From the NCBI GenBank assembly GCA_964187785.1, contig OZ076409.1:24368001-24432000 (forward strand): 64,000 nt of DNA. The letters are read 5' to 3'. Below are positions 1-64,000 of this stretch, in pieces. Position 1 is the stretch's first letter. Every line of letters begins with the position of its first letter. The notes below the pieces were generated by a model. That model saw only the letters and a program-made list of their open reading frames with translations, ran no database searches and was not told where the DNA came from. The stretch comes from Amphiscolops sp. MND2022 (taxonomy: Eukaryota). The position numbers and the translations under genes were made by a program.

Positions 1-580
1 ATTGGGGGCACTCCGATTGTGACTTGGGGGTTACAAAACGAATTCCAATGACGTTAATAAGTGAAGTAAATACTAGTCATCATTCTGAAGGAGAGCGAAA
101 TACAATTCCAGGGGTCGAGTTTTCAGTCCGTACTCTTGGTTGATGTCCGAGAGAACCTCTTGCTGAGTGAGGGCGAAATACTCTGGCGGTGAAGTGTGTT
201 TCCTTTTGGCATAAATTATCAATTTAGACAAATCACAATTCGAAGCGTCTCCTCCACTATGGTGCACGTGTTGTTCACAGATTACTAATCAACTACTAGG
301 TGAACCAAAAAAACTGCCTCTCTATGGCCACCATGAAATAACTATAGATTTAAAGGCTTTCTCTATAGATCGTTTGAGAGTCAAAGAATCAATTGAATAT
401 GGCTATATACGGTCGCAAAAATGAATCAAACAATGTATATAGAAAACGACACAACTGACAAAAGATCAAATAATATTAGTCAACAAAAATAACAACAGTG
501 AACATAAATAGCAAGGCCTTTTCTCAAGGTTATTTTACTGAAATGAAGAAAATATTTAGATCTTATTTTCCGAAATTTTA

Positions 581-650
581 CCTGTCCTGGAATCGAACCC
601 AAGACCTTATGGTTCGAAAGCTAGCACACTAACCATTCGGCCATAGCGCC
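581..650 (-). pseudogene. tRNA-derived sequence (pseudo-tRNA / SINE-type head)
   Basis: Minus strand reads GGCGCTATGGCCGAATGGTTAG...GGGTTCGATTCCAGG: A box and B box at tRNA spacing, but acceptor and anticodon stems do not pair well. Confidence 0.6.
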
Positions 651-2069
651 TTGAAAAGGAGCGGATAATATTTGCTTTTAATCTTATCGCTGAATTAATT
701 GCTTGCCAACATGGAGGAGAACAAATTATCGTTGTACAAAAACAAATCTGAAACTGAATAAACAGGCTCAAACACGCATTTCGAGATCTATCTACGAAAA
801 AAATGACAGCCTTCAAGTGATCTCAAAAGATATTGTTAACCCTAACTTGACCCATGGTACAATTCGGCACATTTAGTTTCTGCATTCCTTTCTGCAAAAG
901 CACCAGCTGATTGTATGGTAAGGAAAACTCTTGAATAAGATTTTCAGACAATATTGTATAGAATTCCGCGCAATTTCACGGAATATTGACATGATGTCTT
1001 CGATATCAAGAAAACGGGACCAAAAAATCAAAACAAAATTGAGCGCAGCTCTCCGGTTTTCCAGTTTTCGTTTGTGGCCTTTTTATCCCACTGGTATCAA
1101 CATTGGGTCAAAGCGGCCCCAGCATGTTTTGAAACATGCTGAAAAGCAATCAGAGACACGACGCGTGCAAAGTAAGTTTTGGCGCAAAGTCCGGAGCCAG
1201 TGCGGCGCTAGCGGGCCCCAGCCCAGCGGTTTATAAATTGATAAATTGATCTGGAAGCCCTGATTCTCCTCTTTCGAACGCTCTATAAATCGTTTGTTGG
1301 ACTTCATCCAGGATAAGTTGATGAAACATTTTAGATAAATAAAAAACACTTCTCCTCTAGTGCAAAACCAGCAAACTGACAACGCATATTATTACGACCG
1401 CAAGCGTCGAAAGCTGGGTTCACTGCCTTCTACGTATCACGGCACTCAAATTAAATCAAAAATGGTTGCAAATACCGTCAGAAACGCATACAACTGGTGG
1501 GTTCAGTTGCCAATGTTGATTGTTTTTTTTTAAGTTTTTACACCAAATGTGGTAACTAATGACTTTCAATTAAAATAACTACCTCTTCAACATCATAGGG
1601 AACGTTTCCCAAATCACCTATATTTGGTCTGGATGTTTGGAACGTTTTGGAAAAAGATCGGGAAGCAATGGAATAAAATTCAAAATCACAAGTACTGTGA
1701 ACTAGAATCACCAGGACAATAAACTAATGAAACACTACGTATCAGATCGGAAAAGACCGTGATATTAGAGTCGAACACATGGAACGAAATCATAAGCATT
1801 ACGATGAAGATTGACCAAGATATTTATCCCAAAGCTCTTCAAAAAAAATGATAAGAAAACGAAAGCAAAGCGTTGAACTCTAAAACCACTGGAATAGATG
1901 TAATGACACTAGGAGTATGACATATCCTGTAAAAATATTATCTATGTTCATGTTAAATGAAAACTGAAACTACATTAGTTGTCATACAAGAAATTGACGT
2001 GGATCATGCATGGTCCATGTTGACTCCATGCATTATCCATCTAACTTGGCCTTTTTCTGCTTTTGATCC

Positions 2070-2259
2070 TGAAACGAAGATGTCACTCACATGACTATTA
2101 AATTCGAAGTACCTGCCTATAGGATCATCTTTACTATAGAACACTTAACGCCGGTGCTAAATAGCTTTCAGTTTGATCTCTTAGCATACATACAATTGAA
2201 ACACACTGTTGTGAGATTTCAATTTTAATTCAGTTCTTTTTATCTCATCGATCTTTTAT
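2070..2259 (+). repeat. 5' LTR of gypsy element
   Basis: Begins TGAAACGAAGATG; direct repeat of 6039-6228; followed by PBS. Confidence 0.9.
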
Positions 2260-2382
2260 TTGGCGCAGTCAGCAATTTAATCGACATCGTTAAGGGATAC
2301 CCACTCAGACCCGAATACTTCGGCACAAACGGCCAAATCGACCGTGAATTAAACAAGGATGAATCAAACAGCAGCAGATCGA

Positions 2383-5300
2383 ATGGAGAAAAACAAAAAC
2401 AAAATTCCCATTTTATCGGATAGAGAGACCGATTTAACAAAAATCAACCCACGAATGTGGTGGGAACAAATCTCCGAATATATGCATCTCACATACAATC
2501 GGAATCTGGACGAAATGATGGACCAAGGCACCGAACAGATGGACCCACATACAGTATATCAAATAAAGGGGGATGTTATCTGGGCACTAGGTCCCAAGGC
2601 CAAACACAAAATCATGAGAGGCCAATGGGGCAGAGAGCTGAAAGACGTCAACTTACCAGAACTACTGAAATTATTCAAGTCAAGAAGACATTTATAACCG
2701 CGAGAAATGTGTTCCACAGCCGAGCCCAATTTTTCAATACCAAACAAGAAGACAACGAAACATTAGATGAATATTGGAAAAGGCTCGTAGACATCAAAAG
2801 AAAATGCGAATTCAACAGAATCACCTCAGAAGAAATTATCACGTACAAATTTGCAGCAACAATTAATGACAAGAAAGCCCGGGGCAAATTCATAAAGGGC
2901 CACTGAAACTTCAAATGGTTCTTGAAACCATTGAACAAGACAATTACAACTGCAAATACGGAGACAAGAAGACAAACAAAAAGCACAGAAAACCTCCTTC
3001 CGATAGCTCGTCAAGCGAAGAACAAGTCGCATACACACACCCAGAACGTAAGCGAAAGATGACCGAAACGGGAAAGAAGAAGCTATCAAACCGTAATTGT
3101 CACTTTTGCGGCAAATCGAATTGGTCCTTGGAACACATCTGCCCAGCACGACGAGCACAGTGTAATAACTGCAAGAAAATGGGACACTTTGCCAAAGTAT
3201 GTAAATCCAAAACCGTCAGTCGGATCCAGAAAGAACCAACAACGGACAGCAGCACCGAAACATGGCCAGAAATCGACCACATTCAATCCGTCAACGGCAT
3301 TAACCGGGCTGGTTTTCACGAAGCGATACTATTGGTCCATGGACAGCCAATAGAATTCATTATTGACACTGGCTCTCCGGTGACGATAATACCGCCGATA
3401 ATTAGTCCAATGGAGATAAACAAAACCACAAAAAGCTTTGTAGATGTAAACAAAAGCCCTATAAAATTCAAAGGCAAGGCCATGGTGGAAGTGAAGACGG
3501 AAAAAAGCAAAGAAATTTTAGCCATATTAATTACGGAGAACAAAAACACTCAACCCTTGTTGGGACTGGACTGGTTGGAAAAATTGCAAATTGGATTAAA
3601 CAAGGAAACAAAAACACGAACATTATCCGACATATCGAAACTGACGGAAGACGACAGAAAATCGTAAACGAATACGAAGACCTATTTAAAAACAACCACA
3701 CAATCAAAGTCCTGACCATTGACATTCAATTGGAAAAAGACACAAAGCCGATACAACAGAAGGGACGGCCAGTACCAATACACTTCCAAAACACGGTCAA
3801 AAATGAACTGGAAAAGCTAATCGAAAAAGGACACCTAGAAAAAGCGGACAAAACCACGGAAAGGTGTTTCATTTCACCGGACGTCATTACCATAAAAAAG
3901 AACAAATCCGTGAAAATAGCACTTGATTCAAAAAAATTAAACGAGGCATGTGTCAAGAGAAAGGCAGCAATGCCAAACATGGAAGAATTGATCAGCAAAA
4001 TATCAGCAGAAATCACCAAAAGCAATGAAGAAATTTGGATGTCAAAATTGATTTGGATTATGCTTATGGGCAGGCAAAACTATCCAAAGAAGCAGCAAAA
4101 CATTGTGTGTTCTCGATAATCGGAGGCAATTTTACCGGCCATGACCAATTCAAGAAGGGTTTCTATGGGCTGTCGGATATTCCAACCGTATTTCAAGAAC
4201 ATATCGACAAAGTGCTGGAATTTAAAACACCAGTCTGGCTGGATGACATTTTCTGTGTAACTAACGGAACAATCGACGAACACGAACGGGAAGTGCGAGA
4301 AGTACACAACAAGTTACAAAGTGCCAGCTACAAGGCAAGTGAAGAGAAAACTGAACTTTTTAAACAAGAACTTACTTGGTTGGGCTATCACATAAACCAA
4401 AACGAAATAAAGCCGATAAAAGACAAGACAGAAGCAATAACGAAACTAAGCGCCCCAAAGAATGCCAAAGAACTCAAATCCTTCTTAGGTTCAATACAAC
4501 TTCTGTCAAATTTCATAAACAACCTATCCGAAAAAACCGACAGAATGAGAAAGCTGATAAAGAAAAAAACTCGTTGGGAGTGGACACCCGAAAGAGATGA
4601 GATTTCGAGAATCTGAAGGAAGAGATAACAGAATCACCATGCCTTGCCCACTTCGACCCAAAGAAGGACAACTACGTGACGCTAGACGCTTGTAATACGG
4701 GGCTCGGGGCAACACTCTGGCAAAAAGAAGGAGAAATATTCAGACCAATTGCATTCGCTAGTAGATTCCTCACTGAGTGTGAGAGAAAATACGCTATTAA
4801 TGAACTAGAATTGCTAGGAGCGTTATGGGGGTTAGAAAATTTCAGATATTACGTTTACGGAAAAAAGGTCTATCTATTAACCGATCATCAAGCACTTCAA
4901 CCGTTGGTAAAAAGAAATAGGGCGCACAAGCAATACAGCGCTAGGTTAACACGGTGGTTAGATAGACTGAGCCATTTCGATGTAAACGTTCATTATACTG
5001 CCGGAAAAAACATTCCGCTGACGGATTATTTAGGCCGACACCCGATTGTAATCACCGCTGAGAACGAAACCGAGAATTACGTAAGCGGTCAAACCGAAAC
5101 GGAATCCGAAGAAGAAATCGTGATAAATCAAATACACGGCTTAATTCATTTTATTCAAACGAACGGAAGCAAAAAGTAATTCACAGAACAAACCAAACTG
5201 AGACAAAAAATTGACCAATCACAACACGGCATACGCAAGCGTGAACAGAATAAACAAAATCACTTGCTTGAAGCCTCATTACCATTCAACGGTGTTAATC

Positions 5301-5850
5301 CAACTTTGAAACGTTAAAATCTCAATCAATCCGCATCAGAAGCCAAAATGGATAACGTCAACGGCATTGATATGCATTTTATCTATAAAAAATGAGGGGT
5401 CATTCCCCAGAAACTTACCGACTCTGGACCGAAAGGAAAAGACTCTTGAAGCCGGAAAAGACCAGAATAGTCGGAAAAGGAAGCGATAATGAAAGACTGC
5501 AAGAATACCGGCCCCCACAGCAAGCACGAAAACGAATAGTGGAATTAAATATACAGATGTATAACCGCTTCTTCCACTATTGCGAAACCTGGGAACAACG
5601 CCGTTGAAAGAATATCAACAAAATAAACCACGAATCATGGGTCGTACAAAACTTATCCGACAACGAGAGTCATAAGACAAGAAAAGTGCCCAACAAATGC
5701 AAGAAAGAAATTCCGCAAGCACGAAACCGTCAATTTGATTCGACTAAAGCAGACGGTCAAAACAAATACAATGGACGATGAGCATAACGAAAACACGGAA
5801 GAAACAATCAAAAAAGCGGAAAAAGATTTTGCCTCCGACCTACCGATGCT
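2383..5850 (+). pseudogene. gag-pol pseudogene (gag with twin Cys-His knuckles, protease, RT, RNase H)
   Basis: Frameshifted ORFs carry CHFCGK...HICPARRAQCNNCKKMGHFAKVC, FIIDTGS protease, KIDLDYAY / FYGL / WLDDI RT motifs, and DAC...ELE...TDH RNase H. Confidence 0.9.
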
Positions 5851-6038
5851 TGTGGAAATTGGGAGGGTAGAGTATTTTTAACTTTAGTAGTCATTTAGGA
5901 ACTATATCGAGCCCACTTCGAAGATTCCTGGAAACACCATTCCCGAAGCTAAAGAAAGACGCCCCACAACAGTCAGCCCAAACCTCCAAGGGACCCTCTG
6001 GAAATCAGGACTGGTTCCCCTAACTGCAAAAGGGGGAA

Positions 6039-6228
6039 TGAAACGAAGATGTCATTCATATGACTATTAAGTTCGAAGTACCTGCCTATAGAATCATCTT
6101 TACTATAGAACAATTAACGCCGGTGCTAGATAGCTTTCAGTTTGATCTCTTAGCATACATACATTTGAAACACATTGTTGTGAGATTTCAATTTTAATTC
6201 AGTTCTTCTTATCTCATCGATCTTTTAT
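6039..6228 (+). repeat. 3' LTR of gypsy element
   Basis: Direct repeat of 2070-2259, preceded by a polypurine tract. Confidence 0.9.
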
Positions 6229-8278
6229 AAGTCCTGCAAACACAACAGTGAGGGAAAATCCGAAGAAAAATAATGAAACTAAGTACTTTTTTAGATCTAA
6301 AATAGATTTAACATTGATATCAATTATTTTCTGTAAACCATCGGATTCTTTATATTCTTCGGAAGTGCTACCACAGCCGAACTGAAAGACAAATTTTAGA
6401 GTTTTGAATTGCACTTGAAACAATTTTTTAAATTTCTCTCAAAACTTTTCTGCGAGGTTTTTCTCAAAAACCTATTTTTTGTTTTTTTTTGTTTTTGAAA
6501 AACAGCAGTTTCATGCTCGGATCAAGCACGATCAAGCGTGGCAAGCTATAATTTATAAGATGATGCATGGAAATGCATAATGCATGGGATGTCAACACGT
6601 GTATACGTGTAGATTTTGTATGAATATAGTTTTTTTTGCCCGGGCTAATATTAGGAATGTTTTCCGGTCACTCCCCGCAAACCAAAGGTTCCAACTTACT
6701 GGCTTGTTCAATTGAAAAACGAAAACCGGAATAATTTTTGACAACGACGGGAACCTGGAAATAGCATACCTTCCAAAACTCCCAGGGGATGATTTTCATT
6801 GGAGGGTTTCTTCTTAGTAAAGATCGAATTTCGCATATCCGTTTGTCCAAAAAGATGGACAAAATTTTAATGTTTCTGAATTTAGATTAAGTATTCACAA
6901 GAACAGTGTTTCGTATTTAAATTTTTTCTTTTTCAGGTTTTTTCCAACGTTGATATCGGTTTCCTGTGGAAGTGGCAAGTTCGGAAACCACAGTTTTGAA
7001 ATAAAATTTCAAGTGATCAAATTTTTATTTTACCGATTCGACAAATTCCAGTTTTTTCTTCATGACTATCAATTTTTTAACCTTCTCCGATGATGCGTTT
7101 TATGCAGTTCTTGCCAAGGTATTTTCTTATCAGGTTAGCATTTTTGGCAAGGTTTTTTGGAAACATTGCTATCTTAATGAGACCTTATCATGGTAACATT
7201 TTCACTAAGGCATGATCATTGCAAGATTTTAAACCAAGATAGTGACAGGGTCTTGTCACGATATTCGTGGACGTTCAGCCAGGGAGGTCGAGGGTATGTG
7301 TTCAAGATCTAAAATATGTCCTTAAGGACTTCAATTAGATGATTCTGTATGATATTAAATTGCAGTTTCAAGGTAACTATTTACGTCACAAGTAACATTG
7401 GTATTTTGTTTCCCACTAATGAACTTGTGAATCTCAGATGATTCTCTGAATTTTTCAGGGATAATAATTGTTCAGCCCAACAAAAGCCAAAATGACGTCA
7501 TCTTGAGAAAACTACACAAAATTATGAAGCTACTTTTATCAAAAATCTACGCAAAAACTTTAAAAGTCCACGCCTTGACATGATAAAAAGCCCACATTTC
7601 TTTTTTATCGAAGTTCTGTTATGATGTCACTGACAGCTTTTTAAACACAATTTGATACAATGAAACTTGCAGTTTTGAAGAACCTATTACTGAGATAAAT
7701 CTAGCTATTCAGCAAGAACATGAGAAAGTAATCACGGTTGAACAAAAGCCCTAGTTTGCATTTATTTTCTATTTTCTTTTACGATGCTTTGTTTTTACTT
7801 CAGGTCTTTCGTCAGCCTAGTTCATGAACGTTTTACAACCATAAGATATCGCGCCTCTCCATGTTTAAAAGTTCCCAAAAAGGCCTTCATTTAGTGTGTC
7901 AGTCTAAAATTAGATGAAAAACGCAAAACTGGAATAAATCGAAAAATTCTTGAGACATATCAGAAAGTGATTTTGGTGTTTTCAGTCTGTATATTCAGAA
8001 AACGTACACGACAATTAAGTTGACTAGTTGTTGACTAGTTGACTAGTCGTTGCCTCTGATATAAGATCTAAAGAGTTGTCCACCGAGTTTGACCATCATG
8101 GCTCATTCATGGCTTTTCATCCATTATCATAGCTTTTTCATGGCAATACATAAGAATCATGGCTAATCATCTATGGTGATTTTCATTACATTCAAAATAT
8201 GGCTCATCGTCCAAGACCATAGCTCTGATGAGAACCCATGATTCGCCCATGAAGATCCATTACAGAGAGCTACACATT

Positions 8279-9644
8279 CCCGTACTGAGACTCCATGGCA
8301 TTCCATCCATGGCCATGGATGGTCCATGGCAGTTCCATCCCTGGCCAGGCCTGGTCCATGGATGGACCAGGGATGGCAATCGCCACTTTTATCCCTGGCC
8401 AGGGATGGACCATCCCTGGCCAGGCTTGGAAACCAAAAGTCCGGAAAGCTCAAAACAGCTTACAGAAGCTCCGTTTTTTGAAATTTTGAGTCGTCTTTGA
8501 ATCAACGTAAGATTAAAACGCTGCAATGCCCTAGTCAAAATTGCCGAAAAAATTTCTTTTCTTCACCATAATCTGAAATTGTTTTAGTCAATTGTATCAT
8601 TTGATGGGGGACTCTTCAATTCGTCGGACATTCAATCCGTCGAACACGTATTAATTTAGCGACCATGGTATGACGTATTGGAATGAATTGATTTCGGCCA
8701 ATCAAAATCGAGCATTCAAAATTACGATAACGTAGTCAGATATGTTCACATACCCCTAGTGCCCTAAATGCAGGAGCGAAGCGAAGCGGAGCGACGTGCC
8801 ATATGGCCATTCCTCAATGTTGCTACTTGGCGAAGGGAGCGAAGCGACCGAGCCATACAACAAATATGTTAATCGCCACAAAATATAACCAAATGAAAAT
8901 AATCGCTGATATGGAATTCTTTCGACGCATTGAATAGCTTTGCATTTTTCGACAATTTGAATGTTCGACGAATTGAAGTTGCACCCATTTGATGAAACAA
9001 TTTAAAACAATTTGGAAACAATGCTGTTTTTCAGAGAATTTTGTTCCGGCCGGAACCAATGATGATTCCGGCCGGAACCGGAACTTTTTTGAAATCCGGC
9101 CGGACCGGAATTCCGGAACATCCCCAGACATGGGTATAATTGGAGAAGCAAAAAAACCATGACATGTATCAAGAATAAATTCAAAACTAAAATCAGAAAT
9201 TTGAAAAAGGTATTTTTCTCAAAAACGCCCGGTAAAAAGTACACTGTCGACACTGGAGAAGCTAGAAAGGTTTTAAAAAGCTAAAAGCACATTTGTCGAT
9301 AAATCTTAGAAAAAAGGAAAAATCGCCCATTTCTGACCTTTTTAGACCATTCGTGGCTAATTCTCTATGACAGTGACTAGACGTTATTCCTTTAGACGTT
9401 ATTCGCGCCCCTAGCCAATTCAAATTTTGCACTTACTAACGTACATTTCGAACTTTCGCACTTCGAACGAATTTTTGTTCGAAAAATTTTTCGAAACTCC
9501 ATCGGTGGCCAGTGGTGGACCATCCATGTACCATCCATGGCCATCGATGGAATTTGCAATGACCACCTACAAATTGGATCCATTGGTGGCCAGGCCTGGA
9601 CCATCCATGGCCATGGATGGAATGCCATGGAGTCTCAGTACGGG
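8279..9644. mobile_element. Non-autonomous TIR DNA transposon, CCC...GGG ends, 2-bp TSD (CMC/EnSpm-like)
   Basis: ~48-bp perfect TIR CCCGTACTGAGACTCCATGGCATTCCATCCATGGCCATGGATGGTCCA, TT on both flanks, CCATGG-rich subterminal repeats. Superfamily is inferred from termini and TSD only. Confidence 0.85.
8607..8985. mobile_element. MITE with 9-bp TSD (Mutator-like), nested
   Basis: TSD CATTTGATG at 8598-8606 and 8986-8994; imperfect TIR GG...CTTCAATTCGTCG(G/A)ACATTCAA. Confidence 0.75.
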
Positions 9645-11669
9645 TTTTGCTATCCATGGAATGTTCTAGTAAGACTGTGATAATTTAAGCATTTCATTAA
9701 ACACCAATAAGGAGCGTTCAAATGCAACCAATTCTGTTTACGAGAACGGTTACTTCAAAAACATGGCAAATTATCAAATTGTGAAATTTGGAAAATTTTC
9801 GAAAAATCGTTTGGAGTCAACTAGTTGAATCAGATTCATTACCTTGTAATTTTATAAAACAAATTTTTGTGCAAATTGACATATCGTCATTTTTGGAGGT
9901 AGAACTACTAAATTCAGTTCCCCAATTCTATATTTCATTGGTGTTAAAAACATCTCTTTTAACGAAGTAAATGAGCTGAAGGCCTTTTTATGCCTTTTAA
10001 TCCATGATTATCCATGGCATCATGGCTTTTCATATGTGATCATCCAAGATTGATTAATATCTTCCGATGATCATGAAAGGATTTTCGACATGGCGAACCC
10101 ATGTATCATTGACGAATCATGAATGATAAGCAAACGCCTGTGAACCTGAGATTTTGGTCTAGGTTCGTATAAAACAAGAAAAAAATGTAGGAAGGGGGAC
10201 ACTTTTGCAAAAAAAGTCTTTCTCGCAACTGAAATCCTTCCAAAAACCGAAAAAATAAGGAAATTCCAGAAACGTCTCAAAAAGTGGAAAACAGTTCAAT
10301 GGTAAGATTTTTCTTTCACTTCTAGTTCTTAAACAGCGTTCTTAACGAGTAGGATTAGTAGAGTGTGTTAGGAAAATTATATAAAAGCTAAAAACATATT
10401 TTTGGTGATGCAAAACTTTTAGTAGAAATATGGAAAAATTCATAAGAACCACGAACGGCAGGGAAATGATTGCTGAAATTGTTTCAAAAAACCCAGTGAG
10501 TGGAAACGAGTTTTGCTGTGATACATCACAGACGAAGATTTCATTATGAAAAGAGTTTTGAATTAGGTTTGAAAGGATTATCAAAACTTTTCAAATAAGT
10601 TCAAACTATAGTTTAACATTTAATTAGACAGCCTTTGAAGCGATTCAACGGGAGACTGCAGTCTTTATGTAGCAAGAGACATTGCATCAATGCATGGTCT
10701 CAACAAAATCCAAGTTTCAAAAATATAGAATGGGCGAAACTATGATTTTTCGACCAAAAAAACTATGTCAATCGGGGCGAAAACAGACTTCCACTTTGGA
10801 TGTAAAAAACTCTTTAATTGTAAAACAAGACGAGAGCTGAGCAGCGAGATATTTTCCGCACCAAACTGTTCTAGAACTATATAGATTTGAGGCTCAAGAA
10901 TAGCCAATGAACTATGAAAAAAAGCTCGAAGAAAAAAGCTTTGATTCATCTTAGTCCATTTTTAAAGCCAACACCTATTTTATTATTTCTGCAATAGCTG
11001 CCCACTTTTTGTATTTTCGGCACTATGCGACTTAACGCGTGAAGAGAAACTTTTCGAAGACAATTTTCGAGAAACATTTTTCACAAGTTTCAGTTTTTGA
11101 GGTTTTCTGTAAAGGAAATAAGTTTCCCGAGTCTTGGGGGTGACCTCTTTGTTACTTTTGATACTTTGGAACTGATGAGTTTTCTTGATGATTGTGGAAA
11201 TTGCCTCTCTTCATTTTTGGTTTTGGGTCAATCCCAGGTTTTCCTTCTACGTGGGAAACTGCAAAAAAAACATTTTCTGTTTGAAGTTTCACTCCATATC
11301 TAGTGATTTTACTTTTTGAATAATTGAGAGCAATTAACTTTAGAAAATTGTGCGCAAAAACTTGTCTGATATCTTTCCGAAACACTACCGGCAGCTACAC
11401 GTTTCCATCCTGAGCCTATGGGTTTTCTTATTGAAGTAAATTTTCGGAAAGGTTCCAAAATTGTTACTTGGTTGTCGAAAATTGAGAAAATTTGGAAGTT
11501 CTGACAACTTTGTTGTAAACTCGAAGAAATTCATCGTACTTTCTTTCCCAAACAATAACTTTAAATATATCGACATTTTCTGAGTCAATTTGGGGCAATT
11601 TCTATTGCAAATTGTATTTATCTTCCAACGAAAGCTCATTGACACTAGGAGTCCTTACATAGCTTAGGG

Positions 11670-12680
11670 CTTTTAACATTCTAGTCAACGAAGTCTATCG
11701 ATAATTTGACAAAACTTGCAAAAAAAACATTGAAAATTTGAAAATTTTAGGTTTCTCCCATTTTGGACGTCAATTTGAGAAAATTTTCATTTACAAAACT
11801 GCAATTATCTTTTAATAAAAGACTACTAGACAACAAACTCATTTCATTTCATGTTGACCTTTTTGAACATTCCAATCCACGAAGTCTGTCATAAATTTGA
11901 CAAAAATTGCATAAAAACATTAAAAATTCGGAAATTTTGAGTTTTTTGTCTAATTCAGTGCCAATTTGAGAAATTTCCAACATAAAAACCGCAAACTTCT
12001 CTTCATAAAACACTACTGCGCAACCAATTCTTACTTTGATGACCGTTTTCAACATTCCAATCCGCGAAATCTGTCAAAATTTTGACAACAATTGCATAAA
12101 ATTTTTGAAAATTGGAAAACTTTGGGTTTTATGTCAAATTCGGTGCCAATTTGAGTTTTTTTCAACTTGAAAACCGCAATTAACTCTTCGGAAGTTCTTG
12201 TTGACCCTTTTTAACTTTCCAATCCACGAAGTTTGTCATAAGTTTGGCAAAAACTGCATAAAAACTTAGAAATTTTGGAATATTTGGGTTTTTTGTCTAT
12301 TTCGGTGCCAATTTCAGATATTTTTCAATTTGAAAACCGCAATTATATCTTTAAAAAGACTACTGGACGACAAACTCGTTCCTTGTTGACTCTTTTCAAC
12401 ATTCCAATCTACGAAGTGTCGAAAATTTGACAAAAATTGCATAAAAATTTTGAAATTTGGAAAATTTTGGGTTTTTTGTCATTTTCGGTTTCAATTTGAT
12501 ATATTTGTCATTTAGAAAACAGCAAGTATCTTTTCGGAAAAGCCTACTAGACAACGAATTCCTGCCATGTTGAGCGTTTCCAACATTCTAATCCACGATG
12601 TTTATCGAAAAAAAGGACAAAAATTGCATAGAAACGATAAAAATTGGGAGCTTTTTGAATTTTTGTTTATTTTCGGGGTC
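11670..12680. repeat. Degenerate tandem repeat, ~185-bp monomer, ~5.5 copies
   Basis: Motif ATTCCAATCCACGAAG...TTTGACAAAAATTGCATAAAAA recurs near 11678, 11869, 12054, 12217, 12401 and 12585. Confidence 0.8.
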
Positions 12681-14274
12681 CTTTTGGGTCATTATGGGGT
12701 AATTTTCGTCATTCCCAAAAAATCCAAAAGTCTCTACAAATACATATCACACGAAGCTTAATTTACGTGAGCTGAATTCTATGGGTAACGCCCTTCAAGG
12801 TGAATATAAATTTCGTGCTTGGCAAATTTTGTAGAAAAAACCGTTTGATCTAAATATTTTCCTTTCTCATAAATAATAATTTACGACGGAAAATAATGAT
12901 AAAATTCGAAAACGACAGCACCGTAACAAATACCGTATTAAAGTGAAACCCGCATTTAAAACATTCATGTTCGAAATAATCATCAATTTTAGGAGCAATT
13001 TTGAGCACCTGCAGCTAGTAGTTTGCCAGAACCCGCTCCTACTTGCTTATCGCCAAACTAAAGGAAGACATGGTACGCATAATGCTCTCCATTGACGTTT
13101 TTGGCTTGTGAAATGTGATGAATCAAATTTGACGATCCTCTACTAAGTGAACCAAAAAAACAACACACAAAATTTTCACTCTTCAAAGTAGTAATATTTG
13201 TAAACAAGATTTTTCTGATATTCTTTCACTTCATGTCAATCATCCTCTCATTACGTAATCAAATCTTGAACATATAATGATCCGAACCTTCAGAAGAGGT
13301 CTACATGTGGTTCACACTTTTGACGTGTGAAAGTTTATCTGCTTCGAAGAAAAGACGTCAAATGAAGCAGAATTGCAATGTTCGAAGTTGTTTTGAAACA
13401 CTTGTTAAATATTCGAACGTTAAGAGAGCACAAAAACTTTCATGCGTTCCGTGTTTTATGGTTTACCTAGTAGGTTTCATATTCATTTTCTATCAAAACT
13501 TTGGTGATCATAAATCGTCATAAATATTTTGGTCGGATTTCAATCAAAAATATGAAAAATTAGCAGCAGCTTACAGGAAAACGGCATGAAGTTCTAACTT
13601 AGTCAAATTGTTTTTTTTCTAGGTTTTAGATATTTAGATTGAGTACGTTTCTGGCTCTCTAGATAATATTTGTGTGACGTAACGAAAGGATATCTAGCAG
13701 ACGATGAACATGTGGTAATAATATAATCCTGCATGTTTGAGCGCCTTTCAGTCAAGTTGTAGCTTTTAGCGGTTTTGAAGAGACGTTATGTTTTGCTACT
13801 ACTGTTATTTCTAAAGTATTCAAAGTACAAGTTACCACCCCAATCTATCAAAATCCTATGTATGACCATCATTCCGTTCTATACGCGTTCTTATTGCAGT
13901 CTCGTTATTTTAGGTGACCCAAAATTTCGCTCTCAAAAGCTTTTTGCCATGATATTAAAATGGCAAATAAAATAGACCTGGTCCGTATGTATCTTTGTCA
14001 GACCTTAGGATCAAAATCGTTATTATTATTTTAAAAATTCAAATCTTTTAAGCATTTTGAAATTTAACAAAACTTTTTTCGAACAACATTTCAAACAAGG
14101 AAGTTTATTCACAAATTTCGATAAAATATATTGGCTTGTGTGACATAAAACTAATGTTCTTAAATTGCAGTTATGAGTCTTAGGAGCATAATATAATCGA
14201 ATAAGCAAGAAACTAGTATTGTACGTTCTTTCGATAAATCTGGATCCACATAAATAAAAGCACTCTCAGTTCTA

Positions 14275-14530
14275 TTGTCATTTTTTTGTAACGATTTGGG
14301 TGACCTACTAGTACTTCTGGCTCTCTCGTGCCACAGCGTGTTCTCTGCGGAGTCTGAGGGGACACAGGGGAAGAAGACTTTAGGGGACGACGAGAGGGGG
14401 TTAGTGGCATCGGTGCCATTTGCCACTTGCGAGACAGATACCTGTCAGAATGGGGGGACCTGTCACCAATTGAACGATGGCATCACTTGTCACTGCCCTA
14501 CTGGATTTGTGGGCAACTTCTGTCAACAAG
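14275..14530 (+). CDS. EGF + ZP-domain membrane protein, EGF exon (5' boundary unresolved)
   Basis: Hydrophobic LLVLLALSC, then EGF motif CETDTCQNGGTCHQLNDGITCHCPTGFVGNFC; donor AAG|GTTAG, phase 1. Confidence 0.8.
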
Positions 14531-14692
14531 GTTAGCCAAGGATTTGATTATATCAGTTTCATTTCCCGCACATAATCCATGTAAGAAAAATTAACCGCTT
14601 TTTCGAACTTTGTGATATTTCAATTTTATTTTCAGAAGTAGATGTTTTTCCTCAGAGTTCAACGACAAATTAGGACCGTAGTATTTTTATTT

Positions 14693-15842
14693 AGTATGCG
14701 GAAAACTCGTCAAAAACAACTCGCCAAATGCAACTCGTCGAAATTAAAGGACGGAAAATGGTCGAAAATTAACTCGTCGAATAATAATTAGTGCGAACTC
14801 GTCGAATAAGTGCAGATTACCCTCAGGGATTATCCAGTGCTAATTATGGATTAAATTTCCTTAATTGATGCGTGAAATTTTAAGTTTTCCCTTATTATAG
14901 CTTTTTAGTCGGCGCTTCATGAAGTGAAACGCGACTATTATAGTGACTCTTTTTTTTCTATCCACACGAACTGACCAAAATAGTTCTACAAAAGTTCTAC
15001 AAAATATTATTGCATCAAAATGCACTATTTGGTCTAGCGAACTGAACCAAAAAAGTTTTTCCTGTTTTTCCGCGTAACATACCATACCGGGCGAGACCAA
15101 AGACTCCCCCTTTCATTTTTTTCGGCACTGCGAGACATTTTTTTCGGAATTTTTTTCTTCGGAATTTTTTTCCTCAAACGGTCCCCCCTGCATTTTTTTG
15201 ATGTTTTGCGACAGAATGGATGTTGAAAAATCCCAAAGGGTCCCCCCTTTCAGTTTTTTTTCGGCATTGTGAGATTTTTTCCCGAAAATGAAAATTTTTG
15301 TTTTCTTCAATTTTTTCATGTTTTGCGACAGAATTGATGTTGAAAAACCTCAAAGGGTCCACCCTTTCAGTTTTTCGGCATTGTGAGACTTTAGCGCGCC
15401 AGGGGCTCGCGCTAGCGAGCCCCGGCACGCCACTCAGTCCATTTTTTTGAGTATGTAATTTTTTCGAAAAAAAATTTTTTCAAAAATTTTCGATTTTCGA
15501 GTACTGTAAAAGAGTACTTGACACTTGGAAGTCTTTTTGCTATTTTTGAGCCTTGGATATGGCGCCGACTTGGGCCGGTCCCGGCTTGTTTAGTTATATA
15601 ATTACTTGAAATGTTTCACTTTTATAGTTACAGTGTAATACTTCATAATACGTTAGACCTTTATGACACAGTACGATCACAAAGTTAGCGCTATATTCGT
15701 CGGAGAGTTTGCCACCAGAGAATTTTCGGCAAGTTGCTTTTCGACGAGCTTTCCGCTCAGTATTTTCGACCAATTGTTTTCGGCGAGTTGTTTTCGGCGA
15801 GTTGTTTTCGACGAGTTGTTTTCGACGAGTTTTCCTAGATTC
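14693..15842. mobile_element. MITE with 9-bp TSD (Mutator-like) and short CAACTCGTCGAAAA repeats; hosts a HINE
   Basis: TSD TTTTTATTT at 14684-14692 and 15843-15851; inverted ends GGAAAACTCGTC(A/G)AAAACAACTCG. Confidence 0.7.
14902..15590 (+). mobile_element. Non-autonomous Helentron/Helitron2-type element (HINE family A)
   Basis: 5' TTTTTAGTCGGCGC; 3' GCGCCGACT + hairpin GCCG-GTCC-CGGC + TTGTT; internal AAAGGGTCCCCC / TTTTCGGCATTGTGAGAC repeats. Confidence 0.75.
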
Positions 15843-16969
15843 TTTTTATTTGCGGGAATATCTGAACTTGTTTCAAAAAGTGCCTTAAAAGGTCTAAAAG
15901 TGCCAAAATTGTAATTTTTACCAAATTTTTAAGATCGTTCTATGTACTTTTTGTACAATCTTTGAATGTTCATAGGAGTATGAAAATACATTTAGTACGT
16001 TATTACAAGTTTTTGTAAGAAAAAACCAGAAGATTTTTCTGAAAAAAGTGCCTCAAATGAATTAACGAGAACCAAAGAAGGTGAGTATTTGAACTTTTTG
16101 TGGAAGATTCGTGGTGTATCAGCTAAGCTCGAGCTTTGGAAATGTTGTCGTTAAAACATTCAATGCGGGAATTATCCCAGTGCTCAGATGGCGTCTTCTA
16201 ATATGATTCCTCAATTATGGTGTAAAGTGAAGTTAATTCGATTGTACACTAGGGTACTAAAAAGCTAAAGGCACTCGATTTCGCAGAAGAAAATTTTTCA
16301 AAAGAAAATTAATATTTTACTAAACCGCATTAAATAAAAGTCCCTATCAAAACGAAAATTCCCTAGCAAATTTTGATCAGAATTACTGGGGTGTTTTTTG
16401 TTTTGAAATCAAACAAAAACTAGAGAAGTTATAAAACTTGGCTTATTTTTGATTTTTGACAAATTCGTACAATTCGTAACGAAAACTGCCCCAGTCAAAC
16501 TTTGTACCTTCGATTCAGATCTGTAACTTGATGTCACCACTTTCTGAAAACGCCCTCAAGAATTTACACCGCAAAACGGTCAAAAATGCCAAATCTTCAA
16601 ATTTTACACCGTAAAATTGTTTCGATGTTTTGACATTTGCTTTTGGCTGTTCATTTTTGAGGAAACCATTTCCAGAAATGTTGCAAATGAAAATTAAAGG
16701 TCGGTGTCAAGACTACAAAAATGATTTTTTCTGACCTGTAGTTTTTGGAGATATCGATTGATAAAGTTTCAAATTGATTCAAAATACCACGTAGTCACCC
16801 TTTTTGAATTTTCATTCGATTTCAAAACAAAAATATCGTTTTAATTCTGATAAAAATCTAACCAACTTGTACTCCGGGACTTTGTAAAAAACATGTCCGA
16901 AAAATGCCTGTCGAAGTTTTTGTATGTGATAATAACTGTCTTTAGCTTTCTGGTACCATAGTGTATTAT

Positions 16970-17562
16970 TCAACGCAACTATTATAGTGACTCTTTTCAA
17001 ACCACACCAACTGACCAAAATAGTTCTTAAAAGTTATACGAAACTTTGAGGTATCAAATTGGACCATTTGGCCCAATGAACTTAACCAAAAGAGTTGTTC
17101 CTTTTTTCAGCGCAACATACAATACCAGGCGATACTAAAGGGTCCCCTTTTCAGTTTTTTTTCACTGGCATTGGGAGACTTTTTTTGGAATTTTTTTTTT
17201 GCCAAAGGATCCCCATTTCATTTTTTGATGTTTTGCTACAGAGTGAATGTTGAAATTTCCAAAGGGTCCCCCCTTTCAGTTTTTCTCTGAATTGTGAGAC
17301 TTTTTTCCAAAAATTTTTGGATGTCTCTAAAGGGTCCCCCTTCAATTTTTGTGATATTTTGCAACCGAATGGATGTTAAAAAATCCCAAAGGGTCCCCTT
17401 TTAACACGCCAGTTCGGTCCCCCTAACGCGGCCCCGGTACGCCAATTCGGTCCAACTTTTGGGTTTTTCGGGTACTGTAAAAGAGAATACTTGACACTTT
17501 GAAGTCCTTTTACTATTTTTGAGCCTTAGATATGGCGCCGACTTATGCCGTTCCCGCTTGTT
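16970..17562 (+). mobile_element. HINE family A copy, 5'-truncated
   Basis: Homologous to 14930-15590; ends GAGCCTTAGATATGGCGCCGACTTATGCCGTTCCCGCTTGTT. Confidence 0.7.
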
Positions 17563-17936
17563 TCTTTGAACTGTAAACAAAATTTAGAAACCAAAAATTT
17601 CACGAGTAAACTTGAAATTTGGCGCATTAATTATCTCAATTGAGATAATTCATTTTACAGTTAATCAAAATGTACAAATGAAGAAGAACAATTTAGACAT
17701 ACCTACCCGGTATTAGATGTTACCGTGCGTATGAATTTTTGGCTGATTTGAAATAAGTTGACCCATTTCAAGGACATATAGAAACGGATAAGATAAAATT
17801 TGAGGGAAACAGCGTCAATACAGTTTATCTGTATGTTGTTGATTGGTGGATACAAGTACTTTAGGCGAGCTGAAGGTTGATGTGTTTCATTTCTTGCACA
17901 AGAACAAAAACGAAGGTTAATTAGACATTGTTTCAG

Positions 17937-18002
17937 GAGCTGATATCAGAGTTAACTGCAGCGATACGGAAATGTACGTCTTTGTGTCACATGCTGTTAC
18001 AG
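17937..18002 (+). CDS. EGF-ZP protein exon (start of ZP-N)
   Basis: TTTCAG|...|GTAGGT; encodes GADIRVNCSDTEMYVFVSHAVT in phase with the previous exon. Confidence 0.85.
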
Positions 18003-19117
18003 GTAGGTGTGAAATGGTTTTTTTGCAATTCTTTTTTAACAACTTTTTACGGACTTATAAGGATGACATTTATGAAAAAATTACATACAGACGAAACAAT
18101 GTAGGAATTGCGTCATACGCGGACAGACGTGATCAATTCAAACAGTCTCAAAAGTCGAAAGTTCGATATCATTCATAGTAAATTGATTTAATCCTGCATC
18201 AACTTTCAATAAAAATTGAAAGTAACATTTTCCATCATGTCGAGAAACAGCAGAAGTAAAAAAAATAATGAAAGGTACAAGATGATACTGTGACAGTGTT
18301 TTGTAAAGTTTTGGCCAATCTTCATAAATTGGCAGGCCCACTGGAGAGGAATTGGCGATTAAAGAAGCTAAGAAATCTTAAGAAGAAAAGATACTGGAAA
18401 GTAAATTATTTTTGATAAAGGGTGTAATCTGCATCTATTACACAATTTGACATTTATCCCGTGAGAACTACTACTCTTTGTGTTATTGATACGAGATTAA
18501 TATTAAGAAGATGGGCAATTGCAACAAGATACATATTAAATTCCAACAAATTGACAAACGTAGATCTAAGAAGGAATCTTGCACAGCTTGTATCCATGAC
18601 TCATACTCTATGTTACAGCATATCGCAGAACACCTCTTACTGAGATATCCCAAAATCATTCAAAACAAATCAATGCGATGCATGTTTTGTGCTAAATCTG
18701 GGCTGCTGGTTTTGAAATTTAACAAGGGCTGGCTTTGGCAAATTTTGATAAGTTGACAGACATCGATCGGTCTTCATAACAAACTGGTGTCAATATTGGA
18801 ACTAAAATATTCTCAATATAAACTTTTTAAAAACCAAATGCGTAAATTCTTTAAGCAACTTATTATAACGTAATATCCAAGTAGGAATGCGTTGAAGGTA
18901 ATGTTAAAATATTTGATAAGAACTCTCTGTCGATGTTGATATCAATCAATTGACTTTGGGAAAATTAAGATAACTTTTTATACCCAGTGAAAAATTTATG
19001 ATCATCCAACTTATGCAATCCTAACTTTATTGCATGCAAAGAAAACAAGAAAGACGTAAGCTTGTAAGTCGCACGCAACATAAACGGGTTCTTATAACTT
19101 TTCATGTTTCTTCCCAG

Positions 19118-19231
19118 AAAAGGAGAGTCTAGTTCTAAATGACGGGAGATGTCAATTAACCAACACAACAAATGGTTCCTCGCTCGAGTTTGACTTCAAT
19201 GACTGTGGGACAATTCAGCAGATTCATTCGG
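19118..19231 (+). CDS. EGF-ZP protein exon (ZP-N)
   Basis: CCCAG|...|GTAATG; encodes EKESLVLNDGRCQLTNTTNGSSLEFDFNDCGTIQQIHS with the ZP-N CGT motif. Confidence 0.85.
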
Positions 19232-19529
19232 GTAATGTAAAAACCCTATCTGAAATATTTATACTTATCGCCAATTATGGTTGTGACAGAAATATTTCAC
19301 ATGGCTTTCTGACGTCACTATCAAGTAGGAAAGATATTTTTAAAGGTTTCACTGGTAGCACATTCCGAGGTCTCTTAAATTTGCATGAGTGCTTGTTATT
19401 TTTCCTGAGTGATCCTAACATGCGTGATCTTGCAACTTCTTCAAAAAGCTTATTTCAAAGGAATATGAAATCAAGAGGGAAATTCACGTTTTGAGAAACA
19501 AACCTTGCATTAAATTCTTTTCTGTAGCT

Positions 19530-22500
19530 GTTGCGGACTCCCTGTTTCAGAAATTCAAAATAAAAATCAAGGGTTCCAAACAGAAAATTGTAGACTTGAA
19601 GATAATTAACGAGCTTGTTGACCTTGACTACCTTGAATTTTCTTGGTCACAGCATAAGTCGTCATAAATTGTTCATAATGCAATCATCTACGTCTCATGA
19701 CAATCAAAATGGCATTTAATTTTTTTTGCAACACTGTTTACATCCAAGATCAATCCGTATCTACCAACAGCGGTTTCTTCGACATTGTGAGACTTTTTTC
19801 CCAAAATTTTTTGATGTCGCCAAAGAGTCCCCTCTTTGGTCATTCTGATTTTCTGCACCCAACTCGATAAAAAAGGGTCCCTCTTCTGCGTTTTTCGGCA
19901 TTGTGAAACTTCTTGAAAATGTTTATTTATGCTTGCAAATGTAGAGGAAAGACCAAAGGGTCCCCCTCTTCGGTTTTGTTTCGGTACTATGAACTTTTCT
20001 GAAGTTTTTGAAACAACCGAGTTGCCATCCTTCCATTTTTTAGCAGAAACAGCTTTTTGTGAGCAATGAGGGCTCTTTCGATTTTTCGGCACTATGCGAC
20101 TAATAAAAGACATTTTCAGAAAAAAATTGAAACCAAAAAAAGTTTTTCCCACTCAATTTTTTGAGGTTGTCTATCAAGGAAATTCGTTTTCGAAGCTTGT
20201 GGGTGACATCTTCGATCATTGTTTGGTCCTGTGGTACTGATGAGAGTTTTCTTAATAACTGTGGAAAACACCTGTGGTTTTTCGGCACTAAGCGATTTTT
20301 TTCGAAAAAAAAATCGATTCGGTCAAAGGGTACCCAGTGTAAAAACTCTTGAAACTGTTGCCAAGATCTTGCATATTCTTACATATTCCCGTTTACTCTT
20401 GAAATTCTTGATAAGATCTTGTTTATTCTTGCTTCACACAAACCTCTTGAAGCTCTTGATAGTATTCTTGGTAAGAGTCTTATCAAGAGTGTCAAGAGAA
20501 TGAAAGTTGTAAAACAAACAGCAATTTTGTTTACAAGTACTTTGCTGTTGTTCGCACTACCAGCTACACTATCATTCTTTGAAATATTGGATATAGGACA
20601 ACACAATGTAGTGAATTTCAGAACGTGATAGCTTGGTTGGTAGCGCGAAAAGCTGCGGCATAATAGGTACGCTGATCAAGCTGCAGTTGGCGTCGGTTTT
20701 TGTTTGTTTTCATTCACTTTTGTCAGTTCATCTCTTGAATTTCTTGGCACGATCTTGCAAGATCTTGCAAATTCGTGGATTTCTTACCAGGAGTTGCAAG
20801 AGTTTTTACACTGGGTACCCCTTCATTTCTAAAGAAGTTCATGGCTTTGAAAAAGGTGTTTTGCGAGCGTAAAGCTCTTTTTTCGGCAATTTGATACTTT
20901 TTCCGAAGAGGTAGGTTTTGAAATTTTTTTCAAAAAAATTGGGTTCTCTGATGTTTCCAATCATCCAATCAGAAAAAAAAACGGTTTTTAAGTCTTCCCT
21001 TCGGGTGTTTTTTGGCACAGATAATGTGATATACATGTAATGTAAATTTGACATTTGTGTCTTTTTTTCGTAGTCAAAAAAGTTTCTCCTGGTTTTTCGG
21101 GACTATAAGACTTTGTTTGGAAGAAACAAAATTTAACATATACGTTTTTCTGATGTTCAGAAAAATCTATACGTTTTAGTTCAGAAAAAAATATATTTTC
21201 GAGTCTAAAGGGAACCTTTTGGCCCCCGATTATTTGAAACCCTTTGCTCTTTTTGAACCTCGAACGGGGCGCCGACTTGGGCCGCTCCCGTCTTGTTCTC
21301 CTATTGAATTACTTTCATACGTTGCGGACTCCCTGTTTCAGAAATTCAAAATAAAAATCGAGGGTTCCAAACAGAAAATTGTAGACTTGAAGACAATTAA
21401 CGAGCTTGTTGACCTTGACTACCTTGAATTTTCTTGGTCACAGCATAAATCGTCATAAATTGTTCATAATGCAATCATCTACGTCTCATGACAATCAAAA
21501 TGGCATTTAAATTTTTTTGCAACACTGTTTACATCCAAGATCAATCCGTATCTACCAACAGCGGTTTCTTCGACATTGTGAGACTTTTTTCCCAAAATTT
21601 TTTGATGTCGCCAAAGAGTCCCCTCTTTGGTCATTCTGATTTTCTGCACCCAACTCGATAAAAAAGGGTCCCTCTTCTGCGTTTTTCGGCATTGTGAAAC
21701 TTCTTGAAAATGTTTATTTATGCTTGCAAATGTAGAGGAAAGACCAAAGGGTCCCCCTCTTCGGTTTTGTTTCGGTACTATGAACTTTTCTGAAGTTTTT
21801 GAAACAACCGAGTTGCCATCCTTCCATTTTTTAGCAGAAACAGCTTTTTGTGAGCAATGAGGGCTCTTTCGATTTTTCGGCACTATGCGACTAATAAAAG
21901 ACATTTTCAGAAAAAAATTGAAACCAAAAAAAGTTTTTCCCACTCAATTTTTTGAGGTTGTCTATCAAGGAAATTCGTTTTCGAAGCTTGTGGGTGACAT
22001 CTTCGATCATTGTTTGGTCCTGTGGTACTGATGAGAGTTTTCTTAATAACTGTGGAAAACACCTGTGGTTTTTCGGCACTAAGCGATTTTTTTCGAAAAA
22101 AAAAATCGATTCGGTCAAAGGGTACCCAGTGTAAAAACTCTTGAAACTGTTGCCAAGATCTTGCATATTCTTACATATTCCCGTTTACTCTTGAAATTCT
22201 TGATAAGATCTTGTTTATTCTTGCTTCACACAAACCTCTTGAAGCTCTTGATAGTATTCTTGGTAAGAGTCTTATCAAGAGTGTCAAGAGAATGAAAGTT
22301 GTAAAACAAACAGCAATTTTGTTTACAAGTACTTTGCTGTTGTTCGCACTACCAGCTACACTATCATTCTTTGAAATATTGGATATAGGACAACACAATG
22401 TAGTGAATTTCAGAACGTGATAGCTTGGTTGGTAGCGCGAAAAGCTGCGGCATAATAGGTACGCTGATCAAGCTGCAGTTGGCGTCGGTTTTTGTTTGTT

Positions 22501-25500
22501 TTCATTCACTTTTGTCAGTTCATCTCTTGAATTTCTTGGCACGATCTTGCAAGATCTTGCAAATTCGTGGATTTCTTACCAAGAGTTGCAAGAGTTTTTA
22601 CACTGGGTACCCCTTCATTTCTAAAGAAGTTCATGGCTTTGAAAAAGGTGTTTTGCGAGCGTAAAGCTCTTTTTTCGGCAATTTGATACTTTTTCCGAAG
22701 AGGTAGGTTTTGAAATTTTTTTCAAAAAAATTGGGTTCTCTGATGTTTCCAATCATCCAATCAGAAAAAAAACGGTTTTTAAGTCTTCCCTTCGGGTGTT
22801 TTTTGGCACAGATAATGTGATATACATGTAATGTAAATTTGACATTTGTGTCTTTTTTTCGTAGTCAAAAAAGTTTCTCCTGGTTTTTCGGGACTATAAG
22901 ACTTTGTTTGGAAGAAACAAAATTTAACATATACGTTTTTCTGATGTTCAGAAAAATCTATACGTTTTAGTTCAGAAAAAAATATATTTTCGAGTCTAAA
23001 GGGAACCTTTTGGCCCCCGATTATTTGAAACCCTTTGCTCTTTTTGAACCTCGAACGGGGCGCCGACTTGGGCCGCTCCCGTCTTGTTCTCCTATTGAAT
23101 TACTTTCATACGTTGCGGACTCCCTGTTTCAGAAATTCAAAATAAAAATCGAGGGTTCCAAACAGAAAATTGTAGACTTGAAGACAATTAACGAGCTTGT
23201 TGACCTTGACTACCTTGAATTTTCTTGGTCACAGCATAAATCGTCATAAATTGTTCATAATGCAATCATCTACGTCTCATGACAATCAAAATGGCATTTA
23301 AATTTTTTTGCAACACTGTTTACATCCATATCAATCCGTATCTACCAACAGCGGTTTCTTCGACATTGTGAGACTTTTGCCCCAAAATTTTTTGATGTCG
23401 CCAAAGAGTCCCCTCTTTGGTCATTCTGATTTTCTGCACCCAACTCGATAAAAAAGGGTCCCTCTTCTGCGTTTTTCGGCATTGTGAAACTTCTTGAAAA
23501 TGTTTATTTATGCTTGCAAATGTAGAGGAAAGACCAAAGGGTCCCCCCTCTTCGGTTTTGTTTCGGTACTATGAACTTTTCTGAAGTTTTTGAAACAACC
23601 GAGTTGCCATCCTTCCCTTTTTTAGCAGAAACAGCTTTTTGTGAGCAATGAGGGCTCCTTCGATTTTTCGGCACTATGCGACTAATAAAAGACATTTTCA
23701 GAAAAAAATTGAAACCAAAAAAAGTTTTTCCCACTCAATTTTTTGAGGTTGTCTATCAAGGAAATTCGTTTTCGAAGCTTGTGGGTGACATCTTCGATCA
23801 TTGTTTGGTCCTGTGGTACTGATGAGAGTTTTCTTAATAACTGTGGAAAACACCTGTGGTTTTTCGGCACTAAGCGATTTTTTTCGAAAAAAAAAATCGA
23901 TTCGGTCAAAGGGTACCCAGTGTAAAAACTCTTGAAACTGTTGCCAAGATCTTGCATATTCTTACATATTCCCGTTTACTCTTGAAATTCTTGATAAGAT
24001 CTTGTTTATTCTTGCTTCACACAAACCTCTTGAAGCTCTTGATAGTATTCTTGGTAAGAGTCTTATCAAGAGTGTCAAGAGAATGAAAGTTGTAAAACAA
24101 ACAGCAATTTTGTTTACAAGTACTTTGCTGTTGTTCGCACTACCAGCTACACTATCATTCTTTGAAATATTGGATATAGGACAACACAATGTAGTGAATT
24201 TCAGAACGTGATAGCTTGGTTGGTAGCGCGAAAAGCTGCGGCATAATAGGTACGCTGATCAAGCTGCAGTTGGCGTCGGTTTTTGTTTGTTTTCATTCAC
24301 TTTTGTCAGTTCATCTCTTGAATTTCTTGGCACGATCTTGCAAGATCTTGCAAATTCGTGGATTTCTTACCAAGAGTTGCAAGAGTTTTTACACTGGGTA
24401 CCCCTTCATTTCTAAAGAAGTTCATGGCTTTGAAAAAGGTGTTTTGCGAGCGTAAAGCTCTTTTTTCGGCAATTTGATACTTTTTCCGAAGAGGTAGGTT
24501 TTGAAATTTTTTTCAAAAAAATTGGGTTCTCTGATGTTTCCAATCATCCAATCAGAAAAAAAACGGTTTTTAAGTCTTCCCTTCGGGTGTTTTTTGGCAC
24601 AGATAATGTGATATACATGTAATGTAAATTTGACATTTGTGTCTTTTTTTCGTAGTCAAAAAAGTTTCTCCTGGTTTTTCGGGACTATAAGACTTTGTTT
24701 GGAAGAAACAAAATTTAACATATACGTTTTTCTGATGTTCAGAAAAATCTATACGTTTTAGTTCAGAAAAAAATATATTTTCGAGTCTAAAGGGAACCTT
24801 TTGGCCCCCGATTATTTGAAACCCTTTGCTCTTTTTGAACCTCGAACGGGGCGCCGACTTGGGCCGCTCCCGTCTTGTTCTCCTATTGAATTACTTTCAT
24901 ACGTTGCGGACTCCCTGTTTCAGAAATTCAAAATAAAAATCGAGGGTTCCAAACAGAAAATTGTAGACTTGAAGACAATTAACGAGCTTGTTGACCTTGA
25001 CTACCTTGAATTTTCTTGGTCACAGCATAAATCGTCATAAATTGTTCATAATGCAATCATCTACGTCTCATGACAATCAAAATGGCATTTAAATTTTTTT
25101 GCAACACTGTTTACATCCATATCAATCCGTATCTACCAACAGCGGTTTCTTCGACATTGTGAGACTTTTGCCCCAAAATTTTTTGATGTCGCCAAAGAGT
25201 CCCCTCTTTGGTCATTCTGATTTTCTGCACCCAACTCGATAAAAAAGGGTCCCTCTTCTGCGTTTTTCGGCATTGTGAAACTTCTTGAAAATGTTTATTT
25301 ATGCTTGCAAATGTAGAGGAAAGACCAAAGGGTCCCCCCTCTTCGGTTTTGTTTCGGTACTATGAACTTTTCTGAAGTTTTTGAAACAACCGAGTTGCCA
25401 TCCTTCCCTTTTTTAGCAGAAACAGCTTTTTGTGAGCAATGAGGGCTCCTTCGATTTTTCGGCACTATGCGACTAATAAAAGACATTTTCAGAAAAAAAA

Positions 25501-26703
25501 TTGAAACCAAAAAAAAAGTTTTTCCAACTCAATTTTTTGAGGTTGTCTATCAAGGAAATTCGTTTTCGAAGCTTGTGGGTGACATCTTCGATCATTGTTT
25601 GGTCCTGTGGTACTGATGAGAGTTCTCTTAATAACTGTGAAAAACACCTGTGGTTTTTCGGCACTAAGCGATTTTTTTCGAAAAAAAAATTGATTCGGTC
25701 AAAGGGTACCCAGTGTAAAAACTCTTGAAACTGTTGCCAAGATCTTGCATATTCTTACATATTCCCGTTTACTCTTGAAATTCTTGATAAGATCTTGTTT
25801 ATTCTTGCTTCACACAAACCTCTTGAAGCTCTTGATAGTATTCTTGGTAAGAGTCTTATCAAGAGTGTCAAGAGAATGAAAGTTGTAAAACAAACAGCAA
25901 TTTTGTTTACAAGTACTTTGCTGTTGTTCGCACTACCAGCTACACTATCATTCTTTGAAATATTGGATATAGGACAACACAATGTAGTGAATTTCAGAAC
26001 GTGATAGCTTGGTTGGTAGCGCGAAAAGCTGCGGCATAATAGGTACGCTGATCAAGCTGCAGTTGGCGTCGGTTTTTGTTTGTTTTCATTCACTTTTGTC
26101 AGTTCATCTCTTGAATTTCTTGGCACGATCTTGCAAGATCTTGCAAATTCGTGGATTTCTTACCAAGAGTTGCAAGAGTTTTTACACTGGGTACCCCTTC
26201 ATTTCTAAAGAAGTTCATGGCTTTGAAAAAGGTGTTTTGCGAGCGTAAAGCTCTTTTTTCGGCAATTTGATACTTTTTCCGAAGAGGTAGGTTTTGAACT
26301 TTTTTTCAAAAAAAATGGGTTCTCTGATGTTTCCAATCATCCAATCAGAAAAAAAACGGTTTTTAAGTCTTCCCTTCGGGTGTTTTTTGGCACAGATAAT
26401 GTGATATACATGTAATGTAATTTTGACATTTGTGTCTTTTTTTCGTAGTCAAAAAAGTTTCTCCTGGTTTTTCGGGACTATAAGACTTTGTTTGGAAGAA
26501 AAAAATTTAACATATACGTTTTTCTGATGTTCAGAAAAATCTATACGTTTTCAGTTCAGAAAAAAAAACATATTTTCGAGTCTAAAGGGTACCTTTTGGC
26601 CCCCGATTATTTGAAACCCTTTGCTCTTTTTGAACCTTGAACGGGGCGCCGACTTGGGCCGCTCCCGTCTTGTTCTCCTATTGAATTACTTTCATACGTT
26701 GCG
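19530..26703. repeat. Tandem array of four ~1791-bp near-identical units (HINE body and 3' end plus nested MITE)
   Basis: Unit start GTTGCGGACTCC at 19530, 21321, 23112 and 24903; terminal GTTGCG at 26698. Confidence 0.97.
20333..20815. mobile_element. MITE with CCCAGTG...CACTGGG ends and TA duplication (also 22125-22607, 23916-24398, 25709-26191)
   Basis: TIR CCCAGTGTAAAAACTCTTG(A/C)AACT; splits an AAAGGG-TA-CCCC motif of the host repeat. Confidence 0.85.
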
Positions 26704-28475
26704 ACTTTCCGACGTGAAAAGGTCGAAGCTACCAGTTATTTACAGCCAAGTAAAGTTTCATAAGGTTTCAGTTCGTTCTTGATTGATTGAGAACCGGGTA
26801 ATCAACCAACTGCTAAACAAAATATCTGGCTGCAGGGCTGCTGTCAGATCCGTCACTTTATGAGATGATCGATGGAGCAAATCGGTTTTTAAAAAATCGG
26901 ACAAAAAAGTTTTCAAATGATACCAGACAGTTTTCGCAGAACGATTTTCAACTTTTGATATTTTCAGAAGATGTGCCAACCAGATAGAATCTGCTAAAAA
27001 GGCCACTCTGGAGCACATTAATACTTCCGCTTTAGGTTACAATAACCATTATCTTCAATGTCAATAAAAACACATCTGAAATATGTAGCTATACACTCTG
27101 GTAATTCAACAAATAGCGCAAAATTATTTGCCCATTGATTCTTCTTGGACAATAAATTTGTTATTCGAACAAAAGAAAATAACTACCGAGCGTATATGAC
27201 GATTCGCATTCGAATACATGCAAAGCTCTCGACGAATATTTAACACTCGTTCACTTGATTTCAATAAACTCGGCGTACGCACACTTAACACTCGTTCGCT
27301 TCATCTCAATGAAAACGCTGCCTCGCTGCTACGAGAGTTATATAAATAAACTAGCTGAAGACTTGGAGTAGCGCTGGCTCACTGCTACTAGAACTGGCGA
27401 AGAAAGTGGGATCACAGACGGCTGGAAAAAAGATTACATTTACGCGTAACATTGCCGCGGCTACTATAGCATTTCAGTCACGCAGAAGTATAAAACTAGA
27501 ACAATTTGAAAAAAAAACAATCCCCTCAAAGTTAAAATGAAAAAAAAATGCAAATATTGTGGTTTTCTGGTGGGAGAGTTCTGCAGTTTGAAACAACTTT
27601 AACAACTTTCGCTAGCGACGATAGAAGTCTGGAGAAAATATAGCGGTTTCTATTACTATATACGTTTTTAAAGGCAGAGTTTTGATAGCCATGATAAGCC
27701 TTGACAATTATTTGTTTGAATCAGTTGAAACTCTCAGCAAATGATAACTTCAGCCAACTCGTTCACTTTCTGTCAATGCAAAGAACAGAGAGCGCGAGAG
27801 ATAAAAATTCTACTTGTTTTCATAAATTCCAACTCACGCAGAAATATTGAACAATTTCAGCTCAGATTCGTAACGAGATGGTTTCAAAACCTTTTTCGTT
27901 TACTGCATGGCATCTACATATACAGCAGTTATATTTTCCGTCCTATAATTCACGCTAATACCAGAAGATTTTCAAAAACAGTTTGCTTCAGCCAAAACCC
28001 TACCGTACGGAAACTTGATCTTACTTTTCATAAGTAGTCTAGTGTAACCAAAGCCGATTGTGCGGTAAAGGAGTATGAAACGGATTAAAATATTGAACAA
28101 CAAGTTACATACTTTTGTCATTTGGTCATTTTTGGACTAATTTTGGTTTTGTTTCTACACGTAGGAGCAGCACCTTTGGGCATAGAATGACCGTGCTAAA
28201 CTTTATAAAACATCGCATGGAGAGTTTTTGAGAAATTTGAAATTATCTTTGAAAAGTCGGTATAGAAAGATACGAGTGCACAAACAGTCCAAAATTTTTT
28301 TGACTATAGAAATGAATTTATAAATTATCATTCTGAGAATTCAATCAAAATTTATAGAAAGCAGAAAATGGGTTTTTCCACTTCCCCCACACTTTCAATT
28401 GTCAACAATTTCTATTGTTGCACCTAAACCGGTCTTCTTTTTCTCCAAGGCAGAGTCATTTCAGTATGACAATGG

Positions 28476-29028
28476 AAACAAGACGGGATCGTCTCAAGTC
28501 GGCGCCATATCTAAGGCTCAAAAATAATCAAGGAACAACTATTGGAAACATTTGCAAAAAATTAGTTTTTTTCAAAAAAATATTTTGAAAATGTTTTTTC
28601 GAAACAAGTATTTTTTAAGTCGCACAATGCCGAAAAACTCAAAAAGAGGCCATTCAGGCTTATTAAACGTTTTTACAAACCGAAAACTTCAAAAAATGCA
28701 AGGGGGTACCCTTTGCTAGAATCCGAAAATTTTCGAAAAAAAGTCGCATAGTGCCGAAAAAAACCAAACAAAAAAAACGAAACAAAAAAAACCTTTGGTC
28801 TCGCATCTACTTTTGGAAGCATAAAAAATTTGTGGTTTAGTGCGAGAATCGAACCCACGATCTCCTGCTTCTCAGAAAATTAGTTGAACAAATGTGAACA
28901 AATGAACAAAGATTGTAAGAAAAGTGGACCACTCAGAGTGAGATTGTCAACTGAAAAAAAAAACAAAAAAAACTACTCACTGTAAGAGTCGGGCGTTTTT
29001 CCTTAAGGGAAAAGGCGCCGACTAAAAA
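28476..29028 (-). mobile_element. HINE family A copy with tRNA B-box remnant
   Basis: Minus strand: TTTTTAGTCGGCGC...CCCGACT 5' hairpin; GGGTTCGATTCTC near 28845-28857; 3' GCGCCGACT + AGACG-ATCC-CGTCT + TGTT. Confidence 0.78.
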
Positions 29029-29346
29029 TTTCGAGTTTTTTATGAAAAATAATTCTGAAGAAGTTCGGTAACTTCAATTTTTTTTCAGTTCACGCTAACA
29101 AACAATTTTGCGAAATTCTTTTCTGAGAATAAGAATAAAACCGGAAGTGAGCTGAAGAACTAAAATACAAGACTTAATTGTTAAAAAGGAGATTCTTTTG
29201 AAATTACGTGAAATGTTTCATTGGAAAGTCAATTGGGAGCAAAGAAAGTGCAGAACAATATCATCTAGAAAAGTGTGGAAGAAGATAAAAAAACCGTAAT
29301 TGGCTTGAATCGTCGCTTCTTTTAATGTTCAAAAATCCCGAAGCTT

Positions 29347-32300
29347 TGTAGTGGGTACTTGTGGCGGTAAATTTGCCTTATGTTTCTTTCTTTCATACGT
29401 TTCTTACGTTTCTCTAGTAGTAGTAGCGATCATGAATCACAATGATATGAATCACCATAATCTCCTGCGCCTTGAATGATCGCATTCAACCAAAAGGGTG
29501 TCATGGTCAGTGTTTTACGTGGGGACTTAATTGTACTCTGAAATACTCAGACATTGTTACTAAGCAATACAAAAACTAAAAAGTTGAAAAGAGTCAATAT
29601 GACCATCAGATGGAACGAAAACGTGTAATGTAAACGAATTATTCAATGAAGAACAGACATGAAATAAGAAGAAAAGCAAAAGCTGTTTAATTAACTTTGA
29701 AATGACCTCGATTGCAAACAAACTGAACGCAATTGTAAATGCGCACACATTTTCTATAACGGCAATTTTCGTAATTTAACAATGGGTCGGTTTTGCGATC
29801 CACTTAGCTGTCCAAATCTATACGACACGAGTGCGATTATCGTTACCTTTGAACAGTTTGGTTATTCTACCCGAAGACCATTCCAAAACACGAACATTAT
29901 CGTCAACGATCAAAACCAAATCTCCAACATTAAAGGTTTCGTTGTCATTTGTCCATTTCTTTCTTACTTGGAGAGAAATAATGAAACTACGATGCCATTC
30001 GTTCCAGAAACTACATCCCATTTGCTGTAATCGCTGAATGTTTTTCAAACTATGCGAGCGAGAAGGATTTGAGGTGATGTCCGGCATGACATTAATCGAA
30101 GAGCCAATTACAAAGTGTCCTGGCGTGAGAGCAGTTACACTATTAGCATCGATGGACATCACTGTGATGGGTCTGGAGTTAAGCAAACATTCAATTTGGG
30201 TCAAAAGCGTTGTAAAGTCTTTTTTTCTGTTTTTTTTTCAATGTTCGTCGCTAATGATGTTTCAGTGACTTCGTAGAGGTTTCCCAAAGACCACCGAAAA
30301 TGCGGGGCACGGACAGGGATAACAAGCCACTCAATCCTTTTCGATGACAAATTCTGTTTGATAACCTGTGTAAAATAATTGGAATTGAAGGAAAAATCAA
30401 GATATGAATGAGAAACTATAAAGTTGGTCGCATTGTCGGAAAATATTTTTGCGGGTGGTCCACGGCGGGCACAAAAATGTGTAATTGTTGCAAAGCAAGC
30501 TTTCTCTTTTACCGAGCTGACGACTTCAAGATGAAAAGCTTTGGTTGACATACAACCAAAGATGCAAACATAAACTTTCGAGTGATTCGTCTGTGAAATT
30601 TTCACGTAAACCGGGCCAGTAAAATTAATTCCAACGTCATTTAATGTTCGGGAAGCTGAAATACGTTCTGCAGGAAGGTCACCTTTGATTGGTCACCATT
30701 AACTGGATTGTTTCTTTACTGTTATAACGGCTGCGTGTAACGAAAATTTTGATGAAACGAAACGTTTAATATGTGGTTCCGTTGCAACTATCCAAAAAGT
30801 TTGTCGAACAATGTTTAGAACAAGTTCTACTCCACCATGTAGAGTTTCATAGTGGGCATGGGCATTCAACATATTGACAATCGCTGAATTCTTGGGAATC
30901 AAAATTTGATTCGTTTTCAGATCGGAACATTTCCTTGGTTATTGAGACCGCCAACGCGTAAGATATCGGTTTCTTGGTCGATGAAAGGACAAAGCGTTTT
31001 GTAAAAGTTAGATGACGGTAGTAGCTCATTTTGTTTTAGAAGAGAATTTTCATTCGATAACTTGATGTCTTGAATATGTCGTAAAATTTTTATTGTTAAT
31101 GATTGAATTGCTGCTGCAGTAGGAACAATTTCAGGCATTTCTTTGGTTCTGAGGAGTTTACGGAGACTGTAAACGTGGCAAAAAACTCTACCCAACTTCC
31201 GGAAACAGTGGAAATTTTCTGGTTTAAAAGATAACTGTTTTTGAACTAACTGACAAGAAGATGTATAATTATTTGAATCATTAACTGGAAAAGGTTGTTG
31301 AATGGGCATGTTGTTCTGTCTTTCAACCATTTGGGACCATGCCACCAAAGCAGGTCTGAATTCAATTTAGTAGCAGTGATACCTCGAGAACGTAAGTCAG
31401 CAGGATTTTGGTCACTGCGAACATGATTCCATGGTTCGAACGGCAGTAATGATTGAATGTAAGCAATACGATTGCGAAAGAAAGTTTTCTAAGTAAAAGC
31501 AGGCTTTGACAACTATGAGAGAACAATGGTTGAATCAGTCCAACCATTGAGAGAAATATCATCATCAAGAATAACGGCTGAAACTCTTTTGACATTTGCT
31601 AATAATTTCGTACCAAGGACTGCAGCGGAAAGTTCTAAACGATGCAAGGAGAGAGAGATCAAAGGTACACTCTTGTTTTGACATTGAATGACGGCAAAAA
31701 CGACTGCACCGTAGGCTTTTTCGGATGAATACATTTACCTCTATTTTTCGAACTGTCTCTTCCTTTTTTGATTGGTAAAGTACAGCGATCGATGGCAAAT
31801 TTATCAAATGAAAAAGGCTCTGACGAAGAACAAACAGTTCATCCAAGATTGAGGCGGGTAATGTTTGACCCCAGCCCAATCTAATTTTCCATAGATTCTG
31901 GATGAAACATTTGAAACTTATAAGAACTGGTGCAAGATATCCGAGAAGATCAAGAAACTTGGTAACTTCTGACAAAGTTTCTCGTTTAGTTCTTGGAGTT
32001 TTGCTGGCTAACTTGACTTGAAAATTCAAAGAGTTAGGCATTGGTCTCCATACCACACCAAGAGCTTTGACTTTATACGCATCACTCTCAAAAGTTAATT
32101 CGTCCTTGGTTTCTCGAAGATCAACCGGTAACCTTTCAATTAACTCCGACTGGTTTGAATTCCATTTACGTAATGGAAAACCAACTTGTTGTAAAACTGC
32201 GGTCAGAGTGTTTTGTAAAGTTCTAGCATCGGAAATGTTCGAGCACCCATTTAGTAAATCATCCACGTACATGTCGTTTTCAATGACTTCATGAACCTTT

Positions 32301-34041
32301 GCGGGTGCAGTTTTAGCTAATTCAACTGCAGAACAAGTGAAATGGTAGCCCGCTGAAGTAATTCCGTAGCAAACACTGAGCACAATTTCATGGAATCGAA
32401 GCCGAAGAAGGTCACTCTGAATTCTGGGACCCACCATAAGGTTTCTATTTAAGGATGTGTTGGAAGTAGATTTTGCGAAAGCATCAAAAACAACTCTAAG
32501 CTTAGTTGTTGTGCTATCGGACTTGGTTACAAAGTTATGGGGTAAGTAAAAACTGTCTGCTGGTTTGATATCAAATTCATTTGGAGGAACGACTTCCATC
32601 TGACACAGACTTAAAAACTCTCTAATAATTAATTCGATATATTGATTTTTCACCTCAAGACGTTTCTACTATTTTTCCATACTAAGAAACCGTCTCCTGG
32701 CAATGGAAAGAGAGTCACCCAAAGGTTAAGGGTTGTTTTTTCCAAATTTCTTCATTTCAAATGCTTTTAAGATATCATAATCCTGTACTCCCGTGCCATG
32801 TGAAGCTATTTCCCATTGCCGCGGTGTTTCCTGATCTAGACGTTCGGTGATGAGAAAATTGCCTAAAAAGGTCATAATGTTCAACTGGCAGTCCAAGTGC
32901 TTGTACACTGAGTCGATGCTCTTCGACACCTTCAATTAGTTTCTTCAGATCTTTCCCGTTGTCCTTCCGCAAATCAAAAACACTTTGCACATGTGCACGA
33001 GCGATCATTCGTGGATTATCGCAACGTTTTTTGAGTACTTCTAATGCGGTATGATAATTACTGTCTGTAATCGTAAAAGAAGACAACAAAGTATCGAGTT
33101 CCACTAAAAGATAGTAAGTTTAGTTTTGGCAAACGTGCGTTGTTTCTGGCAGCTGCTGAAGAAGTACCGTGTACATGTGTTGATGTAGTTGTTTCGGCGT
33201 TATTAGATTCCGCATCTCTGTTTATTATCTCAAGGAGACGTTTTATGTTATCGAAAATAATGAAAATTTGGTCATTCAAATCAGCGGAAAGTACGATAGC
33301 CTCTTCAATCTCATCAGCATTCAGACTTACGAGAATCTTTTCATCTAATGTTTGAATTTCTGTCAAACGTTTTTCCATTAGGCTGATTAGCTGGCTGATG
33401 CAGTTATTATCATCAACACTAATTGAACGTCCTTCGATAGTAGTTTTCGCCTCATTGATTTAACGTGTACAGAGACCACGGTGAGCAGCTCTTGATCGGG
33501 TGTTTGCGTCACCCATTTTAAGATAAATTAGGCAAAATGACTTCAAGAAACGAATCAAAGTAAATTTAAGTGTCAACTCTAATAATTTCTGTTCTCGAAA
33601 AATGGCAGGCGAAACAAACTTTGAAACTGTTTTCGGAGGAAACTGTAATGTAAAAGAAATTCTCTTGCTTTAACTTAACTTTCGGTATGAGATTCTGGCA
33701 CTGAAGATGAAAGTGCTTTTGATAACTTCAAGAGTGAAAATTTCAAGGCTGATAACTTTAGAACTTTCGGACTAATAGGACTGGAATAAGGGCGAGCTGT
33801 ATAAGAGATTTTAAACTTGAAACTTGAAAAAAGAATGTATTTATGTTGAAACTACTTAGCTTTTGTGTTGTCTGTAGAAGAGCTGTGGAGATTCTTTTGC
33901 GACACCATTATTATAGTGGGTACTTGTGGCGGTAACTTTGACTTACGTTTCTTTCTTGACTTAACAGAAAAAGTAACTTGTTCACAATAGTAGCAGTAGT
34001 AGTAGTAGAGATCATGAATCAAAATAGTATGAATCACCACA
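29347..34041 (-). mobile_element. BEL/Pao LTR retrotransposon, decayed, internal deletion of the protease region
   Basis: Short LTRs 33912-34041 and 29347-29459, PBS-like TGGTGTCGC at ~33907, PPT CAAGGCGCAGGAGA. Fragments: RLPKLNLLSFSG (gag), TTKLRVVFDA / YVDDLL (RT), EKAYGA / RLELSAA / WTDS (RNase H), FSDNATNF / APHF (integrase). Confidence 0.93.
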
Positions 34042-34386
34042 TTGCTTTTGAAAAGTTTCTGTTACTAAAAAGTTTTTCTCAAATTGAATACAACAAGGTC
34101 AAGGGTGAACTTTATTGAATTTTGAAGAAATGCAAAAAATTACTCTGACGAAAAACATTAATGGGTTTTTTCTAGCCTTTGCTAGAAACGGGGTGTCCTT
34201 TGCTACTTTCTAGCCTTGTAAAATGGTCCTAGATTAATTTTGGATTCGCTTCAGGACGATATGAAATCACAAATGAAGTTGAACAAATTGATTCGCATTA
34301 TCTAATGAATGTACTCTAAAAGTTCCATCTCACTGTCGCATCCATTCTTTTCCAAAAAACGAGTCCTTTTTAGCTTGTTTTTCCAG

Positions 34387-36940
34387 TTTTTGGGGCACGA
34401 GCGGAGCGAGATGCCCATATGGTGACGTTTTTTTTTCGCAGATTTCGTGACATGTGCCAACTTTTCAAACTTGTGCGGCAAATTTCTCAAAACCCATAAC
34501 AGATACGGACACCATTTTTCCGCTAAAAGTTGCGCAGGTTCCTGGGCTACATTTTCGTCGAAAAAAAAAGTTCGAAAAAATTCGGCTTCATGGTTTTTTT
34601 TTGAAAAGAAGTTTTGAAAAAACGCTATTTTTGACTGTTTTTTATGTTTGATCCCCTATTTCTCAGAACCAGGACCAAATACAGGGTCCATGGTTTCGTG
34701 TAATTTACAAGCGTTTCATAGGCTACATTTTCGCTCAAAATTGGCGTCAAAATTTTTTTCAGACTTGGTTTTTTGGGCAAAAAAATGGATGAAAAAAAAT
34801 GTCGAAAAACTTTTTCTCATTTGTAGCTCATATTTCTCAAAACTGACGAAAGATACAGAAACCATTCTCCCTCAAGATAAACAGCAAGGATGTAAGCTAG
34901 GTTTTGCACCGACAAAGTTTCCGTCATCACGCATGACGCGTTCGTTTTTCTGCTAAAAATACTTGTTTTTTTTTGAAAAATTTTCCTATTTATTTTATAC
35001 TTGAGCCCCTATATCTCAAGACCGAGAACAAATACGCAGTCCATGGTTTCGTAATTTGTACTAGGGCTCAGTAGGCTGCGTTTAAAACCAATAATGACGT
35101 CGAATTTTTTTTGCTCCGGTTTTTTTGGGCAAATAAAGGGATGAAGAAGAAATTTGAAAAATTTCACATTTTTTCATAATTTGTAACTAATTATCCTCAG
35201 AACTGAAAAGAGATACGAAAAACCTTTGTCCTAGCCAAAAGTTGCGCAGATTCCTGGGCTACATTTTCGTCGAAAAAAAAATCGATAAAAATTCGGCTTC
35301 ATGGTTTTTTTAAAAAGAAGTTTTGAAAAAACGCTGTTTTTGACTGTTTTTTTATGCTTGATCCCCTATTTCTCAGAACCAGGACCAAATACAGGGTCTA
35401 TGGTTTCGTGTAATTTACAAGCGTTTCATAGGCTACATTTTCGCTCAAAATTGGCATCAAAATTTTTTTCAGACCTGGTTTTTTGGGCAAAAAATGGATG
35501 AAAAAAAATGTCGAAAAATTTTTTCTCATTTGTAGCTCATATTTCTCAAAACTGACGAAAGATACAGAAACCATTCTCCCTCAAGATAAACAGCAAGGAT
35601 GTAAGCTAGGTTTTGCACCGACAAAGTTTCCGTCATCACGTATGACGCGTTCGTTTTTCTGCTAAAAATACTTGTTTTTTTGAAAAATTTTCCTATTTAT
35701 TTTATACTTGAGCCCCTATATCTCAAGACCGAGAACAAATACGCAGTCCATGGTTTCGTAATTTGTACTAGGGCTCAGTAGGCTGCGTTTAAAACCAATA
35801 ATGACGTCGAATTTTTTTTGCTCCAGTCTTTTTGGGCAAATAAAGGGATGAAGAAGAAATTTGAAAAATTTCACATTTTTTCATAATTTGTAACTAATTT
35901 TCCTCAGAACTGAAAAGAGATACGAAAAACCTTTGTTCTAGTCAAAAGTTGCGCAGGTTCCTGGGCTACATTTTCGTCGAAAAAAAATTCGAAAAAAAAT
36001 CGGCTTCATGGTTTTTTTAAAAAGAAGTTTTGAAAAAACGCTCTTTTTGACTGTTTTTTTATGCTTGATCCCCTATTTCTCAGAACCAGGACCAAATACA
36101 GGGTTTTTGGTTTCGTGTAATTTACAAGCGTTTCATAGGCTACATTTTCGCTCAAAATTGGCGTCAAAATTTTTTTCAGACTTGGTTTTTTGGGCAAGAA
36201 AATGGATGAAAAAAAATGTCGAAAAATTTTTTCTCATTTGTAGCTCATATTTCTCAACACTGACGAAAGATACAGAAACCATTCTTCCTCAAGACAAATA
36301 GCAAGGATGTGGGCTTTTTTGTACTAATCAAGTTTTTGTCATCAAGTATGACGCCTCCGTTTTTCTGCTAAAAATACTTGACTTTTTTGAAAAAATTTCT
36401 CAGTTCTTTTTTACTCGAGCTTGTATATCTGTATCCTGTATATCAGGACCGAGAACGAATACGGAGTCCATGGTTTCGTAATTTGTACGAGGGTTCAGTA
36501 GACTATGTGTAAAGGTAAAAATGACGTCGACTTTTTTTCGCTCTGGTATTATTGGGCAAATAAATGGATGAAGAAAAAATTCGAAAAGTTTACATTTTTT
36601 CCCAAATTGTAACTGATTTTTCTCAGAAGTGAAAGTAGATACGAAAACCATTCTCCCTCACAGAGTTATGCAAAGATGTAGGCTAGTTCTTGTACTATCA
36701 AAGTTTTCGTCATCAAGTATGACGCCTACGTGTTTCTGCTAAAATTACAATTTTCATTTTTCTCAAACTTCAATTTCTCAATTTTCTTCTTAGTTCTTTC
36801 ATCTAAATTTTCTTGATCTGAGACTAGATGAGTTCACTAGGTTTTGGAATCTGGGATATACCCATTTTCTAGCACCTTCTGCAGACCATTGAACGTTTCT
36901 GCTCGTGCCCAAGCGCGACATGCCGTCGCGCCTATGTTTT
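34387..36940 (+). mobile_element. HINE family C element carrying a central satellite array
   Basis: T-run + GGGCACGAGC (34393-34402) with partial IR TGCCC; inverse GCTCGTGCCC (36901-36910) + hairpin GCGCGAC-ATGCC-GTCGCGC + CTATGTTTTT. Confidence 0.75.
34430..36760. repeat. Satellite: ~177-bp monomers organised as a ~707-bp 4-mer higher-order repeat
   Basis: AAAAGTTGCGCAG...GGGCTACATTTTCG at ~34525, 35237 and 35944; GGCTAC/GCTAG/GGCTGC anchor every 175-185 bp. Confidence 0.85.
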
Positions 36941-37097
36941 TAAATGTCCATTTCTTATTTTCCGACCCACATTTTCAATGGGGAGGAAAATCATCATGTG
37001 TTGCGTTTTTTTCCAAATTCTGCCAAATCTCCACTTTGTACAACTCCACTCCACTTACTCAGTCTCCCTGCTAAGCCTTCATCCTTCATACTGAGAT

Positions 37098-37236
37098 GGG
37101 AATAATATCTAAAGTAAAAATGGGATTAAGATCTAAAGGAAATAAGATCTAAAATTTCAGGACGGGAATAAGATCTAAAGGGAATAAGATCTAAAATCAC
37201 TAAATTTTAGATCGTATTATTTAGATCCTATTCCCC
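37098..37236. repeat. Short tandem/inverted GGGAATAAGATCTAAA repeats (MITE-like)
   Basis: About five direct copies, then inverse TTTAGATCCTATTCCC. Confidence 0.55.
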
Positions 37237-38530
37237 TCCCAAAATAGCTATGGCTCAAGTGATGAAGGCGAAAAGGGAGGAAAATATCCCGGTGCTTCGC
37301 GGGCGTCTTGTTTAATTTCATGTCTAAAATGGAACAAAAATAAAATCAGCCAAAACTTCGCTACACTTTTTCTCAAAAGCTTCCAAAATGAACGCTTTCG
37401 TCTCAGCTCACCAATTTGCTATTAAGTTGGTTGAAAGAATTTCCACCAATTGAACGAGATGACCAATTTTGTCGTTCTGTACGTGTTGGAATAAATCTTG
37501 GTAAATCCTCGGAACAAATACGTCCCGAACGACAACTGTTGAGTTCGAAAAAGTTAGAGATTCGAAGTTTGTCTGAGACATTTTTTCGTTACGAACAACG
37601 GTTTACGAGATACTGCATAATAAATTCGGCAAAAGTCAATATTTAAGACGTTAAATCTTTTGGAATTTTTGTTTGATTTCCAAACAAAAAATATCACTGT
37701 GATTCTGATATAAATTTGGGAATGGTTTGCTTGTAGGACTTTTGTGTTACTTGATTATGTAAGAAATGATTGCGAATTGGCATTTTCCATCAGCGAATTC
37801 AAGTGTCTTTAACTTTTTGGCATCCTAGTGTATTTGATCGGACATTTTTTTAAAAAAAGTTTTGAAATGCTTTGACAATGGAAGCCCTAGAATGAGCCGT
37901 GATAGTCAAGCTGGGCAACTACATGTACTTTTAGTTTCCAATTGGTTCACGCTTTGAGGTGTTCCTTTCAATATAAACGGAGTGGCCATCGCAAAGTATA
38001 ACGCAATCACATAGTAACTGAATAATAAAAAAGCAAAGATCAAATTTCGTGTCATCGAAATCTTGATGAATCACTTTGATACCTCACTATTGGCGATTAT
38101 TTATGGCCCAAGTTGCTGGCAGCGTTACATATAGCTCTCTAAATTGACATGGGTAGATATAACTTAACACGTTAATGGATTAATCCATAAATCAATGGCA
38201 ACTGACGTAGCGAATGAGATTATAATATCGTCATTTTAGGGCCACAGGGTAGCTATTATTTTCCCGATAAGTACTCCGTGGTGTTTTGCCACTAGTTGTC
38301 ATATCAACATTAGGGTATCCCGTCAAAAAGTTAGGTCTCTAGAGACGCAAACGTCGCATCTCAATTGAGGCAAGGCGATGGATGCTTTCCAGTTATTGAT
38401 GACGGCTATACAACAGTTATCCCAAGATTTCGTGCTTCAACTTAACCGATTGTTAGCTAGCCGGTGTATTCTGGGATAATTTATTAGAACCAACGAAAGT
38501 AACAAAACTTATAGAATATTTACGTTTCAG

Positions 38531-38789
38531 GAGAGAAAGTGTTGTACAAGCAAACCATCAACAAAAAGTCAGAGTACGGCAAATCCAACATCATCAGTCG
38601 AGACGGAGAGCTGGCTATCACGAGAGACAGTCAATTCCAGATAACAGCCTTCTGCTCCTTCGATGCCAGAGGTTACGTCACCGCCTTTTTCCAGGCAGTA
38701 CAAGAGGTGCCTCTCAACGCCACTGGCTTCAACTACTACCAATACAGTCTCCGCTTGTACAAATCTGACTCCTATTCTCACTATTTCAA
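38531..38789 (+). CDS. EGF-ZP protein exon (ZP-N/linker/ZP-C start)
   Basis: TTTCAG|...|GTTAGT; GEKVLYKQTI...ITRDSQFQITAFCSFD...YSLRLYKSDSYSHYF, in phase with its neighbours. Confidence 0.88.
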
Positions 38790-40190
38790 GTTAGTTTTCA
38801 CTATGCTCATGAACACCTGTTGCTACTCAACTTCCCTTAAAATGGTACAGTCACAGATGTTTGTGCTACTGACTCTATTGAAGACTATTAAAAATCTAAA
38901 TCGAAAAAGTGGCTAAAACAAGATCATCCCCAAGCTCAGTAGAGCGATGCCCTTGGGGATTAAACAGCATATCGGGAGACTCAAACCGCGCAATTTGACA
39001 TCTGATAGAGACATTTGAAAAACTTCTTTCGTAATTTTCGAGTCTTATTAAGATTAACTGTTAACTAAATAGCTGCAAATTCTAAATTTAAGATTTATTC
39101 AGGGTGGGGATTATTAGCAGCCTTGTCTCAAAAGGAATACATACAAAACGCTAAAAGGTCCCAAAAACCACAAGTATTGTCACTTTCGGCACTACGAAAG
39201 CAAGGAAATATTAGCGTTTCCTAGTATAAAGTTACAGCGAGAAGACAAAAATTTTACTTAAGCCAGTGAAAAGCTGCTTTCGGAACTAATGTTTTTCAAG
39301 ACAGCATCAGTCTAGCATTCTGTATTCCCTGTCAAAATTTGATCCACTAATTCCAAAAACGTTGAAATGTTCTTGAGCACATTTTTAAAAGAGAAAATGC
39401 TAAACGATTTACAGCATGAATCTTCGACTAAGCACGCGAATAGCAATCGATTTCAAAGGGCGCGGGAACTCTCATGAAACTGCACAAATGCTGTGAAATG
39501 ATCAAAAATTGACAAATTTGGAACAAAAATCTAGAGACTTTGAAAGAACCTTATTGAAAGTCTTAAATTTGATATAATCGTGGGTAGGAAATGGGCCAGC
39601 TCGTCGCAGAACTCCTCATTTTTTTGAAGAACGATACGTTAATTGTTCAAGAAAAATAGATATCTAGCCTTCGAATTGCGAAATGATTTACATTCCAAAA
39701 AAATTTGAGCTTTTAGCGAGCGATCTGTCGAATCATGCTCCATTTATACTCATGCTCCAAAAAGTTTATCTTCATTCATATCCTAATTTCCGAAAAACAG
39801 TCGTTTCACAAAGCTAAAAAAGTGATCTTTTCGAACATTTTGATCCTGGAAATTTCTTGAAAATTGCAACTCCCAATTTTTGTAATCTTGATAGTACTTC
39901 AGGTACTCATAGCATCTTGCACATAATTGGTATCTACCAGTCAAAAAATCACTACATGATAGGTTCCATCGAAAACTCATACTATGTATACGCCCCGTCA
40001 AGCATATCTCTACAGGCCTTAGAATAAATTGAGATCAGCGGCTTCATTTCGAAAAATCCCATTCTGAGAGTTCAAAATTCCAACAGAAAACGCACTTTTA
40101 GCTCAATAAAAAAACCATTTGATTAACTTATGGTAAAAACTTTTGGCAGTTTTGAAACTCATTAGATTGTGATTTTCCATCCTTATCCAG

Positions 40191-40352
40191 AGAAAAAGAC
40201 TACCCGGTGGTTGTGACGATTGGCGATGATCTCTATTTTGCAGCAGCTCTTGGCACCAAACAACTGGGCTTGAAAGTGCTGGCAAGAACTTGCTGGGCTA
40301 GCCGCACTAATTCACCTTTAGATCCCTCCAGATACTACTTACAGCGTGATGG
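40191..40352 (+). CDS. EGF-ZP protein exon (ZP-C)
   Basis: TCCAG|...|GTGAGT; KDYPVVVTIGDDLYF...TCWAS...RYYLQRDG, typical ZP-C motifs. Confidence 0.9.
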
Positions 40353-40495
40353 GTGAGTCTTTTGGTTGCTAACATTTCGTTTTTTGGTTGAGCAGAGAAC
40401 ACAGATTTTAGTACAGGATTATTTTCTGCCCATCTGCTACCATCAACACAACAGCTGAGTTGGTGTGAGCGATAGCCTCTGATGCGCTGACGCCG

Positions 40496-41080
40496 TTTTT
40501 AGTCGGCGCATTTCAACAAAATGAGCCCGACTATTACAGTGGCAAGTTTTTTTCCTTTTTTTCGTCAGACAACAGAATGTATGCGTAGTGGACACTTTTT
40601 CTACAGAACTACTAAACTACTGGACCGGAAAGCGGAAACGCATCTAAGTTAGTGCAAAGGGTCCCCCCTTCGTGTACTCAATTTTTAACGAAAAATACAA
40701 AATCGGACGGGACTACAGGGTCCCCCCTTTGAATTTTTTTCGACACTGTGCGATTTCTTTCGATTTTTTGTCGCCAAAGGGTCCCCCTTCAATTTTTTTT
40801 GATATTTTGCAGCAGACTGAAATTTCAAAAAGCCTAAAGGGTCTCCCCTTCTAGTTTTTCGGCACTATGAGACTGTTTCAAAATACTAATTTTTCGTTTT
40901 TTTCAAAAAAAAAATTTTGAATTTTTTAAAATGTCTCCAAAGGGTCTCCTTCAATTTTTTTGATAGTTTTCAACAAACTGGATTTTCAGAAAGTCGAAAG
41001 GGACCCCCTTTTACAATTTTAAAAACTTTGCGCTTTTGAGCCTTAGATATAGCGCCGACTTTAGAAGTTCCCGTCTTGTT
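40496..41080 (+). mobile_element. HINE family A copy
   Basis: TTTTTAGTCGGCGC...GCCCGACT at the 5' end; GCGCCGACTTTAGAAGTTCCCGTCTTGTT at the 3' end. Confidence 0.78.
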
Positions 41081-41626
41081 GCAACTAAAAGGTCAGAAAT
41101 TAGCTACTCTGATAAAACAAACGAGTTAGTTTCGTTAGAGGACTTTTCGAAATTAGTTATTTTAATCAACGCTCCAATTTCTTTCGATTACTTGTTGGTG
41201 AGGATTAAAGATACTGTTCTCTCGATTATTCAGACAAAAAGGAAAATCAAAATAACAAGACATTCTATTAATCAAGCTGAACAAGCGGCTGAAACTCTAC
41301 TAAGAATGTTTTGTCAAGTTTCAACAGAGAAACTAGTACCTTTTCTAGACTGAGCTTGGCTGATATCATATAACCATAAGAAAAACTTATTTCGTTTTTT
41401 TTTGTGAAAAGCACATGAAAGTCTGGGAATAATTTTCAAGTGAAAGTACTTACTCACTTGAAGTACTTAACACAACAGGCCAACCATTTGAGGATTTCGT
41501 TTGAAAAAAATAGTGCATTAATCTAAGCACTCTGAGAACTCCAAAGAATTGCTTTCATTTTCACATATTTCAAGCTATATCTATAACTTTAGGGTAGAAG
41601 ATATTGAATTGTTGCTTCCATTGCAG

Positions 41627-41802
41627 ATGTCCAGAGGATCCCACATTTGTGCGACTTGCTAGTGATGACCCACACCTGGACAAATTCACCTTCAAAGCAT
41701 TCCAGTTCATATCGGACCAGACAGCGGTTGTCTACATCCACTGCGAAGTCTTCTCCTGTGCAGGCGATAGACCCAACACCAACTCTGTTTGCGATGTTCC
41801 GA
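41627..41802 (+). CDS. EGF-ZP protein exon (ZP-C end)
   Basis: TTGCAG|...|GTTAGC; GCPEDPTF...FTFKAFQF...VYIHCEVFSC, the ZP-C signature. Confidence 0.92.
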
Positions 41803-42079
41803 GTTAGCAAATCCAATTTTTACCTTAATTCCGATGGAAACACGGGAAAATCTGTACATTATAAAGTTCAGAACTAAATCATAAGAGTTGCAGCTGAAAG
41901 CTGAAATTTAACAAGCCCTCAAATCTCAATTAACCCATGGCCTTAGAATGGCCACTAGTTTAAGTTGTGTATTTTCTCAACTCGCATAAATCGTTAATTT
42001 ATCTAAAGTACTGAAAGTTGAGCACTTCGATACGGTACATGTATATACGACAATTCACTACTGAAGGCCTGAATTTCAG

Positions 42080-42319
42080 CTATATGTCCTAGAAGATACA
42101 AAAGACAGTTGAATTACAACAGAACGCCAGAAAAATCATTGGATGAGAGTGAAGTTTCGAAAAACATTGATCATGAAAATTCAACTACTTTCTTGAACCG
42201 AAGAGCCGAGGACGATGTGCAAACTTTTGGCGGTCTCTCAGAGGGTCAGTACGAAAGGGTGATTGTCAGTCAACGAGGTGCCATGGTTTTTGTGCCCCAA
42301 GATAGCAAAATCAAACCGG
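42080..42319 (+). CDS. EGF-ZP protein exon (furin site and external hydrophobic patch)
   Basis: TTTCAG|...|GTAAGT; ICPRRYKR consensus furin site, then VIVSQRGAMVFV. Confidence 0.85.
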
Positions 42320-42462
42320 GTAAGTCACCTCATATGTATGTCCCGTAGCTATCTTTCAATTGAAAAATCCAACCTTAAGAATAACGAAAAAAAATTACAA
42401 AACATTGCTCTCGGTTAGCTGAAATGTTTTGAGAAACAAAACACAACTTATTGGTGTTTCAG

Positions 42463-42603
42463 TTCCGGCCGAGGATGAAAGTTTGGATGCTAAGAAAAAA
42501 GATAGCACTGTTCGTCCGGATAGGCCTCGGAAGCCAAAAACCCCCAACAGATGCAGTTCTCTCTTTGGTTGTCTAATACAATCCATTTCGAGTCTTTTTC
42601 AAT
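42463..42603 (+). CDS. EGF-ZP protein, possible cassette exon
   Basis: TTTCAG acceptor in phase 1, open frame VPAEDESLDAKKKD...SLFQ; donor T|GTGCGT is inferred. Confidence 0.55.
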
Positions 42604-42681
42604 GTGCGTATTTTTCAATTGAAAGATTTCTCATTTACAAAGGGTTCTTCTTTTCATCCATTAATTAACTAGTTTGTTTAG

Positions 42682-42941
42682 AAGACCTGCTGATTTTTGA
42701 GCCACGTGACGACATTTGGAACGAAGGGCGCGTCAAAAACTTCGATGCATTCAACACGCCTTACTCATTGAGTCCAGTTCATTCAGTGCTGGTTGTGATT
42801 GCAATCTGTCTGTGCGCTTCCATGTTTGCACTGGTCCTCGCCTTGGCCGTGGTTCTTCTGACTCCCAGGTGTTCTCCTGTATTTGACCCCGACCAAGCAT
42901 ACGTTCAACATCTGACAGCCTACAGGTCAAGCTACTCTTGA
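42682..42941 (+). CDS. EGF-ZP protein last exon (transmembrane helix + short tail)
   Basis: TTTAG|AAG acceptor; DLLIFEP...SVLVVIAICLCASMFALVLALAVVLL...RSSYS-TGA; AATAAA signals downstream at ~43232-43368. Confidence 0.8.
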
Positions 42942-43493
42942 ACTGTGGAACCATTAACAGAGGACAATACAAGAAAGAAAACTTTTCAAGACTCAGAAAA
43001 ATTCATGGAAAGATTCCAAATTATCAGGACTTAATCCAAATAACGAGAAAAATTGGAAAAAAGTGACTTCTAATAATTTCTGAACCTATTTGCAGCTAAA
43101 TGATGATGATGATTCTATGCCAAGTAACTTCGAGGCTTGAGTTTACATTACAACAGAAGATATCAGACGACGACTAGCAAGCTAGCGAAGCTTCAATTCA
43201 AGAAAAAGGAAAACAATGTTACTTTCGAATTAATAAAATCCAAAAAGCAAAACCTGGTACAAAACTACACAACTGAACAATCGATGGCATTTTCACCGAA
43301 AAATTGACTGGTAATCAAAAAATGTACAAATTTTGAATTTCAAATAAAACTCGCCCAACAAGCAATAAACAAAGACTATAAAGAACAAGTCACTTACGGT
43401 AGCGTAAATTATACCGATAAATCAAAATGAGGTAGTCTGAAATGCCACAAAATTTGAGAATCATGCATTATAATTCTGTTCAATCTGATGACG

Positions 43494-44080
43494 TCATCGC
43501 CACAAGTAGCCTTTGCCAGAAGAAGTGGTGCCAACCAACATGTCCAAATAAGGATGAAAAGCGTTCCTGCAACAGATACTTTCGTTTCCAGTAAACGTCA
43601 TCACCTGCAGACGACTTGAAGTTGAAAAAACTTCGATTTTGCGATAAGAATCCATGCTGCCCACTATAAACAAGTCTTCGCATTTCGGGTGCCAAATTGC
43701 CTGGAATGGAGCCAGCCAACGCCCAGTGTGGTTATCGTGATGAAGTTTCAGCGTTTCTTTAATTGCATCGGGACCCAAATAACTTGAGTCAAAAACTCGG
43801 ATGTAATCATCACTGCATGTGGTGACTATTTTGTCTCCTGTCACAGGGGAGAAGAAAGCACCATTCGCAACTTTCCCATGGTACAGTTCATCGATACATG
43901 ACCTCTTTGTAGTTCTGATATCCCATATTTTCACAGATAGGTAATCGGAAGCTAGAATGTACGGCTTTGTTGGATGTGCCGAGATACATTTGATGGGTTT
44001 GAGTCCGTTCGTGAACTTCGCCACAGGATTTGCTTGTGAATCTGAGTTACCTTCATCATTCGCGTCACCAGTATTTGTAC
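43494..44080 (-). CDS. WDR76: WD repeat-containing protein 76 (CMR1 homologue), exon 2
   Basis: WD40 motifs; HDNHTGRWLAPFQAIWHP and NAFHP...TSSGK are characteristic of WDR76/Cmr1; acceptor GCTCAG in phase with exon 1. Confidence 0.9.
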
Positions 44081-44087
44081 CTGAGCA

Positions 44088-44436
44088 GAGAATTGACTCG
44101 CGTACTTCAAATCAAGTTATTTTTTGGATTGTGTACAAAAACTTGGATATTCAAGATCATGATGAAACGAAAATTCAAGTTTTTTCTACGCCTGATGCGA
44201 CATAATACGCAGAAACTGATTTCCATATTTTCCACCAAAACGCAAACTTTCTGAATGATAGTCAAAAATGTATAAAAAATATTCCTCTAAGTGAATTTGT
44301 ACAGTATTTTTGAAGGCAAAGTCCGCTTGTTGATCACGGAATCGGATAGCGTTGTTTTCTCAGTACTTTGTCATATTCGTGTGGCGGTACAAAAAAGTGT
44401 AATTCAATATGTGGTGCATGACCGACTTCAATTCAC
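44088..44436. mobile_element. Putative TIR element forming the WDR76 intron (introner-like), 10-bp TSD
   Basis: TACCTGAGCA duplicated at 44078-44087 and 44437-44446; ends GAGAATTGACTCG vs (reverse complement) GTGAATTGAAGTCG. Confidence 0.6.
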
Positions 44437-44439
44437 TAC

Positions 44440-45691
44440 CTGAGCATCTTGGATCTATGATGAAGATCTTTCCCAATTGCTCACCAGCACAAATAGTTTG
44501 TTTATCGTTGAGAAAGTCAAACCAGTGGATCTCGTTGTACTCAGTGAAACTCCTGGGATCCGGATTTTTGCAGACTGTTGTAAATTCGGATGCTACAAGA
44601 TCAATGCACTTCAAAGTACCATCGTAGCTGCAAGTGTACAATTTGGTGGAATCACTGGGACAAAAATCAATATGGCGCACAGGCTGGCTGTGAGGTTGAG
44701 TGAGAAACAGGCCATTTGACTCCTTGTTAACGTCCCAGAAACCCAACCCTCCGAATTTGTCAGCACTGGCGATTAAAATCTTATCTCTACTGGGATGAAA
44801 CTTCGCATCGTAAATTCTCCCCGAGCAGCATTTGGCAATATCAGAATCCGCAATTGAAAGTTTTCCCAACCGTTCCAAAACTTCGTCTTTACTAGAATGA
44901 TTTGTTGTTGCATCTTTGGCTTCAGAAGCCGCAATGACTTCTTTAAAACATGCCTTCAAGTTTTCATCAGTTGTAACATCGTCCACACTTTGCAACTGAC
45001 CCGAGAAAGGTCTTGACGTCACGACTCGTGTACGTTTGACTGTAACTGGATCCTCGTAAGTGACAGGAAGAGCCTCAAACTTATAATCAGGTTCCACAAA
45101 ACTTTCCCTCAACCTTGCATTTATTAACCTTGCCGAACTTCTTCGAGGTAGCACTTCTTCGGTGTACATAACTTTTTTGGTCACGCTTTTGATTGTCTTC
45201 GGTTTGGGCTTAACGACTGGCGGAGCTAACACTGATGCAGAAGAATCCAATTCCAACTCAGTCAGAAACTTCATGTTTTCTTCCAAATTCTTTCGCCGTT
45301 GCATTTCAAAAAACGACAGTTTTTCCTCAACTTTGGGCTTAGCTGTTTCTATTGACACCGTTCCCTCAAGTAAAGATTTATCTTCTTTTTTGACTAGAAC
45401 AGAGTTGTCCCCGGGCATATTCAGCTTCTCGGAAACATTAGAGCCGGGGAAAACGTTTTCAATTTCTTCTGGTTTCATCTGCTTGGAGTCGAGCTTAGGC
45501 TTTTTTGGAAGTATCACATCACTATTAGAGTTCGTTCGGTCTTGTAGTTGCAATTCACTGAAAGGCGCACATATGAATTCTTTTTCAATTTTGACAGTCG
45601 AGACAGAATCAGAGCCATCGTGCTCAACAGGTAAGACATTTGCAAGGCCATAAGTTGAGTCTCTTAACTTACGTCTAGTAGTGGGAGGCAT
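44440..45691 (-). CDS. WDR76: WDR76 exon 1 (start at MPPTTRRK; in-frame ATGs also at 45718 and 45733)
   Basis: LSFFEMQRRKNLEEN and PRRSSARL N-terminal motifs; RIYDAKFHP, ADKFG, CSYDGT WD40 motifs; donor TCAG|GTAGTG. Confidence 0.9.
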
Positions 45692-46066
45692 GACAAGATC
45701 TAGAATGGAATCAGACATGAGTTTCAATATCATAATACATGATAGCTGATACAAAATTTGGGATCAGCAAAACTGTTGCAACTGCGAAAACTCCCAAAAA
45801 AACAAAAGGTGAATCAATCTTTTTCACGTAGATTTGCCGGAGGAAAAACTTGTTTCAAAAAGTTCCGGAAGAAAAAATTTCTATTTTCGACAGACTTGGC
45901 GGCAACTTTCTATTTTGGATTTCGCGAATGGTCAAAAATGAAGAATAAGGTACAATTGCTTTTCGGATTCACTTCTTTTGAATGAGAAAAACAGTTCTTT
46001 CAGAACTTTCAGTAATCTAAAATCAATACTTGCTTTTTGACAAGATCTTTTGTTTTGTTTGGAGAG

Positions 46067-46318
46067 TGATCGCGAGATTCCCGCCGTGAGGACACTTCAA
46101 ACCGAGGTTCGGATCGTATTACAAGGGCATAGTACAGCCATCCTCTAACCTAATTAGAGCCCGAAAGTGATCCGACCAAAGTGGCTCACAACAAGGCCTT
46201 GGGCAATAAAACCGCATATGCTGTAGTTACTACAATCTCCCGCACGAAGCACAGGAAAAATGAGCGCGCGGCGACAGGGGCTCACCTAACCAAAACGAGG
46301 GCTCAGTATCAGACCTTT
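46067..46318 (+). ncRNA. Candidate structured ncRNA (partial RNase MRP-like motifs); identity unresolved
   Basis: GC-rich island with stems TCGGATCG/TGATCCGA, CTCTAA/TTAGAG and TGAGC/GCTCA; motifs GAAAGT, TAGTTAC and ACCAAAACGAGGGCTCA. Confidence 0.25.
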
Positions 46319-46760
46319 CAAACGCATGAGTTCATTTCTCTGGTAAGCGTAGTTGTGAAAACATCAATCATTAAACATTTTGAACGTTTTTCGGCGTTTC
46401 TCATTATTCCCAGATATTCTCGGCTGATGTTTGGAAGACAACGCTCAATTCAATTTTCAGTTCTTTAATTGAACAAACCACTCAATTTCTTCAAACAAGA
46501 GTGAATGAACTCCATCGTCTCGAATCATTATCATGAAATTAGATCTTCATACACACAAACTGTGAAAAAAAGAGTAGCTAAAAACTGAATTGCTAAACTC
46601 GACACTGCTTTGTCAATCGATTTGGAAAGCATTCACACACCCATTGCATACAAATCCACTAAAATATATTATCAATAAAATAGACTCTAATTAAATAAAT
46701 AATCTCTATATTCAATTTCTAATTTCTGAATCTTGGCATATTTCAAAAACTCTGCTCCTC

Positions 46761-48002
46761 TTAGACTACACTTTCTTGTTGCTGGAGACGAATCTGTTCC
46801 AATCTAAAACTGCACAAAACGATGAACGAATAAGCAACAACTATATCATCATTAGAGTGAGATTCAATTTCAACAGTCTTCTGCACAAAAATGTCATCGT
46901 TAGAATCTGGGTTGCTAAACACAGGCAGGATTTGTTCAACCGTGAGGTGATCAGAAAACAATGTCAGAGCTGAATACTGGTAGACTTTATGTTCAACCCT
47001 CGAATCAAAACTTTGAATCAGAATCTCGCCGCAAAAGTTGTAGACAGCTTTCAATCTATCTTCCTTGTCGCCAAGGTAACGCCAACTGAGCGACAAAACC
47101 AATGGTTCCTCCTTATGGGTTTCCGATTTCGCAACAGTTGTTGATAGCGAAACTTTAAAAAGATCATCATCGTGTCTCATGTCGAAACTCCCCCTCCATT
47201 CACTAACATTTCGACCCACGACGATGCAAGAAAAAGGAATCTTGAACTCTTGAGTTTCTTTTTTTAAAATCACAGTATCAATTTTCTCGGCCAAATTATG
47301 AATAGCTCTTATTGCACGTTCGTCTCCAAGGAAGGACTCAACAACATTCACATCGACTTCACTTGCAATATCATCTGCGAACCTTTTCACCGCTTCTAAT
47401 TCGTCTATTTTTCCGACTGCCTTCAAACTCTCATTCAAAGTGTATTTCAGGTAAGTGTATCGCTGAATTGTGCGCTCCGCCAGCCAAACTTTCAACGCAC
47501 ACTTTTCCATAACCTTTTCAGCCATTTGATGAACCTCTTTTCTTCGCTTCAATATTGGCCCCATATCCTTCTTGACTTGGTTGTGCAAATATTTCTTGTA
47601 CAGGGCCAATGAATGGTCTTCATGACAGGCTTCAAAGCAAGTGGTGCACAGTTTCATATTACATGTATTGCACCAGAAATGGACAATCATGTCAGGATGT
47701 ATCAAACACTTGGGTCCTTCAATCTCAACTTTTCTCGGCTTTTTTCTAGGAAACTTGAGTAGACTCAAACTGATGAGACCTTTTCTGGTGCGCGGAGCAT
47801 CTACTTTACAAAAGGCACATTTGAAGGATGTGTTAAAGGACATGTTTTCCTTCTCGATGATCGATTGACATGACTTGGGGGATCCACAACACGAATGCCC
47901 ACAGGGAAGCTTGTGCGATTCTTTCACGGGTTCAGTGCAAACTGGGCACTGGCTTAAATTCAAATCAGTCGACCGTGAGGGTGCCAGATATTCATAAGCC
48001 AT
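46761..48002 (-). CDS. RING / B-box / coiled-coil (TRIM-like) E3 ligase, intronless CDS
   Basis: CPVC..CGHSCC..C..CAFC RING, CLIH..CNTC...CTTC...HEDH B-box2, helical region, beta-rich C-terminus; ATG at 48002, 413 aa. Confidence 0.88.
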   Translation of the reverse strand: MAYEYLAPSRSTDLNLSQCPVCTEPVKESHKLPCGHSCCGSPKSCQSIIEKENMSFNTSFKCAFCKVDAPRTRKGLISLSLLKFPRKKPRKVEIEGPKCLIHPDMIVHFWCNTCNMKLCTTCFEACHEDHSLALYKKYLHNQVKKDMGPILKRRKEVHQMAEKVMEKCALKVWLAERTIQRYTYLKYTLNESLKAVGKIDELEAVKRFADDIASEVDVNVVESFLGDERAIRAIHNLAEKIDTVILKKETQEFKIPFSCIVVGRNVSEWRGSFDMRHDDDLFKVSLSTTVAKSETHKEEPLVLSLSWRYLGDKEDRLKAVYNFCGEILIQSFDSRVEHKVYQYSALTLFSDHLTVEQILPVFSNPDSNDDIFVQKTVEIESHSNDDIVVAYSFIVLCSFRLEQIRLQQQESVV

Positions 48003-49094
48003 TATCACAACAAAAAACACAATCTCAAACCACAAAAACAAATAAATCTAAAAGACAGTTCGCAACTTCGAAGATGAACCATGGTCTTTGAAGGTAATAA
48101 ACAGTACCGTAGGCACTCACAATCATAGCTAGTGAAAGAACTTTTCTTGCCCGCTATGGAAGAGACCGCGCTTGTTGTCAAGAGTGGGCTTCGAGAATAT
48201 TCATCTGCGAACATGAAGAAAAACCAAGGAATAATTGCCGTATAAATATTCCAAACATCTCAAGCGTTTAACTGGAAATACTGAGGACCAATTTATATTA
48301 AATCCTTTTTTAATGAAAAACCACACGTTTAAAAGAACATTTGAAGCAGTCGTTTGTGAGCTTAAATAGAGACTTTCACGTTGTCCGAGGCGAAACGTTT
48401 AGCGAGAAAAATGGCAATTCAAAAATTTCCGTTATAGTTTCCTCCAAAGGTTTCGAGGTGTCAACTTTTTGGTGATCCATAGAAGTAATCAAAAAGTACG
48501 AAGTATAACGTGCAACTTACACAAAGCCTAGCCTAACCGTCAAAGAAATGGACAACGCGATCAAAGGTGCCTAACTCCGAGAAAGTAGTCACCAATAGGC
48601 TCTTCGGATAATTCTGTGACATACACAAATCTATCGAAGAGGAAAACCCTTTAGTGTAAGACATTTCTTGTATCACGATCCAATGAACTGAAAAAGTAGG
48701 TGTTAAAGTCGATGCAAAGTATCAACAAAAAATCGAAAGAAGAACATGATCCGAATTCAATATGTTCGAAAATTGCGAAAAAAACTTGTTTTCGGTAAAC
48801 TTCATTTGAAGCATCTAAAAATTGAACAATGCAATGAACATGACTTATTATTCAGCAGAACCTAATGGAGTGCAAAAAAATCAAACTGTTTGATTCGAAT
48901 TGAATACGAACTAAACGGTTATAATTTTAGCACAAGATGTGAAAACTGAAGCATAATTTCAAAATTTCAATTTTGACTGTTTTTAAGTCACAAGAACTGT
49001 TTAGCTTGATTGACTCTCATTGTCTTTTTGAGAATATGGAGGAAAAAGAACAGGCAAAAACTTTGAGGTCGGGAGACAATTTACTATCAAAATT

Positions 49095-49408
49095 ACAAGT
49101 TGGGAACAGCATAAGTCGGCGCCATGCTTAGGGCTCAAAAAGCGCAAAGTACATATAATCACAAGAAATTATTTTCGAAGAAAAAATCTATCACAGTGCG
49201 GAAAAAAACGGAGGTCTTTTTAGCTTAAAAAAGCTCATTTCCACTTGAAACTTCTTAAAAGTCAGAACGATAAATCAAAAGGATGATCCTTGAACTTCTT
49301 TAGGCCCTCGGTAAATCTTGGGCTTATTGTAGAACTTTTGGTCATTTCGACCGAATTGACAGCAAAAAGACACTATAATGAGTCTAGTTTCATAAAGCGC
49401 CGGCAAAA
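49095..49408 (-). mobile_element. Short degenerate HINE family A copy
   Basis: ACAAGTTGGGAACAGCATAAGTCGGCGCC at the left end, GCGCCGGCAAAA at the right end. Confidence 0.6.
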
Positions 49409-49815
49409 CGAAATCCACTAGCGAACAATCCACTAGGACTCGCTTGCAAGCAACTGTGTAAATAGCAGCTCAAACTATTTGTTCATCATAGTAGTGAACT
49501 CGCTGCTCACTTCCTGTCTGTCAAAAATCCTCTTTGAAAAGAAGATAATGTTCAGGGTCCAACTACACAGGAAAAAGTAAAAACAATCAGGCTTTAATGC
49601 CACTTCAGCCTTCATAGAAATGTCAAGAGCATACCTCTTCATTGAAAAAGAGTCTTTTCATTTATCATAAATTTTTTATTAAAACGAACTCTCTCATTTG
49701 CAAATAATTTCACTCAATGCTGAGGATCACAAAGAAATCAATATTAGAGTTTGAAGAGTCAACGTTAAAAAGTGTTCAATTGTCGACCGGCGAAAGAATT
49801 CCGCGAGGAGGTTTG

Positions 49816-49883
49816 TCAAGATTGGCCCTGGACAGGCATCTTGGTCGAGTCGTCAGCTTCGCATGTCATTCCCCTTCCACGTC
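49816..49883 (-). CDS. FAM120A: FAM120-family gene, last coding exon
   Basis: GTTAG acceptor, phase 1; GRGRGMTCEADDSTKMPVQGQS-TGA; AATAAA at ~49675-49680 on the minus strand. Confidence 0.7.
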
Positions 49884-49921
49884 CTAACAACAGAAAAATG
49901 AACAAAACATTTAGCTAAAGA

Positions 49922-50312
49922 AAATAAGACGGGAACGTCTGAAGTCGGTGGTATATCTAAAGCTCAAAATGCGCAGTTTTTATGAAATGCATAGGACGTT
50001 TTAATGAAAAATTCCTGTTGTCGAACCTCCGCCTCCTCATATATAGTTCGGATATAACGTCAAAAATTCGGATATAGCGCTTTGAGGAGACCCTTGACTT
50101 TTTGAAATTCCAGTTTGTTGCAAAATATTTTTAAAATGAAGGGGGACCCTTTGGAGACATAAAAAAATTTCGAAAAAAGTCTCACAGTGCCCAAAAATTG
50201 AAAGGGGGATCCTTCAGTCTCGTCTCGTCCGGTTTTGCAAATGCACGAAAAAGTTCCTGGCTAACCACTATAATAGTCGGGCACTTTTCTGAAGAAAAGC
50301 GCCGACTAAAAA
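49922..50312 (-). mobile_element. HINE family A copy
   Basis: Minus strand: TTTTTAGTCGGCGC...CCCGACT; 3' CCGACTTC + AGACG-TTCC-CGTCT. Confidence 0.75.
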
Positions 50313-50517
50313 TAACATCAAACTGAATGTCGGCTTTCAGATTCGAAATGCATACAACTAAAGAAATGAAGCTATGTTTCAAAACAAAGCTTTAAAATTA
50401 GCGATATTCACAGACGAAGATATGAAGTTCTAAAGATGGTACCAGGTCCAAGATTCTGGACTAGAATTCTGGAGAATTAGAAATCTGGTTTCATGAGATA
50501 CAGGAGAAAACGCTAAC

Positions 50518-50699
50518 CGACTGGCTTTGGTGCGTCTGGAGGTATGTAGAAGCTTCTACCAGGGGTCCTCGGCTTCCCTCTGTAAGAGTCGCCATAACTA
50601 CGTCTGAATCGTTGATCCCCGTATCCTCCTCTGTTCCCTCCACTAAAGATACGGGGCGGTGGCATCTCAGGCTTAGCAAGAGGGTTTCTTGGATCATAT
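50518..50699 (-). CDS. FAM120A: FAM120-family gene exon (RGG/RG-rich tail)
   Basis: TTTCAG|...|GTTAGC; YDPRNPLAKPEMPPPRIFSGGNRGGYG..., in phase across a 9-kb intron. Confidence 0.75.
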
Positions 50700-51048
50700 C
50701 TGAAAGACAAATCGGTGGTTTAGTAATTTACAGCATTATTGTTTACGACTACTTAAGAGATCAGAAAAAAATAAATTAAAATGAAGATACTAAATAACAT
50801 TAGTATGAAAACACATACATTAATGAAACGCGGTAAAATAGGGTCAAAAAATGAAAACAAAGTGGGAGACATATGCCTAGCATACTGTCCGGAAACGGCA
50901 TTTCCAAAAAAGTATTAGTTCGATTTGAGTGTTATTGAGGAATTGCCCCTTCCCCGAGGGGTTCGAGAACTTACTCAAAATTTCTTCGGTATTTTCTGCT
51001 TGCTGATTCATAATGTGATATTTGTGAAGAAAGTTCACCTTCCCAGGC

Positions 51049-51791
51049 AGTGAAGAAATGCCTAAACTCCAATTCCTCAATTTTTTCGAACTTCAAAACC
51101 TCATAAATCAACATTAAAGCCGAATTTCGAAAATCCGGGATGTAAAAATCTCCGCAAGAGTCTCCTGAATGCAATAATACCCCTCACAACTCTGACGGAC
51201 TGCTCATCTCCGATGGCGTTGATTTTGAATACAATCACCCTTAACTATAGCACAGAATCTCATCAAATTTTGAATAACTTCCAAAAAGAATGAAACTTGA
51301 ATTACTCATCAAAAAGAGCTTCACATGATATGAGTGCTTTGTAGTATTATCCATTTGGATTTCATTTTTTGTTTATCAATGACTCACAATCAACTGCTAC
51401 TGCTGAGTGTGACTTCCATAGTTGACTTCATTCATCGAACAATTCCTTGCAGTGATTGATTTCTTCAGCGTTTATTAGTCATCATTGACTAACTAAACTT
51501 ATAGGGAACTACGCAGCCTCCAATTCTCACATCAAAAGCATCAACAGATAGATGTCAACTATCTGATTATTGGTTGGAGATATTTACATCCTTGATTGGA
51601 CTCAATCGATTGGAGTATTCTTTCAATCCATCTGTTTAGCCTACTTGAAGAGGACAAAACACATGGGCAGATTATAATAATCAATGACGATTCATTTGTG
51701 CTTTCTATTGGACTCTGAACTTGTCATGCACAATTTACATCACATGTACTATCGAAAATATTGAAGCTGCTGGCTCCAAGGGGGCCAAAAA
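51049..51791 (+). repeat. Extra copy of the BEL element's 3'UTR + PPT directly upstream of its 5' LTR
   Basis: Direct repeat of 58225-58967 (offset 7176). Confidence 0.95.
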
Positions 51792-51948
51792 TGTTGAAGC
51801 TCAAATATTCTGTCAATGAAGCAAAACCGCGTGAAAGAATAAAGACACGTTAAAAACAATTTGATACTTTACTTAGACTTGTTCATGCTTTTTCATTGTT
51901 TCTCTTTGCAAATTTCTGATCAATTCACGCTCTTCAAAACTCATTAAA

Positions 51949-52965
51949 ACACAGAGGCGAAGCCGTGCTTCGCAAACACTTGCGAACTTTTGAAGAAAAC
52001 CAAATAAGCAATATCATACGGAAAACCAAGGGTAAAAGGAGATTAAAATTTCATCAATTTTACAGCGCCAAAAAAACCCGAAAGGATACGCGTAAGCCTC
52101 GAAAACCATTCTTCCCCAACTGAAAACAGCAAAAAACTCATTCTTTAAACGGAAAACGGAAAACCTTAAACAGAAAATAGAAGAAAAAAATTTCAAAATT
52201 TTTCGAAAACATTTTTGATGGTCTCCGGTAAGTCGCAAAGCCTTGAGGAGTCCTCTCGCAAAACGTTTCGTTTCTTGTAAAAATTGAGCAGGGGCTTCGG
52301 TGAAAACAAATTTTAAAAAAGTCGCATAGAAAAAAGATCGGTCTTTAAAAAAACGGTCTTTTGATACTAAAAATTGAGAAAAAAATTTCCGAAATTTTTC
52401 GATTTTTTTTAAGTTTCCGCTAAGTCGCATAGTGCCGAAAAATGTGAAAAAGGGACCCTTTAGGATTTTATAACATTCGTTCTGTTGCAAGGTATCAAAA
52501 AATTGAAAGGAGGACGCTCTGGGGACATTTAAAAAATTTTGAAAAAAATTAGGGAGTCTAAAAAATTTTCGAAAAAAAATAGAATTTTGAACAGTCTCAT
52601 AGTGCCGAAAATTCTGAAAAAAGGGACCCTTTAGGATTTTTTAACATTCGTTCTCTTGCAAAAAAATCAAAAAAAAATTGAAAGGAGGACTCTTTGGGGA
52701 CATTTAAAAAATTTCGAAAAAAAGTCTCACAAAGCCGAAAAGTCTCATAGTGCCGAAAAAAGTCAGAACCTTCTGCTTCGGACTACTTGTAAAAAAATTA
52801 GCGCATACCCACGGGTTCGAACACGAAACCTCTGGGTTGAAAAGCAAGCATCTTACCACTAGACCACGAACGCGTGAAACGTGCGAGTTGCCGCGTGAAA
52901 TCAGAGAGTTGTCGCGCGGAAAAGCACCCGCACTTTCCCATAACAATTGCTTATCGCAAGTGTAA
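51949..52965 (-). mobile_element. HINE family B element inserted in the BEL 5' LTR
   Basis: Inverted pair ACACTTGCGA (51976-51985) / TCGCAAGTGT (52954-52963); hairpin GCGAAGC-CGT-GCTTCGC (51957-51973); empty site visible in the 3' LTR. Confidence 0.85.
52801..52874 (-). pseudogene. tRNA-derived cassette inside HINE family B
   Basis: GCGTTCGTGGTCTAGTGGTAAG...GTTCGAACCC: A and B boxes, with an unpaired anticodon stem. Confidence 0.65.
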
Positions 52966-53104
52966 ACAAAATTCGCGCAACAATAAATTAAATCTTCTTT
53001 GTATACGACTTTTTGACAAAGTCTACAAACTTCATTGGTCCGATACGACCCGGGATTCAACAGATACTGGATGTCGCTTGACAACATTCAACACGGGATT
53101 CAAC

Positions 53105-56100
53105 ATGTCGCTTGATGCGAAAGCATTGGAACAATTGCGCCGTTCAAGATCCAACATCTTGGGAATCATTACAAAAAATTCGATAAAAACCAATCCCATC
53201 GCAGTGAAAGATGCAATCAATGTAACACTTGAAGATATAAGATCTTTGAAAAGCATTCGCACAATGCTACACTCAAAGCTCACGCTAGTGGAGGAACTCA
53301 GCGAAGCTATTTCCGATAAAATCAATCCAGACGACTCAATGGATGAAGAAAACGAGATTCACTACGACATTGAGATTAAAATCAGGGGACGACGAGAAAA
53401 TTGAAGAAATCTTGACTAGGCTAAACGTTAAAGAGCCTACTGAGACACCCTCTCATTTAACCAACAAAACAGGTTTGAAAATGCCAAAAATTGACCTTCC
53501 GAAATTCACAGGGAAATATAAAGACTGGGTGCCATTCTATGATCAGCTCAAATCTGCTGTGGATAAAAACGATAGTATTTCTTCAGACGTACAGAAACTG
53601 AATTACTTGGAAGCATCTTTGCAAGGCGAAGCCGCAGAAATTCTCTCGCACTTACCCTTAACAAACTCAAATTATAGAATCGGATTGAAATTGTTGGAGG
53701 ATCAGTATTCCAACAAACGGCTAAAACTGAAGTCGCATATGGATGCAATCCTGCAAGCTCCGCCTCTCTGTATCGAATAAAAAGAAGGATTGCGGAGATT
53801 ACAGCAAACTTTTGATGAAAATTTGATGGCAATGGAAGCAATGAGTATCAACAGCAAAGTCAATTGTTTTTTCTGGGTTCATATCGTGTCTGAGAAATTA
53901 GACCCAGAAAGCAGAAGACAGTGGGAGCTTGATAGTGCTGGTGATGATATCAGAAAAATCGATGATTTGCAAAAAAGCCATTAAACGTGCCAAAGCTCTA
54001 GAAGCCTCTAAGAAAAATGAAATACAATCGCCACGAAGTGAAAAACAATGCCTGTCGTCACACAAGCAACAAACAGTTCAAAGTTATAAAGCGACAGCAA
54101 TTCATTGTCCCAGTTGCTCGGATCCACACAGTCTTTCAGTGCAATCGATTCAAGAATATGTCACTGACAGAAAGACGTAATCTGGCGTATAGCTGGAAAT
54201 TGTGCTTCAATATCCTTGGAGATGGACACATGACTCGGGATTGCAGTTCAAAATCCACATGCAAAAAACGCCAAAAAAACACAATACTCTATTGTATCCA
54301 GAAAAGGTAGATACAAGGAAAACAGTACCAATCGATCAGAATACAGCTTTGCATCAATCAACACCGCAGTTCGACAGTGGTTCTTCCGACTGCAAAAATT
54401 CCAGTTATAGCATCCAGTGGTTCCATTTTTAAATGTCGTGCTCTGCTTGATAGTGGTGCTCAATTGAATATGATGACTGAAGATTGCGCACAACGACTCC
54501 AATTGAAACGCACACCAGCTTCCATGCGATTAAACGGAACCGTTAGTTGTCAGAATATTTAGTGATTTTCATAATCCAAAAACCCCGCGTTCCAACTTTC
54601 GAGGTAAAGGCTCTTGTAAAGCCAAACTCATCTCAATTCCTTCCAACTCATTCCTTCAAATTGAAAGGTTGTTTATAATCAAGGTCAATCAATCTCGCTG
54701 ATCCCGAGTTCATAGAATCTAGACAAATTGATTTGATTTTCGGATCAGACGTCTAAGAACACATCATTCTGGACGGAAAATTGCAAGCAGACAACGGCCT
54801 CCATTTGCGAAAAACAATTTTCGGGTGGGTGGTCTCTGGAAAAATTTTGGAACAAAATAATCAAGTTCATACTGTAACTGTTCTGAAAACAGATTTTGAC
54901 TTGAAACGTTTCTGGGAGCTGGAGGAAGTTCAGCTGCCTCAAAAAATGACGGAAAAAATTCAATGCGAGTAGCATATTGTCGATACCACAGAACAAGCCG
55001 AACATGGAAGATTCATTGTGAAATTATCATTCAAGCAACCGCAGAGAGCATTGGGCGACAGCTTTGTGCAAGCAAAACGCCTATTCTTGTCAGTAGAACG
55101 TCGCCTGACAGCAAATCCTCAACTACATGAAAAATACAAAGCTTTCACGAAAGAATTCATGGACTTATATCACCTGAAAGAAATTTCAGCAGACGAAGCG
55201 ATAAACCATCTTAGGAAACTTATTACTTGCCTTACCACTGTATATTCAAAGAAGAATCAACAACAACGAAGCTCAGAGTGGTCTTTGACGGATATGCGAA
55301 AACCAGCAATGGACAATCTCTGAATGAAACTCTGATGATAGGCGCCAAGCAACAGCCAGATTTGTATTCCACTCTTGCGTTTCCGATTCCACAAGATAGC
55401 ATTGTCTGGTGATATCGCCAAAATGTATCGCCAAATTGCATTGCACGAGGACGATAAAGACTTCCATCGCATACTTTGGCACGATAATCTACAGGAAGCC
55501 ATAAAACACTTGAGAATGACACGAGTGACGTCTGGCATTGCATCTTCATCATTTCATTCCATAAGAAGTCTGTAAGAAATAGCCAACAGTTTCGGAAGAT
55601 TGGCTCAAGAGAGCAATTTTGCATGATTTTTACGTCGATGAAGATCTTGGTGGAGCAGCGGACAATGATTCTGCTCAAGAACTTGTTCTCGCATTGATTC
55701 AGGAACTGAGATTTGGATTTGAATTGCGCAAGTGAATCAGCAGCAAGTCTGCTATCACGCTCTCCCTACCTGAAAATTTACGAGAAACAGCAGAAAGTTT
55801 CAAAATACTGGACAAAGAATATCACATTAAAACTCTTGGAGTTCGTTGGAACACTAATCCTGACACATTCACTTACAAGGTCAATCTTAACGATATCAGA
55901 ACACATACCAAAGCACTTTCAGACATCTCTAAATTATTTGATCCTAATGGATGTTCGGGACCAATCATCATTAAATACAATTGCCAAAAGTTCTGGCAAT
56001 TGGGACTTGAGTGGGATCTTAATTGCCAAACAACATCACAGAAGAATGGTTGTCATCACGTGACAGTCTCAAACAGTTAGAGAATCTTTAGATTACTCGC

Positions 56101-58225
56101 TGTGTTGAGCCAGAAAAAAGTTCCACTTCCAGTTATATCTTTTCACTGATGCCAGTGAGAACGCTTATGCGGCGACTGTGTATAGTCGTTTTCAATCATC
56201 AGATGGATGAGTTTCAGTTCAACTTCCAGTTGCGGAAACACGTGTAGCGCCTGTGAAGGAAGTCAGTTTGCCTCGGTTGGAGTTGTGCGGTGCACAATTG
56301 GGAACTCGGCTTATCAAGACAGTTATTGAATCACTACAATCCCTGGCCATTTCCATTGATTCAGTTCACGCTTGGACTGAATCAACAATTGTATTGCAAT
56401 GGCTCAATCAACTCTTACGAACTTGGGCGACGTTTGTCGAAAACCGAGTTTCGGAAATCCAAGATTTTCTCCCAAAGAACAGGTGGAACCACGTCCCCTC
56501 TCAAAATAATCCTGCTGACTTGTCGGCTCGCGGCGGAGCAGATGTCAGTCTCTTTTGCAAACTAAACTTTGGTGGAATAGACTAGACTTCTCGAACTCTT
56601 TATAAGTCGAATGGCCACCACAACCCCAATTATCAAGTACCCCACCGGAGAGTCGATGCAAACAAACTGCTGGGAACAATTGTGCGTCAAACTTGAGTAC
56701 AGCCACAGAATCAACTGAATTATGGGATACAGAACGTTTCTCCAGCTTTAACAAATAACTCCGGCTAATTGCTTTCGCGCAAATATCCATACAATTAATG
56801 AAAAGGCACGATCGTTCGAAGCACATATCAGCAACAGATTTGGAAATTGCAAAGAATTGTTTTACGAAGTCATCAAAAATCTTTTTCCCGAAAGAAATGA
56901 ACGCTTTAGAAACAGGATTGAGTTTGAAAAAGGATAGTACTTTGTTTACTCAACCTGTCACCCTTCTACGACACTGAGACCGAAACAATCAGAGTAGGTA
57001 GTTGTTTGGCACAGGGACAGTTTAGAGACTCCAAAAAATTTCCATATTTGATAAGCAAAGCGTCCAACTAGCTGTCCTGATTTTGAGGCATTATTATGAA
57101 GCGACTCTTCATGGCGGCGGGCTGCTTACGCTCAACACTAGTCGTGAAGAATTCTGGATACTAATGGCAGAGATACAACGAGAAGAGTTATCAAGAATTG
57201 TGTTCTATGCAGCAGACTCGAAAACAAACCTCCGATGCAAATGATGGCGGATCTCCCAATGGAACGAATTACAATTGCGAAACCTTTCCAAACAGATTGA
57301 CCAGGATTGACCAGGACCAATCGTCACCGAACCAAAAGTAAAAACATACAACGCAGTTTTTGTATGTTTTGTAATCAAAGCAGTACATATTGAACTTGTA
57401 GAAAATTTGACTAAGGAAGCTTGCATGTCAGCCAAAAAACGATTTACTGCCAGACGAGGATTGCCACAAAAACTTTTCAGTGACAATGGACGAAATTTTA
57501 TCGGAACAAGGAATGACATGATACGACTACAGGAATTAATAAACAAAGATGGCAATAAGAAATCAATTGGCAATTTCATTTCGCAACTAGGAAAAGAATG
57601 GCTGACCATTCCCCCTAGAGCACCGCACTTTGGAGGCCTATGGCAAGCTGCTATTAAAAGCATGAAACGCCATCTGCGACGAAAAGTTGGATTGTATATT
57701 CTTTCATTTGAAGAACTTAACACAGTTGTGCTACGAATCGAATCAATTCTGAATTCCAGACCATTGGCAGCTATGTCTAATGACCCCAACGATCTGCAGC
57801 CTATAACCCCAGCACATTTTCTACTAGGAAGGCCAGCCAATGATATCCCTTCGGCAACTGAAAACATGGATGAAAATATCTCATTGACTCAGAGGTTCAA
57901 ACTGTTAGAACGAATCTGAAGGTCCTTTTGGAAGTCCTGGTACAGAGACTATCTGGTAATCTCCAAGTACGAAAAATGGCTAGCTTCGGGACCATCTTTT
58001 GCGGAAGGCGATTTAGTGCTGATTGCTGAAGATGATCTCCCACCTCTTAGATGGCAAATGGCTCGAATTGAGAAATTGTATGCTGGAAACGATATTAGCC
58101 GAGTTGTGACGTTGAAAACATCAAACGGAAGCTTGATTCGACCTGTTGTAAAAATCAGAAGGCTCCCCATTCAAAATCCCAACCAGTCGCCAGCTTTAGT
58201 AACCCTCGCTCACATAAATAGTTGA
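53105..58225 (+). pseudogene. BEL/Pao gag-pol pseudogene
   Basis: Many frameshifts and stops; gag, Cys-His knuckles, protease, RT, RNase H and integrase in BEL order. Confidence 0.9.
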
Positions 58226-59700
58226 GTGAAGAAATGCCTAAACTCCATTTCCTCAATTTTTTCGAACTTCAAAACCTCATAAATCAACATTAAAGCCGAA
58301 TTTCGAAAATCCGGGATGTAAAAATCTCCGCAAGAGTCTCCTGAATGCAATAATACCCCTCACAACTCTGACGGACTGCTCATCTCCGATGGCGTTGATT
58401 TTGAATACAATCACCCTTAACTATAGCACAGAATCTCATCAAATTTTGAATAACTTCCAAAAAGAATGAAACTTGAATTACTCATCAAAAAGAGCTTCAC
58501 ATGATATGAGTGCTTTGTAGTATTATCCATTTGGATTTCATTTTTTGTTTATCAATGACTCACAATCAACTGCTACTGCTGAGTGTGACTTCCATAGTTG
58601 ACTTCATTCATCGAACAATTCCTTGCAGTGATTGATTTCTTCAGCGTTTATTAGTCATCATTGACTAACTAAACTTATAGGGAACTACGCAGCCTCCAAT
58701 TCTCACATCAAAAGCATCAACAGATAGATGTCAACTATCTGATTATTGGTTGGAGATATTTACATCCTTGATTGGACTCAATCGATTGGAGTATTCTTTC
58801 AATCCATCTGTTTAGCCTACTTGAAGAGGACAAAACACATGGGCAGATTATAATAATCAATGACGATTCATTTGTGCTTTCTATTGGACTCTGAACTTGT
58901 CATGCACAATTTACATCACATGTACTATCGAAAATATTGAAGCTGCTGGCTCCAAGGGGGCCGAAAATGTTAAAGCTCAAATATTCTGTCAATGAAGCAA
59001 AACCGCGTGAAAGAATAAAGACACGTTAAAAACAATTTAATACTTTACTTCGACTTGTTCACGCTTTTTCATTGTTTCTCTTTGCAAATTTCTGATCAAT
59101 TCACGCTCTTCAAAACTCACTAAAAACTAAATTCGCGCAATAATAAATAAATCTTCTTTTTATACGACTTTTCGACAAAGTCTACAACAACGACTACTTA
59201 ATGTAATTTTTCGAAACTCACTACCCAATCTCAATTTCCATACATTTGTTTTTATACATTTTTTCAATCCGCTCGAACTGACCAAAAAATCTTAAGAAAG
59301 TTCAATATCTAACGAAGACCCAAAGGGTAAAATAAACCCCTTTGATTTTTCAACATTTGGATTATAAAGATTCATGAGACCGAAAGAGCTGAACTATTTT
59401 TTTGGGATTTTTTCCCGTCTCTCATGATTTCTATATTTTCAGTTACGGGAAGTTAGTTTAAAGCTTTTTGGACACGAAAACTTCCTCAAAAACGACCTAA
59501 GTATATTTAAAACTCTGCTGGTTGAGCCTTGGGCGGGCGTCGATGTTCTCGGCTTTTCTTTTATCAAAAATCGAAAACGAAAATTCGATTGTCCCCAACA
59601 CCAAACTACTCTTTTAAAACATTGAGTGTCAGCCTCGTTAAATCGTAATTATCACGGGGATTTATACATTTCTGGCCGTAGGGTAAAAAGATGTTCTAAC

Positions 59701-59836
59701 CCAGCAGCGAATGGGCCAGTGTTGTGAATCTGAGGCGGTGCCCCATAGCCCTCACCCTTGATGTTGGCACCCCAGAATCCCACCGTCACGCCCGCAATAT
59801 CCATTCGACCTCCTCTAGCACTCACCGCTTGCTTAC
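59701..59836 (-). CDS. FAM120A: FAM120-family gene exon
   Basis: GKQAVSARGGRMDIAGVTVGFWGAN resembles the conserved FAM120A GGKLEIAGTVVGHWAG motif; phases fit its neighbours. Confidence 0.82.
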
Positions 59837-60138
59837 CTGGCCAAAAACGTCACTCAGATTATTCAACAAAAATGGATCAAGATTAGTCTCAAGCTATCAC
59901 GTCAAACAATTAATCCAGGACTCTAAAAATTTTAAACAACTAATGCAACAAATATTTCAGAGGCAATTACAGTCCATCAACTTTCTTCACTTGACCTCAC
60001 TTTGTTGTAAATGATTTCTCATTCTGAATTAACAAATCTACTGAAACTTCTGAAATCTACTGAAATTCTGAAATTTCACGTGCGAATTTAGATTTGAAAT
60101 GCAGACAACTCTTTGATATTTCTCTATCATAATCTTAC

Positions 60139-60340
60139 CTCTAGAGTAGTTGGCACTACCCCTCCGTGCAGATCGCTGTGGGTGAGGACCGTGGTTGTTG
60201 TGGGGAATGTTAGAAGCGGGTGAAGAGGCGTGGATCACAGACCCGTACAGCCCCAGCGTTTGTCTGTATGACATGAATTGCACATTCAAGCTAGCCGTGA
60301 TGGCCTTGCTCATCGTTTCCAATTTCAAAACCTTCTCCTC
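60139..60340 (-). CDS. FAM120A: FAM120-family gene exon
   Basis: TTGCAG|EEKVLKLETMSKAITASL...YSR|GTAAG, phase 0 to 1. Confidence 0.82.
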
Positions 60341-61044
60341 CTGCAACACAAGTTGCCTATGTTGTGTAAAACGGCGTTCGTTAAATAGCTACATTGAGGT
60401 ATTTTACTCGTACGGCGACAACTCATATCAAGCGATAACTTATATCAATCGGAATTCATGTCAGAAAATTAAAATCTACATGAGAAAATTTATTCCAAAT
60501 ATTTCATTAGATTATAGAGAAAATTAGATAATAAAATAGTAAGAGTTCATGGTAAATATCAGTGTAACTTTGGAATTTCGAATTACAATTAATTATGTTT
60601 GTTAATAATTTGTTCTTGAAGTAAAATTTAGGTAGTTGTAACCTATTGGCAAACTTGATGAGTTCCTAGTTGATATGAATTATCGCTTAATGAGTTGTCG
60701 CTTTTTCAAATTGATATTAGTTGTCGCTTGATATGAGTTACCGCTATGACACGGGAATTTTTCAAAAAATGCTTAGTATTTTAAAAAATACTCATGATCT
60801 CTCAATTTTGGAACGTCTTTCAATTTCATCAGCGAATACGACAGCTGGTCAAATGACCCGCCATTGAGCATACATTGACTAAGTATGATTCAATAAGGAA
60901 CACATTTTAATGCCATCAACTGATCTGAAACCTGATTTCCAAACGTTTCAGTAAATTCGATCCATCTCTCATTTCGAAATGGACAAACCAGCTTCAAAAG
61001 TTGGTCAAAGATCAATACACTTCAATTATTGTTAAAGTTGGCAC

Positions 61045-61369
61045 CTGATGTTTGCACATCTCCTTGCGAGTGCTGCCGTAATGAGCATGAGAGAGCATCA
61101 TCTGGAATAGCTTGCCATCGAAGAAGGTCCAGAAAGCGCAATATTTAAGAGGAATGGGTTGTCCACACGCATCATTGGCTATGACTGCGTAGTGACAGCC
61201 CTGCATGAAGATGGAGGCCAGCTCCATCGCTCGGGTAGACAGTCTCTCCACGTGGATAGCACCCAGCTGATCAGGACCCCAGTTGCTCAGCTCTATTGCT
61301 TGCAGCAGGAACGCATCCAGTTCAGTTGACGTCATGAAACACGCGGGGTTGCTATAGCTCACTATGTAC
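61045..61369 (-). CDS. FAM120A: FAM120-family gene exon (constitutive coactivator of PPAR-gamma-like core)
   Basis: ELDAFLLQA, RAMELASIFMQG, ANDACGQPIP and FFDGKLFQ are FAM120 hallmark motifs. Confidence 0.92.
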
Positions 61370-61433
61370 CTGCAGATGCAATGAAGGAAGGTTTGAATGA
61401 CTGGTAGTAAGCTTTGAAACGACTTACAACTTT

Positions 61434-61856
61434 AAACAAGCCGGGAACGGCCCAAGTCGGCACCATATCTAAGGCTCAAAAATAGCAAAAGGACTTCAAA
61501 ATGTCAAAGTATTGGTGAATTGGGGACCTTTTCATGAAAAAAAATTGAAAAAAAGTCTCACAATGCCGAAAAAAACTGAAAGGGGGACCCTTTGGAATTT
61601 CTTACCATCCAATCTGTCGGAAAATATTAAAAAATTGGAAGGGGGACCCTTCGGTGAAAGTCTCACAGAGCCGAAAATACTCTAAGGGAGTACCCTTTGG
61701 TCCCGTTGAGTTTCTTAGATGATGTAAGCTAAGTAAGAATTGTAAGAAATTGTCAGAATTGTAAGTGGACCATTCAGAGTGAGATTGTCGGCTGAAAAAA
61801 ACTACCCACTGTACTAGTCGGGCCTTTTTCCTTGAGGGAAAGGCGCCGACTAAAAA
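61434..61856 (-). mobile_element. HINE family A copy
   Basis: Minus strand: TTTTTAGTCGGCGCCTTT...AAAGGCCCGACT 5' hairpin; 3' GCCGACT + GCCG-TTCC-CGGC + TTGTT. Confidence 0.8.
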
Positions 61857-61897
61857 CGAGTAGCTATCTAGCGGGCTCAAGTGAGAATGTTCCATCA

Positions 61898-63171
61898 CCT
61901 CGCATTACGATACATATGCCGCAAAAGTGGAATTTATCATCAAGCGTGAAGTGTATTTTCCGTAAAACGAGAGCGAGCCGTATTCTAGTCAAACAGTGCA
62001 TCGTGTTCTTTGCGGATTGTGATACACAGAGTATTCAGATATCATGTATCATTGAGCGTAATTAGAGAAAAGTGGAAACCAGTAAAGAATTTGAGTACAC
62101 ACCGTGAGTGAAAAAACTCCAAATGATGCTTCCATTCGTGTGTGAAGTGGAAACCAGTCAAAGTACGTAAATGTAGAGAATGTAAAGTAGTCATTTACTA
62201 TATTTTGATCACTACGCGTAACGCCAAATAACACAGTGTAACGAGCAAAACTCGTAACGCGTACCAGACTGTAATAAATGAATTGGACCTCTGATTGTAA
62301 AAAATGATTGGGACTCGATTGAAGGAGACCAAAATCTTCTGAACGAAAAAGTAATTTGGAAAACCGTAAAACTAGAAGTTTAATAAAATTTAAAGTTGAT
62401 TACAAACATTTTACAAAGTTGATTAATTTAAAGTTGATTACAAAGATCAATATGCAAAAACTTAGAAACTATGCATTTCACTACCGATTTCGATTCTAAC
62501 TCGTTTTAGTTCAAACTTCTAAAGCCTTGAGTGTTGGAAAAAATTAGTTTTTAATCTTTCAGACGCTTTTTCAACAAAAGTATCCACTAAAATGTTTTTT
62601 ATAGCAAAACTTTGAAAAGAAACCTCCTTGAACAGGACATTTCAGAGAAAGAAACTTGAATGCAATGTATTAAGATAGGGCATAAAATTATTTTTGAAAG
62701 AAGCCTTATATAATTACAGTTTTCTCAAGTTTTCCGTAAACAAAACATATCGTCAGTAGTGGATGGATTAATCTCTATCAACATTCCAAAGTCAAGTGCG
62801 TCTCTGTCAAGTGCGTCTATGAGACGTCTAATTTAGCAAAAATTTGCTCCTAGATCAAAATTTAGTAGTGAATACAAGTTGTTGAAAGTGATATTACAAA
62901 GCTCGAAAACTGTTTGCAAAACTGATTCTGAGGTGTTTTCACAAATTTAATAATATTTGATAAGGCGTTTTTTGATCACCTTGAAAATCACTCGGGTTTC
63001 GAGCTAATTTATTTTCAGTCCAAATTATTTTTTAAAACCAGGGGTCCAATTCATTAATTACAGTATGGTATTTGAAATAAGAACGTTTTTACAGCGTTTT
63101 TATTGGCTGTTAATCGAGCTAGCAAGATCTTGCTAGTTCGTTGCGGCATATGTATCGTAATGCGTGAAAGG
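61898..63171. mobile_element. Non-autonomous TIR element with a nested TA-flanked MITE (62264-63068)
   Basis: 24-bp perfect IR CGCATTACGATACATATGCCGCAA (61901-61924 / 63141-63164), possible TCA TSD; inner IR CCA(G/T)ACTGTAAT(A/T)AATGAATTGGACC with TA flanks. Confidence 0.75.
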
Positions 63172-63722
63172 TCACTACGATCACTAAAATTCAACTTAAG
63201 CATTTTTACTTCTTAGATAGAATTGCTCATCGGACTAAAACCAATTTGTTTCAATTTCATAACATACATGCAAACAAGTACACCAACTTGAATTTCAGAA
63301 AAAAAGCCCCAGTCGGCAACACTCATAAAATGTGAACATGTCGCAAAAATTGGCAATATTTCACGTTTTTGAGTGTTTCGGTTAGACTCGGTTAACTGTT
63401 GAAACTATCAAAAAAACCGATTTTACAACAGACTTAATAGAGTGTTTCCGAATCCATGTCCAAACTGTTCAACCGATCATAACAGCATTTTAATGGCAAA
63501 ACTTCAATGGACTCTGGATATGAGAAAATCAGTTTCAACAAATAGGAAAAACGAAAAAAATAGCGGTATATCGTTTGAGCCTACAAGTAACACAGTCTAT
63601 ATGCGGTAATTTTTTCTAAAAAAAATCGATTCGTAAATAACCGTATCTATGAAATATGAAAGTCTTCTGTATCCAACTCTCTTTTGACATGAAAACATTT
63701 CAACAAAGCTGAATTATTAGAC

Positions 63723-63954
63723 CTTAACACACAGCAGAGGAAGAGGAATTGGGGCGGCAGTTTGCGCATGCAGTCCAGGTCAGAGTTCATGCAGGAGAGG
63801 AATGCACGCAGTCGGGTAGAGTCAGCCTCTGCAGCCGTCATTGTCCACAGGTCGTGCAGAGAGGGCACCAGCCATGGCAGCCCCGCAGGAGACACTTTTA
63901 CCGGAACTTCGGGGTCCACGTTTTTGCCAGACACCCACTCAGTCACGCTTATAT
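63723..63954 (-). CDS. FAM120A: FAM120-family gene exon (gene continues beyond the window)
   Basis: VTEWV...VPSLHDLW...RLRAFLSCMNSD...CCVLR|Y; TGCAG acceptor and AG|GT donor in phase with the next exon. Confidence 0.9.
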
Positions 63955-64000
63955 CTGCATACAAAAAACAATTTGCGTAAAAATCTCATTCTGAGAACAT

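Follow-up and report, generated by a model that had tools for sequence, protein, structure and literature searches.

A predicted intron in an acoel WDR76 gene with both splice sites inside a target-site duplication

The WDR76 gene on the minus strand of the window (the whole 64-kb stretch of DNA that was analysed) raises the question of how a gene that reads without interruption in other acoels came to carry a predicted intron bracketed by a direct repeat. The window is repeat-rich animal DNA with a GC content of 37.6% and holds decayed frames of LTR retrotransposons. The named relatives of the gene product are the 'WD repeat-containing protein 76-like' proteins of the acoels Convolutriloba macropyga (XP_075259160.1) and Symsagittifera roscoffensis (XP_063726350.1), to which the WD40 parts of the window protein are 52-65% identical; the source organism is thus neither of these two species, and very probably a further acoel. 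In per-exon trees (nine rows each, two outgroups), the window protein and the named acoel WDR76 proteins group together with support of 100/99. Exon 1, whose first in-frame ATG lies at 45733 and whose start matching the orthologue is probably at 45691, ends one base into a glycine codon, that is, in phase 1. Exon 2 is identical to the orthologous protein P0002 at 160 of 194 residues, with zero gaps. Neither exon contains a stop codon or a frameshift, and their GC content is 42-44%, as compared with 35% for the insert. Immediately upstream, on the same strand, lies an intronless gene of 413 amino acids (46764-48002, minus strand) with a B-box and a RING-like N-terminus. The features of the locus are collected in Table 1.

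Table 1. Features of the WDR76 locus, in window positions (a slash marks the predicted splice junction)
Feature	Position	Strand	Remarks
WDR76 coding exon 1	44440..45733	-	ORF and translation, WD40 match, WDR76-like homologues; 3' end corresponds to S400 of P0002
WDR76 coding exon 2	43494..44080	-	intact up to the stop codon
Predicted GT-AG intron, 359 nt, phase 1	44081..44439	-	predicted splicing: removal restores the frame, and the joined length equals that of the orthologue
Upstream copy of the 10-bp target duplication, TGCTCAG/GTA	44437..44446	-	supplies the donor GT (44439-44438)
Downstream copy of the 10-bp target duplication	44078..44087	-	source of the CAG acceptor (AG, 44082-44081); also contributes to the pyrimidine tract
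Inserted element, 349 bp, non-coding	44088..44436		351 bp (44087-44437) under an 8-bp duplication
Left terminal inverted repeat, GTGAATTGA	44428..44436	-	adjoins the repeat
Right terminal inverted repeat, GAGAATTGA, read inward	44088..44096	+	gene-strand TTCTC forms half of the pyrimidine tract
Branch-point-like TTGAT	44111..44115	-	A lies 32 nt before the intron end; a motif match only, to a vertebrate consensus
In-frame TGA if the insert is retained	44360..44362	-	protein truncated after a 26-residue read-through tail, as P0001 and P0010 end

The interval is delimited by the direct repeat TGCTCAGGTA, which occurs exactly at minus-strand positions 44446-44437 and 44087-44078 with a spacing of 359, just as the initial annotation had described. 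That annotation had also placed both splice sites at the AG/GT inside the repeat, so that splicing would restore the mRNA that existed before the insertion. This agrees with the effect of the predicted splice: cutting 359 nt within the repeat yields a single open frame from exon 1 to the stop codon at 43494-43496. As to chance, fixed-offset pairs of 10-mers in the repeat-masked window match 324 times per 45.9 million. Pairs that share AGGT provide a fairer control, and among the 850 AGGT-AGGT pairs lying 60-2000 bp apart, five reach at least 10 bp, the WDR76 pair included. The WDR76 repeat exceeds chance. Its perfection need not mean that it is extremely young: coding or splice constraint presumably holds most of its 20 bases.

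The state of the site in other acoels was read from the predicted proteins of relatives, not from DNA, and the protein search yielded seven matches to exon 1 among 2206 candidates and seven to exon 2 among 473. In the JGI contigs, none of 150 pattern matches for relatives of P0002 was confirmed. The closest orthologue, P0002 together with P0011 (on contigs of 97 kb and 448 kb), is 82-83% identical in the WD40 part and reads D-P-R-C-S-G-T-N-T-G unbroken across the site, with C-S-G-T present once. As exon 1 ends at S400 of P0002 and exon 2 begins at T402, the split glycine codon, corresponding to G401, is the sole residue between the exons, and no residue is gained or lost. Given that the orthologue is unbroken and holds the target peptide once, the repeat represents duplicated ancestral exon sequence. 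Four further acoel WDR76 clusters (P0003, P0004, P0016, and the fast-evolving paralogues P0005 and P0006 taken as one group) are uninterrupted and full-length.

Two of the matching proteins, P0001 and P0010, are products of the window gene itself. They read past the donor, continue into the insert and terminate with the 26-residue tail, and the ENA calls therefore look intron-blind. The two are alleles that both carry the insert; they differ at 2 of 452 residues, versus 9 of 595 and 6 of 597 in other allele pairs. For C. macropyga and S. roscoffensis, the RefSeq WDR76 proteins are identical letter for letter to the ENA entries (P0012 and P0021), so the coding sequence would be intronless in both species if the ENA call is ORF-based. 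WDR76 is a multi-exon gene in vertebrates, and against this background the apparently intronless C. macropyga and S. roscoffensis genes suggest wholesale intron loss in acoels before the gain described here. The loop that holds the insertion site exceeds that of C. macropyga, S. roscoffensis and mussel by about 16 residues, and the intron position is consequently without a clear counterpart in these species. The extra loop is shared by the two fast-evolving, uninterrupted WDR76 paralogues (P0005/P0013 and P0006/P0014), which group with the lineage of the window gene and P0002 (bootstrap 97-98%).

These comparisons bear on the simplest alternative, an ordinary old intron that was lost in the other acoels and whose flanks match by chance through the AG/GT splice consensus. 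In Drosophila, roughly one intron in four, conserved and gained alike, does have flanking repeats of at least 5 bp (Yenerall & Zhou 2012, PMC3443670), but given AGGT at both ends, just 4 of 849 other pairs reach 10 bp. Moreover, the terminal inverted repeat adjoins the direct repeat, and an old intron would require several independent losses at a position without a clear counterpart in the two named acoels or in mussel. We regard this explanation as extremely improbable. A lineage-specific insertion with target duplication is well supported by the protein alignments, and the initial annotation, which had proposed a recent insertion with both splice sites lying in its target duplication, finds its empty site in the closest orthologue at the protein level. 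It had named conservation in distant animals as the opposing case; the intron position proved to be conserved neither in other acoels nor in mussel.

We infer that the 359-nt interval is very probably spliced out. Among the 3038 coding 10-mers of WDR76 and its neighbour, AGGT is present in 63, YAGGTR in five and CAGGTA in none. With so few coding 10-mers carrying AGGT or YAGGTR, the retention of an insertion at CAG/GTA suggests selection for splicing. Of the 15 bases that precede the AG of the predicted acceptor, 11 are pyrimidines, contributed jointly by the terminal inverted repeat and the duplication, and the branch-point consensus in vertebrates is yUnAy. On its intronic side the donor (GTAGTG) is weak. 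Additional AGs lie 24 nt (AAG) and 16 nt (GAG) upstream of the acceptor; use of the AAG, with the acceptor at 44105, would add eight residues in frame, and a donor at 44436 (+3 nt) would likewise keep the frame. A strong donor-like sequence, AAG/GTAACT, is present in exon 2 (44051-44043, minus strand), 30 nt beyond the acceptor, where the sequence departs from that of the orthologue, and may be a cryptic donor. The spliced full-length form of the window protein is absent among the seven exon-1 and seven exon-2 protein matches, which has no bearing either way.

The condition of the exons is relevant to a further alternative, in which the insert is spliced poorly or not at all and the locus is a very young null allele truncated at the in-frame TGA, WDR76 being dispensable or backed by a paralogue. 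Mice null for Wdr76 are viable (PMC6336889). Private changes in exon 2 number 5-7 in the window gene versus 11-13 in P0002 (three outgroups), and exon 2 shows no relaxation. In the WD40 part of exon 1 the counts are 7-11 versus 3-4, an excess that does not fit neatly with strict constraint. Intact exons rule out only a gene whose death dates back more than about 2-5% neutral divergence: the chance that a dead gene stays free of stops is 44% at 1% neutral divergence and 1.6% at 5%. A disruptive insertion would nevertheless have to land on CAG/GTA by chance, a 0.2-2% event, and it must contend with the presence of the insert in both alleles and with exons that have no stop or frameshift and, in exon 2, no relaxation. 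We judge it quite unlikely.

The inverted ends of the 349-bp segment, which abut the repeat, match at 8 of 9 bases. Dinucleotide shuffling gave as good a match in 3 of 5000 trials, and random pairs drawn from the window did so in 55 of 200000. With a gapped, end-anchored score for terminal inverted repeats (TIRs), 0.31% of the random pairs do as well, as do 0.25% of the shuffles, and p is about 0.0003-0.003. The match ends after 9 bp, which is a minimal length. Of the imperfect inverted ends drawn by the initial annotation, this 8/9 core is real and above chance, but the version of 13-14 nt needs a gap and scores no better. Since the same diagonal also permits an 8-bp duplication, GCTCAGGT, with a 10-bp TIR (9 of 10 bases), the target-site duplication (TSD) is either 10 or 8 bp long; one copy cannot fix its register. 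A 6-bp TSD with ends starting in YAG is less parsimonious, as it needs four chance matches. A solo LTR was ruled out by inspection, with TG...CA ends in no register.

Rfam gave no matches to the insert, its fold is not unusual (z 0.48), and no tRNA was found in the whole window. An organelle origin was rejected: one frame free of TAA and TAG spans the insert, but such a frame also occurs in 288 of 3000 shuffles and in 419 of 1274 349-mers of the window. When five frames of the insert were searched against Pfam under table 5, no match reached E<0.1 (best E 0.18), which counts against organelle origin as well.

The initial annotation had likened the insert to the Mutator-like elements (MULEs). 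Mutator-like ends start with G, and the insert resembles these elements in its TSD of 10 or 8 bp and its G...C ends. MULEs typically carry TIRs of more than 100 bp and TSDs of 8-10 bp, an example being Muta1 of Aedes (PMC5225508), and 'GG/CC termini' have served as a Mutator criterion (PMC12130899). The long TIRs of Mutator-like elements, which often include subterminal tandem repeats, differ from the TIR of the insert, whose 9 bp fall far below the typical length; with a TSD that can also be read as 8 bp, membership among the Mutator-like elements is not supported. hAT ends start with CAG or TAG. hAT elements have TIRs of 5-27 bp and an 8-bp TSD (PMC10741241), and the reading of the insert with GCTCAGGT and a 10-bp TIR (9 of 10) fits the sizes of their non-autonomous members, although it needs one flanking base per side to match by chance and its ends begin with AG, not CAG or TAG. 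This 8-bp, hAT-like reading fits nearly as well.

Two other elements with 9-bp TSDs had been reported in the window, and both were found. The first (8607-8985) is 379 bp long and has a perfect 9-bp TSD, CATTTGATG, G...C ends and TIRs of about 38 bp; it is a better candidate for a Mutator-like MITE than the WDR76 insert. It is nested in a larger element (8279-9644) with 48-bp perfect inverted ends starting in CCC. The second (14693-15842) is 1150 bp long, with a low-complexity 9-bp TSD, TTTTTATTT, and TIRs of more than 100 bp formed by 14-bp subterminal tandem repeats, and is Foldback/Mutator-like. Both thus have TIRs unlike that of the insert, and neither shows homology to it (41-115 of 200 block shuffles score equally). 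The motif ACTTCAAWTC, common to the insert and the 8607-8985 element, is borderline, being matched in 6 of 100 shuffles, and the two do not align. Other repeats of the window include four head-to-tail units of 1.79 kb that are 98-99% identical (19530-26703), each with a segment of about 490 bp in which inverted repeats surround the palindrome GGGTACCC. A 901-bp direct repeat with 99.2% identity (51049-51949 and 58225-59125) encloses DUF1759 and Pao peptidase frames, and its copies are probably the LTRs of a young Pao/BEL element. Three intervals bounded by inverted repeats (60405-60760, 61890-63180 and 62262-63070) are without a clear long TSD, the last having TA at both ends.

Further copies of the insert were sought at several levels. 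Copies of the kind for which the initial annotation had suggested a genome-wide blastn did not appear in the 64-kb window, where the best blastn match had an E of 0.066. The best score of a loose local alignment in the window was 53, equalled by 4 of 20 block shuffles, and nhmmer detected the element itself alone. Two other matches to GTGAATTGA lie in the two copies of the 901-bp direct repeat and do not exceed chance, as 32 of 100 shuffles do equally well. An exact 24-nt pattern of the left end had no match in JGI metagenome contigs or in prokaryote genomes, an exact 29-nt pattern of the right end had none in viral contigs, and blastn of the insert against phages and plasmids found no match; the JGI, viral, prokaryote, phage and plasmid collections need not contain this animal. 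To approximate a genome-wide search, we used intron-blind protein calls, in which an exonic, near-identical copy in the same orientation would leave the read-through tail in one frame of three. A 40-residue query holding this tail, searched among proteins of 71-2000 amino acids, retrieved one candidate, the window gene itself. The filter is strict, given that P0002, which shares most of the 14 exon residues of the query, went undetected. A 55-residue frame of the opposite strand, searched against 1.84 billion representatives, gave two matches, both unrelated tandem-repeat translations with 34-36% identity. Such peptide searches detect only near-identical copies in called ORFs, one frame each. 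Their results speak to some extent against an exon-targeting family that is both large and young, whereas a small or diverged family would escape them.

The undescribed introner family suggested by the initial annotation accordingly finds no second copy, either in the window or as read-through peptides. As one of several copies making introns in this acoel, the insert would provide the pyrimidine tract and branch point from its right end and the splice dinucleotides from its TSD. Its anatomy does fit the 'co-opt both' class of introners (PMC9860276, Fig. 2E; PMC12130899), its right end does supply TTCTC and the TTGAT motif, the host is aquatic, and the acoel names tried were not found in the species list of PMC12130899. 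With the read-through tail matching only its own gene, the opposite-strand frame matching only unrelated repeats, and no copy within 64 kb, we hold membership in such a family to be unlikely.

The same lack of copies in the window and peptide searches, together with the minimal TIR, would also suit a repair event, in which end joining at a staggered double-strand break captured 349 bp of unrelated DNA and duplicated 10 bp, the filler being spliced via AG/GT and its inverted ends arising by chance; intron gains in Daphnia have been explained in this way. Repair-type gains likewise yield new single-copy introns with short direct repeats at their flanks, and repeats flank 43% of gained Daphnia introns (PMC3443670). 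Repair, however, predicts no inverted ends abutting the repeat, and here an 8/9 inverted match abuts both copies exactly (p about 0.0003-0.003). Furthermore, searches of the window, phages, plasmids, prokaryote genomes and JGI contigs revealed no donor, and the insert bears no sign of an organelle gene. Repair filler is a rather unlikely source, though the main rival as to origin.

The explanation that we prefer, at a probability of roughly 0.55, is the one-off insertion of a short non-autonomous DNA transposon into an intronless WDR76 gene, with the TSD giving both splice sites and the insert being spliced out. A Mutator-like or hAT-like element would have entered the gene after the split from the P0002 lineage. 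A transposase would have made a staggered cut across TGCTCAGGTA, and gap filling after the 349-bp insertion would have duplicated the 10 (or 8) bp containing CAG/GTA. The upstream copy may then have become the 5' splice site and the downstream copy the CAG of the 3' splice site, with pyrimidines and a branch-like motif contributed by the right end of the element. Splicing at AG/GT would remove the insert and one copy of the duplication and so return the ancestral mRNA, and we propose that the insertion was tolerated and spread for this reason. The event would have been an opportunistic one-off rather than the work of an intron-making family. The presence of DNA elements with 9-bp TSDs in the same window is in favour of a transposon, and in the collections searched the insert is tied to no element by a second copy, a transposase or a database match. 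A transposon origin is probable but weakly supported. Of the recent transposon-generated intron originally envisaged, the insertion and the origin of the predicted splice sites thus stand, while the transposon itself is represented by the 9-bp TIR only.

The mechanism has close precedents. Insertion into AGGT with duplication is a standard route of intron gain, with 35 events described in Oryza, Drosophila, Oikopleura and Zea (PMC3443670). As in those cases, the WDR76 TSD holds AG/GT, its copies form the donor and the acceptor, and the coding sequence is restored exactly; the WDR76 case differs in its host group (an acoel), in having no named transposon and in that its splicing is predicted only. 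Introners that co-opt both splice sites are illustrated by Florenciella (Gozashti et al. 2022, PMC9860276, Fig. 2E). In the 1,096-row family table of a later survey, the label 'co-opt both' occurs 595 times, the labels being automated and many rows being shown with 2-bp duplications (Gozashti et al. 2025, PMC12130899). Among the rows returned from that survey are a hAT family of Panicum virgatum that has an 8-bp TSD and bears the label 'co-opt both', and an Amoebophrya family whose final class is Mutator. The WDR76 insert shares with such introners a short non-coding element with TIR and TSD, splice sites taken from the insertion site, and an aquatic host. Introners, in contrast, form families of at least four similar introns, whereas the WDR76 insert is known as one copy, and its 10-bp duplication exceeds the range of 3-9 bp given for introners (PMC9860276). 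It works like a 'co-opt both' introner but is not fileable as an introner, with its one copy, or as a MULE, with its short TIR.

Among acoels, MULEs make up 5.7% of the genome of P. naikaiensis, and the description of that genome reports that introns composed solely of a transposable element were not found (PMC6451197). A survey of 835 animal and land-plant genomes detected introners in no more than two groups of animals (PMC9860276). The acoel genus names that we tried were absent from 12 of the 14 supplement files of PMC12130899, the species list included and files 13 and 14 left out, whereas the controls Styela and Macrostomum were found. Our literature search, to which most subscription papers were outside, returned no study of transposon-made introns in acoels. 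Within the literature searched, the WDR76 locus would be a new acoel case of an insertion-made intron, by a mechanism that is already known.

This mechanism is common among introners, and the locus alone is one more instance, which would become notable only if a family were found. It is doubtful, but conceivable, that a transposon family with short TIRs and a 10-bp TSD acts as an acoel introner at CAG/GT sites, bringing its own pyrimidine tract and branch point and re-introducing introns into intronless genes. If true, this introner family would be the first in Xenacoelomorpha by the literature searched and among few in animals. Animal introns of identifiable origin are scarce, and the WDR76 locus would offer a clean filled-versus-empty example of the AGGT route in an otherwise intronless acoel gene. 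Acoels, seemingly missing from the largest introner survey, may thus be a place to look.
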